The notes beneath the pieces are model-generated. The model saw only the letters and a list, made by a program, of their open reading frames with translations. It was not told where the DNA came from and ran no database searches. Below are positions 1-64,000 of a stretch of DNA of 64,000 nucleotides, one piece after another (the stretch's first letter is position 1; every line of letters begins with the position of its first letter). The stretch is taken from positions 69,998,001 to 70,062,000 of the forward strand of contig NC_043004.1 of assembly GCF_006345805.1 (NCBI RefSeq). The letters are read 5' to 3'. The position numbers and the translations under genes are program-made. Origin of the DNA: Octopus sinensis (taxonomy: Eukaryota).

Positions 1-568
1 TTCAGTCAATTGCAAGGTAGTCATATTACACCTAAGTGTTATTTTAACAAGACGCGCCAAGGTAATTAGTTTTAATGAAATAGAAGTTAGGTTTCTAGTG
101 ATGAACTCAACAGACAGAAATAACCAAGATATATATATGGAGGATAAAATGTCAAAGATGAATGCTGAATATAATTGAAATGCAAGGATTATTTTTGCAA
201 CAAGATTTCTTCTTTAGAAAATAATGCTGAGAGAGGAACTGATTGGCACCGAAATAAATGGCAGTGAAATTGAAACTTGTTGCTTATCAAGAGAGAATGA
301 ATTAAGAACATTTAATGTAGGTGCAAAATGTTAAGGACATCTTTTTTTTTACTTTTTGCATGTTTCGGTCATTTGACTGTGGCCATGCTAGGGCATGCTT
401 TAATGGGTTCAGCTGAGCAAATGTGCCCAGCATTTATTCTTTAAGCCTAGTATTTACTCTATTGATCACTTTTGCTGAACTGTTAACTTACAGGGATGTA
501 AACAAACCAACACCAGTTGTCAAGCAATGATGGAGAAGCAAAATATACAAACATGCACACACACACAA

Positions 569-613
<45 letters not shown>

Positions 614-1273
614 CACACACATATAAACATACACATTCAGGGGCTATAATAGAAGACACTTGCCCAAGGTGTCATGCAGTAGGACTGAACCCAAAATCAC
701 AGTTGCAAAGTGAGGTTCTTAACCACACAACCTTACTAATGACCTGTCATCAAAAGGTTTGTTTAAACAAACAAACAGTATATGATGATGGTGTTAGTAA
801 AAAATTTATATTGTGCAACAATTGAAAATGGTGTTTGTACATTGTAAAGTTGCATATAACAAGATGGTTATGTTCTGTGGCTATATTTTATGTCTGTGCA
901 TTTTCTTGCTTTACATCCATTTTTCCATGCCAGCATGAGTCAGATGAATAGGTATTGAAATACTGTTTAACAGCTGGATGCTACAAGAATATTAGCAACA
1001 GTATGAGAAAAACTGATTTGAAGTTTCTGTACATACCAGTACCGTTTCAAAGAATACAAAGTAAAAGACAGATTTACAACAGCTATGTTTGGAAACCAGA
1101 AGTTAAAATCTTTGGTCCACCCTAGAATAAGGAGTTTCTCATGTTACTCTTTTTCTTACTTCAGTCGTATGACTGCAGCCAAACTGGAGCCTCAACTCAA
1201 GGATTTTAGCTACTTTTTATTTTTATTTATCTTCCATTACTTATTGAGCAGAAAGCAAAATTACATGATAATA

Positions 1274-1444
1274 GGCGCAGGAGTGGCTGTGTGGTAAGTA
1301 GCTTGCTAACCAACCACATGGTTCCGGGTTTAGTCCCACTGCGTGGCATCTTGGGCAAGTGTCTTCTGCTATAGCCCTGGACCGACCAATGCCTTGTGAT
1401 TGGATTTGGTAGATGGAAACTGAAAGAAGCCTGTCGTATATATG

Positions 1445-1519
<75 letters not shown>

Positions 1520-1727
1520 ATGTGTGTGTGTTTGTCCCCCTAGCATTGCTTGACAACCGATGCTGGTGTGTTTACGTCCCCGTCACTTAGCGGTTCGGCA
1601 AAAGAGACTGATAGAATAAGTACTAGGCTTACAAAGAATAAGTCCTGGGGTTGATTTGCTCGACTAAAGGCGGTGCTCCAGCATGGCTGCAGTCATATGA
1701 CTGAAACAAGTAAATGAGAGTAAAGAG
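1274..1727 (+). mobile_element. tRNA-headed SINE family A (octopus-type), full length, with internal (TA)n(TG)n microsatellite
   Basis: Head ggcgcaggagtggctgtgtggtaag (A box) ...gggtttagtccc (B box-like), conserved body, and 3' end ...gactgaaacaagtaaa(a)gag tail. More than 20 full or partial copies occur in the window. Confidence 0.9.
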
Positions 1728-2889
1728 ATAAAATGGCTTACGCAAGACCTATGGTTACCAAATACCTCTGTCAGTGAGCTAAACGTGAAGTGAAAAGGAC
1801 ACAATCCAATGCTTAAACCGCATATGTGTGTATAGTGACCTTAAATGCACTGGTCACATGTCCAATTTCATTTTGTTGTCATAGGTAGAAAACGACAGAG
1901 TTGTTAGAGCATCAAAGAGTGTTTCATGGTATTTGTTCTGAACCTCTGCACTCTGAGTTCAAATCCAAGTATTGTCAAATTTACCTGTCATCCTTTTGGG
2001 TGAGATTGATAAAAAAGTACCAATCCAAGGCAATTTTATTTAGGCCCTTCACTCCCTATGGGGCATAGGCCATCAGCAACTTTCCTTCACTGTTCTCAAC
2101 TCTGGGTTGTTTTTTTTCCATCTGCTTCTCTCCACTTGGGTCCCTGCTTTTCCTCAGTATTCCACCTCCAGCTATTTATTTGGGAGTCCTCTCTTCTCGC
2201 TCTCTTGTGGGTTGTTTCCATGAAAAAAGGCCTTCTTCTCTCACACTTCATTGCTTTTGAATTGTCATAAATGCTTCTATAATTTTGCTTTTTACTAGGT
2301 AGGGGTGATGGCCCTGCATAAACCTATTTTTACTTCTGGATGAGGTGGTCCATATTAGTCTGGCCTCTATTCTTTGATCTGTCCAGTAGGAGAGGATCTA
2401 CTAGGAGCCAGCACTTCACTGGCACAGGACTCAGAGTCACTGAGACACACAAGCCACAGCACCGTAACAAAGACTAGGGCCTTGTGGTAGAACCAATGGC
2501 AGTGGATTGGTAGAGATATAAAAACAATGAACTGGATGCCTTGCAGCATTTGTACCAGCTCTTTGTATTCTGGGTTCAAATCCTTTCATGGCCTAGTTCG
2601 ATGATAGACTTAAATTATAGACCCATCTAGTACCACTGGCTGGCACCTTGGGTGCCTCTAGCGGTATCCACTCTGTTGCAAGCATTCAGATAAGGTCTCT
2701 GGGTTGAGGATACTGCCCTCCCTCCCACCTGCTTACCAGTTTCAGAGGTGTTGTAAAGGGCCATGGGCACTACTGTCCTTCCTGACTTAGATATAGAAAA
2801 GAAAAAGGTAAAATTTAATTCCAGAATAAGATAACTAATAAGGTAACCTACATGTGAATGGAATTCAAATAGAAAATGAAGAACTTGTT

Positions 2890-3010
2890 TGTTTTGGAAT
2901 GCTTCGTTGGTTTCAAGACAAAAACTGTAATTGTTACATCTATTTTAGAAGATAATGATATCAATGTTTCCTTTATCCCAGAAACTTGGCTCATTGCAGA
3001 ACCCCCACCC
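2890..3010 (+). pseudogene. Decayed AP-endonuclease N-terminus of a LINE
   Basis: ILEDNDINVSFIPETWL resembles the ..D(I/V)...TETWL motif. Confidence 0.5.
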
Positions 3011-4729
3011 TCCAAACATGTCCTACTAAAAGTCTTGTATTGCAGTTACATCTACCAGAATATCATGAAACCAATGAGAGAGAGAAAGAAAGAGAGAGAG
3101 ATCGCCTCTATGTGATCAATTGACATGCTAGAAATAGTAGCCAACTCTTTTAAATTGCACTTTATTATCTTAAAAGGAAAGAAATGTCTAATGAAACATA
3201 AGATTTTTTTTCTTCTTCCTGTTCTGTTACTTGCTGGATCTGGAGGAATGGATTGTGCTTGTGGCCCCCATAGATCCTTGTTACTAGTAAGACTGAAGCT
3301 ATTAATGTTCCTCTTTAACTACTGCAACTCAATACCTGAGGGAAAGACAAGAGCAAGGAAGGAAGGAGTTCCAGAGGGCCAATGTTCTAGAAAGAAGAAA
3401 GGACTGGGTGTAGTGATTAGCACGACATCCTAATAAAAGATGGGATGGTCATGACTGGAAGACCCTTGATAATAGCTCTATTTAATCCCACTGATACCAA
3501 TTCACTCAAGACTGCACCTGGTTTTATGATACAAACTTCTTGTTTAAAATTAAAACCTTCCACCAAAAATTTCATGTTAAAGTACGTTCCAAATACCAGT
3601 TCAATAATGACAGTTATTTTACCAAATACTTCATGGTTACTTTCAAAATTAAGGAAGCATATTTCACCATTGTAAAATATACTTGCACAGGATCTTGGGA
3701 AAATGTTTTCTAACAAAACTCTGAGTCAACCAAAGGTTTGTGAGTGGATTTAGCCTATAGAAGCTGAGAGAGGCCTCTGTCTGTCTGTCTGTGTGTGTGT
3801 GTGCGCGTGTGCGTGCGTGTGTGTGTGTGTATATATATCTCTGTCTAGACATACGATGATTGTAAATGAACAATCATCATACAAGCAAGGTTGTTTGTTT
3901 TCAGTCATCTGCAAAGAACATGTCTGGTCATGGGGGAAAATTACCTTGCTTGCAAACTGGTAAGGGTTGGCAGCAGGAAGGGCATCTGGCCATAGAAGCT
4001 CTGCCTCAATGAATTCCATCTGATTCATGAAAGCATGAAAAGGCAGATCTTAAAAGATGATTATGATATGGTAACAAAAGGGTTAATTGTAACTGACCTG
4101 TGTACCATCAACCAGAAAAGTATCTCCAAGAGTTGGTAGTGCTATAGTAATCATAAAATGCCATTTCTTAAACAGGCAGATGCCGTCCAAATCTTACACA
4201 TCCTTTTGATATGCTGGTTGTAATATAAAATATAAATCAACAGCAAAATGCTACATAAATCAGGGATCAGCGACAGGTTGCTCACTGAAGTGTCCAATGT
4301 GGGTTTTGAAACTTTTCTGAAGAAATTTCAAATTTAAATTCATTTGTAGCCCTTTGAGCAGATGATGTTTTATTAGGAAGTCTTTTTTGTCATAATTTGT
4401 TTAACGTTTGCCTACATGAGCATTATCTGTAATGGAAATATGGCGGTGGGATTTGTGGAGATATAGCAGGTACACACAAAACTATGTCAAAAGCTGATAA
4501 ATATCTAAATGAGGGGAAATTAAATTTTCAAGTGGTTAAGCTTTAATTTAAAGACTCGTAAGTAATCTTATATGTAATCTGCAGAGAATAGCTGAAGCAT
4601 AATCATTCTATTTTGTGGGCTGTTAATGACTGAATAATTTACATGGGAACTAAAGATTAACAAGATTATTTCAAAAGTCAATTTAGTTAATTTTTAAAAC
4701 ACAAGGAGTGAAGTGTGTATATATACACA

Positions 4730-4785
<56 letters not shown>

Positions 4786-5324
4786 TAAAATAATAAGATT
4801 ATCTCAATGGAATCTCTAATTGTTTTAAAACAATGGGTTCACATCATTCATTCTTTTAAGCTGACATGGGATAGGTGCTTCTGATGATTAAAGCAAATTG
4901 GCAGAGTCATTAAAACATCAGGCATAAGGCTTTGTAGTGTTTGCTCTGATTCTTTGCACTGTGAGTTCAAATCCTTTTGAAGTCAACTTTACTTGTCATC
5001 CTTTTGGGAGGGCTTTGATAAAATGCACCAATCCAGGGCAATAGACTGAAAGAACTCTAAGAACATCAGTCTGGAATCATTATCAACAGCAAGTAGCATT
5101 TTCGATGCTGGCATGGATTGGACAGTTTGACAAGAACTGGCAAGGCCAGGGGTTGCACTAGGTTGCATAGTCTGTTTTTGGCTTGGCTTTTACAGATGGA
5201 TGCCCTTCCTAATGCCAACCACATTACAGAGTGTAATGGGTGCTTTTTACATGGCACCCAACACTCTGCATTTTGAGTTCCAGTCTCACAATGGTCTACT
5301 TGGGTAGCAGACTTATTTCATTAC

Positions 5325-5438
5325 CTGATTTAGCACCACCACCTGGCCTTTTAGGTGTCTCTAGCAAATACAAGCATTTGGACCAAGTCTTTGGTTTAAG
5401 GATACCTTCATTCCTCCCTCCTACTAATCTCAGAAGCC
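5325..5438 (-). CDS. Candidate 114-bp symmetric (phase 1-1) coding exon LLRLVGGRNEGILKPKTWSKCLYLLETPKRPGGGAKS
   Basis: Acceptor gacttttacag at 5439-5449 and donor TCAG|GTAATG at 5325/5324. Only one of the three frames is open, and the phase is compatible with the 13885 exon. Confidence 0.45.
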
Positions 5439-6238
5439 CTGTAAAAGTCATGGGCATTATCTTCTCTATCATCAACAGCATCATCATGAACAACAACAAT
5501 GCCTGGCCCTCACTGTTTTGCGCCACATAAAAAGCACTGATGCCATGTAAAAAGCACCCAGTACACTCTGTGGAGTAGTTGGTGTTAGGAAGGGCATTCA
5601 GCTGTAGAAATCAAGCCAAAACAGACTATGGAACCGGGTGTGGCTCCTGGCCTTGCCCCTTCTTGTCAAGCCATCCAACCTATCCCAGCATGGAAAACAG
5701 ATGTTAAATGTTCATGATGATGATAATGGTTTTGTGTGTTTGTATGTGTCTCTGTCTATGTTAAAATCTCTTGAAAAGAAAAAGAAAAAAAAGAATCTAT
5801 GTTTATTTCCAGCAAACTTAGTAGCGTGACAAACAGATCAATTTGCTAAATCCAGTTTCCTTGATTGAACAAAAAAAAGTGCCATTCTTACTTTACAGTT
5901 GGGTTTAGGTGGCAGTGGCACCCAATTGAACACTTTACAGGAACACAAGCTCTTGTAGTAGTGGTAGAACAAGCAGCTCCATTGCAAGTATGGGTGTGTG
6001 GCTAAGGAGCTCACTTTGCACCCACATGGTTATGAGTTCAGTTCCATAGTGTGGCAGTATGCACAAGTGTCTTCTATGGCCCAGAGCAACCAATGTCTTG
6101 TGAATGAATTTGGTCAATAGAAACTGTGTGGAATCCTCTGTGCAGTAGGAAGGGCACCCAGCAGTAACTGCTCCAACTAGTAAAACATCTCATCCATGCA
6201 AAAACACACCATCAAATGTATGAAGGTGCATGTATGTG

Positions 6239-6292
<54 letters not shown>

Positions 6293-7127
6293 AAATTTGC
6301 TTATGGGAAATGCTTTGAATATGCAAATAAAGCTCTGATTCCATTATGTCAGCCACTGTCTAATGATGCTATAAATTCCATTCTAGGATTATTATTATTA
6401 TCATCATTATATATATAAACATACATATGTAAACAAAAGAATGGAGATGGTATTATATAGCTTAAATACTATATGTTTTACATTTATGAATATATGTATG
6501 TATATGGTGGATATAAAATTAAAATGGAAAAAGAAAATAGTGAAGCATAAATGATACAACTAATTTTACCATTCATTTTCATTTGTTGGCATCAAGTGAA
6601 AAATGTCTGCAATGAATACTGAGCAAGGTCGTTTTTCACATGCTTCTGGGATGTTCTGGGCCTTACAAAAAATAAACCATGCAGTTTGTTACACTGATGA
6701 GGGAATCTTTATATGATTGTTTGACATGCTAAAAAAATAGCAGTGACATCTTCCTCAGGTTCCATACTATTGTCTTTGAAGAGGAAATCTTTGTCTTTCT
6801 TTCTTTTCTTTTTACTTGTTTCAATCATTAGACTGTGGCCATTCTGGGACACTGCCTTGAAGAATTTTTAGTCAAATCTATCAACTCCAGTGCTTATTTT
6901 TTTAAAGCCTGGTACTTATTGTACCAGTCTCTTTTGATGAACTGCTAAGTTGTAGGGACATAAACACACCTACACCAGTTGTCAAGTGGTGGTGGTAGTG
7001 GTGGCAGGAGACGAACATAGACACGAAGAGACACACGTACACATATACATACATACATATATATATATATATATTAGTTGATAAAGGAAACAAAAGATGG
7101 ATTTAGTGCAACCATTTCCTTTATCAG

Positions 7128-7316
7128 TTATAAACTCAACAAACACTGCAGATTTCCTGATGTAGATCCAGTGATACTTATATCATTACTGTGGATAACA
7201 TCAGGTAGCCCAAACGGTGAATGTGCTTTAATCGACATACTAATAGATGTACACTCAAAGTCCAAATAGTTGAATAACATGGGATAAACATGGCTAGAAT
7301 GCTTTTCACCATTAAT
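7128..7316 (-). CDS. Possible coding exon INGEKHSSHVYPMLFNYLDFECTSISMSIKAHSPFGLPDVIHSNDISITGSTSGNLQCLLSL*
   Basis: Acceptor tcttgattcaacag followed by 62 open codons of non-repetitive sequence, with weak resemblance to the C-terminal half of an FN3 domain (L......SIKAHSPFG....S..I.IT). Confidence 0.3.
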   Translation of the reverse strand: MNGEKHSSHVYPMLFNYLDFECTSISMSIKAHSPFGLPDVIHSNDISITGSTSGNLQCLLSL

Positions 7317-8306
7317 CTGTTGAATCAAGATTGACTTGAAGCTAAACAACAACAACACACAGCCCAGTGTTTTACTGTTTTAACTATCATCACTAGTAAT
7401 ATATTCCAGATTAATGACCATATATAAACTGTTATTCAATTATAGAAACAGGGGAGATACCTTAATATTTTCACTGTACATCTTTATACAGAGAATAAGG
7501 TCATCTTAGAACCTAAAACAGCATAAAGATAATGGAACCGTTATCTCTGCTTATTTATAAATTACAGTAAAAATAACAGCCAATCATAATGTAATAACAC
7601 CACTCCATGTAAAATATAGTTGCATTACATCCAATTGCTAAAATCAGAACAACTGTTGTTGATGATGATGATGATGGCAATGATGAAATATTGCAGTTAA
7701 TGCATAAGATCAAATCTTTTACAAGACAGGCTTATGGCCGATTGATATAAAATGTCATCAATGCATTGAAGAATGTAATATGTCTGTACGTCTAAGGTGT
7801 GGCTGTGTGACCAAGATGCTTAGGTTCTGTCCTTCCATGTGGCACCTTGGGCAAGAGTCTTTTAGTATAGTCCTGAGCTGACCAAAGCCTTGAGGATTTG
7901 GTAGACAGAAAGTGAAAGGTGTGTGTGTGTGTGTGTACCCTTGTCTTGACATCATATGGTGACTGAAAATAAGCACCTCTGTCATAAAAGCAGCAATGTT
8001 GTTCATTTCCAGTCTTTCATGAAAAACATGTCTGGTTATGGCGGAAATATTACTTTGCTTGGAAATAGGTGAGGGTTGGTGACAGGAAGGGCATCTGGCT
8101 GTAGAAAGTTTGCCTCAACAAATTCTGTCTGACTCATGAAAGCTAGGAAATGTGAATGCTTGATGATGATGATAATAATACTTAACTTATATGTGTATTC
8201 CAACAAAGGAACCTACAAATCCATCTTCCTCTCTCCTGTTGGCTTTTGTTTTATTATTTTTTTTTTAATTAGTTCTTTATGTTATTACAAAATATTTCCA
8301 ATAAAA

Positions 8307-8646
8307 CATCATCATCATCGTTTAGCGTCCGCTTTCCATGCTAGCATGGGTTGGACGGTTCAACTGGGATCTGGCAATGTTTCTATGGTTGGATGCCCTT
8401 CCTAATGCCAACCACTCCGTGAGTGTAGTGGGTGCTTTTTACGTGCCACCCGCACAGGTGCCAGACGAGTCTGGCAAACGGCCACGATCGGATGGTGCTT
8501 TTTACGTGCCACTGGCACGGGGGCCAGGCGGGGCTGGCAACGGCCATGAACGGATGGTGCTTTTTACATGCCACCGGCACGAGGCCAGTCGGGGCGGCGC
8601 TGGCAACAGCCACGTTCAGATGGTTCTCTTACGTGCCACCGGCACA
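8307..8646 (-). mobile_element. RTE-tail retroelement family B with internal about 60-bp VNTR and (GAT)n tail
   Basis: The sense strand ends aggaagggcatcc...acccatgctagcatggaaagcggacgctaaacgatgatgatg, with tandem units gatggtgctttttacgtgccaccggcac. RTE affinity is inferred from the tail type. Confidence 0.8.
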
Positions 8647-10047
8647 GTGATCAATATTTGAAAATAGAGACATAAGCATTAGCCTTAGTAGATGGTGACT
8701 TTCCTGGACATCTAATGCTACATACAGATAGGCATGTTAGATAAACTGGTATACCAACTGAAAGATGCTGTTGAATATAGCCAGAGCTTTTGTACTATTG
8801 CCCAATACAACCAGACAGTGTTGCTGACCAATACATCCAGAAGAATTGGTGCTGTTGACCAATAAGCCAGATAAATTGTGCTGTTGACTGAAACAACCAG
8901 CCAACTTGTGTTATAATGACCAATATAGCCAGACAGTTTATGCTGTTGACCAATACAGCTACACAGCTTGTGGTATTACAACCAATGTTGCTAGAAGAGG
9001 TAATGTCCAAGACCTCTGAAAACACTCTCAGACTTGTCAGATTGATGTGGTTTATAATCAACTTGAATGTAAAGTTGCAATACCAGTTAACATTGGGGGT
9101 ATGAGGTGGGAGAATAATACATAAATTGGGAAAAGGGAAAAAAGTAGAAGGCAGATATGAATTACAGAGGGTCACTGATGTTCTGGGAAGGAATGGAAAG
9201 GTAGGACCATGTTATAAGCCAGGAATTTCGGCAGTGAGACACAAGAGAGACAGATGGGTTTAGGTGGCAGTGGTACCCAATTGGACACCTTGCAGGAACA
9301 CAAGCTCTTGTAGTAGTGGTAGAACAAGCAGTTCCATTGCAAGTGTGGGTATGTGGCTAAGGAGCTCACTTTACACCCAGATGGTTATGGATTCAGTCCC
9401 ATAGTATGGCACTATGCACAAGTGTCTTCTACTATAGCCCAGGCTGACCAATGTCTTGTGGGTGAACTTGGTCAATAGAAACTGTGGAATCCTCTTTGTG
9501 TGTGTGTGTTTGTCTATTTGTCACTGCTTGACAACTGGTGTTGGTTTGTTTACAGCAAATGAGACCAACAGAATAAGTACCGGAGAGGTGGAGTGGCCAT
9601 TTGTTTGACGAAACCCTTCAAGACGGTGCCCAGCAGAGCCGCAGTTCAAGGACTGAAACAAGTAAAAAAAAATAAAAGAATAATAAAAGAAAACATTAAA
9701 ATAAAAATCCTTGCACATACTCATAAGATGTGCTTGCTTTAACCACCACCACCACCACCGCCGCCAATGCCTCTACCACCATTATCGCAAATACTATTCT
9801 ATTTCTTTCGTATTTCAATTGATACGGATTAGTCTGGTGTAGTCCAATCAAATTCAATGCTGTAAATACTGTGTTCTTACAAGCATAAACAGCTCATTCA
9901 ATTGGCGATAGTTCTGAAATGGTTAGTCACGGCTTTCACTGAGGCTTTATGTGAATAGAGGAGAGAAAGAGTCAGTATTGATGAATTTTAAAGAAAACAT
10001 CAGATTCAAACAAATACATCCAGTAAATTATACATGTGTGTGTGTGT

Positions 10048-10087
<40 letters not shown>

Positions 10088-10653
10088 ATGCACATGCATG
10101 TACATACATTGACAGATATATGCACACAAACAAACATACCCACAATGATCGATATATATATACATAGATATGTGCACATATTTATATACACACACAATAA
10201 ATGTTTCTGCATATATATTCACACAATATAAATACATGTACACACACGCTCACAACTATTAGATACATATAAGATATATAGCCATAGATTGAAAACCATG
10301 CATACATATATACACAGAGGGAGGAAGAAAGACTGTGTGTGTGTGTTTTCAATCTCTAATGCAACAATAACCATTTTTTAGTTAGAAGTATTTCAAAAAT
10401 TTTTGATAATGGTTGCAGCAAAATGTTACCATTTGTTCAGCTAACAAAATAAGTGATGATAATTAACATACATACAAATAACTCATTAACCTTTTGCCTA
10501 ATTTAACATTTACCAAGCCAAAAACGATATTGGTTTCAGTTGACCCATTTACAAATCATAATTATTTAATCCATTCATGGCCAATATTATAGTTTAACAG
10601 TTAGAGGTTGCACTATAATAAGAAGGGATATTTTCAAACCTCATCCTTTCAAA

Positions 10654-10915
10654 CCCCCGTGCCGGTGGCACGTAAAAAGCACCATCCGTCCGTGGCTGTT
10701 TGCCAGCTCCGTCTGGCACCTGTGCGGGTGGCACGTAAAAAGCACCCACTACATTCATGGAGTGGTTGGCGTTAGGAAGGGCATCCAGCCGTAGAAACAC
10801 TGCCAGATCAGACTGGGCCTGATGCAGCCTTCTGGCTTCACAGACCCCAGTTGAACTGTCCAACCCATGCTGGCATGGAAAGCGGACGCTAAGTGATGAT
10901 GATGATGATGATGAT
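10654..10915 (+). mobile_element. Family B element, 5'-truncated
   Basis: Same body and (GAT)n tail. Confidence 0.8.
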
Positions 10916-11160
10916 AGTCCAGATTAGTAGCACTTCATCTGAGCCATACTGCCCACTTGGATGCATTATGAGCTCACAAAGGGCAGAAAAGGTCAAGGTG
11001 TGTGTGTGTGTGGGATGTTGCTGGGTGTGTACTGGGCCATGAGTTTTCTTAGAAATAAAATATTTAAACTCGGAACAATATCCATAGTTTAACCATTTCT
11101 GTTCAAATACACTGTCTGATTCAATAAACTTTGGAAATAATAATTTAGTAAAATAACTTT

Positions 11161-11520
11161 TACGGTGGCACGTAAAAAGCACCATCCGTTCGTGGCCGTT
11201 GCCAGCACCGCCCCGACTGGCCTTGTGCCGGTGGCACGTAAAAAGCACCATCTGTTCGTGGCCGTTGCCAGCCCCGCCTGGCCCCCGTGCCGGTGGCACA
11301 TAAAAAGCACCATCCGATCGTGGCCGTTTGCCAAACTCGTCTGGCACGTAAAAAGCACCCACTACACTCATGGAGTGGTTGGTGTTAGGAAGGGCATCCA
11401 GCCATAGAAACATTGCCAGATCAAACTGGGCCTGGTGCAGCCTTCTGGCCTCACAGACCCCAGTTGAACCGTCCAACCCATGCTAGCATGGAAAGCGGAC
11501 GCTAAACGATGATGATGATG
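11161..11520 (+). mobile_element. Family B element, 5'-truncated
   Basis: About 3-4 VNTR units plus the conserved 3' end. Confidence 0.8.
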
Positions 11521-12576
11521 AACTTCGCCATTATCAAGCTAATATTTGGAACATAAGTTAACATGAAATTTTGATGGGAGGTTTTTATTCAGATAATTTA
11601 AAACTCAAGGTGTTTCTGGCAGATTGGTATCAAAAGGGTTTAAATATTTTTAAAGCTTCAGCATTTAAAATTTATCTTTTATTTGTGTTGATTTCTCGGC
11701 TTTATTAATTAGCTATTTCTTTAATGAATCACATGGTTCCATGAGCTTCACTTTTTTGGGAGTTACTTTACAATTAAGCTGCTAGTCTATTATTGCAGAA
11801 AGTCCTGTCAGGTATTCTTTAGCTAAATTAACTGAAGGGTAATTCAGGATGACTTTGTGTTAAGACAGAATGAAAAGCAAAGTGGTGAATACGAACTGGT
11901 AATTTAGGGTTGGAGATCCTATCATTAATCTACTTAGCCAGTGCAATAATGACAAATTTTCTCTAATTTTGGCACAAGGCCAGAAACGTTTGGAAGACAA
12001 GGATAGTTGACAACATCAATCTCAATACTTGAATGGTACTCTATTTTATCAACCCAGAGAGATGAAAAGTGAAGTTGACTCTGGCAGGAGCTAAACTCAG
12101 AAGGTAAACAACCAGAACAAATATTGCAAGGCATTTTGTCTGATACTCAAATGACTCACCATCACGAGGGCAAGTTCTTGTGCACCCCAATGAGCCTGAG
12201 ACCGAAAGCTACTAGAGAGCAAGTTCCTGGTAGGGTATTCCATGCTGGACAGGTCAAACGATAGAGGCCAGACTAATATAGACCACTTCTTCTCAGAGGT
12301 AAAAATGTCTCTGCATAGGGCCAATACTCTTGCCTAGAAAAGGGCAGAATTACAGAATCATTCACGACAATTCAAAACCAATATGATCTGGGAGAGAAAG
12401 GCCTTTCCTTGAGAATACTGAAGCAGAACTAAAAGAACAGGGATTTCACTGAGGGAAGCAGAAATGACAGGAAATAAATCTATTGATAGCTTAATAGTTT
12501 ATGCTCCACAGAGAGGAAAGAGCCTAAGTAAGTGTAATGATTCTGCCAGACAGCTGCCCAAAAATAATAATAATAA

Positions 12577-12825
12577 TCATCATCATCATCGTTTAGCGTC
12601 CGCTTTCCATGCTAGCATGGGTTGGACGGTTCAACTGGGGTCTGTGAAGCCAGAAGGCTGCATCAGGCCCAGTCTGATCTGGCAGTGTTTCTACGGCTGG
12701 ATGCCCTTCCTAATGCCAACCACTCCGTGAGTGTAGTGGGTGCTTTTTACGTGCCACCCGCACAGGTGCCAGACGGAGCTGGCAAACGGCCACGGACGGA
12801 TGGTGCTTTTTACGTGCCACCGGCA
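12577..12825 (-). mobile_element. Family B element, 5'-truncated
   Basis: Same 3' end with (CAT)n on the plus strand. Confidence 0.8.
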
Positions 12826-13554
12826 ATAATAATAATAATAATAATAACAATAATCCTTTCTACTATAGGCACAAAGCGTGAAATTGTGTGTGTGTGTGTG
12901 TGGGGGGCTAGTCGAGTACATTGACCCCAGTGCATAACTGATACTTATTTCATTGGCCCCAAAAGGATGGATGAAAGGCAAAGTCAACCTTGGAACTTGA
13001 ACTCAATAAGACTGACAAAATGACACAAAGCACTTTGTCCACTGGGCTAATGATTCTGTTAGTTGGCCACCTTAAATAATAATGATGATGGTTTCAAATT
13101 TTGGCACAAGGCCAGCAATTTTGGGGTTGGGGTTTGACACTAGTGTTCAACTTGTACTCATTGGCCCTGAACGAATGAAAGGTAAAATCAACCTTGGCAG
13201 AATTTGAACTCAGAATGTAAAAACGGACAAAAAGTTGCTCAGCAGTTTGCCTAGTACTCTCATGATTCTGCCAGCTCACTACCTTAATAATAATAAGAAT
13301 CCAAGACATTTCATTTGATGTTGTAACTGTAACTCAGACTTATAGTAAAGATGAAATGGGATGTAGTGTTGTTCATGCCTGTTCCAAGAGTATTATTATT
13401 ACTAATACCCAATAAATAAGACCTTCATGCATGAATGGCCAAAAGGATGGCTATTGGCTATCTAGCTATGAAACATTCAGGAAAAAAAAAATAAAACAAA
13501 AACCATACAAATGTTGAAATTTGCAGATGTAGCCAAACTCAGAGAAGCATAGAG

Positions 13555-13607
<53 letters not shown>

Positions 13608-13884
13608 TGCTTAGTCATAACCAAAATGTAAAAATTCTAAGAGATTATGATGATTTTTGTTTTTTCTCTCATGAATACTATAATCAATCACACACACATT
13701 ACACATACATATAAACATATATGTATATACACATAAACATATATATATATATATATACATACATTTATATACACATATATACATCCATTCATTCATATAC
13801 GCATACAATACACGTATATGCATATATGCCTCTATGTGGAAACTCAATTTCTTAGAAACAACAGCCAAGTCGACCCCGACTTAC

Positions 13885-13938
13885 AATAGGAATGACGACG
13901 TACAAAGTAGTCGGGATGAACCAAGGATTTGGCCAAGG
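13885..13938 (-). CDS. Candidate 54-bp symmetric (phase 1-1) coding exon (P)LAKSLVHPDYFVRRHSY
   Basis: Acceptor tttagttgttgttattgtttag, consensus donor TATT|GTAAGT, length divisible by 3, and an RRHS basophilic kinase motif. Confidence 0.55.
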
Positions 13939-14086
13939 CTAAACAATAACAACAACTAAAGGAAATTCCTCTGAGATCTGCTAGTGCCCAACACATCATG
14001 GACACACTCTTATCGATTAATTCACACATAGCTCTCTCTCTCTCTCATAGATGTGTGTGTGTGTGTGTGTGTGCATGCGTGCATAC

Positions 14087-14180
14087 GTCTGGCATGGCTG
14101 CACACAGTTGGGAGTGCAGTGCTGTTGTCAGATGCCTCGTTGAAGATGGGTTTAGACAAAGCTGAATTATTCTTGGTCAT
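14087..14180 (-). CDS. Candidate coding exon MTKNNSALSKPIFNEASDNSTALPTVCSHAR (phase 1 end)
   Basis: Open frame from ATG 14180 with donor AGAC|GTATGC at 14087/14086. It joins in frame to the 13885-13938 exon across a 148-bp intron, and a CpG-rich segment (14260-14360) lies upstream. Confidence 0.5.
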
Positions 14181-15197
14181 ACATTCACTACCATCGATAG
14201 TTTTCAATCGATAGAATTCAGGATTTAATTCTTCTGCTACTAACCAACCACCCAAACGCAATAACGTCCACAGCGAATCGAGTACGCGTTACGCTGGTTC
14301 GTTTCCTGGCTGAAGTCCGTTTCGTTACGCTTGCCGTCTTTTCGGGAAAGGCATGATTGCTACACAATCTATGTCCACCATACTATGCACACAATAGTCC
14401 TTAGATTGTGTGGAATTACGATAATAAAAGAAAATGGACAGTGGTGAATCATAATGTTAAGTTCTTTCTCTGCAAATAACAAAACCGAAGAACAGTTTCG
14501 CTTAGGGTGTGTGACGTTTAAAGCTTGTGAAAGGCATGAGAATCACAACTTCCCGTCAATGTTACCACTGAATGTCTCAGTAATCATACATGTGAGTAAT
14601 TCAGGCGTAAATCATGAGGCTGTCTAGCCGTGTCATTGAAGATATCACTAATATTAAAAGTAAAACTGAGGTGGTGGTGAGAAATCGCGAACCTTTAAAT
14701 CAAAATTCTTTGTCGTGTCTTCAAATAAAATGACGTTTAAAAAAATGGTATGAATGAAAAATTTACTCTAACAACAAAACCAACGAAATAGTTTGTGTTC
14801 TCGCGACGTGCTAGAAATAGCAGCAACATTCTTTCAAATTACATCGTACGTCTTAAAGAAGGAAAGAGACAGTGTGTTAGTGTAAAAGTCGTGGGTGGAA
14901 CGTCTTTGATAATAAGCAGGTCTCCTCAGTTAGAGATGACATGGGGGTTAAACAACAGATAACATAAAAAAACGGACACTTTCGTAGATTAAGCAACATC
15001 CACTACACTAACATACCAGAAGAAAAAAATGTCACAGTTTAAAGTAAGTTGGTCCTTCACGAAAATGATCTTTCTTTCTACCAGACTATAAAATAACAAC
15101 AACAACAGGAATAAATTAAATTTTTAAAACAAACAATTATCAAATAATAAATATACATTAAAAAAAATGTAAGAAACCAGTGTATATTCATTCTCAC

Positions 15198-15214
15198 CCG
15201 TTGTCGACTGCCAT
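15198..15214 (-). CDS. Candidate alternative first coding exon (MAVDNG, phase 2) with CT-rich 5' UTR to about 15430
   Basis: Good Kozak context cccATGG, donor AACGG|GTGAGA at 15198/15197, and CpG-retaining, pyrimidine-rich leader on the minus strand. Confidence 0.4.
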
Positions 15215-15613
15215 GGGTAGTGAAGAAGCGAGAGAAGAGAAAACATACCCCGAGTGGAGATGATAACGTGAATGAACAGTAACAGAATAGAGTAAGAGAG
15301 AGAGGGAAGGAGAAAGAGAGAGAGCGTGAGGAGAGAAGAGAGAGAGAGAGCAGAGAAAGAGAGAGGGAGGGGCACGGCGGGAGAAAGTAGATAGATACTT
15401 AGCAGAACTGTGAAATGATCTTGTCTGAGTCATACCCAAAGGGCACTATTTAGTGACGGCCGTAGTATTGTAGGTGTATGTTACGCATATATAGATTGTT
15501 TTGCGGCCTGGTATACATTATAAGTGCATGTGCAAAACACTAGTGTGAGTGCGTGTGCATATGTGTGTGTAAATATATGTGCGTGAGCATGTGCACACAC
15601 TGAGACGCACACG

Positions 15614-15644
<31 letters not shown>

Positions 15645-17128
15645 GAAAACACTATATAATTAGACAAATTTTATGACTTAACAAAGGAAAAGTAGAGAAA
15701 ATTAATTGCCTGTTTATATATATATAATTGGGCAGAGTACAGAAGCTTGTTTAAGCAGGAGGATGCAGTTGTGGGGGTGGTGGGCATGTCGTTTCGCTGT
15801 CTAAAGGACATTGGAAAGAGTAAGATGTAAACACAAGAAACCGGAAGGGGTGTGTGTGTGTATACATACATACATACATACATACATACATACACACACA
15901 CAGTCTGAATGCGTATGTAGATAGCATTACTGATAAATTCGCTTAGTGTATAGGCCGTGTGTGTGTGTGTGCGTATGATGTGTATATGTATGTAGGCCTG
16001 TATGTGTGTATGTATGCATGTGAGTACGGTGCATGTATGTATATGTGTATGTATGTCTGTGAGTGCGAGTGGGTAGGTGTGTAATGCAGCATCCACATTG
16101 CTTTCATCATGACCGAATGTTTTTACATTATCTTCAACATGGAGCAGTTCTGAGTTCAAATTTGATTTGTTTCCCACTCTAACCTCTCAAATATGTGAAC
16201 ACTGATAAATAAGTACCAGTAATATAATGAAACTGATTTACTTCCTTGTGTTCCCTTCCCCATATCCTTATAAATGTCGACCCAATGTCAATTTAGCTCA
16301 GGCATGTGCAAATGTTTTCAAGAAGCAGGTTGCATGAGACTTATTCCATCATCAGGTGGGCATTACTGTATATATATACATATAACATTTCAACAAGTTC
16401 TGTTTTCTTTCCCTAACCCCACCCAACTCATTGCCCACCATGTTTTCAGGTTTTGTTGCTTGCCTGATGAAACATCCATAGTGAGAACTTTTGACAGAGA
16501 CAAAGTGAGTGAGCAAGCTCCTAATGTGTATGTATTCAAACATATGCACATACACGTACACACACACACATCTTTCTATTGTAACACAAAGCCTACTTGG
16601 AATTATAGTAGATTGTTATTGTATTGCTACAACATAGGTTTGAAATGCTCTCTCGACAATGAAATCACCATCATCATTGAATTGAAGCAAATCTTCCAGC
16701 ACTTCGACTTTAATGCTTGTAGCAAGGATTTGAACCCTAACTGATAGATACTCAGTTAAACACCATGACTGAGCCACCACAGTTTCATGTTATTGATCTA
16801 TAAACTAACCACTCGGTGTGAAGCTGGCTTGGATGTTCTAGAATTTACCCTCTTGTTGCCCATATAAACTGATTGGTATCTAATTCATAAGGTAGAATGA
16901 GGAGAGCAGCCAACTGATTCATATGCCTTACCTCTTACCAGGTAGATAGATGACTTCTGACACTCAAGCAGACATCTTCGGACTTTGTGCAGTTAGACCG
17001 ATTCTGAACACTCACACAATGTCTTATAAGTAGCTTCTATGGATGTAGTGAAGCTTTTCTCTCCTTCCATTTGGGAATTAATATTTTTCATTGTAAATAG
17101 TCAACATCAAATAATCCGGCAATAAATA

Positions 17129-17513
17129 TCTCTTCTCTCTATATATAAACGGCAGTTTGTCTGTGCGTGTTTCTGTGTGTCTGTTTGCTTGTACCCTCAC
17201 CCTGACCACGGCTTTCAACCGATTCTGATGAAACTTGACACACACATAGCCCAATGTCATAATTCAAAACTAATGCAGCGAAAATTTTGAAAAGTTCCCC
17301 CAGTTCTGAAAAAAATCGATAAATTCGACATGGGGTCGAGAATCAGAAACACAAACTGTCTAGGGGACGCAACTCCACCTTTTTTAACTCTCAAAAAAAA
17401 AAATTTACCATCATTTTTTCCCATTTTTTTGCTATTTTTTGGCTATAACTCTCTAAAAATGCTTTATAGTTATTTCCCTTACAAACCTGAGCAACGCCGG
17501 GCGATACTGCTAG
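17129..17513 (+). mobile_element. Non-autonomous Helitron
   Basis: Inserted between A and T; 5' TC...ctctatatataaa, 3' subterminal hairpin (cctgagcaacgccggg) and terminal CTAG; no TIR or TSD. Confidence 0.8.
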
Positions 17514-19142
17514 TTTGAGTTAAATGTCTGTGAATTTGCTTCAGTTATTCTTCACAGCTGTCTCCTGGCAAAGAAAGGTCCAGCAACAATACATTCTCTG
17601 TGACACAAGCACCAACACTATGACATGCTTAATGTTACTTAACTACTTGTTCAAATTCCAGAGTCAATTTTATTTTTTATCCTTTGGGAGTAGATAAAAT
17701 AAAATAAAAAAATCAACTGTTGGGACTGTTTAAATTGGTTGCATCACTTCCCCAGCAATGCATGTAACCTCTTGCTGGAGATGTCTAATAGCACAGAGAT
17801 GTGGTGCTGATGAAAGAACAAGAACTCCTGAAATGTGCATATACACCCATTACCTAATTTTCTATCTTTGCATTGTTTACACTTTCATAACTGGCTCTAA
17901 CTTCTATAGAAAATTTGTAAAGATAACTTTTTAGATTTGTCTTAAGTAGTGTTTCTCAAATAAGAACGTAATACACATCCCACTTTAGGCCTTAATTTAA
18001 ATTAGCCCAAAGTCAACCAAAACCAGTCTTCAATATCCTTTGGCTGATCAAAACATAGGTGCAGGAATGGTTGCGTACGCTTCCCAGCCATGTGGTTTCA
18101 GGTTCAATCCTATTACATGGCACCAGGGGCAAGTGTCTTCTACTAAGTCCTAGGCTAACCAAAACCTCATGAGTGGATTTGGTAGACAAAAAATGAAAGA
18201 AGCTTGTTGTAATTTATCTTTTACTTGTTTCAGTCATTAGACTGTAACCAAGCTTGGGCACTGCCTCAAAGGGTTTAGTCAAAGAATTCAACCCTAGTAT
18301 TTACTTTTTAAATTTGACAAAAGAGACCAAAAGAATAAGTGTCAAGTGTATAAAACTGTTGAGATGACCCTACATTCCAAGTGACAGGTTTTTTTTTTCT
18401 CCCATCATCTGTATTAAGTCTCCAAAGTAAAGCATAAAGATGAAGATTCCAATCATCATCATCCTTGTAATGTCCACTTTTCCATGATAGCATGTGTCAG
18501 ATGGAATACATTTAGGCAGATTTTCTACAACTGGATGCTCTTCAACCCCAAAACGATGAAAGGCAAAGTTGATCTCAGCAGTATTTGCACTCAGAACATA
18601 AAGATGGATGAAATGCCACAAAGCATTTTGCTCAGCGTGCCAACAATTCTGCCAGTTCGCCACCTTGAATAATAATAGCAATAATCCATGCTGGTATGGA
18701 TTGGATGGTTTGACTAAGGACTGGCAAACGAGGAGGCTGCACCCGGCTCCAATCAGAAACCTTGCAGGTCAGTTTGGAGACTGGTGCAGCCTCCTGGCTT
18801 GCCAGTCCTCAGTCAAACCAGCCAACCCATGCCAGCATGGAAAGCGGACGTTAAACAATGATGATGATGAATGTGATGAGCAAGGGTGGCAAGCTAGCAT
18901 GTGCTAAGTGGCATTTTGTCTGTCTTTACGTTCTCAGTTCAAATTCTGTCAAGGTTGATTTTGCCTTTCATCCTTTCGGGGGTCAATAAAATAAGTACCA
19001 GCTGAACACTCAGATGATGCAATCGCCTTACCCTCTCCCCCAAATTTCTGGCCTTGTGCTAAAATTTGAAATCAATAATGTGGTAAGCTGGCAGAATCAC
19101 TGAAGAATTCACAAAATACCTTGCAGTGTTTCTTCTGGCATT

Positions 19143-19522
19143 CTTTACTCTTTTACTTGTTTCAGTCATTTGACTGTGGCCATGCTGGAGCACCGCCTTT
19201 AGTCGAGCAAATCAACCCCGGGACTTATTCTTTGTAAGCCCAGTACTTATTCTATCGGTCTCTTTTGCCGAACCGCTAAGTGACGGGGACGTAAACACAT
19301 CAGCATCGGTTGTCAAGCAATGCTAGGGGGACAAACACAAACACACATATACATATATACGACAGGCTTCTTTCAGTTTCCGTCTACCAAATCCACTCAC
19401 AAGGCATTGGTCGGCCCGGGGCTATAGCAGAAGACACTTGCCCAAGATACCACGCAGTGGGACTGAACCCAGAACCATGTGGTTGGTTAGCAAGCTACTT
19501 ACCACACAGCCACTCCTGCGCC
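19143..19522 (-). mobile_element. SINE family A, full length
   Basis: Reverse complement of the 1274-1727 element, near consensus. Confidence 0.9.
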
Positions 19523-20295
19523 TATACATTCTATACACTGTACATTCTGAATTAAAATCTTGCAGAGGTCAACTTTGCCTTCCATCCTTTCAGGGTTGAT
19601 AAAATAAAGTAGGTCCGTGTACCGAGATCAATGTAATCCACTTACCCCTTCCCCCTCCATATTACTGGCTTTGTGCCTTTATCATCATTCTCATCATAAA
19701 ACAAGGCATATAAAGCAATATTTATAGAGCTGTAAAAATGCAAAATTCTAATGTTCAAGTCACTGAAAACAATTTGTAAAGCAGCTCCAATTAGAGTAAT
19801 TAATTCCAATGATTTATTATTTCTTTCTCACCACCACCACACCACCACCACCACCACCACCACCGCTGCCACCCTCAGCACCAGTTTAGATATGTTTTGC
19901 TCAGTACTTAACTGTCTCACCATGACATGTACAGTGATGATGATGATGATGATGATGATATAAGCAAAGAGAATTAGGTACTTGAAACTCTGATGATGAT
20001 GATGATGATGACAACTGCAAGTAAATTAAGGTTAGAAATGCTGTCAATGAGGAAATGTGATCTAAAGTAACACCCACACACTATCAATGCAACATCTACA
20101 TGCCCTTACTGTCTCCTCCTCCTCCTCTTTATCCCCCTCCTCATACTCCTACTACTACTACTACTACTACTACTACAAGCCTCTCCTGTTATAAGCTCAT
20201 ACTTCTTTGTATATTATTTACATTAGCAAAATAGTAGTCAATGAATTGGTTCTACTAAATAGGGAAGAGTCTGTGTGTGTGTGTGTGTGTGCACG

Positions 20296-20344
20296 TGTGT
20301 GTGTATGGAGTTAAAGGGGTGGATGCTACATGAGTGTGTGTGTG

Positions 20345-20375
<31 letters not shown>

Positions 20376-20417
20376 ATGGAGTTAAAGGGGTGGATGCTAC
20401 ATGAGTGTGTGTGTATG

Positions 20418-20452
<35 letters not shown>

Positions 20453-20491
20453 ATGGAGTTAAAGGGGTGGATGCTACATGAGTGTGTGTGT

Positions 20492-20527
<36 letters not shown>

Positions 20528-20570
20528 ATGGAGTTAAAGGGGTGGATGCTACATGAGTGTGTGTGTGTGC
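20296..20570. repeat. Compound minisatellite: 4 copies of atggagttaaaggggtggatgctacatgag separated by (GT)n(AT)n
   Basis: Cores at about 20305, 20376, 20453 and 20527. Confidence 0.9.
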
Positions 20571-20881
20571 GTGTTCAGTCTCTTTACCTCTCTCGTTTTT
20601 TTCTTTAATTACCAGTTACATATTAGGATTAGTTCAACATGATTACCTGCAAAATTAGCCTTGTGTCTGAAATGAGTTTCTAAACCTTTCTCTCTACCCC
20701 ACACACACACACACACGCTGTAAAGGTACACAGCCTTCACACTGGAAACTGAGAAGAAATGACATGGCACCACTTTTCTCAAGAGCAACAGTGGGACTGA
20801 ATGAAGCAGTTATTGCTGGATATTGAAAATGAATCACAATTCATCTCATCACCTAAAAAGAACACACACACACACACACAC

Positions 20882-20916
<35 letters not shown>

Positions 20917-20947
20917 CATATAGATAGATAGATAGATAGACAGACAT

Positions 20948-21018
<71 letters not shown>

Positions 21019-21020
21019 TA
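20882..21020. repeat. (GATA)n microsatellite (representative of the many (AT)n, (GT)n, (GA)n, (CTA)n and (GAT)n tracts in the window)
   Basis: Directly visible. Confidence 0.95.
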
Positions 21021-21804
21021 AACATGCATGTGTGAATGTGGGGGGAAGTTGATTTGTTTTTGGCTACACTCTTCAAGGCAGTGCCCCAGCATGGCCACAG
21101 TCCAATGACTGAAACAAGCAAAAGATGTATACCTACCTACCTACCTACATATATATACTCTTACTCTTTTAATTGTTTCAGTCATTTGACTGCGGCCATG
21201 CTGGAGCACTGCCTTTAGTTGAGCAAATTGACCCCAGGACTTATTCTTTGTAAGCCTAGTACTTATTCTATCAGTCTCTTTTACCGAACCACTAAGGGAT
21301 GTAAACATACCACCATTGGTTGTCAAGCAATATTGGGAGTGGGGGGGACAAACACAGACACACAAACATATACACACACATACATATATATGTATATATA
21401 CATATATATGACAGGCTTCTTTCAGTTTCTGTCTACCAAATCCACTCATAATTTATATATTTATATAATTTTTTTAAAAATCATGCGTGCCCAAATAAGA
21501 ATTGAACCTATACCTATGCTAAATGACCAGGTCACTGTACTGACAGCCAGTTGCACTTCAGATAAATTGTAACTCACTAGCAGTATTGATTAGCAATAAA
21601 TTACCGAGAGTAAAGCAACAACTGATGTTCAAAAAACTTCCGGTAGCATTGATGTACAATATTTCTAGAAAATATATTTAATATCACTTTCTAGAACAAA
21701 TGTAGTGACTGACAACACGACACCTCATGCAGAGCTACCATCAATCATTGATTTCAATTAATTCCACCAATGAGGGAGCCTCTATATGGTTACTCAACCC
21801 TTAC

Positions 21805-21848
<44 letters not shown>

Positions 21849-21940
21849 ATGTATATATATATGTGTGTGTGTGACCTCGTGTGTACCATTGACGATTTTT
21901 TTTTTTTTCTGTCTTCCCTTCTCTGGATATTTCCTTCTAT

Positions 21941-21974
21941 GTTTCCGACGAAGAGCTCCGCTCGAAACATTAAG
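21941..21974 (+). ncRNA. Degenerate minimal hammerhead motif in a Penelope-like remnant
   Basis: GTTT-CCGACGA-A GAGC TCC GCTC-GAAAC ATT-AAGC. Stem II is perfect, and the stem III G appears to have been lost by CpG decay. Confidence 0.55.
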
Positions 21975-22075
21975 CCCTCCTTCTTTCCTGAGCGTCCAAT
22001 AATACTATATTTGTTCCACGTCCTCGCATTGTTGTGTTTTTTTGTGCTTTCTTGTTTGGATTAACTTTATATATA

Positions 22076-22157
<82 letters not shown>

Positions 22158-22202
22158 GTGTGTATATATATATATATGTGTGTGTGTGTGTATATATATA
22201 TA

Positions 22203-22745
22203 TCATCATCATCGTCGTCGTTTAACGTCCGCTTTCCATGCTAGCATGGGTTGGACGAATGACTGAGGGCTGTCTAACCAGATGGCTGCACCAGGCTTCA
22301 ATCTTGATCTAGCAGAGTTTCTACAGCTGGATGCCCTTCCTAACGCCAACCACTCTGAGAGTGTAGTGGGTGCTTTTACGTGCCAGTCAGGCAGTACTGG
22401 CAACAACCTCGCTCGAATCTTTTACACATGCCACCGGCACAGGTACCAATAAGGCGATGCTGGTAACGATCACGCTCGAATGGTGTCTTTTACATGCCAC
22501 CGGTACGGAGGCCAAATAGCCGTTCTGGCAACAATCATGCTCGGATGGTGCTCTTAATACCCTACTAGCACGGAGCTCGAGGTGCCAGTAAGGCGACGCT
22601 GGTAACGATCACGCTCGAATGGTGCCTTTTAAGTGCCACTGGCACGGAAGCTGCTCTGTCAATGATCACACTCGTATGGTGCTCTTTGCACCCCGCTAGC
22701 ACAGACGCCAGTCATCGAATTTGATTTTGATTTCACTAGCCCCAA
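22203..22745 (-). mobile_element. Family B element, diverged subfamily with about 6 VNTR units
   Basis: Conserved tail; units of the type cgctcgaatggtg...tgccac(c/t)ggcac; continues into a ttgatttt spacer. Confidence 0.75.
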
Positions 22746-22761
22746 CAGGTTTTTGAAAGCA

Positions 22762-22813
<52 letters not shown>

Positions 22814-23279
22814 TATTTCCTACAACACATTTATTATGTTAAATATTTAATCTTTAAGGTAAAAATATAGATAGAAATATGTATTTATCTTTGAAGATAT
22901 AATTTGGCTTTTAAAAAACTATATATATATAGCAGCCAAATCTCTGAAATGACACTCTGCTATCATAAATAAATACAGTAGTCCTAGAAATACCGCTAAA
23001 AAACTGAATGGTCACAGTTGAAATATCTTTATGTCTGCTTGACCATCTGCATGGCAGAATCATAGTGGTATTTAGTCATGGCCTTTTATGTTCTGAGTTC
23101 AAAACCTACCTATATCAATGTTGCTTCTCATCCTTTTGGAGGGATGAAAAAATATGTACTACCTATGTACTTGGATTCGTATTCCTTATAATGTGGAATC
23201 ATAATAGATGTGTCAAGGGTTGACTTCATGTTCAACAACAACATCAATCTTACAAATGAATTAGCAAGCAAGCTCTATG

Positions 23280-23470
23280 TGGTCACTTGATTTGTTAAAA
23301 ATAGCAGTAAAATCTTCCTCAAATCATACCCTGCTGTTTAAAAAAAATGGAGAAGAAAGACACATTAGATAATATAATCCTTTGTATACAAAAAGACAGG
23401 ATGGCCATGGCTGTAACACTTCTGATTATGAGAGGTCTGCTCAATCAGAGTGACAAAGGACTAAACAATC
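23280..23470 (+). mobile_element. Old dispersed repeat family D (gctagaaatagcagccaaatctccctcaaatcac... ending ...ctaaacaac); class uncertain, probably a retroposon
   Basis: The same motif string recurs at about 3120, 14800, 37010, 39590, 40620, 43450, 44080, 44640, 45360 (minus), 46700 (minus), 55520 and 58030. Confidence 0.65.
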
Positions 23471-24231
23471 TATCTTCATCCTCACCATTCTCATCAGTAT
23501 TTTATGCTTTTGTTTCCATGCTAGCATGAGTTAGACAATTCTTCTGAAGTACTGATTTACAGCCAGATACTCTTCCTGTTGTTAACCCTTCTGGCTATCT
23601 CTTACGATATGCAGAGATGCTGTGTTCCCATACCAAAACATGGATACAACAAGGGTAAACAATACCAGTCATGAGGAATAAACAAATATATCTAAAGGAA
23701 AAACCCCCATTTACACTTTTGTCGTGTGGTGAGAAGCTTGCTTCCTAACTACATGGTTCCGGGTCCAGTCCTTGGGCTGACCAAAGCCTTGTGAGTGGAT
23801 TTGATAGATGGAAACTGAAAAGAAGCTTGTCATATATACATGTGTATGTGAGTGTGTGTGTATGTGCATGTCTTCGTGTCTGTGTTTGACCACCATCACT
23901 GCTTGACAACTAGTGTTGGTGTTTATGTCCTGTAACTTAGCAGTTTGGCAAGAGACTGAAAGAATAAGTACAAGGCTTAAAAAAAAGTCCTGGGGTCGAT
24001 TTGTACAACTAAAACCCTTCAAGGTGGTGCCCCAGGATGTCTACAGTCAAATGACTGAAACAAGTAAAATATAAAAGATATTACTGATTAAAATATTGGA
24101 TTCTAACTTTGGCACAAAGATATGAATTATTGAGACAGAAAAGATATTATAATGATCAACATCATTTAAAGTGTACTTTTCCAAGCTGACATGGGTTCGA
24201 GGAAATTACTGATGCAGTTTTTTTATTGCAC

Positions 24232-26598
24232 GGTGTTCTTGTTGCTAACCCCTCGTTTCTCCAAGTAAGCTACTAATTCCCCTGGTCTTTTGAACAGACA
24301 ACAGTTCAAAGGTGTTCTTGTTGCTAACCCCTCATTTCTCCAAGTAAGCTACTAATTCCCCTGGTCTTTTGAACAGACAACAGTTCAAAGGTGTTCTCGT
24401 TGCTAACCCCTCATTTCTCCAAGTAAGCTACTAATTCCCCTGGTCTTTTGAACAGACAACAGTTCAAAGGTGTTCTCGTTGCTAACCCCTCATTTCTCCA
24501 AGTAAGCTACTATTCCCCTGGTCTTTTGAACAGACAACAGTTCAAAGGTGTTCTCGTTGCTAACCCCTCATTTCTCCAAGTAAGCTGCTATTTCCTCTAG
24601 TCCTTTGAGCAGACAACAGTTCAAAGGTGTTCTTGTTGCTAACCCCTCATTTCTCCAAGTAAGCTACTAATTCCCCTGGTCTTTTGAACAGACAACAGTT
24701 CAAAGGTGTTCTTGTTGCTAACCCATCGTTTCTCCAAGTAAGCTACTAATTCCCCTGGTCTTTTGAACAGACAACAGTTCAAAGGTGTTCTTGTTGCTAA
24801 CCCCTCGTTTCTCCAAGTAAGCTACTAATTCCCCTGGTCTTTTGAACAGACAACAGTTCAAAGGTGTTCTTGTTGCTAACCCCTCATTTCTCCAAGTAAG
24901 CTACTAATTCCCCTGGTCTTTTGAACAGACAACAGTTCAAAGGTGTTCTCGTTGCTAACCCCTCATTTCTCCAAGTAAGCTACTATTCCCCTGGTCTTTT
25001 GAACAGACAACAGTTCAAAGGTGTTCTCGTTGCTAACCCCTCATTTCTCCAAGTAAGCTACTAATTCCCCTGGTCTTTTGAACAGACAACAGTTCAAAGG
25101 TGTTCTCGTTGCTAACCCCTCATTTCTCCAAGTAAGCTACTAATTCCCCTGGTCTTTTGAACAGACAACAGTTCAAAGGTGTTCTTGTTGCTAACCCCTC
25201 ATTTCTCCAAGTAAGCTACTAATTCCCCTGGTCTTTTGAACAGACAACAGTTCAAAGGTGTTCTTGTTGCTAACCCATCGTTTCTCCAAGTAAGCTACTA
25301 ATTCCCCTGGTCTTTTGAACAGACAACAGTTCAAAGGTGTTCTTGTTGCTAACCCCTCGTTTCTCCAAGTAAGCTACTAATTCCCCTGGTCTTTTGAACA
25401 GACAACAGTTCAAAGGTGTTCTTGTTGCTAACCCCTCGTTTCTCCAAGTAAGCTACTAATTCCCCTGGTCTTTTGAACAGACAACAGTTCAAAGGTGTTC
25501 TTGTTGCTAACCCCTCATTTCTCCAAGTAAGCTACTAATTCCCCTGGTCTTTTGAACAGACAACAGTTCAAAGGTGTTCTCGTTGCTAACCCCTCATTTC
25601 TCCAAGTAAGCTACTAATTCCCCTGGTCTTTTGAACAGACAACAGTTCAAAGGTGTTCTCGTTGCTAACCCCTCATTTCTCCAAGTAAGCTACTAATTCC
25701 CCTGGTCTTTTGAACAGACAACAGTTCAAAGGTGTTCTCGTTGCTAACCCCTCATTTCTCCAAGTAAGCTACTAATTCCCCTGGTCTTTTGAACAGACAA
25801 CAGTTCAAAGGTGTTCTTGTTGCTAACCCCTCATTTCTCCAAGTAAGCTACTAATTCCCCTGGTCTTTTGAACAGACAACAGTTCAAAGGTGTTCTTGTT
25901 GCTAACCCCTCATTTCTCCAAGTAAGCTACTAATTCCCCTGGTCTTTTGAACAGACAACAGTTCAAAGGTGTTCTTGTTGCTAACCCATCGTTTCTCCAA
26001 GTAAGCTACTAATTCCCCTGGTCTTTTGAACAGACAACAGTTCAAAGGTGTTCTTGTTGCTAACCCCTCGTTTCTCCAAGTAAGCTACTAATTCCCCTGG
26101 TCTTTTGAACAGACAACAGTTCAAAGGTGTTCTTGTTGTTAACCCCTCATTTCTCCAAGTAAGCTACTAATTCCCCTGGTCTTTTGAACAGACAACAGTT
26201 CAAAGGTGTTCTTGTTGCTAACCCCTCATTTCTCCAAGTAAGCTACTAATTCCCCTGGTCTTTTGAACAGACAACAGTTCAAAGGTGTTCTTGTTGCTAA
26301 CCCCTCGTTTCTCCAAGTAAGCTACTAATTCCCCTGGTCTTTTGAACAGACAACAGTTCAAAGGTGTTCTTGTTGCTAACCCCTCGTTTCTCCAAGTAAG
26401 CTACTAATTCCCCTGGTCTTTTGAACAGACAACAGTTCAAAGGTGTTCTTGTTGCTAACCCCTCATTTCTCCAAATAAGCTACTAATTCCCCTGGTCTTT
26501 TGAACAGACAACAGTTCAAAGTGTTCTTGTTGCTAACCCCTCATTTCTCCAAGTAAGCTGCTATTTCCTCTAGTCCTTTGAGCAGACAACAGTTCAAA
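24232..26598. repeat. 79-bp tandem satellite, about 30 copies, derived from a family B-related retroelement segment
   Basis: Unit ggtgttcttgttgctaacccctcatttctccaagtaagctactaattcccctggtcttttgaacagacaacagttcaaa starts at 24232, 24311, 24390, 24469 and onward; 2367 bp / 79 = about 30 units. Confidence 0.97.
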
Positions 26599-28558
26599 TG
26601 GCAGGCATGTTTTTAAAAAAATCTTTATTTTAATTTATATGTAGACGAGGAGTCAATAAGTTTGGTTGTTGTGAAGAATGTAATCAACTGATGTTGTGAC
26701 TTATATAACACACTCAATTGAAGAGTTATTACTCAAAATATCAGCTTTTCCCCTCCACCATAAAAGAAGAATTTATTGACATTAAAAAATTTTTTTGATC
26801 TTTTCCTTTTCATGGGCAGCTCAATTAATTAATTTTCTTTAACTAAACACTTTGAAACTTTGTATACTGGCAGAATGTGTCATATAGAACATCTTTTACT
26901 CTTAGCGTTGTTGAGAAAAGTTTCTATTTACAAAGTTATTTTGTGTTAAAGTTGTCGTATTTCCGTAATTTCAACCAATCCATGACGTGTATTCAGCTGA
27001 ATGAAATTACTGCCGTTGTTTGACAACAACTATCGGCGCTGTATATTTCGTTTGTCACTGTTATTTATGACAGTCGAATAGACATGTAAATAATTTAAAA
27101 AGGAAAAAAGAAAATCCTCAATGGAGTTTTTTAGGTGAAAAATTGCACAAATCTGTCTTGATTAAGAGGCTTATCTCTCAAGGAAGGCATGCTCTGACAT
27201 GGAATAAATAAAAATTTATATGACTTTCTATTGTAAAAATTACTTGGCAACGATGGGATATTCAGCTAATATATATATATATATATATGTTTGGTAAAAT
27301 AGAAAGATGAATAATCTTGTTGCAGATTAATCAAAAGTTTAACCGATACCTTGGTAGCAAAAATCACAGCAAAAATCATGTGTAGAATGCAATAAAAGGA
27401 ATTCTGTTCAATCTTCGTTCAACTCCATTTCTTCAATTCACTAATAATACTATATATATATATATATACACACACACATACAGACACTGATGTATATACA
27501 AATACAGAATGACATACACATCTGAGTAGACATGCATACATCCACAAACATGCAGCTACATATGCATCCAACCACACAAATACATAATTATATACACATC
27601 TAAGGAGACATGTATGTGTGTGTGTGTGTGTATTTTTTTTACATAAACACAGATGCATATGCATCCAACTAGACAAATATATGCACGCACGCACACACAC
27701 ACACACACACAAATACAAGGTTACATACATACATGCACACATAAATACAAAGCTAAATAAACTAACATACATACACGCACACACTACTAGCTAATTAATC
27801 ATATACACAGACACACAGTTAGACTGCACATCTAACGAGATACACGTACATACACAAACTAATGTCAGACCAGAAACCAGAGAGGGAAATAATTAGCCAC
27901 AATAACAATTAGAAAACCAAGACAAGAGAGGGGGGGGAGACAGGCAGGGAAAGAGGGAGAGAGAGAGAGAGACTGGGTGAGAGAGTTAGCAAAATGAGAA
28001 GGAGAGACTGATGGATTAGTGGAAAATATATTAAATAAAAACAGTGTGGTAGAGAGAGAAAGGAGATGGACATGAGATGAGAGGGAGAGAAGTAAGAGAG
28101 AAGAGGAAGGAGTGAGGGTGAAGGTGATGGCTGAAGTAGCTCTGAGGTGAATTACTCGTTTAGCTTGATCAATAACTGTGTCAATCATGACTTAAGAAGT
28201 TCCATTTAGGTAACTAGCAACACGTGAGTCAAATATAACCTGTAGCTTAAAGGACAAGCTGACATTCTCTGATAAAGTGCTAACAACGATGATGTCCAAC
28301 GCACACAAAGGTGTTGCTGTGCAGTAAGAAGTTTGCTTTCCAACCACATGGTTCTGGGTTCAATCCCACTGTATGGCACCTCGGGCAAGGGTCTTCTTCT
28401 ATAGCCCCAGGGCAACCAAAATCGTGTGAGTGGGTTTGGTACAGAGAAACTGAAAGAAGCCAACTGTATATACATGTGTGTGTGTGTGTGTGGATAGATA
28501 GAAAGACTGACAGACAGACAGATAGATAGATAGATAGACGGATGGATATATTTATGTA

Positions 28559-28777
28559 TACTCTTTTACTTGTTTCAGTCATTTAACTGCGGCCATGCTG
28601 GAGCACCGCCTTTAGTCGAGCAAATCGACCCCGGGACTTATTCTTTGTAAGCCCAGTACTTTTTCTATCGGTCTCTTTTGCCGAACCGCTAAGTTACGGG
28701 GATGTAAACACACCAGCATCGGTTGTCAAGCAATGCTAGGGGGACAAACACAGACGCACAAACACACACATACATAT

Positions 28778-28839
<62 letters not shown>

Positions 28840-29004
28840 TACGACAGGCTTCTTTCAGTTTCCGTCTACCAAATCCACTCACAAGGCATTGGTCAGCCCG
28901 GGGCTATAGTAGAAGACACTTGCCCAAGATGCCACACAGTGGGACTGAACCCGGAACCATGTGGTTGGTTAGCAAGCTACTTACCACACAGCCACTCCTG
29001 CACC
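28559..29004 (-). mobile_element. SINE family A, full length
   Basis: Same head, body and tail; expanded internal (TA)n. Confidence 0.9.
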
Positions 29005-29302
29005 TATGGGTACATATCATCATCATCTTATGGTAAACAGCAAACCATATATTTATCTGCTGGCATGTGCTGAGACTTGTCAGTTGGAATTAATTTAATA
29101 TACAAAATATAAAATTGTGAGGTTTAAAATAAGAATGAGCCCATTTGTTTTTCCTACTCCTGTACACTGGAACATGGAAAGCATCTGCTTTAACCCTTTA
29201 GCATTCGTGTTATTCTGTCAAATGTAATGATTATATAATCAAACTGTTTTGAATTAATCATGCATTACCTTGTACTTTTGAAATTTCAATGGTTTGATTA
29301 TT

Positions 29303-29695
29303 CTCTTTACTCTCTTTTACTTGTTTCAGTCATTTGACTGCGGCCATGCTGGAGCACTGCCTTTAATCGAGCAACTCAACCCCAGGACTTATTCCTTTGT
29401 AAGCCCAGTACTTATTCTATCGGTCTCTTTTGCCGAACCGCTAAGTGACGGGGACGTAAACACACCAGCATCGGTTGTCAAGCAATGCTAGGGGGAGAAA
29501 CACAGACACACAAACACACATATACATATATACGACAGGCTTCTTTCAGTTTCCGTCTACCAAATCCACTCACAAGGCATTGGTCGGCCCGGGGCTATAG
29601 CAGAAGACACTTGCCCAAGATGCCACGCAGTGGGACTGAACCCAGAACCATGTGGTTGGTTAGCAAGCTACTTACCACACAGCCACTCCTGCGCC
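29303..29695 (-). mobile_element. SINE family A, full length
   Basis: Same head, body and tail. Confidence 0.9.
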
Positions 29696-30340
29696 TGATT
29701 GTTAATATTTAGAACTACATTGCTGGGTAGCTGTGCAAAGCCAGATCTGATCAGTTTGAACATAAAATAGGTACAATATTTGGGTCTGATATGGCCGGTT
29801 TAAATGCTAAAGGGTTAACTGTATTCGTCAGACTACCAAACACAGTGTTTCTGTGTGGTTTTGCCTCTTCAGTAGCAACTACCAGCTCAATTATTTGGAG
29901 CTAAACTGGAACTTTTGTACCTGTATCGCTACTATAAATAATTCTAGTTTGGCAGGCCTCAGCACATATTGCAAAAGTATTGTTTGCTGTTTTCTATTTT
30001 AGGTGTCATTTAATTAATGAGAAGTACAAATACGTAAATGCTATTGATTAAGGGGAAAAAAAACTGGGTTTTTTTTTTAAGAAGCAGCCAAACAAATCAT
30101 GGAATAATCCATCTAGAGATTTCTTCCCTTTTTTAGCACAAAAAACATAAAAAGGAATATCTTTATATAGTTTTTATTTCACCTACATCTAGGCTAATAT
30201 GTATTCATGTGTGATCAAGTGACTGACCAGACTCTTTGGATGCTGTTATTTATTGCTAGTCACACTGCACTTTGCATCATTTTGGCTTTCAAACGATGTC
30301 ACTCTGCTGGCTAGGGAGCAGTCCAATATATATATATATA

Positions 30341-30739
30341 GGTACAGGAGTGGTTGTGTGGTAAGTAGCTTGCTACCAACCACATGGTTCCGTGTTCAGT
30401 CCCACTGCGTGGCATCTTGGGCAAGTGTCTTCTACTATAGCCCCGGGTCGACCAATGCCTTGTGAGTGGATCTGGTAGACGGAAACTGAAAGAGGCCTGT
30501 CGTATATATGTATATATATATATATATATGTGTGTGTTTGTGTGTCTGTGTTTGTCTCCCTAGCATTGCTTGACAACCGATGCTGGTGTGTTTGCGTCCC
30601 CGTCACTTAGCGGTTCGGCAAAAGAGAATAAGTACTGGGCTTACAAAGAATAAGTCCCGGGGTCGATTTGCTCGACTAAAAGGCGGTGCTCCAGCATGGC
30701 CACAGTCAAATGACTGAAACAAGTAAAAGAGTAAAAGAG
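30341..30739 (+). mobile_element. SINE family A, full length
   Basis: Same head, body and tail. Confidence 0.9.
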
Positions 30740-31253
30740 TATATATACACACACACATTAGGGTGGAGCATTTTTTTCACGATTTTCAATTTCATGATGC
30801 AGGTAGTGTGGAAAAGTTGTGAATAGACATTAAAATAACTGGGGTAAAATCTTAGAACTCTGCAACAATATCTTCTGTCTCCAGAAATGCATTAAAAAAA
30901 TGGAAAAAGTGCCAAAAAATAGCTCTACTTATTTTTTTAGCTATAAAATTCAGTTTCCATTGCATCCTTTTGGGGTATCTTCTAAATGACTGTGAAGTTA
31001 CTCTAAAATATGTTTTTTTTTTCCGTGACTTTATCTTCCGTCTCCATGAGGAGGGACAGGAGCATACTGTAATTTACATCTACATGAAAAATTTTCTGAA
31101 TTCAATGATTTATGATATTTTTGCATATTTTGAGGCGTTTGTGGGAGCAGAAGATGAAATCACAGACAAAAACATGTTTAAGTCATATTTTAGAGTAATT
31201 TCACCAGTCATTGAAAAGCTACCCAGAGAGGATGAAAGGAAAACTGTATTTTC

Positions 31254-31830
31254 ATCATCATCATCGTTTAACATCCACTTTCCATGCTAGCATGGGTTGG
31301 ACGGTTCAACTGGGGTCTGGGAAGCCCGAAGGCTGCACCAGGCCAGTCAGATATGGCGGTGTTTCTACAGCTGGATGCCCTTCCTAACGCCAACCACTCC
31401 ATGAGTGTAGTGGGTGCTTTTTATGTGCCACCGACACAGGTACCAGACGAGGCTGGCGAACGGCCACGCTCGGATGGTGTTTTTTTACATGCCACCGGCA
31501 TGGAGGCTAGGCGAGGCTGGCACGGCCACGATCGGATGGTGTTTGTTACGTGCCACCAGTACGGAGGCCAGTCGATGCGGAGCTGGCTACAGCCACGTTC
31601 GGACGGTTCTCTTATGTGCCACCGGCACTGGTACCACAAACTACAAATTCCATTGATGTGGATCGATTTCGATTTTGATTTGATTCTTTGATTTTGATTT
31701 TGATTTTCACTTGCCTCAACAGGTCTTCACAAGTAGAGTTATGTGTCCCAAGAAGGAAGGTATGCACAGGTGGACTGACTACGTCCCAGGTAGGGACCAT
31801 GGGTTATGGCCTCACTTAACCCGTGGCCCC
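31254..31830 (-). mobile_element. Family B element, near full length (leader + gatttt spacer + VNTR + RTE-like 3' end)
   Basis: Extends past the VNTR into a (gatttt)n spacer and a GC-richer leader. Confidence 0.75.
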
Positions 31831-31908
31831 TACCTGGGACATAGCTAATAAATAAGCAGAGGTGTTTTTTTATACCACTTTTCGATGCATTTGTGGAGAA
31901 AGAAGATA

Positions 31909-32770
31909 TGTGGTCTGATCAATAAATATCCGGACTGTTGCCAGAGTAACAAAGCTAAAGCATGCACAGATTGACCTTTAACTCAGCTGTACATGCGCAC
32001 TAAGTTTTAACATTCTAGCTCACTTCTGCTGTTTACAGCAGGGCTTGGCAGGAACGTGTGTAGTGTGTGATCATCACATTGACCATGACAGAGAAAGTTG
32101 AGCAGAGAATCTCCATCAAATTTTACCAAAAGCTTGGTGATACCTGGTGAGAAGCCTACGCAAAGTTTTCAAAAAGTTTTCATCATTCTTGACACAATCA
32201 AAGAGATCTTGTGCAACTGAAACCCAAGTGTCTTTTTGGTCAGCTGAAAGCAGTTTTGGCACAAAATTGGAAGACATGTATCTCATATCCAAATCTTCAG
32301 TGATGATGGACTGAACCAAACCGTAACTAATCTGCACATCCTCGGATAACTCACAGATGGTGATTCGATGATTTCCCCTCACAGTTGCACATGCATCTGT
32401 AATGTTTTTCTCAGTTCTGCAGGTTGTGGGTCTCCCGGAATGTTTGTCAATATAGACATTTTTTTTACCATCTTGGAAACATTTGAACCACTCATACACT
32501 TGTGCGTGCCTCATACACTTTCTGCAATTTTGCATAGGCCTCTGAGCAAGTATCTCAACATAACTTTCTCTTTCATGGTCCATGCAATGACCACACACTA
32601 CACATGTTCCTTCCAAACACTGCTGTAAACAGTGGAAGTGAGCTAGGGCATTAAAACTTAGTGCACAGGCACAGCAGAGTTCAAGGTCAATCTTTGCCAA
32701 GCAGCTTCACTCTGTATGCTTTACCTTTGTTATTATGGCAACATTCCAGATACTCAGTGATCAGACCTTG
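31909..32770. mobile_element. Defective mariner (Mos1/SETMAR-like) element built from two inverted 5' ends
   Basis: TA-flanked TIRs (ggtctgatca...gttgcc). A decayed transposase N-terminus reads on the minus strand (VYEWFKCFQDG...HSGRPTT...NHRITICELSEDVQISYG...SSNFVPKLLSADQK), and a second start MTEKVEQRISIKF reads on the plus strand at about 32086. Confidence 0.85.
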
Positions 32771-33054
32771 TATTGATGCAGAGTTTTAAGATGTTACGCC
32801 AGTTATTTTGATGTTCATTCACTTTTCTGTACTACCCCCATCATGAAACTGAAAACTGTGAAAAAATGCTCCACCTTACACACACACACACACATACATA
32901 CATCAGTATATATCTATCTATATATAAGTATATATATATATATATATATACCGGAGTAAACACATAAATGTGAAACAAGGTGGAAAAAAGAGTACTCAAA
33001 TACCAGTGGTAGAGTAATATGCTTTATTTAAAGCAGCAGAAAATTCAACAAAAC

Positions 33055-33092
33055 CTGTTACTCTGAGTTTCACGTTTCCGTTCGTCGGACAG
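33055..33092 (-). ncRNA. Minimal type I hammerhead ribozyme motif (Penelope-associated), U4C core variant
   Basis: Minus strand CTGT-CCGACGA-ACG GAAA CGT-GAAAC TCAGA GTA-ACAG: stem I CTGT/ACAG, stem II ACG/CGT with a GNRA loop, palindromic stem III ACTC-A-GAGT and a GUA cleavage triplet. Confidence 0.7.
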
Positions 33093-33149
33093 TTTTTGCT
33101 AGCAAAACTGTAACAGGTTTTGTTGAATTTTCTGCTGCTTTAAATAAAG

Positions 33150-33180
<31 letters not shown>

Positions 33181-36100
33181 TTATTCATATTTTTAAAAAT
33201 TGTGAAAAAATGCTCCACCCTATATATATATACACATATATCAGTATATATACCTATATGTAAGTATATATATATGTGTGTGTGTGTGCATTTGTGTGTG
33301 CATTTGTGTGTGTGTGTGTATATTCATATTTTTAAAAAAATTTTATTCATGTATTTCAACCACAAAATTACAACTTATTAAAAACTACAATCAGGTAGAG
33401 GAGAGAATAAAACATTTATGATGAAGGATCCGTGACAAAGACTAAAGTTGATGGCAAGGTATCAAGGAACTCACATGGTTCTCACAGATGAAACAACAGA
33501 AGAAAGAAAAAAAATTCTTCTACTATACACACATTGCCTGAAATTTCAGTGGATGGAGCAGGATAGTTGATCTCACACAGCCCAGTGCTTAACTGGTACT
33601 TATTTTATCGACCTTGAAAAATTAAACAGATGTCGACTCCAGGAGAATTTGAACTCAGAATGTTAATCTGGAGGAAACGAATCTAAGCATTTTGTCTGGC
33701 ATCCTAACAACTCTTCCAGCCAGACAACCACATCATTACCACTAACTTACAAAGCAGTGGTTTACACAACACTGGTGCTATTGTCTATTCATGAGCATTG
33801 TAATTAAGAGTTAATGTGTATAGGCATAACAGGTATAGCAAGATTTAATGAATGCATTGGAATTGATAATTTACTTTGTGGTGTTTATTATACTATATTG
33901 ATGGTTTTTATTAGTTATTAAGTTTATTAAGGCAGCAAGCTGGCAGAATCATTAGTGTGCCAGACAAAATGCTTTGCAACATTTCTTCCAGCTCTTTACA
34001 TTCTGAGTTCAAACTCTACTGAGATTGACTTAGGTTTTTATCCTTTCGGGAATCAATAAAATAAAGTAGCAGTCAAGCACTGGGGTTGATATAGTCAACT
34101 TACTCCCTACTCTTAAAACTGATGGTCATGTGCCAAGATTTGAATTATTTACAAGTTTATCAAAAACTTCAAGGATGTCACATTTTTAAGAGATTTCATT
34201 ATCATCATCATCATTTAAAGTTAACTTTTGCAGGTCTTCCCGAGTCAGATGGAATTTGTTGCAGCAGATTTTCTATGGTTGGAAGCCCTTGCTGTCACAA
34301 ACCCTCACTTGTTTCTAAACAAGGTAATATTGCCCCATACCCAGACACATTTTTCACAGGAGATTGGAAATAAACAACCTCACTTGTACAACTGTGAAGC
34401 TTATTTACAACCACTATGTGATGTCAAGACAGATGTACACACAAACATACATATTCTTTTATTTTTTTACTTGTTTCAGTCATTTGACTGCAGCCATGCT
34501 GGAGCACCACCTTAAAGGGTTTTAGTCAAAGAAATCAACCCCAGGACTTATCTGTATGCCTAGTACTTATTCTATTGGTCTCTTTTGCTGAACAACTAAG
34601 TTACAGGGGCAAGCGATGGCAGGGGTACAAAAACATAGACACACGCACATATGACAGGCTTCTTTCAGTTTCCGCCTACCAAATCCACTCACAAGGCTTT
34701 GGTCGGTCCAAAGCTATAGTAGAAGACACTTGCCCAAGCTATCACTCAGTAGGACTGAACCCAGAACCATGTGGTCGGGAAGCAATCTTCTTACCACACA
34801 GCCATGCTTGCACCTATATACATGTATATGGTATGCTTCTTTCAGTTTCCATCAACCAAATCCATTCACAAGTCATTAGTCAGCCAGGGTCAACTATAAT
34901 TGAAGACCCTTGCTCAAGTAGAAAGCACTCAACCACCAAGTCATATAATTTTTGAAAGGAAATGTAACTATGCCTGAGTGTTGGGAAGCCTTTTGCAAAA
35001 TATGTCCAAAGACATTTGGCTCAAGCAATGTTGTTTGGTAACCCTGGAGCTAATTTTAGAAATTCAGGCAAAATGCCATGATGAAAATTATTGAAGAATT
35101 TGAATTTGTGCAAGTGTATACATGTCTGAGAAACTTAAAAACTTGGATATTTCTAGACAGATTAGTCTATCCAGATACTACTGTCCCACTCCTCCTCCCA
35201 TCACCCTTGACATGTCCACTACCCTAGGACCTACACTAATCACTCTGCCCTATCTTTTGTCCCAGGCCCACAGGAATTCTTTCCCTGTTCATGTGATTCA
35301 TGTAGGTGTTGACTTATGAAGGTTCAAAAGGACCATTAATGACATCACAGTCACCAATTTAAGAGGACCTACAAAAACCAAAGGAGATACTGGGCACTGC
35401 CTCTTCCCCTAGACCCCCCAGTGACCAAAAAAAACATTAAAAAAAATATCCACAGTTTTACAGGTGGAGGCATGGCAGTGTGGTAAGAAGCTTGCTTACC
35501 AACCACATGGTTCAGAGTTCAGTTCCACTTTGTGGCACCTTGGGCAAATGTCTTCCACTATGACCTTGGGCTGACCAAAGCCTTGTGAGTGGATTTGGTA
35601 GGCAGAAACTGAAAGAAGCCCATTGTGTGTGTGTGTGTGTATTTGTATTTATGTATGCATGCAAGCGTGGATTTTTGAGTCTGTTTCCACCACCACCACA
35701 CCACTTGACAACTGGTGTTGGTTTGTTTTGTCCCTGTGACTTAGCAGTTCAACAAAAAAAAAATCAATAGGATAAGTACCAGGTTTAAAAAAAAAAAAAG
35801 CACTGGAATCAATTCATTCAACTGGAACTCTTTGGGGCAGTGCCCCAGCCTAGTTACAGTCTAGTGACTGAAATGAGTAAAAAGTAATTTTTTAAAATTC
35901 TATTTCTTATCCAAAACTAGTCTTGGGACTCTGCTTCAGTAATTTTAGAATTTACTTGAATAATGAAGCCCCACTTCACGACCCCAAATAATATCAGAGT
36001 TGACATGACAACTAATGAGATTGATGTATACTTGGAAGCACATGTCTAGGAAAATTATTTTTCCTGAGAAATAAGGTACTAATAATACTGATTATTCACC

Positions 36101-36230
36101 TATAGGTTAGATCAGGGGCTGGCAAACTTCTTATATGCCACTGACCCCCTTCATGGAATTGTCGACAAATTATTGACCCTTACCCAAGGGGTAAGGGTCA
36201 ATACATATGCATGCATGTATGTGTATGTGT

Positions 36231-36261
<31 letters not shown>

Positions 36262-36504
36262 CATGTGTGTGTATATATGTATGCATGTGTGTATGTATAT
36301 ATAAAATGTAGGCATATATGTGTATATATATATATATATCATCATCGTTTAGCGTCCGCTTTCCATGCTAGCATGGGTTGGACGGTTCAACTGGGGTCTG
36401 GGAAGCCAGAAGGCTGCACCAGGCCTAGTCAGATCTGGCAATGTTTCTACGGCTGGATGCCCTTCCTAACGCCAACCACTCCGTGAGTGTAGTGGGTGCT
36501 TTTT

Positions 36505-36543
<39 letters not shown>

Positions 36544-38014
36544 ACATACATATGTATGCACACACATCACACACACATACACAGATATATATATATATAT
36601 GTATGCACGCACACACACACACATATATATAGAGAGAGGGCCTACCAATGCCACCATGGAAAGCAGATGATGATGATGATGACAATGACAACGACGAAGT
36701 TCATGTAAAAATATTTAGTCAAAAGCACAAGATATAGGAAAAGCAGCACCATAATAATAATAATAATAATAGTAAGAATTTTTTTAAAATGTACTCCAAG
36801 GAGGGGGAAGCTGTTTCTTAGGAGCAAGAAAATAATTCTCCTGGGTAGAGCCTTATCTCTTAGAATCCAGCATGGTGCTTGAAAAGAACACACATAAACT
36901 GAAAGATAAAAGGTAAGAATAACAACAGTTTCTTCTATCATTTTAGAAAAGGTATTTTATTCAACTGAATCTCCTGGTGGGCTATGGGTCACACAGTGAG
37001 CTTTTACTGCTAGAAATAGCAACCAAATTTCCATGATATCACCCAAACATTTTTTAACAAAAAAGGAAGGACACATATTAGATAATGTTGTCTTAACCAC
37101 CCACCACATCAAAAAAATTTTAAGATATAAAATAAAATCAAAAACAGACAACCTATTGGAATGGTCACAACAGGAATGTCTTTAATATCATAGGTTTGCT
37201 CAGTGAAGGTTAATGATATGTGGCTAAGTGACAATTAGGAAACAGGAGCAGAACATTTATTTGTGAGTGTGTGTGTGTGTGAACAGGAAAGGGGTCTAGA
37301 CCTTAAAAAACAATACATTGGACTTCATGATCAAAAATCCTTGAACCTGACAGACTGACCCAGTAACTCTGTCCTTCGCAAAGTTCTAGAATTAAAGCAG
37401 TCTCCGAGATCTTCAGCATGTGTGAATAAACCACTATTCTATTTGTATAAGGATAAACATTAAAAAAAAGGATGAAAAATAACAAAATACAGCAGTCCAC
37501 TGCTGAATGTATTTTTCATCATACCTGAAGGTTTTTGGTCACCACTATTAACTCCTTTGTACTGCAGCATTAACTGGATACTGACCATGTGTTTTGCCAG
37601 TTTGAACCGACTGGTGCAATGTGGAGTAAAGCATCTGACACAAGGATATAATGCACCTCTCAGACCAGGAACGAAACTGATGAGCTTATAACTGGGAGTG
37701 TAGTTGCTTCACCATTAGACTATGTCCCTCCTCATTAACATTAGTAAATTATGATAATGAGATGGAAGGTTAAAGGTGATGAGCTGGCTGAATTGTTACC
37801 ACACTGGACAAAATGCTTAGTGGTGCTTCTTCTGGTTTTACATGCTGAGTTCACATACTTGCTTCCTGACCATGTGGTTTTGGGTTCAATCCCACTGTGC
37901 AGGACTTTGGGCATGTGGCTTCTGCTATAACCTCAGGCTGACCAAAGCCTTGTGAGTGGATCTGGTCAAAGGAAACTGAAAGAAGCCCATTGAATTTGTA
38001 CAAAGAGGTATATA

Positions 38015-38247
38015 CAGGGTTGGCCAAAAGTCACCCGACAGTAAATCAAAATTCCATAAATACTATCGGTAATTCTGTATTGATCCGAATGGAAAAATGT
38101 GTCACTCAAGAAGGATTTCGGTTTGAATAATTTTCATGATGTTTCATATTTAGATGCTTGTATTAAATTCGTTCAGTTGGTAAACATAAATAAATCTTGG
38201 AATTAAATGGTTCTGATTTACTGTCAAGTGACCTTTGGCCAACCTTG
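38015..38247. mobile_element. Tc1/mariner MITE
   Basis: TA|cagggttggccaaaagtcacccgacagtaaatca ... tgatttactgtcaagtgacctttggccaaccttg|TA. The interior encodes a transposase C-terminal remnant RMEKCVTQEGFRFE*. A second copy lies at about 41670-41904. Confidence 0.85.
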
Positions 38248-38402
38248 TACATGTGTTTGTGCATACCATTGTCTTGACAGCTTAAGTGATGTTTATTTCT
38301 AGTCTTCTGTGAAAGACAAGTCAGGCTATGGGGGAAATGTTACCTTACTTAGAAACAGGTGAGAGCTGGCAACAGGAAGTGCATCTGGTTGTAGAAAATA
38401 CC

Positions 38403-38620
38403 TATTTCTTTATTACCCACAAGGGGCTAAACACAGAGAGGACAAACGGATTAAGTCGATTATATCGACCCCAGTGCGTTACTGGTACTTATTTAATTGA
38501 CCCTGAAAGGATGAAAGGCAAAGTCGACCTCGGCGGAATTTGAACTCAGAACGTAACCGCAGACGAAATACCACTAAGCATTTCGCCCGGCGTGCTAACA
38601 TTTCTACCAGCTCTCCACCT
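38403..38620 (-). mobile_element. tRNA-like SINE family C
   Basis: Sense strand ggtggagagctggtagaaatgttagcacgccgggcgaaatg...gagttcaaattccgccgaggtcgactttgcctttcatcctttc; A box and B box (GTTCAAATTC) are present. Confidence 0.8.
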
Positions 38621-39059
38621 TAATTTTGAAAATACTAAATGTAGAAAATACCATTTAGTATCCGCTTTCCATGTTGGCATGGGTTAGACAGGAACTGGTA
38701 AGCTGGAGAGCTACACAAGTTCCAGTCGAATTTGGCATAGTTTCTACAGCTGGATGCCCTTACTAACACCAACCACTCCAGGTGCTTTCATATGTCACTA
38801 GAACAAATGCCAGTTATGTGACACTGGCACCAGCCATGATTACGATTTCACTTGGCTTGTTAAAGGATGATGATATACAGGTACAACTTCTACTTTTAAA
38901 CGACATCATTTCATACTACAAACATTGTACAAAAGAAAAGGATGGATGCCAACTACTACTTTTAATTTTCAGGGGCAGGTTTATCTTTTGGCTGGTTCTC
39001 TTTACTCCTTAGAGTAAAGAGCCAAATTTCAGTGCTGGGTGAAGGTGCTTCCTTCAGTT

Positions 39060-39290
39060 AGCTTCTCTATAAAGATGAAACAATATATTCAGGTTGAGAA
39101 TGACAACTCTGATTAGAATGATAAATAGGATAACCAAAAGAATTCCACAAGGATCAACTTTCAGCCCTGTATTGTTTGCAATTTAATTTTATCATGCTAT
39201 ATGACATACCACGTGGAATTTACAATGATGCTGGTAAATGATACTAAAACATATCTAATACCAACCAGTGCCAAAACTACATTCCAAAGA
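39060..39290 (+). pseudogene. Decayed CR1/L2-type reverse transcriptase fragment
   Basis: Residual motifs KQYIQVENDNS, IPQGSTFSPVLFAI and MLVNDTKTY (from ADDTK), with stops and frameshifts. Confidence 0.7.
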
Positions 39291-39642
39291 CTAAGATTCT
39301 GGTTTGAGGTAAGAAAATAGTTCAGCCCTAATCTGCACAGCACATATAATCCATGTTAGTGTTCTGTTGATAAGCAGGCCAGTGCTGTGGCCACAAAGGC
39401 TGCAAACAAATGCTTGAGACTATCAACTATCCACATGTTGTAGGTTCACAGTTAATCTGCGATTACTCAACAGCAAACCAAAGCAACCCACCCACAAGAA
39501 AAAAAAAAAAAAGAAAAGACTATCTGGCTGATTGGCAAAACCTCACTCAGTAATACCCTTGAACCACTAAACCAGCGAGATAACCTCTATGTGGTCACTC
39601 AATTTGCTAGAAATAGCAGCCAATAATGATGTAGTCATAGAT

Positions 39643-39792
39643 CAGTGGTTCCCGACCTGTGGTCTGCAATGGTAGAACTAAATTCAAAATTTCATATATA
39701 TATACAAAAGCATAAGCATATTTAAAGGGGTCTGTGGGAGAACTCATTTAAATAAAAGGGGTCCTTCATAGTGAAAAGGTTGGGAACCACTG
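39643..39792. mobile_element. hAT (Charlie-like) MITE
   Basis: TIR cagtggttcccgacct / aggttgggaaccactg with 8-bp TSD tcatagat / ttctagat resembling the NTCTAGAN target. A related left end lies at about 61023. Confidence 0.8.
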
Positions 39793-39892
39793 TTCTAGAT
39801 ATATTAGCCACAAGAGAAAAAAAAAACCCACCCAACTTGTTACGGCTGATCTGGGAAAGAGAGTCAGTGAGTGTGTGTGTGGGGGGGGGTGT

Positions 39893-39933
<41 letters not shown>

Positions 39934-41920
39934 TTCTATTGCTTGATTATTATTTTATTTATAAACCATCATCAAATTTATTGCATTTCAGAATGTTACT
40001 TTACCAAGGGTAACATACTGAGATGCAGCAAAGTTGATGATGGTTTATGTCAATAATAATTAGTCAATAGGAAAATTAGTGGAAGACTGCGATAAGCTTA
40101 GTTGTGACAAGGAAAGATAAATAATTTAAATTGTTTCATTGTTATATAATGTATATATATACAACAGATAGCAACAAGGAGTATAACAAAGGATTGTAAC
40201 ATAGCGTATACGCCATGCCTGCATCGACACACACAGCACTAGAATATTATAATTTATGAATGAATGGCAGGTGTGGCTGTGTGGTAAGAAGTTTGTTTCC
40301 CAACCACATGGTTCCGTGTTCAGTTCCACTGCGTGACACCTTGGGCATGCCTTCTACTATAGTCTCAGGCCAACCAAAGCCTTGTGAGCGGATTTGGTTG
40401 ACAGAAACCTGTTGTCATGAGTGTGTGTCTATCTGTGTTTATTCCCCACCACTGCTTGGCAACCGGTGTTGGTTCCCTTAACCTAGCAGTTTAGCAAAAC
40501 AAGCCGATAGAATATGTACTGGGCTTTGAAAAAAGACGATAGGTCCAACGAATGAAACAAGTAACAGATAAATAAACCTAGCTTAACTGTGAAGCAAGGA
40601 GGAGGTCTGCTACACGATCTTCGACATGCTAGAAATAGCAGCCAAATCTCCCTCAAATCACTCCCTATTATATAGATACCGATACTAGGCTTAAATAACT
40701 CCTGGGATCGATTTGCTCGACCAAGGGCAGTGCTCCAGCATGGACGCAGTCAAATGACTGAAACAAGTAAAAGAGTATATCACGACGGGCTTCCACATAG
40801 TTTCCATCTACCAAATTCACTCACTGTTTGGCCCACGGTTATAAGAAGAGCGCAGTGGGAGTGAACCCGAAGCCATGTGGTTGCAATCCGAGCTTGTTAA
40901 CCACACAGGACTAACAGCGCCTACAAAATATACGCACTCGAAATGTTGGCAGAGAAGATAAACCTCGAAGCTAGTTTTTTAAAATTTATTTATTTATTTA
41001 TTCTTCATAATCGAATCCTCAATAATGAGATGGGGAGGGGGAAGAAGTTAAACATAGTCAGAGATAATGACAACAATACAGTGAGATTAATTAGTAACTA
41101 GCAACACGACTGGACTACAAACAACATCGGTTAGTTACTTGTTGCTAATATACACATAAACTGACACATCAACAACCGCTTGAGAACTGACGGTTGGTGT
41201 CAAATAAAAGGACCTACGTGTGTGTCACATGTGTATATGTGTGTGTGACCGTGTTTATATAAGCACATATGTGTGTGTATATATATTTTTATGAAACACC
41301 CATGTCTTGGGCCCTTGTGGCCAATAAAAGAAATCATCATTATTATTATAATTATTATTCTGCCGAGGTGAACTTTGCTTTTCATCCTTTCGGCGTCGAT
41401 AAATTAAGTACCAGTGAGACACTGGGGTCGATATAATCGACTAGTCCCCTCCCCCAAAATTTCAGGCCTTGTGTCTATAGTAGAAAGGATTATTATAATT
41501 ATAATTACTGTTAATCGGCAGAGAGTGACTCAAGGGTCGAGAGTACCGTATGCGTTTATACTTTTACAAGAAGAATGGTGATAGAGACTCCGAACGTTTC
41601 GGCCTATCAAGGCTAGCAGGCCGAAACTTCGATGTCACTATCACCACTCTTCTAGGAAGAGTATTTACTGTCATCCGACAGTAAATCAAAATTACATAAA
41701 TACTTTATATTCAATTTTATTTATTCATTCATTCCAGTTATGAATGTTTCATAATTGAATGCTGTCAGTTAAAATTCACCGGGGTTTTTTTTTTTTTCAA
41801 ATTTGTCTATTTACTAACGAAATCTCATATAAAATAATTTTTTTGTTTTAATCTTGGAATTAAATGGTTCTGATTTACTGTAAGGTGACTTTTGGCCAAC
41901 CCAGTATGTGTATGTATATG

Positions 41921-41952
<32 letters not shown>

Positions 41953-42348
41953 ATATATTATATATATATATATATATTCAAATAAATATGGTCTGTGACG
42001 CTGGAAGGCTTCATCAGGCCCAGTCAGATCTGGCAGTGTTTCTACGGCTGGATGTCCTTCCTAACGCCAACCACTCCGTGAGTGTAGTGGGTGCTTTTTA
42101 CGTGCCACCCGCACAGGTGCCAGACAGAGCTGGCAAACGGCCACGAACGGATGGTGCTTTTACGTGCCACCGGCACGGGGGCCAGGCGAGGCTGGCAACG
42201 GACACGAACGGATGGTGCTTTTACGTGCCATCGACACGGGGGCCAGACAGAGCTGGCAAGGAAAGATAAATAATTTAAATTGTTTCATTGTTATATATGC
42301 ACCAGAATTTTGTATGGTGTTACCCATATAAATCCATGGGGAGAGAGG

Positions 42349-42380
<32 letters not shown>

Positions 42381-42589
42381 TTATATAATAAAAAGTTTTT
42401 AATGGTACAACAATGCACTATAATACAGACAATGGGTTATATACTTGTAATTTAGTCATCCAAAGTCTGATATGACTAAATTACAACAGGTATACACAGC
42501 CCATTGTCTCTAATATAGTGCATTGTTGTACCATTCAAAACTTTTTATTCTTTACAAACAGTACACAATGCTTCAAGCGAACTACAATA

Positions 42590-42627
<38 letters not shown>

Positions 42628-43411
42628 CATATAAAAGAGTTATTAGCGAGGGATTAGCTTTCTGTTACTACACAAGGCTAACAATATTGTTTAGATTAGT
42701 GAAGAACTTCGCGTATATTTGTGGCAGGGTCCGAGATAATAGTTCATCACCATTCTATACTGTAAATGCAAGGTTATGTTCCAGCTATACATGCCTCATC
42801 ATATATACATACGTAGATACACACAAACGAGTGGACAAACGAGAGATGTGTTTAACACGTTATTAAGGAGTTACGTATTATTTAACACAGTTTGATTCGA
42901 TCTCATGTACTTTAATGTTTCTTAGGCTTCCTAAAGAAACCCAGCTCGTAGGGTTCAGCAATAGATCCTATGTATGTATGTATATGCTTGTGTGTGTTGT
43001 AGTAAGTGACTGTACTGCGTCACATATCAGTGCTGATCAAACGGGCCTAGGAGCAGAAGTTTTCCAGCTTATAACCATCACGATTCTTATTAGCACATAC
43101 ATAGTTCAAGGACAATATTGTCTTACCCAAAAAATATTTGCAAAAACTCCCGCCCTCTCCTTTATATTAATGAAACACCAAAATCAGAGTTTGCATCATC
43201 CATAAACTTCTTTCTTCGTTATGGTATTATGTTGGTATTATCTTTCAGTATGTCGGTAATGGCTCGCTTGGGGTTCGTGAAATTAATGTCCCCGATATTT
43301 TTCCCCTGCATTTACTTTTATTTTATGTCGTTCGGTGAATGAACTGCCTTCATTTGTGCATGTTACTGCGGTATGTAACGGAGGTTTCTCTGGGACTTCG
43401 GACAGAAAGAT

Positions 43412-43462
<51 letters not shown>

Positions 43463-45852
43463 TACATGTGAACCAAGGAGATGAGAGAGAACCTCTACCT
43501 AGTTACTCGAAACAGCAACCCGATCTCATTCAAATCGCACACTCTAGAGGAGAAGGGTACATTAGATAATGTAGTTCTCGATACATCATATCCTTGAAAA
43601 AAAAAATCAACAAGACAAGTACAGTCGCAGTTGGAACACATTTGATTGTATATCTGTAGGATCAGTATTGGCCAAGGGTTAAACAGCACCACCATACGAT
43701 AGTAAAAAATGAAAGGATGAGATGAGGTGGGATGGACCGGATGAGAAATCGCTTGCTCGTGTTACTTATTATTCCAGCCCCAACCCAGCCTCGCCCAATA
43801 TGTCAACTAATAAATGGTCGGTCGCCTAAACGGATGATATTTTTGGATGGGGAGAAGAGAGATGGAGAGGAAAAACGAGTGAGACGGAAGGAAATTACGA
43901 TAAATAACATCGTGGGGAAGCTGCTGCGGCTCGCGGGACTTTCTGAATAGCACACCTAACGAAAAATTACCTAGAATGTTTTTTAGTAGTGCAGCAGCCC
44001 ACCTCATGATGAGACGTGTCTCACGCGGCCCGTTTCTCGAAAGAGGTTGCCCACGCCTCATATATAACACTGAACGAAAGAAGGACGTGCCTCTTGCTAG
44101 ACATAGCAGCCAAACCTCCTTCCTATCAAATTGCCCAGGGGCAATTTCAAAATTTAAAAAAGAGAAAACCGCATTTGACAATGTTGAAATACAAATGATT
44201 TTTTTAAAAAATTCATCTGAAGTAAAAAGAAAAATGATTCTATGCCAAATATCTTATTTAGACCCAATGAGAAAGATGTGACAGTATGTTGGCTTTGCTT
44301 TCATGGGTTTCCGTAGAAATAAAGCTATTGATTAGCTATTGTATATTTTAGGAATAACCTGGGAATCATAAATAAGAAGCAGAGAAACAAAATGGACAAG
44401 CAGGTGTGTCCAAACTAGAATTTACTAAACAGTTTTTGTTTTCTCTGTATTTGTAGATGGAATATATTTCATTCAACTTTCTAGACAATGTAGCAAGAGG
44501 TATATTGTTATATACGAAAAGACGGGATAGTCACGGCTGGAATGACTTTGAATACAGATAACTACTCAATCAGGGCTGATACAGAGGTGGGATACAAAAA
44601 AAAAAAAACAACACCAAAAGCCTCTTCGTGGGGCCGTTCGATCTACGAGAATTAGCGAACAATTCTACTCCCAAATCACACCCAATTTACCGTTTTAATA
44701 AACAGTGACAGAAAAATGTAGCTGCATATACTCTGCGTAGAAAGAAACAGAAACGTGATGGTCGCGGTTGGAATACATTTGATCAGAAGTTTGTTCGACC
44801 AGAGCTGATCCAGGGCTTAACTAAACGAAAATGACAAGGTCAAAACAATTTGAGCCGTATTTGGCGTTTTTATGTTGGAACCGTTTGGAACCAACGGATG
44901 TAATAACAAATTTAGAGAAATATATTGTATATCAATTCATTAATTAACCAAGTGATATTAAATGTAATATCGATCGTAAAGATCTACCGATGGAGCCTCA
45001 AGGTAGCTACCGGGAAACTACTAAAAATAGTAATAGCAGCCAAATAGCCCATATATTATTACAAACCACACCTTACCAGTCGTTAAAGAAATGGAAAGAT
45101 ACCTTTGATAATGTAATCTAGAAAGAAAGAAAGAAGAATTAAAAGACAGAATGATCACAGCTGGAAAGCCTTAAAGAGATAAACAACAGCAATATCGATC
45201 GAATGACATTGTCCCAATCTCTGGGTTGGTATTATGGGTTTCCTCGGAATATTCAATTATTGTGTGTCATAATAACAAACATAAGAAGCGAAAATATATA
45301 ATTATATTAATAAATTAAGTGATATTTATTATAAAATCGATCGAATTATAATTAGAAAAGCGAAATGTCTGTTTTGATGTTTAGCCCGAGGTCAGTCGTG
45401 ACACATTAGACAAATCCTATGATCAGCAAAAGCGTTCCACGATATGATCATCCCGTTGTGGTATTTTAAAATCTCTTTTTTCCATTTTAGTTTCAGCCAT
45501 CTAATAAATATTAGATTATACCTTAGAGTCATACATATTTCACCTGGACAGCCTTACATAATTTTGAAGTAAACCAAACTACTATTCAATAGCATATCGG
45601 GCAACCTGTTGGCTAGGTTTTCTCTTTTCAAAGAGATGGATGGATGGATGTGAGTGTGTGTATGCATGCATGCATGTATGTATATGTTTTGGCGAAGCAA
45701 ATAGGGGAAAAAAGAACTCAAAACATTAGTATATATGTATTTGTTGCTAATATATGAGAGAAGTATCGGTGACTCAAGGGCCGAGGGTTTTGTACTTGCT
45801 ACCGCACGAAACTGCACGCCCTTGAGTTACTCCATTACTTATACCAAACATT

Positions 45853-46225
45853 AATAATATATATATATAGTTAATATCTATAATATATATATATATATAT
45901 AGTTAATATCTATTATATATATATATATATATATATATAGTTAATATCTATAATATATATATATAGTTAATATCTATATATAATATATATATATAGTTAA
46001 TATCTATAATATATATATATATATATATAGTTAATATCTATAATATATATATATATATATATATATAGAATATCTATAATATATATATATATATAGTTAA
46101 TATCTATAATATATATATAATATATATATAGTTAATATCTATAATATATATATATATATATAGTTAATATCTATAATATAATAATATATATATATATATA
46201 TTATATATATATAGTTAAAACCTAT

Positions 46226-46256
<31 letters not shown>

Positions 46257-46518
46257 GTTAATACCTATAATATATATATAATATATATAGTTAATACCTA
46301 TAATATATATATATATATAGTTAATACCTATAATATATATTATATATATAGTTAATACCTATAATATATATATATATATAGTAAAACCTATAATATATAT
46401 ATATATATAGTTAAAACCTATAATATATATATATATATAGTTAAAACCTATAATATATATATATATATATAGTTAAAACCTATAATATATATATATATAT
46501 ATAGTTATTAAAACTATA

Positions 46519-46562
<44 letters not shown>

Positions 46563-46585
46563 ATACCTATAATATAATATATTAT
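45853..46585. repeat. AT-rich minisatellite, core agttaa(t/a)a(t/c)ctataat separated by variable (TA)n, over 20 units
   Basis: Directly visible tandem units. Confidence 0.9.
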
Positions 46586-47068
46586 AAATATTTACATCTA
46601 TGACTGGCTCTCTTGCTATGTATATCATTTGCGTTGTGTGTATGTATGTGTATATATTATATATATATATATATTAAGCAAGTGATACACAATATCGATC
46701 GAATGACATTTAAAAAACCAAAACAATTTTGCCTGGTTATTTTGTAGCCCCAGGTCGATCTTGATGGAACCGACATGGCTTTGATGAAAAGCGTTCCGTT
46801 CCAACCTTAACCATCCCGTCTTATTTATGCATATATCGTGGCTTTCGGGCAACAATGTTATTTAATTTCAATTTCGCGTATCTTATTTTAATTTTTTTTT
46901 ATATATTTTAAGGAGAAATGCTTGTAGTTACATGGTGATCTGGCTGCTATTTCTTGCAGGTAAAGCTACCGTGTAAAGAGAAACTATTGTCTCGCTGGCT
47001 CCGATTCTGTTTGCCGTCAGGTTAGCTTTTTTTTTTTTACACTTTTGAAATAAACAGAAACGCATGTG

Positions 47069-47120
<52 letters not shown>

Positions 47121-47248
47121 AAAAAGAAGCATGTATATGTATATACACACACGTATGTATATTTGTCTGTCTCTCTCTTTCTATACATATATATCCTCAA
47201 ACAGTGTATATATATATATATCTTTATATATATATATATATATCTCTT

Positions 47249-47309
<61 letters not shown>

Positions 47310-47641
47310 TAAGAGGGAGACAGACAAATATACATACGTGTGTGTATATACATATACATGCTTCTTTTTCGGATATCATACATTGACGAAATATATATAG
47401 AGAGAGATAGATAGATAGATAGATAGATAGATATACACACACACAAAGAGAGAGATACACTGGTTATTATATGGTAGGAATATTGAGAGAAACTGAAACA
47501 GTAACAGAAATACATTTTACATTTATCTCTCTTTTATGTACCCGTACCCGACCAAATTTATAAATCTAGATCGATACATATATATATATATATATATAGG
47601 TGTGTATGAATACACGATGGAGTAGTAGAAGACAGCCTTAC

Positions 47642-47673
47642 CGTTTCAAATATCTGGCTTCATCAGCCTGCAT
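47642..47673 (-). CDS. Candidate first coding exon (MQADEARYLKR, phase 2) of an unidentified minus-strand gene; 5' UTR probably extends to about 48100
   Basis: ATG at 47673-47671 and donor AAACG|GTAAGG at 47642/47641. The upstream sequence is non-repetitive and CpG-retaining and is bounded by a (GA)n tract at about 48124. Confidence 0.4.
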
Positions 47674-48110
47674 CTTGGAACATCCTATAAACTCCAAACT
47701 CCAGTCGCCAGCAGCAGCAAATCGTCCAAAATATTGCAAAGACAAAATTCCATGAAAATAAAAAACAAACACAAAAAGATACTAAACGTAGGCTGGTTTC
47801 GCTTTCCTTCTTTCTTTTTTCTTTTTTTTTTGTGGTTGTTATTTGCCTTCGATACTGTTTAAAATTTACACAAATAATAAATATAAATATATATTTATAT
47901 ACAAAATATTGTATCTGTTTTCTTTTCTTTTTTTTTTTTTTTCATGTACAAGAAAATACGAAAGTTATGCTAGAAGAAGCGGCAATTTTAGACATTATAT
48001 CAACCTGAAGAGCTGATACGATAAGAATTACAAGAGGGAGGAAGGGGTGGCTACGAAAAACGATCGGGATGCTTCGGATTTTTCCGTCAAGTTAGTGTAC
48101 TTTTGTATGC

Positions 48111-48164
<54 letters not shown>

Positions 48165-48539
48165 TTAAATATTTGTGTAAACTACATTTGTATATGTAGA
48201 TCGATAATCGGATGTTATCGGTTATTGTATGAATATGTCCGTCTTGTAGAAGTGGCTTTTTTTTGTGTTAGTGTTGATGTTATTATTTTACTATTAATAA
48301 ATGAAGAGTATTTTCCATTTTGTTGTATTTTTCCTTTCTCATTAAACAGAAATGAATGTCAGCTGAAATAACGAATAAATTACTGTATACGAGCGACAAA
48401 ACCTAGCAACAACAAAAGACAAATGTATGTGTGAACGTGTGTGTGTGTGAACGTGTGTGTGTATGTGTGTGCAAGCGCACCTATGTGTGGTCTGCATTCT
48501 CCCCCACATACAGACAGAATTTTGTTAGTAAATGCATAA

Positions 48540-48691
48540 TGGAAAATTTTGTCAGTAAATGCTTAAAGGAGAAGCTGAATAAACAGGGATTTTCAGAAAG
48601 AGAAATAGACCGGCTAATTCGTACATTACAAGTGCAATCTGTAACTGGAACAGTGAAAATATGCAAGACTTTTCTCAAGTTCCAAATATGA
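48540..48691 (+). pseudogene. 3'-terminal fragment of an R4/Dong- or NeSL-like (restriction-like endonuclease) non-LTR retrotransposon ORF
   Basis: ...VSKCLKEKLNKQGFSEREIDRLIRTLQVQSVTGTVKICKTFLKF* fits the C-terminal LQK..LLGT..I.R.FL motif of these clades; 5'-truncated. Confidence 0.55.
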
Positions 48692-48728
48692 ATTTGTTTG
48701 TGTTAACTACATCCCAAAGATGGAGCCT

Positions 48729-49238
48729 GGATCTTTTCTTTTTGAACGGCACTTTCTAACAATTTCTAGGTAACTAAAAAGTTTTAAACTTCGTATACTG
48801 GTAGAATGTGTTTATAAAACATCATTTTCTCTTGGCTTTATTGAGAAAATTCTATAGTTTGTAAGATATTTCGTCTGAAATTTCGAGCATTTCGGCAATT
48901 TTAACCAATCAATTACCTCCATTGATGTAAACAACATTCCGTGCTGTATGAATATGTCCCTCGTTTAAGAAACAGATTGGGTTTATTTACATTTGTAAAT
49001 AAAAAAGGATACCCTTCCCCCACCCCTAACCCTAAATTTAAAATAGATTGAAATACAATAGATCGATACTACGGCCATAATTATGGGTGACATTTTCATT
49101 TGACACCGCTAGAAAAAAATCCCATTTTCCGTAGCAGTGTCGTATGAAATTGTCACCTATAATTATAACCCTAGTATCGATCTATTGCATTTCAATCTAT
49201 TTTAGAGTTAGGGTTAGGGGTGGGGGAAGGGTATCTTT
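48729..49238. mobile_element. Rearranged copy of the same MULE-like family (left TIR plus internal fold-back)
   Basis: Starts ggatcttttctttttgaacggc and shares gtttaagaaacagattgggtttatttacatt and ccctaaccctaa segments with 56310-57282. An older relative lies at about 26797-27100. Confidence 0.7.
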
Positions 49239-49723
49239 ACCTGTCTGTTCATTCCAGTAGACTATGTCCACATACAAAAATAATTAAAAAAAACAAATGG
49301 CCACAGTCGAAATTACTGAAACAAGTAAAAGAGTATACCACTTGTTATATATCAGCTTTGTATATCACTTGTTAAGGTTATCCATACAGATTTTCTCTAG
49401 AAATTATTGCCAGTACTGATTTGTTACGACGTTTTGTATCCGAATACGTCTAATCTAAACAACAAGGCAATCGAAGATGGGGGGAAATGTATAATGGGTA
49501 TATATGTCATACTTCGGGAATTCTTGCTCTTTCATCAGCACTATATCCAACCTCTTAACCATCCATGAACTCATTGCTTAAATAGCTACGAAATATAATG
49601 GTATAACTTTATTGAATATACCAATTTTACATTTTAAACGCATTCCTGAAAGCTGGTACGTACATATTAATTACTTTTAAGGTCACTGTATCCATCTATC
49701 TATCTGTAGCGTACGCTTAGTGA

Positions 49724-49784
<61 letters not shown>

Positions 49785-49785
49785 C

Positions 49786-50412
49786 TGACATATATAACAT
49801 AAATGCGGACGTAGCAGATAACAGCTAGCCTTCGGCCTCTTGGACCCTGTTGTGTCCACTACTCTGATTGGTTGGTATTGGCGCAATTTGTCTCTTGCTC
49901 TATTACGCGCCAATGTGCAACCCAAACAATCGCAGCCTTCTGATAAGGTCCCGTGACACAGTCTTCTAAATCTCCGTTGGAGCTTCCTAGCTCCTATAAA
50001 AGCTAGTTACAACAACCGTATTTTGTCTTTGGTTCTAGACCTTCTAAGGTCTAACCACTGAGCACACAGCCAGTTCCAGCGACAACCAAACCAGCAGCCC
50101 ACATGGAGACTCAACTTCGTCTAGCAGCATTCAGGATCTCCATCTCCGTCGCCTTCTTCTTAACGATGCCAACAACATCTCTACGTACACAGCAACAATT
50201 GCTCAGGTTCAACTCCTCACTGTTTGTGAATTACCTCACTACTTGCGAGATCTTCCTGTATCAAGTAACCGGCTCAGCATATTAGCCACAACTTCTTGTT
50301 ACACCACTTCAACTATTGTGTACCTTACTACGAACTGGTATTTATCTTCATTGTGTCTGAACTTCTAGCGTCCTATTGTAGACTCTTTCAATGCTCTGTA
50401 TTTTATCTCACA
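49786..50412 (+). mobile_element. Possible solo LTR (or DIRS-like repeat)
   Basis: TG...CA bounded, about 625-bp GC-richer block with TATAAA at 49995. No clear TSD or AATAAA, so the call is tentative. Confidence 0.3.
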
Positions 50413-50988
50413 CGCATACACCCTTGTTTGTACACACGTACACATTATGTATGCATGACAGCCTGACTATTATTATTATTATTATTGTTATTATATATGT
50501 ACTTATGTCACATACACAGACACACACATGTTAACACCTAAATAAAACCTTTCTCTTAACATTCTATGGTTGTGTCGTTTCTTTTCCTTCTGGCACTCAT
50601 TCTCATTTATCCTTTTTTCTTTTATTGTAAAGCGACCGTGCGGTGTATTAAAGGAGTCATTCATTCGTCACATCTCCTTTCGCACGGTCGTTCTACATAT
50701 CTATATGTGCACACATAAACACTTCATACATATATGCTTTCTATTTTCCTTATATATAGTAATATTAATATATGCTGGGTACAAAGTCTATGAGCAACGA
50801 GAATCCACTACAACATTGAATGACTATAATTTGTTTACAAGGTTTAGAATATCAATTGTAGTGCGACGTGCAGCTAGTTACACCTTTGATAGACGGTAGT
50901 CATTACGCAATATGTCAATTATATCAGCTCCCTGATGTGACGATGTGTAGAAACAATTGTAGTGATATGGAATAACGAATGTCTTATA

Positions 50989-51597
50989 CAGTAATCCCTC
51001 GACTATCACGGGGGTTACGTTCCAAAGCTCCCCAGCGATAGGTGAAAAACCGCGTAGTAGAAACAGTACTGTACTACTCTTTTACTTGTTTCTGTCATTT
51101 GACTGCGGCCATGCTGGAGCACCACCTTTAATCGAGCAACTCGACCCCGGGACTTATTCTTTGTAAGCCCAGTACTTTTTCTATCGGTCTCTTTTGCCGA
51201 ACCGCTAAGTAACGGGGACATAAACACACCAGCATCGATTGTCAAGCAATGCTAGGGGGAAAACACAGACACACAAACACGCATAATATACACATATATG
51301 ACGGGCTTCTTTCAGTTTCCGTCTACCAAATCCACTCACAAGGCATTAGTCGGTCCGGGTCTATAGCAGAAGACACTTGCCCAAGGTACCGCGCAGTGGG
51401 ACTGAACCCGAAACCATGTGGTTGGTTAGCAAGCTACTTACCACACAGACACTCCTGCGCCTGTATATTTTTTCATTGTTTTTATAATTTGTAAATATTT
51501 ATTTTATTATAAATGCAAAACAACACCACGGAGAAATCGACGTAAGCTTAAATAGTAAACAGCGATAGGCAAACCGCGATATGGCGAGAGACTGCTG
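50989..51597. mobile_element. Tigger/pogo-like MITE interrupted by SINE A
   Basis: TA|cagtaatccctcgac... and ...cgagagactgctg termini with internal repeated gcgatagg...aaccgcg motifs. Confidence 0.65.
51076..51461 (-). mobile_element. SINE family A nested inside a Tigger/pogo-like MITE
   Basis: Full SINE flanked by the two halves of the 50989-51597 element. Confidence 0.9.
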
Positions 51598-51732
51598 TGT
51601 ACTTGTATACTGATGAAAAGCAAGGATTGAAATATCTACAAAAATGCTCCCTTTCCTAGTGATTTGTTTTCTCATAATTTTCAGAAACAGGTATTATTTT
51701 TCTGGAAATTTTCTACAAATACTTTTCAGATA

Positions 51733-52132
51733 GGCGCAGGAGTGGCTGTGTGGTAAGTAGCTTGTTTACCAACCACATGGTTCCAGGTTCAGTCCCACTG
51801 TGTGACACCTTGGGCAAGTGTCTTCTACTATAGCCTCGGGCCGACCAATGCCTTGTGAGTGGATTTGGTAGACGGAAACTGAAAGAAGCCTGTCGTATAT
51901 ATGTATGTGTGTGTGTTTGTATGTCTGTGTTTGTCCCCCTAGCATTGCTTGACAACCGATGCTGGTGTGTTTATGTCCCCGTTACTTAGCGGTTCGGCAA
52001 AAGAGACTGATAGAATAAGTACTGGGCTTACAAAGAATAAGTCCCGGGGTCGATTTGCTCAACTAAAGGCGGTGCTCCAGCATGGCCGCAGTCAAATGAC
52101 TGAAACAAGTAAAAGAGTAAAGAGTAAAAGAG
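51733..52132 (+). mobile_element. SINE family A, full length
   Basis: Near consensus copy. Confidence 0.9.
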
Positions 52133-52432
52133 ATGTTGTAGATTAAGATTATATCGGAATTTGATAATCCCCTTGTCTCTCTTTGTTTGTCCCCTCTATG
52201 TTTAGCTCCCTGTGGGCAATAAAAAAATAAATATGTAAAAAAAAGCACAAAAATACTGGTAGGTGCGCATACATGAATACTGACACACATAAAACTTTCG
52301 TTAGCTATTTTATACAGTTTCTGAGCTCCTTTAATATGTTAAGTTACTTTCGTTTTGTACCATAGATCACCAACCAAGTTAGCCAAGAATATCACCAAGG
52401 AAAAAGCAAAAAATTATAAAACAAAAGTTATA

Positions 52433-52845
52433 GGCGCAGGAGTGGCTGTGTGGTAAGTAGCTTGCTAACCAACCACATGGTTCCGGGTTCAGTCCCACTG
52501 CGTGGCACCTTGGGCAAGTGTCTTCTACTATAGCCCCGGGCCGACCAATGCCTTGTGAGTGGATTTGGTAGACGGAAACTGAAAGAAGCCTGTCGTATAT
52601 ATGTATATATATATATGCGTGTGTGTGTTTGTGTGTCTGTGTTTGTCCCCTAGCATTGCTTGACAACCGATGCTGGTGTGTTTATGTCCCCGTTACTTAG
52701 CGGTTCGGCAAAAGAGACCGATAGAATAAGTACTGGGCTTACAAAGAATAAGTCCCGGGGTCGATTTGCTCGACTAAAAAAAGGCGGTGCTCCAGCATGG
52801 CCACAGTCAAATGACTGAAACAAGTAAAAGAGTAAAGAGTAAAGA
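52433..52845 (+). mobile_element. SINE family A, full length
   Basis: Near consensus copy. Confidence 0.9.
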
Positions 52846-53157
52846 TACGCAACTCTTTCAGTTCAAGGGAGATAATAGACTAATATATCTAGCTCAATCT
52901 GAAGTTGTTTGCCAAAGTGAAATAATTCTAGAGTTCTGCCAGATGGGCTGGAATGTATCCAGGACCCCAAAGCAGTGATGTTAGACCGAGAAGTGTGGCA
53001 GGGGAACTTTGTGGCTGCGACCGGGTTGGAACCCGGTTATAAAGAAAAAAAAAAGACAGAATAAAAAAGATAGTAAATTTTTAAAATGTAATAAAAAATA
53101 TGTAGTTGATTCCTTTGTGCAGGCAAAAATATATATAGAAAAAAAGTTACAACGGGC

Positions 53158-53400
53158 GTTAGGGCTAGGTTTTAGGGTTAAGGTTTAGGATAGAGTTAGA
53201 TCTAGAATTAGGGTTTGGGGGATTAATATTAAGTTTTAGGGTTAAGATTTAATACTAGAGCAAGAGTTAAGGGCTAGATTCTGCAGATGATAGAATTCGA
53301 GGTTAGAATTAGGTTTAGAGTTTAGTGGTTAGAATTAAAGTTAGGGTTTGAATTAGCGTAGGAGTTTAAGGTCACTGTGGGTAAGGGTTAGAGTTACGAT
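53158..53400 (+). repeat. Degenerate interstitial (TTAGGG)n-like tract
   Basis: ttagggctaggttttagggttaaggtttagg...gttagggtttg variants. Confidence 0.75.
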
Positions 53401-54414
53401 TATGTCGATGAAATTTAATGTAATAACTATTTCGTTGCCATTTGCGACCTCATGAATTATTAAAAAAAAATTTCTATCTCATGGTTTTTCTTTCTTCTTT
53501 TCCTTGTTCTTCTTTTTCCATTTTTCTCCTAGTTTTGGATTTATATTTTTCATGTGGTTTTATATTATATATGTATGATACATACGTGTTATATTCTAAT
53601 AAAATGCTGTAAATGCTTTTGTATAATAAATTCGGAATTTTGTGAAAATGGGGTTTAACTACCAGTTCATTATGTTGAATGTTTTAAACATCAAACGTTG
53701 CACTATTTGTTTTTCCAAATGTCCGCTTGTTATTTTTCAAAGCGCCCCAACCGTGACTATCCCATCCATTTTATTATAATTATTTTGTTTTCGTGAAAGC
53801 AGCTAGCCGACAGAACCAATATTGCGCCGGACAAAATGCTTAGTAGGATTTCTTCCGGCTTTTTACAGCCTGAGTTCAATTGACGCGGAGGTCGCCTTTG
53901 TCTCTCAACCTTTCGGATCAATAAAAGAAAGACCAGTTGAACACTGCGTTCGATGTAATTGCCTTCTCAACATGAAAATTTCTGGCCTTGGGGGCTTACG
54001 TTTCCTAGTAACTTTCTTTTCTTTTTTCTTTCTTTTTTTTTTTTTGTAAATAAGGATAGATATATTTTTGCCTACGCAAATGAATCAATTTCTATTGGCG
54101 ATCTCGGAGTCTGAGCTCAGAAAATACAGCTCAAACTCAGAGAAATTCAATGGAAATTATAATTCAACAGACACAAAGCCTGAAATTTTGGGAGTGGAAG
54201 CAGTCGTTTAATTCAACTCCAGTGCTCAACTGACTTATTTCATCGACCCCAAGAGCAAATGAAAAGTCGACCTCGACGGAATTTGGAAAGAAATGCAGGT
54301 AAGCATTTTGCCCAGCGCACTAACGATTCTGCCAGATCACCCCTTGATTTTGATTTTTGATTTTTTTCCAGTTTCAGCTAATGAGCTGTGGCCATGCTGG
54401 GGCAAAGAATTATA

Positions 54415-54645
54415 TATTTCTTTACTACCCACAAGGGGCTAAACATAGAGGGGACAAACAAGGACAGACAAAGGGATTAAGTCGATTACATCGACCCCAG
54501 TGCGAAACTGGTACTTAATTTATCGACCCCGAAAGGATGAAAGGCAAAGTCGACCTCGGCGGAATTTGAACTCAGAACGTAACGGCAGACGAAATACGGC
54601 TACGCATTTCGCCCGGTGTGCTACCGTTTCTACCAGCTCACCACC
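54415..54645 (-). mobile_element. SINE family C, full length
   Basis: Near-identical to 38403-38620. Many decayed copies occur elsewhere (for example 12900-13290, 18540-18670, 33940-34140, 41360-41490). Confidence 0.85.
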
Positions 54646-54699
54646 TTAAAGAATTATAATAGAGCAGAGAGACCGGGAAATCAGTCGCTAAGTTGGAAG

Positions 54700-54930
54700 T
54701 CGAATCCAAGAGCAAACAACTCCTCGCTGTCTTGGCAACGACGGATCTCGCGAGATTCCCGCCACATCGTCTCCATTGTTTTTTGGGGTTGGTCGAAAGT
54801 TTCCCTCATTTCGGGGCAGATTTTTATGTTTTATTTCATGTTTTGTGGGGAAACAGTAAAAAGACCAACTTTTATGGGACGTTCTCAAAGATAATTCATC
54901 TACTGAGTAAATTTTGAATAGCAGGTAAGA
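54700..54930 (+). promoter_or_regulatory. Candidate CpG-rich promoter and non-coding first exon of the plus-strand gene
   Basis: Perfect palindrome ATCTCGCGAGAT at 54745-54756, X-box-like GCTGTCTTGGCAAC just upstream, CpG-rich context, and a consensus donor GCAG|GTAAGA at 54924/54925. Confidence 0.55.
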
Positions 54931-56309
54931 TTAAAAAGCATTTTTTAATTAAAGCCTAGCTCCGTGTTTTATTGTTTGTGTAGTTTGATGGAAAGAGGAA
55001 AGAAAACAAGTTAAGGGGTCCCCACTGCCAATTAGTGTGCTTAATTAGCGTCTAATTAAGAAGCTAGGAGAATATACTATTTTCAAATTATTTCATTGTT
55101 TGTAAATTCCCACACTTTGTCTTTGTATATCTCCTCATCCGTCGCAAATAAAAGAAAATAATTAATATTTCTGAGCTTTTCTATTTTTTTTTTGTAAGGC
55201 ATAATTAATGTGTAATCGATTGTTGATTGGTGAAAGTGAAAGTTGTGCACCAAAGCTCGACGATTGTCAGCATGTAAGGAATGCACCAAATCGCAATATC
55301 TAGTGTGGCCTTTCTTTTCTCTAACACGAGTATGTTTTGAGAGAGACATGACTGCTATTTCTTGAAGGTCGTGCGTCGGCGTGTAGGCTTCCCTCGTTGC
55401 TTCTGAGTAGTAAACAGTTGGTGTTTTGCGCCTATCTGAATAGATCCAGTCAGCCCCTTCGACGCATCGATCTAAAATCATCAAGAAGCATGAAGCCAAT
55501 GAAAGAGTTTTCATATAGTCACTCGACATGCTAGAAATAGCAGTCAGATCTTCCTTATTTTATACCCAACTGCCTCGAGGAAAGAAAAGAGACGCATTAG
55601 ATAATCTAATCCCGATGGTCATACCCAGATAGAATGTCTTTTGATCATATGTTTGTTTAATCCGCATTGACTTGGAAACTGAAAGAACAACCGTGTATTT
55701 AATCTAGATCCTTTCTGATCTTAATCCGTCTGTGAGAAATATTAAAGGATGATCTTGGATTATAGCGTGTCACTTTCACTTTGTCGAACTGTAGTTGGGT
55801 TCAGTTTGTTTTTGGTACCTGTAGAATTTTTGTTTTCGTGCCAGCTTGTTTGTCTAGGACATAGTTTTGGGGGCAATTATTGTACACATAAGCTGGGCAA
55901 AGTGAAACCCAATGCCAAATCGAAAGTAGGCTTTCACTTACACGCAGCACTTTTCGGCATTCCCAGTTTATATGTACAGTAATCGAAAGAGCGGCAGTAA
56001 TTGTTATTTGTGCTATTGTTGCGGTTGATTTTTCCTGCTGTCTGAGATTCTGAAGAATTCTTGTTGTTAGATTTGGTTATGACTTCTGATGATCGCATAA
56101 GAAGCTCCATAATAAGGTAAAAAAAAAGAAGTCATCACGTTGAATGCCTCGTCCGATCACCAAAGTTAAGCAACGTTGAGCTTAGTACTTAGGTGCCCCC
56201 TTGAGAAACCTCGGTGCTCTAAGCATCTTGCTTTCAAATTTTTGCACAAGGCCAGCAATTTCTGGTACTTACTTTATCGATTCCGAAAGGAGGAAAGGGC
56301 ACAGACGAC

Positions 56310-57282
56310 GGATATTTTCGCTTTGACCGGCAGATTTTTAAAATAATTTCTTTGTAACTAAACACTTTTAAACTTCTTTTTCTCTTAGCTTTCTTGAAAA
56401 AATTCTGTGGTTTGTAAGCTATTTGTTGTTTAATTTCTTGCATTTCGGCAATTTCAACCAATCAATGACGACTATTGAGGTGAATACAATTTCTCTGGAT
56501 CTTTGTCAACAACAATTATTTGCGGTGTCATATGAAATTGTCCCTGTTATTTATGACATATTTCATATCAGTTACGTTCGTATGAATAAAAGATTATCGT
56601 TATTAAACTTTTATTAATAAACACATATTCTAAGTTCACAACATATGCAGTTTTAATTTCCCTCTCTGTTGCACAAATACACACATTACATATTATATAT
56701 TCATTTAAGAAACAGATTGGGTTTATTTACATTTCTGAAGAAAAAAAGATATCCTTCCCCCCACCCCTATCCCTAACCTTAACCCTAACCCTACCCTAAC
56801 CCTAACTCTAACCCTAGCCCAACCCTAACGCTAACCCTAACCCTAACTCTAGCCCTAACTAACTCTAACCCTAACACAAATCGAAATGCAATAGATCGAT
56901 ACTAGGGTCATAATTATAGGTGGACACTAAAGAGGGAATGGCTTTGTTATCCAGCTCTGTTTATGAGAGACCCCTCAGTTTATGGCCACATGGTATCCTT
57001 TTTCTCATAAATAACAGGAACAAATTCATATGACGCCGCAAATAATTGTTGTTGACAAAGATTTGGAGAAATTGTATTCATCTCATTAGACATCATTGAT
57101 TGGTTGAAATTGCCGAAATGCAAGAAATTAAACAACAAATAGCTTACAAACTACAGAATTTTTTCAAGAAAGCCAAAAGAAAAAGGTGTTTCATAAACAC
57201 ATTCTACCAGTATACAAAGTTTAAAAGTGTTTAGTTACAAAGAAATTATTTTAAAAATCTGCCGGTCAAAGCGAAAAGATCC
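56310..57282. mobile_element. MULE/MuDR-like non-autonomous element with about 250-bp TIRs and an internal telomere-like (CCCTAA)n tract
   Basis: Termini ggatattttcgctttgaccggcag / ctgccggtcaaagcgaaaagatcc, exact 8-bp TSD cagacgac (56302-56309 and 57283-57290), and the insertion splits a SINE C copy. Confidence 0.8.
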
Positions 57283-57565
57283 CAGACGACCTCGGTGGTG
57301 TCTGAACTCAGAACATAAAGGTGGACGAAATGGCGCGGTGATGTTTCTGTCAGCTTGCTGCCTAACTCTTTCAAATGTTATAATACTAATACAAATACTA
57401 ACCACACTAGAGTGCAATATCATTGCATAACAATGTTTACACCAATCACACAAGATTCCAATATCATAACAATGCTTGAATTCCATCATCCATTATTGTG
57501 ACACATGTCATAATTGTAGCATCCACTGTGGTCACAAACTGTTGGCCAATTTAGTAACTTTCACA

Positions 57566-57727
57566 GGCGTAGCAGTGGCTGTGTGGTAAGTAGCTTGCTT
57601 ACGAACCACATGGGTCCGGGTTCAGTCCCACTGTGTGGCACCTTGGGCAAGTGTCTTCTACTTTAGCCTCTGGCCGACCAAAGCCTTGTGAGTGGATTTG
57701 GTAGACGGAAACTGAAAGAAGCCCGTC

Positions 57728-57767
<40 letters not shown>

Positions 57768-57996
57768 ATATGTACGTGTGTATATATGTTTGTGTGTCTG
57801 TGTTTGTCCCCCAACATCGCTTGACAACCGATGGTGGTGTGTTTACGTCCCTGTAACTTAGCAGTTCGGCAAAAAAGACTGATAGATTAAGTACTAGGCT
57901 TACAAAGAATAAGTCCTGGGGTCGATTTGCTCGACTAAAGGCAGTGCTCCAGCATGGCCACAGTCAAATGACTGAAACAAGTAAAAGAGTAAAGAG
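57566..57996 (+). mobile_element. SINE family A, full length
   Basis: Near consensus copy. Confidence 0.9.
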
Positions 57997-59631
57997 TGAT
58001 CACAATATTTCAGTGTTATAACATTATATTTTCTGCTAGAAATAGCTGTCAAATCTCCTTTATCATCATTGTCATCACCATCATCATCATTATTATTTTA
58101 ATGTCCATTTTTCCATGCCTGCATGAGATGGATTTTCTGTGATTGGTTGTGCTTCTTGTCAGCAAGCCTCACCTGTTTCCAGATACAGATAAGGGAATAT
58201 TCTCTCACAATCAAACTTGTTTTCCCTTAAGATTGGAAACAAAGGACACCACTTGCATGATGGTGGCACTCGTTTACAATTATCACATGTATTCAAGGCA
58301 AGGAGACAGCAACAAAAACACATGTATACATATATATACAAATATGACGGGCTTCTTTCCGTTTCTGTCTACCAAATCTACTCACAAAGCTTTGGTTGGC
58401 CTGAGGCTATAGTAGAAGACACTTGTCCAAGGTGCCATGCAGTGTTAAGACAAGGAGACACAAATGAATATATTATCAAGGCATTGTTTTACAGCTTGAT
58501 GCAAAACACCTAGTCACCTCTTGTGCAGCACTGATGCAATGTGGAACACCATTGAGTGCAAGGTATGATTTATTTGTTTAACATTTAAACCAGGCTTATC
58601 GAACCCAAATATTCTACTTGTTTTAATGTTCAAACTGGTCGCATCCAGCCTCTCACACATCTCCTACAATGTCATTCTTAAAAAATAAACATTCACATCA
58701 TCAAAATATCAAAGTTATGTGATAATACATGATTAGTTCAAAACAATGTGAATAAATAAGCTTGTTTGTGTGTTGTGTTCTTGCACAAGACACTTTATTT
58801 CATGTTGCTGCAGTTCACTCATCTGTAGAAATGAGTTGTGACATCTCTGGTGCCAAGCTGTATTGGGCCTTTGCCTATCCCCTGGATGACATCGGTGGTG
58901 TGGAGAGGGGAAGCTGGTATGCATGGGCGACTGCTGGTCTTCCATAAACCACTTTGCCTGGACTTGTGCATTGGAGAGGAACATTTTGGGTGCAGTCTCA
59001 TGGTCCTTCATGACTGAAGGGGGTCTTTATCCTTTTACTTTTGACAGAAAAATCTGAAAGGTAAAAAGTTAAAAAACTGATTGGAACTGTCCAGTGTATA
59101 AGTGGTAGAAGCAGAGCTTTGCATAAAAAGATGACTTTCTGTGCCAAAGGATTTGTGATGTTTTGAGCTGGGTTATTTATAAGGGTATGAATGGAGTTTT
59201 GTCTTCTGCTTTAATTTCTCATGTTACCCTTTTTTATTCTGCTGCTCCTAGTGCCAGTGGTGGTTGGGGGCTTTGACTTGTCTTTCTTTCATCATTCATT
59301 CATTCCTTTCAGAAAACAATAAGACAATACCTACGATATACTGGGGAAGCCTGATTCAATCACCTTATAGTTGTTCCTCTTAACAGACCATCTTGTATTT
59401 ATATTTTGCTGTTATATGTTCTATTTTTTTTAATTATCATTGTGTCTCTTGTATTTTTATGTTCAATTAACATGTTTTAAATATTTATTACCATAATAAT
59501 AATAATAATAATAGTAATAATAATAATAATAACGATTATAATAATAATATTGTTATTATTTCAAAATGAAGTATAGGTCTCTAGGTTGGGGATCAGTTTA
59601 CTGTTTTGATTTTTTTTCAGAGTGCCCAGCT

Positions 59632-60111
59632 ATGTGTGACCAAAGCCCTTACAGTATAGAGGAGAGACTGATAGCCTCTGTTTGGATGCATGAGCGTGTA
59701 CGAAACCGACAGAAAGTTCCAGAGATAAGACGAGCGTTTGAGCAGCGCTTTGGGAAGCAGGCTCCCACTCCTCGGATTTTACGTGAGTGGGAAAAGAAAG
59801 TTTTTGAGACCGGCAGTGTTCTGGATGCTTCTCGCTGTGGGCGGCCGGCGACATCTACTGAGCACATTGTGGCTGTGGAACAGTCAATCTTGAACTCACC
59901 AACGCAATCGACACGAAAGCGCTCAGCTGAGCTGCAAATACCTAGAAGTACTTTACAAAAAGTAATGAAACTTAATTTACAGCGTAAAGCATTGAACATG
60001 AACAAAACAACAGACACCTCTGTTCATGAAACAGAAGCTCTTGCTAATAACAATAACAATAATAATAATAATAATATTAATAATGATAATAATGACGATG
60101 ATGTTCAATAA
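59632..60111 (+). CDS. Transposase-derived helix-turn-helix protein (DUF4817-type Tc1/mariner N-terminal DNA-binding region), 159 aa, no DDE/D domain, poly-Asn tail; candidate domesticated gene
   Basis: Uninterrupted ORF MCDQSPYSIEERLIASVWMHER...RRAFEQRFGKQAPTPRILREWEKKVFETGSVLDASRCGRP...VEQSILNSPTQSTRKRSAELQIPRSTLQKVMKLNL matches the paired-like bipartite HTH pattern of Tc1/mariner transposases (F..TGSV.D..R.GRP; P..STRK.S.EL.I.RST). A strong acceptor ttttgattttttttcag lies at 59604-59620, 11 nt before the ATG, and AATAAA follows the stop directly. Confidence 0.8.
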   Translation: MCDQSPYSIEERLIASVWMHERVRNRQKVPEIRRAFEQRFGKQAPTPRILREWEKKVFETGSVLDASRCGRPATSTEHIVAVEQSILNSPTQSTRKRSAELQIPRSTLQKVMKLNLQRKALNMNKTTDTSVHETEALANNNNNNNNNNINNDNNDDDVQ

Positions 60112-60907
60112 TAAAAAGGATGAAGCCATGTTTCTATTTGCTCTCAATTTTTTTGTTTTTGAAATATTTAAGCTTATGTCATACAGTTACATTTGGAAGA
60201 GACAAACAAAGAAATTCTCTTTGACCTGTCAGATGTATACATACACATACATGTATGTATATTTGTGTGTGTGTATGTACATGTACGTGAGTGCTTGATT
60301 GGTTAATTGCAATTTTAAATTTCAGGAGAAAACTTGAAGGGAAAGATACATGAGAATACTCACTAATAAGAATTGTGTAAAAACTATACAGTACTTTTGT
60401 TGTTGAATCAATTGATAGAGGTTGCTGCTGCTGCTGCTTTAATTATGAAGTAATTACCATTTTCATCACCGTCATAAACATCATCAGTGCCTCTACTACC
60501 ATCGTCATCATTACCTGTCAATTGTAGGAAATTGATTGATTTTATAGACATAGGCATGGCTGTGTGGTAGAGAAGTTTGCACCTTGCGCAAGGATTTTTT
60601 TTACTGTAATCCCAGGTTGACCAATGCACTGTGAGTGAATTAGGTGGAGAGGAAACTGTACGAAATCCATCATATATTCTTTTACTTGTTTCAGTCATTT
60701 GATTGCGGCCATGCTCGAGTACCACCTTAAAGGGATTTTAGTCAAAGAAATGCCCCCCCCCCCCCCCGCCAGGACTTATTCTCTGTAAGCCCAGTACTCA
60801 TTCTATCAGTCTCTTTGGCTGAACCACTAAGTTATGGAGACAAAAACACACCAACATCAGTTGTCAAGCAATGGTAGGAGGGAACAAACGCAGACACGCA
60901 CATTAAT

Positions 60908-60938
<31 letters not shown>

Positions 60939-61389
60939 CACACACACATACAATAGGTTTCTTTCAGTTTCCATCTACCAGATCCACCCACAATGCTTTG
61001 GTTGGCCTGAGGCTATAGTAAAGTGGTTTGCAACCTTTTCACTACCACAGACCCCTTTTATATAAATAAGTTTTCCCATGGACCCCAGGATATTGAAAGG
61101 TCTTATTTCTTTATTACCCACACCTATACCCATACAAACTTGGGTTACTTACCCTTATCTGGTTATTGTGCCATTGTAAATGTGTTAAAAAAATTTGAGC
61201 CTACTGATAAAAAAAAAGGTAAGTCGACCCCAATGATGTAATTAGCATGATAATTAATGTCTTATCATTCCTATGTAATTTTAATTATGTTAATCACTTT
61301 GTTTCTTTCTTTCTAGAAAGTGGTTTTTATGAATTTTTTGTTTTAACTTGTTGAGTGCCCTTAACCTTTGCAGGCCCTCCAAGACTAGT

Positions 61390-61790
61390 GAGCTTGATGT
61401 TGTTAATGTTTTGTTTGAACTGTTGCAGGTCAACCCTTACAAGAAAGACAGGCAGGGAAGTGATTCCAGAGGCATAATGTTGTAGGGTAGGAAGATGATG
61501 GAAATAGTGTTTTTAATGCAGGGACACAGCAATGTTGATGCAATGGTGGAGAGTTGAATGGGTTAAAGGTGCTTGAATGGGGGAGATATGAGATGAGCTA
61601 GTGTAACAGCAATAGGAAAGACAAAGAGGGGAGACAGTGTAGTTGAGGGCCAGAGGCTGGACTGTGTCTATTAGTGATGAAGGCCAACCTGTTGAGTGAC
61701 TTTGTTAGGAAGCAGTCCAAGATGTTAATGTGCATAATGGCAGAACCATCCCAAATATGGGAACACAATGACCAATTTTTGTTTTGTTTT
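61390..61790 (-). pseudogene. Decayed CR1/L2-type ORF2 C-terminal fragment
   Basis: The minus strand gives HIWDGSA...ILD and WNHLP-like motifs. A similar 3' fragment lies at about 3290-3400 (minus). Confidence 0.6.
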
Positions 61791-62325
61791 TGTTTTACGA
61801 CTGTCTTCCTTTAGTCTGCCTGTATTTCAGGCAGGGCTTCACTAATTGCCAACACAGACCATCATTAGTCTTTTTTTTACTCTCTAGACAGAGGAAGAAA
61901 AGCGGTACCATTGACCCTTTAAAGGCCTGTGAGACTAAACATATTCTTTTTATGTCATTCCTTTCCCTGTTTCCATTTCAGAAAAAAAAAAAAAATTCTA
62001 ACTTTTATTAAAAATAATTGTATCTAGTGATGTACGAGCATTTATAAAATTTTGGAAACAGAACTTCTAAAAAGAATCTTTTTTTTTATTGGCATAGCTG
62101 TGGGTTAAGAAATTTGTTTTGCAATCAAATGATTTTGGGTTCAGTCTCACTATATGGCACCTTGGGTAGTTGTGTCTTCTGCTCTAGTCCTGGGCAGGCC
62201 AGTGCCTTGAGAATGAATTTGGTAGTTGGAAACTGTCAGAAGCCCATATATATATATATATATAATGGGCTCAACCAAAGCCTTATGAGTGGATTTGGTA
62301 GACGAAAACGGAAAGAAGCCTGTTG

Positions 62326-62421
<96 letters not shown>

Positions 62422-62622
62422 GTTTGTGTTTACGTCCCTGTAACTTAGTGGTTCGGCAAAAGAGAATGATAAAATAAGTTCTAGGCTTACAAAGAATAAG
62501 TCTTGGGGTCAGTTTGCATGAGTGCAATCAAATGACTGAAACAAGTAAAAGAATAAAAGAATACATGCATATATACATAAATACATATATATTCATATAT
62601 GTATGTATGTATAAAGCCCATC

Positions 62623-62671
<49 letters not shown>

Positions 62672-62680
62672 ATATACAGA

Positions 62681-62734
<54 letters not shown>

Positions 62735-62735
<1 letters not shown>

Positions 62736-62948
62736 ATTCGTGGCCGTTTGCCAGCTCTGTCTGGCACCTGTGCAGGTGGCACGTAAAAAACACCCACTAC
62801 ACTCGCGGAGTGGTTGGCGTTAGGAAGGGCATCCAGCTGTAGAAACACTGCCAGATCTGACTGGGCCTGACGAAGCCTTCCAGCTTCACAGACCCCAGTT
62901 GACCCGTCCAACCCATGCTAGCATGGAAAGCGGACGCTAAACGATGAT
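62735..62948 (+). mobile_element. Family B element, 5'-truncated
   Basis: Conserved 3' end. Further copies lie at 36339-36507 and 41990-42260 (minus). Confidence 0.8.
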
Positions 62949-63499
62949 ATATATATATATATATATATAATATATATATATATCTGGTGTAGATTTGTTT
63001 ACATCCCTGTAACATAGCAGTTTGTCAAGAAAGATTGACAGAATAAGTGCCAAACTTAAAATTAGTAAGGGAGACAATTTGAGTAGCTTAAAGGTGGTAC
63101 CCCGACCTGGCTGTAGTCCAATGACTAAAACAAGCGTGATAAAAAAAAATAATGTTGTGGTTTGCTGAAAAGATGTTTTCAGTATAAATTTATATTTTTA
63201 TATATTGTAAAGTCTCTGATAGTAATACGTACTTGTGGTGCCTAAGGAAGTTCCACATTTTATAAATGTTCTTATTTGGGTTTCAATGCATAAATTTGTA
63301 AATTGTCTTAACATTGTTTTATCATCATTATCCTCATTGTTTTAATGTCCACTTCTCCATGCAAAGTAATATTTTCCCATGGCCAGACATGTTTTTGCTG
63401 AATATTGGAAATGAATAACACTGTCTGCATGACAACTATCATGCAGTGTCACTTGTTAACCATACAGCCATGCTTGACATAGAGCATATAAAAGATAAG

Positions 63500-63830
63500 A
63501 AAAATCTGATTCGTTACTAGGAGACAACCTTCAAAGAAATCTGGAGTGGAGCCCCGTAGGCGGTTTAGTGTTCGACTCGACACTCTTCCGGCAGCTCCTG
63601 CAACCAAGCTGGTGCCAAACGTAATGCCCTACATTCCTTTCGACTACATCAGCAAGGTCGAGAGAGAGGAATCCTGACGATTGGGCTACCCAGGATTTTC
63701 TTACATCTAGCCCAGGCCTTGCGCAAAACCGGAGAGGAAACTGGAGAGGACATGAAATGTAAAAACAGACTGGATTAGTTTATGCGCAACTCCATTGTCT
63801 CCCGAGACAAAAGGATGCCAACTACAACTA
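63500..63830 (+). mobile_element. Structured 5' leader of an RTE-like LINE (related fragments at about 58830-58990, 12180-12345 and 2300-2780)
   Basis: GC-rich with multiple stems and the shared motif ggtgccaa(a/g)c...g(g/c)agag(g/a)g. Confidence 0.45.
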
Positions 63831-64000
63831 GTTCAGTGGTTTAATGGTTGGGGTATTTGGCTAACGATTGTATGACCGTGAGTTTGATTCCCAGTAATGT
63901 GTTGTGTCCTTGAGCAAGACACTTTACTTTACATAGCTCTATTCCTCTCGGCCAGTAAAAATCAATTGTGCCTGTGATTGAAAGGGCCAACCTTGTCTCT

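What the first reader, a model, noticed from the sequence alone, without database searches (positions are those of the whole stretch)
59604..60120. Candidate domesticated Tc1/mariner DNA-binding domain gene (DUF4817-type HTH only)
Seen: an intact 159-aa ORF carries the complete bipartite HTH region of a Tc1/mariner transposase and then switches abruptly, right after the second HTH (KLNL), to an unrelated Thr/Asn-rich tail. No DDE/D domain or TIRs are visible nearby. A canonical acceptor sits 11 nt before the ATG and AATAAA follows the stop. Many CpG-containing Arg/Ala/Pro codons are preserved although the flanks are CpG-depleted. Known: transposase DNA-binding domains have repeatedly been exapted as host transcription factors (for example the SETMAR and PAX-type paired domains). 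Inference: this is a spliced host gene encoding a transposon-derived sequence-specific DNA-binding protein, possibly lineage-specific, that could bind dispersed TIR/MITE sites or act as a dominant-negative transposase repressor. I cannot tell whether it has already been annotated.
Basis: partly seen in the sequence, partly recalled or inferred. Interest (0 to 1): 0.75.

Follow-up and report, generated by a model that had tools for sequence, protein, structure and literature searches.

The report
Domesticated mariner DNA-binding gene in octopus
This is a small host gene that keeps only the DNA-binding half of an old mariner-type jumping-gene enzyme; it sits at the same chromosomal spot in Octopus and Argonauta and is under strong purifying selection, so it is a real but not unprecedented case of a transposon turned into a probable gene regulator.

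Summary
An intact 159-codon ORF runs from 59632 to 60111. An acceptor lies 11 nt upstream of the ATG, and AATAAA overlaps the stop. Residues 1-116 form two three-helix HTH units joined by an RCGRP linker. They are homologous to the N-terminus of 350-aa DDE_3 (Tc1/mariner) transposases and to the SETMAR DNA-binding domain.

There is no DDE remnant and no TIR. The inverted repeats that flank the ORF are copies of a dispersed SINE-like repeat.

The Argonauta hians orthologue lies at the same place, divergent from KIFAP3 exon 1. Between the two, synonymous sites are saturated (pS 0.73) and pN is 0.067. The proposed non-coding exon 1, with its donor at 54924|54925, and the acceptor are both conserved in Argonauta.

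Transcript-like contigs of relatives join different 5' sequences at this acceptor. One paralogue has a confirmed GT-AG intron. The HTH-only proteins form one clade (91% bootstrap) of at least four subclades, two of them in octopods.

Verdict: a domesticated, DNA-binding-domain-only mariner derivative, most likely a sequence-specific DNA-binding regulator. It is a new member of a known kind. The target sites, the function and transcription of this particular locus remain untested.

The parts
54700..54924 (+). Candidate promoter-proximal region and non-coding exon 1 (5' UTR). The 5' limit is uncertain. It contains the palindromic TCTCGCGAGA motif at 54746-54755 and a conserved upstream ATG (TTTTATGG).
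   Evidence: It aligns with Argonauta L001 9135-9386, with conserved blocks AATCCAAGAGCAAACAACTC, GCGAGA and TTTTATGG. CpG o/e is 1.12. It is unique in the window. No RNA data for this species.
54925..59620 (+). Putative 4.7-kb 5'-UTR intron. The donor is CAG|GTAAGA at 54924|54925 and the acceptor is TTTTTTTTCAG| ending at 59620. It is filled with dispersed repeats and a foldback element.
   Evidence: The donor CAG|GTAAG is conserved in Argonauta at L001 9386|9387. A polypyrimidine tract plus CAG acceptor lies 8-13 nt before the ATG in all 5 genomic loci of the family.
59556..59620 (+). Conserved 3' end of the intron: a GGGATCAGTT(T/C)A block (possible branch-point region), the polypyrimidine tract and the acceptor.
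   Evidence: 77% identity to Argonauta L001 9922-9991, while the rest of the intron does not align. The block is also present in L003.
59621..59631 (+). The 11 nt of 5' UTR at the start of exon 2.
   Evidence: Sequence. Transcript-like contigs of relatives diverge from one another or from genomic DNA at the equivalent point.
59632..59811 (+). CDS residues 1-60: first three-helix HTH (helices 9-21, 29-40, 47-60).
   Evidence: AlphaFold2 pLDDT is 94-97 over residues 11-50. 53% of positions are invariant across 13 HTH-only proteins. Sub-threshold DUF4817 match at residues 31-63.
59812..59853 (+). CDS residues 61-74: linker GSVLDASRCGRPAT, carrying the RCGRP motif.
   Evidence: 64% of positions are invariant in the clade. 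R.GRP is also conserved in the full-length transposases. A role in minor-groove contact is inferred from knowledge of Tc1/mariner and paired domains; it was not tested.
59854..59979 (+). CDS residues 75-116: second three-helix HTH (helices 75-88, 94-101, 105-115), including RKRSAELQIP.
   Evidence: The profile matches the SETMAR DNA-binding domain 7s03 over positions 16-114 (E 1.2e-4). The top Foldseek matches are SETMAR, Mos1 and Pax6.
59980..60108 (+). CDS residues 117-159: disordered Asn/Asp/Thr-rich tail encoded by an in-frame (AAT)n microsatellite. It ends in VQ.
   Evidence: pLDDT is below 50 for residues 120-159. No homology to transposases. Self-similarity to the intronic (AAT)n at 59487-59552. 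The Argonauta tail is poly-Asn/Thr but ends in the same VQ-stop.
60109..60115 (+). Stop codon TAA (60109-60111) overlapped by the polyadenylation signal AATAAA (60110-60115).
   Evidence: ATGTTCAATAA.AAAAA is conserved with Argonauta.
47641..47774 (-). Synteny anchor: exon 1 of KIFAP3 (kinesin-associated protein 3). The ATG is at 47673, the peptide is MQADEARYLKR, followed by a GT donor. It is divergent from the HTH gene.
   Evidence: 78% DNA identity to Argonauta L001 5722-5875, where an 834-aa KAP-domain gene starts at 5772 on the minus strand.

Best explanation
The locus is a two-exon host gene. It has a non-coding exon 1 ending at 54924, a 4.7-kb intron, and exon 2 from 59621 carrying the whole CDS (59632-60111) and its own poly(A) signal.

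It arose by domestication of the N-terminal DNA-binding module of a DDE_3 (Tc1/mariner, mariner-like DDD) transposase. It encodes a 159-aa protein made of a paired-like bipartite HTH (HTH1, RCGRP linker, HTH2) and a disordered low-complexity tail. It has no catalytic domain.

It belongs to a small family of HTH-only genes with at least four subclades, two of them present in octopods. The family descends from one ancestral truncated copy and has been kept under purifying selection.

The most likely mode of action is sequence-specific DNA binding through the two HTH units, without cutting. That would make it a transcriptional or chromatin regulator. The tail, and in paralogue B the retained transposase linker, would serve as a partner-binding or spacer region.

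Shown here: ORF anatomy, homology, fold, loss of DDE and TIRs, synteny, purifying selection, conservation of the splice signals, and spliced transcript-like contigs in relatives.

Inferred: transcription and splicing at this locus, DNA binding, and the regulatory role.
For: **Anatomy.**

**Homology.**
- The closest relatives are HTH-only proteins of Argonauta (80% identity) and Octopus (71%), plus unnamed contigs.
- Full-length relatives of 351-378 aa carry DDE_3 above Pfam's threshold, for example P0186 at 50.9 bits.
- tblastn with four transposase relatives covers only residues up to about 120 of the ORF and nothing else nearby.

**Fold.**
- The model has six helices in two triplets, with a disordered tail.
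- Foldseek's top matches are the SETMAR DNA-binding domain on TIR DNA, Mos1, and the Pax6/Pax5 paired domains.
- The profile matches SETMAR 7s03 at E 1.2e-4.

**Synteny.** KIFAP3 exon 1 (minus strand) and the ORF (plus strand) are arranged the same way in the window and in Argonauta.

**Selection.**
- Window against Argonauta over codons 1-117: 60 of 82 synonymous sites differ, against 18 of 269 non-synonymous sites. That gives pS 0.73, pN 0.067 and Fisher p 9e-33.
- Every pair from different subclades has saturated pS (0.77-0.98) with pN 0.12-0.23. The within-subclade pair L003-L005 has pS 0.30 and pN 0.07 (ω 0.20).
- All five genomic copies are intact.

**Phylogeny.** The HTH-only clade has 91% bootstrap support and short branches. 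Window plus Argonauta_A has 94%.

**Gene structure.**
- The acceptor is conserved in all loci.
- Exon 1 and its donor are conserved in Argonauta.
- The stop and AATAAA are conserved.

**Transcripts in relatives.**
- L005 and L006 diverge exactly at the acceptor.
- Clade D has two alternative 5' ends, seen among contigs from 18 runs of one series.
- L007 spans a canonical GT-AG intron of L004.

**Copy number.**
- There is one copy in the 64-kb window.
- Two are annotated in Argonauta.
- The snail Bradybaena, by contrast, carries many truncated copies of variable length.
Against: - There are no RNA reads for this species, so exon 1, the junction and expression at this locus rest on conservation and on relatives.
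- The exact 159-aa product is not on record in the protein collection, so it is apparently unannotated in Octopus assemblies.
- DNA binding and any target are untested.
- The Foldseek scores are weak (best E 0.024, TM about 0.3), because the two HTH units are placed arbitrarily in the model.
- The organisms behind 9 of the 13 clade members are unknown, so the age and the taxonomic breadth ('cephalopod-wide') are not established.
- The NJ tree uses only 118 positions, and support among the subclades is low (33-36%).
- One paralogue has an extra 3' coding exon, so a longer isoform at this locus cannot be excluded.
Confidence: 0.78

Rival explanations
1. The gene is a transposon-control factor. 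The catalytically dead DNA-binding domain would bind the TIRs of cognate mariner-like elements, or their MITEs, and block transposase access or form poisoned complexes. This is dominant-negative repression rather than regulation of host genes.
For: The protein is precisely the TIR-binding module of a transposase. Truncated transposases acting as repressors are established biology (from knowledge, for example the P-element KP protein). HTH1 and the linker are nearly invariant across paralogues, as if the target were shared.
Against: No cognate full-length element or other remnant is found in the window or in the 20-kb spans of the four other genomic loci. No named cephalopod full-length transposase appears among the hits. 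Constraint held at one site over a divergence deep enough to saturate synonymous sites, together with several ancient paralogues, is more than a transient arms-race function usually leaves. This is a sub-mechanism of the best explanation rather than a contradiction of it.
Confidence: 0.15
2. The ORF is only the first coding exon of a longer product. A donor inside or before the low-complexity tail would splice to downstream exon(s), as in paralogue C, so the 159-aa protein would be one isoform or an artefact of reading into an intron.
For: Paralogue C has a GT-AG intron in its tail and a second coding exon. The prokaryote-style gene call P0005 at that locus reads through the intron. The tail here is poorly conserved.
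Against: The last codons (VQ), the stop and the overlapping AATAAA are conserved between the window and Argonauta, although the tail between them is not. The Argonauta annotation is a single coding exon. The transcript-like contigs of the sister subclade (L005, L006) read colinearly through the stop into a 3' UTR ending near AATAAA.
Confidence: 0.08
3. It is a decaying, truncated transposon copy with no host function, whose open frame survives by chance or because it inserted recently.
For: It has transposase homology, sits in a repeat-rich setting, and has a low-complexity tail.
Against: It is orthologous and syntenic in Argonauta, with saturated synonymous but few non-synonymous changes (Fisher p 9e-33). 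The ORFs are intact at five loci. The splice signals and poly(A) signal are conserved. There are no TIRs and no dispersed copies. CpG is retained only in the constrained coding part.
Confidence: 0.02

Closest known systems
Drosophila CG4570 and cag (Tc1/mariner-derived genes that keep only the HTH DNA-binding module; Guseva et al., BMC Biol 2026, PMC13548663)
   Same: The route of domestication is the same. Only the N-terminal HTH module of a Tc1/mariner transposase is retained, the protein is much shorter than the roughly 340-aa ancestor, microsynteny is conserved, and there is strong purifying selection (CG4570 dN/dS is 0.124 in that paper; pN/pS is about 0.09 here).
   Different: It is an independent event in molluscs rather than flies. 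Here it forms a small multi-paralogue family with a conserved 5'-UTR intron. Sequence relatedness to CG4570 was not tested. The function is unknown in both cases.
SETMAR (Metnase), the DNA-binding domain of Hsmar1 mariner (PDB 7s03)
   Same: It is the best sequence and structure match among solved structures. Both are bipartite HTH domains that bind TIR DNA and have been exapted by the host.
   Different: SETMAR keeps the whole transposase, including the altered catalytic domain, fused to a SET methyltransferase domain, and it is primate-specific. The gene here keeps only the DNA-binding module and is fused to nothing recognisable.
Pax paired domain (Pax6 6pax, Pax5 1k78, Prd 1pdn)
   Same: It has the same architecture of two three-helix units joined by a linker, and it appears among the top structural matches. 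A transposase ancestry for the paired domain is textbook knowledge.
   Different: There is no sequence-level membership: no Pfam PAX match and only 13-16% identity in the structural alignments. It has no homeodomain or octapeptide.
Visitor/DD41D and related mariner-like (DDD) families of Tc1/mariner (named in bioRxiv 10.1101/2022.10.13.512200 and PMC5490172)
   Same: The closest full-length relatives have an F(S/T)DE ... QQDGAP ... SPDLxxxD layout. There are 85-88 residues between the first two motif Asp residues and 40-46 between the second and the last. That is a DDD, mariner-like signature in the DD41D range.
   Different: No phylogeny against reference Visitor, maT or mariner transposases was made. 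Which Asp of SPDLxxxD is catalytic is assumed by analogy with Mos1 (from memory). The window gene itself has no catalytic domain at all.
Octopus LOC106876238 / LOC115212318 / O. vulgaris CAI9722633 ('uncharacterized' or 'DUF4817 domain-containing protein')
   Same: It is a paralogue (71% identity) in the same HTH-only clade, with the same acceptor before the ATG. Octopus and Argonauta copies share one ≥90%-identity cluster.
   Different: It lies at another, non-syntenic locus. It retains about 30 further residues of the transposase linker (VYEVQN.DED.KVEVCRVMFQKFP) in place of the poly-Asn tail.

Membership tests
Tc1/mariner (IS630-Tc1-mariner) transposase | N-terminal bipartite HTH DNA-binding domain homologous to that of family members | tested here: met
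   tblastn and HMMER match residues 1 to about 120 to the N-termini of DDE_3-bearing proteins. SETMAR DNA-binding domain at E 1.2e-4. Six-helix model.
Tc1/mariner (IS630-Tc1-mariner) transposase | DDE/DDD catalytic domain | tested here: not met
   There is no DDE_3 match in the protein and no remnant in any frame in the window or within 10 kb either side of the ORF at the related genomic loci. It is therefore derived from a transposase but is not one.
Tc1/mariner (IS630-Tc1-mariner) transposase | Terminal inverted repeats flanking the coding region | tested here: not met
   The only flanking inverted repeats are copies of a dispersed repeat with at least 15 copies in the window.
Pfam PF16087 (DUF4817 HTH) | Score at or above the gathering threshold (22.6 bits) | tested here: not met
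   18.3 bits, E 1.8e-3, residues 31-63. Seven of 18 family members match at E<0.01, with a best E of 1.5e-3. A distant full-length relative, P0095, passes at 25.1 bits. So it is related to DUF4817 but is not a formal member.
Domesticated transposase gene (criteria as used by Guseva et al. 2026) | Orthologues at a conserved syntenic position | tested here: met
   The KIFAP3 exon 1 and ORF arrangement is shared with Argonauta hians.
Domesticated transposase gene (criteria as used by Guseva et al. 2026) | Purifying selection on the coding sequence | tested here: met
   pN 0.067 against pS 0.73, Fisher p 9e-33. These are pairwise Nei-Gojobori estimates only. No codon-model likelihood test was run.
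Domesticated transposase gene (criteria as used by Guseva et al. 2026) | Low copy number with loss of mobility features | tested here: inconclusive
   One copy in the window. Two paralogues are annotated in Argonauta and one in each Octopus species. The whole genome of the source species could not be searched.
Domesticated transposase gene (criteria as used by Guseva et al. 2026) | Transcription as a host gene | tested here: inconclusive
   Spliced transcript-like contigs exist for three other subclades, and the splice signals are conserved here. No RNA data were available for this locus or species.
Visitor/DD41D family of Tc1/mariner (as ancestor) | DDD triad with 41 residues between the second and third Asp, and phylogenetic placement with Visitor | tested here: inconclusive
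   The spacing in the closest full-length relatives is 40-46 by motif position. No reference sequences were available for a tree.
Pax/paired-domain transcription factors | Sequence match to the PAX domain profile | tested here: not met
   No PAX match in Pfam at E<=1. There is only fold-level resemblance.
eIF1/SUI1 (the name carried by the Argonauta orthologue) | SUI1 domain or similarity to eIF1B | tested here: not met
   There is no SUI1 match. BLASTP of the Argonauta protein against human EIF1B gives E=11. There are no eIF1B exons in the window or in any fetched locus. The name is an annotation error.

The most novel reading that the evidence does not exclude
A single ancient truncation of a Visitor-like mariner transposase, before the octopod-decapod split, gave coleoid cephalopods a private family of paired-like DNA-binding proteins. 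The family would have four conserved paralogue lineages that share an almost invariant first HTH and linker. These proteins would read a dispersed, transposon-seeded set of sites and so wire a cephalopod-specific regulatory network, much as the older birth of Pax genes did.
Probability: 0.25. Interest if true: 0.65.

Novelty: new member of a known kind. Interest (0 to 1): 0.45.

Why it matters
Cephalopod genomes are known for lineage-specific gene families and heavy transposon loads. This adds a clean, testable case of a transposase DNA-binding module kept as a host gene family over a long time. It has defined orthologues, paralogues and gene structure. The library's survey of transposon-derived transcription factors, which included Octopus, did not cover mariner HTH genes (PMC10027918).

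It also flags two annotation problems. This paralogue appears to be unannotated in Octopus, and its Argonauta orthologue is mislabelled as eIF1b-like.

If the proteins bind dispersed transposon-derived sites, they would give a handle on how repeats became regulatory DNA in cephalopods.

Tried and rejected
- **eIF1b link.** The Argonauta orthologue is named 'eIF1b-like isoform X1'. I looked for eIF1B exons in the window and in all loci and found none, so the name is rejected.
- **TIRs.** The inverted repeats around the ORF are dispersed SINE-like copies.
- **Intron-bearing transposase.** There are no downstream DDE exons at any locus.
- **tblastx of the Argonauta locus against the window.** One search gave only low-complexity noise. 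blastn and targeted tblastn or regular expressions gave the synteny instead.
- **Exact-sequence look-up of the 159-aa product.** It is not on record, so the source assembly and any transcripts of this species could not be retrieved.
- **CWC25.** It is the downstream neighbour in Argonauta but was not found in the remaining 3.9 kb of the window. Given the roughly threefold larger spacing here, it is probably beyond the window's end.
- **KIFAP3 exon 1 near L003 and L004.** It was not found within 10 kb, so synteny for those loci is unresolved.
- **Organisms behind the run and assembly accessions.** The one accession found in the paper library (ERR1712142) was not followed up and the rest were not found, so none of these organisms was identified.
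- **Literature.** Searches for DUF4817 and for cephalopod mariner domestication found no description of this family.
- **TLEWI.** The intron-bearing Tc1-like elements of bivalves are DD36E and are reported absent from cephalopods. They are not the same thing.
Full report
**1. What is in the sequence**

The reading frame is as described. The ATG is at 59632, the stop TAA at 60109-60111, and the product is 159 residues. The mechanical ORF list gives a 181-aa version starting at 59566. That ATG lies in the polypyrimidine stretch before the acceptor and is not conserved. Every homologue begins M[CS]DQSPY.

The string ttttttttcag|AG ends at 59620, 11 nt before the ATG. AATAAA (60110-60115) overlaps the stop.

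The coding part for residues 1-118 has 48% G+C and a CpG observed/expected ratio of 0.89. The 2-kb flanks have 0.20-0.32.

**2. What the protein is**

Pfam gives only a sub-threshold DUF4817 match (18.3 bits against a cut-off of 22.6; residues 31-63). Seven of 18 relatives behave likewise.

Database searches are far clearer:
- The nearest proteins are HTH-only proteins of Argonauta hians (80% identity), Octopus (71%) and unnamed contigs (66-79%).
- Next come many truncated copies in the snail Bradybaena similaris (about 50-57%).
- Then come full-length proteins of 351-378 aa at 45-57% identity, whose C-terminal two thirds match DDE_3, several above Pfam's threshold.
- An exhaustive HMMER search finds 3013 cluster representatives at E≤1e-3.

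The full-length relatives carry F(S/T)DE, QQDGAP and SPDLxxxD motifs, with 85-88 and 40-46 residues between the motif Asp residues. That is a mariner-like DDD signature in the range of the Visitor/DD41D family. This label is tentative because no reference phylogeny was made.

The AlphaFold2 model shows six helices: 9-21, 29-40, 47-60, then 75-88, 94-101, 105-115. A 14-residue linker carrying RCGRP joins the two triplets, and the tail from residue 120 is disordered. Foldseek's best PDB matches are the SETMAR DNA-binding domain bound to Hsmar1 TIR DNA, the Mos1 transposase, and the Pax6/Pax5 paired domains. The family profile matches the SETMAR domain by sequence at E 1.2e-4.

**3. What is missing**

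tblastn with four transposase relatives (three near full length, one truncated) covers only the first 120 or so residues of the ORF. It finds nothing else in the 64-kb window. The same is true within 10 kb either side of the ORF at four related genomic loci.

The inverted repeats that bracket the ORF (57659-57919 and 60769-61020) are copies of a dispersed repeat of about 260 bp, present at least 15 times in the window in both orientations. The ORF region itself is unique in the window apart from its (AAT)n microsatellite.

So this is a DNA-binding module with no catalytic domain and no transposon ends.

**4. Orthology and selection**

In Argonauta hians the orthologue lies between a KAP-domain gene (KIFAP3, minus strand) and CWC25. 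In the window, exon 1 of KIFAP3 (MQADEARYLKR, then a GT donor) sits at 47641-47673 on the minus strand. It is 78% identical in DNA to the Argonauta exon. Apart from short repeat matches and the exon-1 blocks found with a more sensitive search (section 5), the ORF is the only other stretch that aligns between the two loci.

Over codons 1-117, 60 of 82 synonymous sites differ but only 18 of 269 non-synonymous sites do. That gives pS 0.73, pN 0.067 and Fisher p 9e-33. Comparisons between subclades show saturated pS (0.77-0.98) with pN 0.12-0.23.

A neutral transposon relic could not keep an open frame and this pattern at one chromosomal site over such a divergence.

**5. Gene structure**

All five genomic loci of the family have a polypyrimidine tract and a CAG acceptor 8-13 nt before the ATG. 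The loci are the window, Argonauta, the O. bimaculoides paralogue, and two contigs of an unnamed assembly.

Window 54700-54924 aligns with Argonauta L001 9135-9386. The conserved blocks are AATCCAAGAGCAAACAACTC, a GCGAGA core (TCTCGCGAGA in the window, 54746-54755), TTTTATGG, and the donor CAG|GTAAG. The surrounding intergenic and intronic DNA does not align. The last 65 nt of the intron are also conserved, and so are the final VQ codons, the stop and AATAAA.

Direct RNA evidence exists only for relatives:
- Two contigs from different sequencing runs encode the same protein and are identical downstream, but they diverge exactly at the acceptor. One of them carries an intron-like ...ctcag before it.
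- Contigs from 18 runs of one series encode the clade-D protein. In the eight that were aligned, two alternative 5' ends join 12 nt before the ATG.
- Contig L007 skips a 2.7-kb canonical GT-AG intron of genomic locus L004.

I therefore regard the two-exon structure at this locus as strongly inferred, not shown.

**6. The family**

A neighbour-joining tree of the 118 shared positions groups all 13 HTH-only proteins in one clade (91% of 100 bootstraps). Its branches are short compared with those of the transposases. It contains four subclades:
- A: window plus Argonauta (94%), with three unnamed sequences as sister (84%).
- B: the annotated Octopus and Argonauta paralogue (100%).
- C: 100%.
- D: 100%.

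Subclade B's Octopus and Argonauta copies fall in one ≥90%-identity cluster. It is annotated as 'uncharacterized protein LOC106876238/LOC115212318' and, in UniProt, as a DUF4817 domain-containing protein. It is not syntenic with the window. It retains about 30 more residues of the transposase linker in place of the poly-Asn tail.

Within the clade, 53% of HTH1 positions, 64% of linker positions and 31% of HTH2 positions are invariant. No position is invariant after residue 116.

The unnamed genomic loci share no repeats with the window, whereas O. bimaculoides shares many, at up to 93% identity. The window is therefore from Octopus or a close relative. The unnamed sequences come from something more distant, plausibly other cephalopods. 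I could not establish this.

**7. How it most likely works**

The protein is the TIR-recognition module of a mariner-type transposase with the nuclease removed. The constraint is concentrated on the helices and on the R.GRP linker. From what is known of Mos1, SETMAR, Tc3 and paired domains, this linker lies in the DNA grooves.

The best-supported mechanism is sequence-specific DNA binding without catalysis, that is, a transcriptional or chromatin regulator. The disordered microsatellite-derived tail would act as a loosely constrained appendage.

It cannot be excluded. It is less favoured because no cognate elements were seen and because several paralogues have been kept for a long time.

A longer isoform using a downstream exon is possible by analogy with subclade C. 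The conserved stop and poly(A) signal argue against it.

**8. Comparison with what is known**

Co-option of only the HTH module of Tc1/mariner transposases is documented in Drosophila for CG4570 and cag, using the same criteria of synteny and purifying selection (PMC13548663). SETMAR and the Pax paired domain are the classical relatives.

[quoted passage not shown] The intron-bearing Tc1-like TLEWI genes of bivalves are DD36E and are reported absent from cephalopods.

I found no paper describing this family. It is therefore a new member of a known kind. It is real and well supported as a domesticated gene, it is of moderate interest, and its function is unknown.

**9. Limits**

- No RNA data or whole genome of the source species were available.
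- Selection was measured with pairwise Nei-Gojobori counts only.
- The tree is distance-based on a short alignment.
- The taxa of most family members are unknown.
- DNA binding is inferred from homology and a predicted fold.

Noticed in passing
window 56310-57282: A foldback-like element lies inside the putative intron. Its inverted arms are about 250-280 nt long and 84-92% complementary. They enclose a 448-nt spacer that carries an interstitial run of telomere-type repeats, (CCCTAA)n with variants, at about 56760-56870. Related pieces lie at 48817-49217.
   Followed up: partly
window 47641-47774 (- strand): Exon 1 of KIFAP3 (kinesin-associated protein 3): peptide MQADEARYLKR followed by a GT donor. 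Most of the window below 47641 is therefore probably KIFAP3 intron 1.
   Followed up: partly
Argonauta hians proteins GAB1600301.1 (L001 10001-10477) and GAB1604875.1: Both HTH-only proteins are named 'eukaryotic translation initiation factor 1b-like isoform X1' in the deposited annotation. They show no similarity to eIF1B, and no eIF1B exons lie nearby. The name looks like an annotation-transfer error.
   Followed up: yes
window 60032-60100 and 59487-59552: The poly-Asn tail is an in-frame (AAT)n microsatellite of the same type as the one in the intron just upstream. The Argonauta tail is instead Asn then poly-Thr. The tail therefore seems to evolve by triplet slippage, while the terminal VQ-stop is kept.
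   Followed up: partly
window 59580-59592; L001 9946-9958; L003 about 9955: A block GGGATCAGTT(T/C)A, about 30-40 nt upstream of the acceptor, is conserved in three subclade-A loci. The rest of the intron is not alignable. It may be a branch-point region or a regulatory element.
   Followed up: no
window about 54866-54890; L001 about 9331: An upstream ATG within the conserved TTTTATGG block of the candidate 5'-UTR exon opens a short uORF in both species (MGRSQR* in the window, 14 codons in Argonauta).
   Followed up: no
window 54746-54755: The palindromic TCTCGCGAGA motif sits in the candidate promoter/exon 1. From memory it is a common core-promoter element of animal housekeeping genes. In Argonauta it is only partly conserved, as CTGCGAGAC.
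   Followed up: no
Bradybaena similaris proteins (e.g. P0011, P0012, P0014, P0018, P0019, P0175, P0187): The snail carries many copies of the same transposase N-terminus, truncated or internally deleted at different points. Several lie on one chromosome-scale contig. This is the pattern of a decaying transposon family and a useful contrast with the cephalopod genes.
   Followed up: partly
L004 10001-10735 (protein P0005): The 244-aa gene call at this locus reads through a GT-AG intron into unrelated sequence. That sequence includes a classical mariner-like fragment (HPEYSPDLVSLDYHVF). The real product is the spliced 185/186-aa form seen in L007 and L018.
   Followed up: yes
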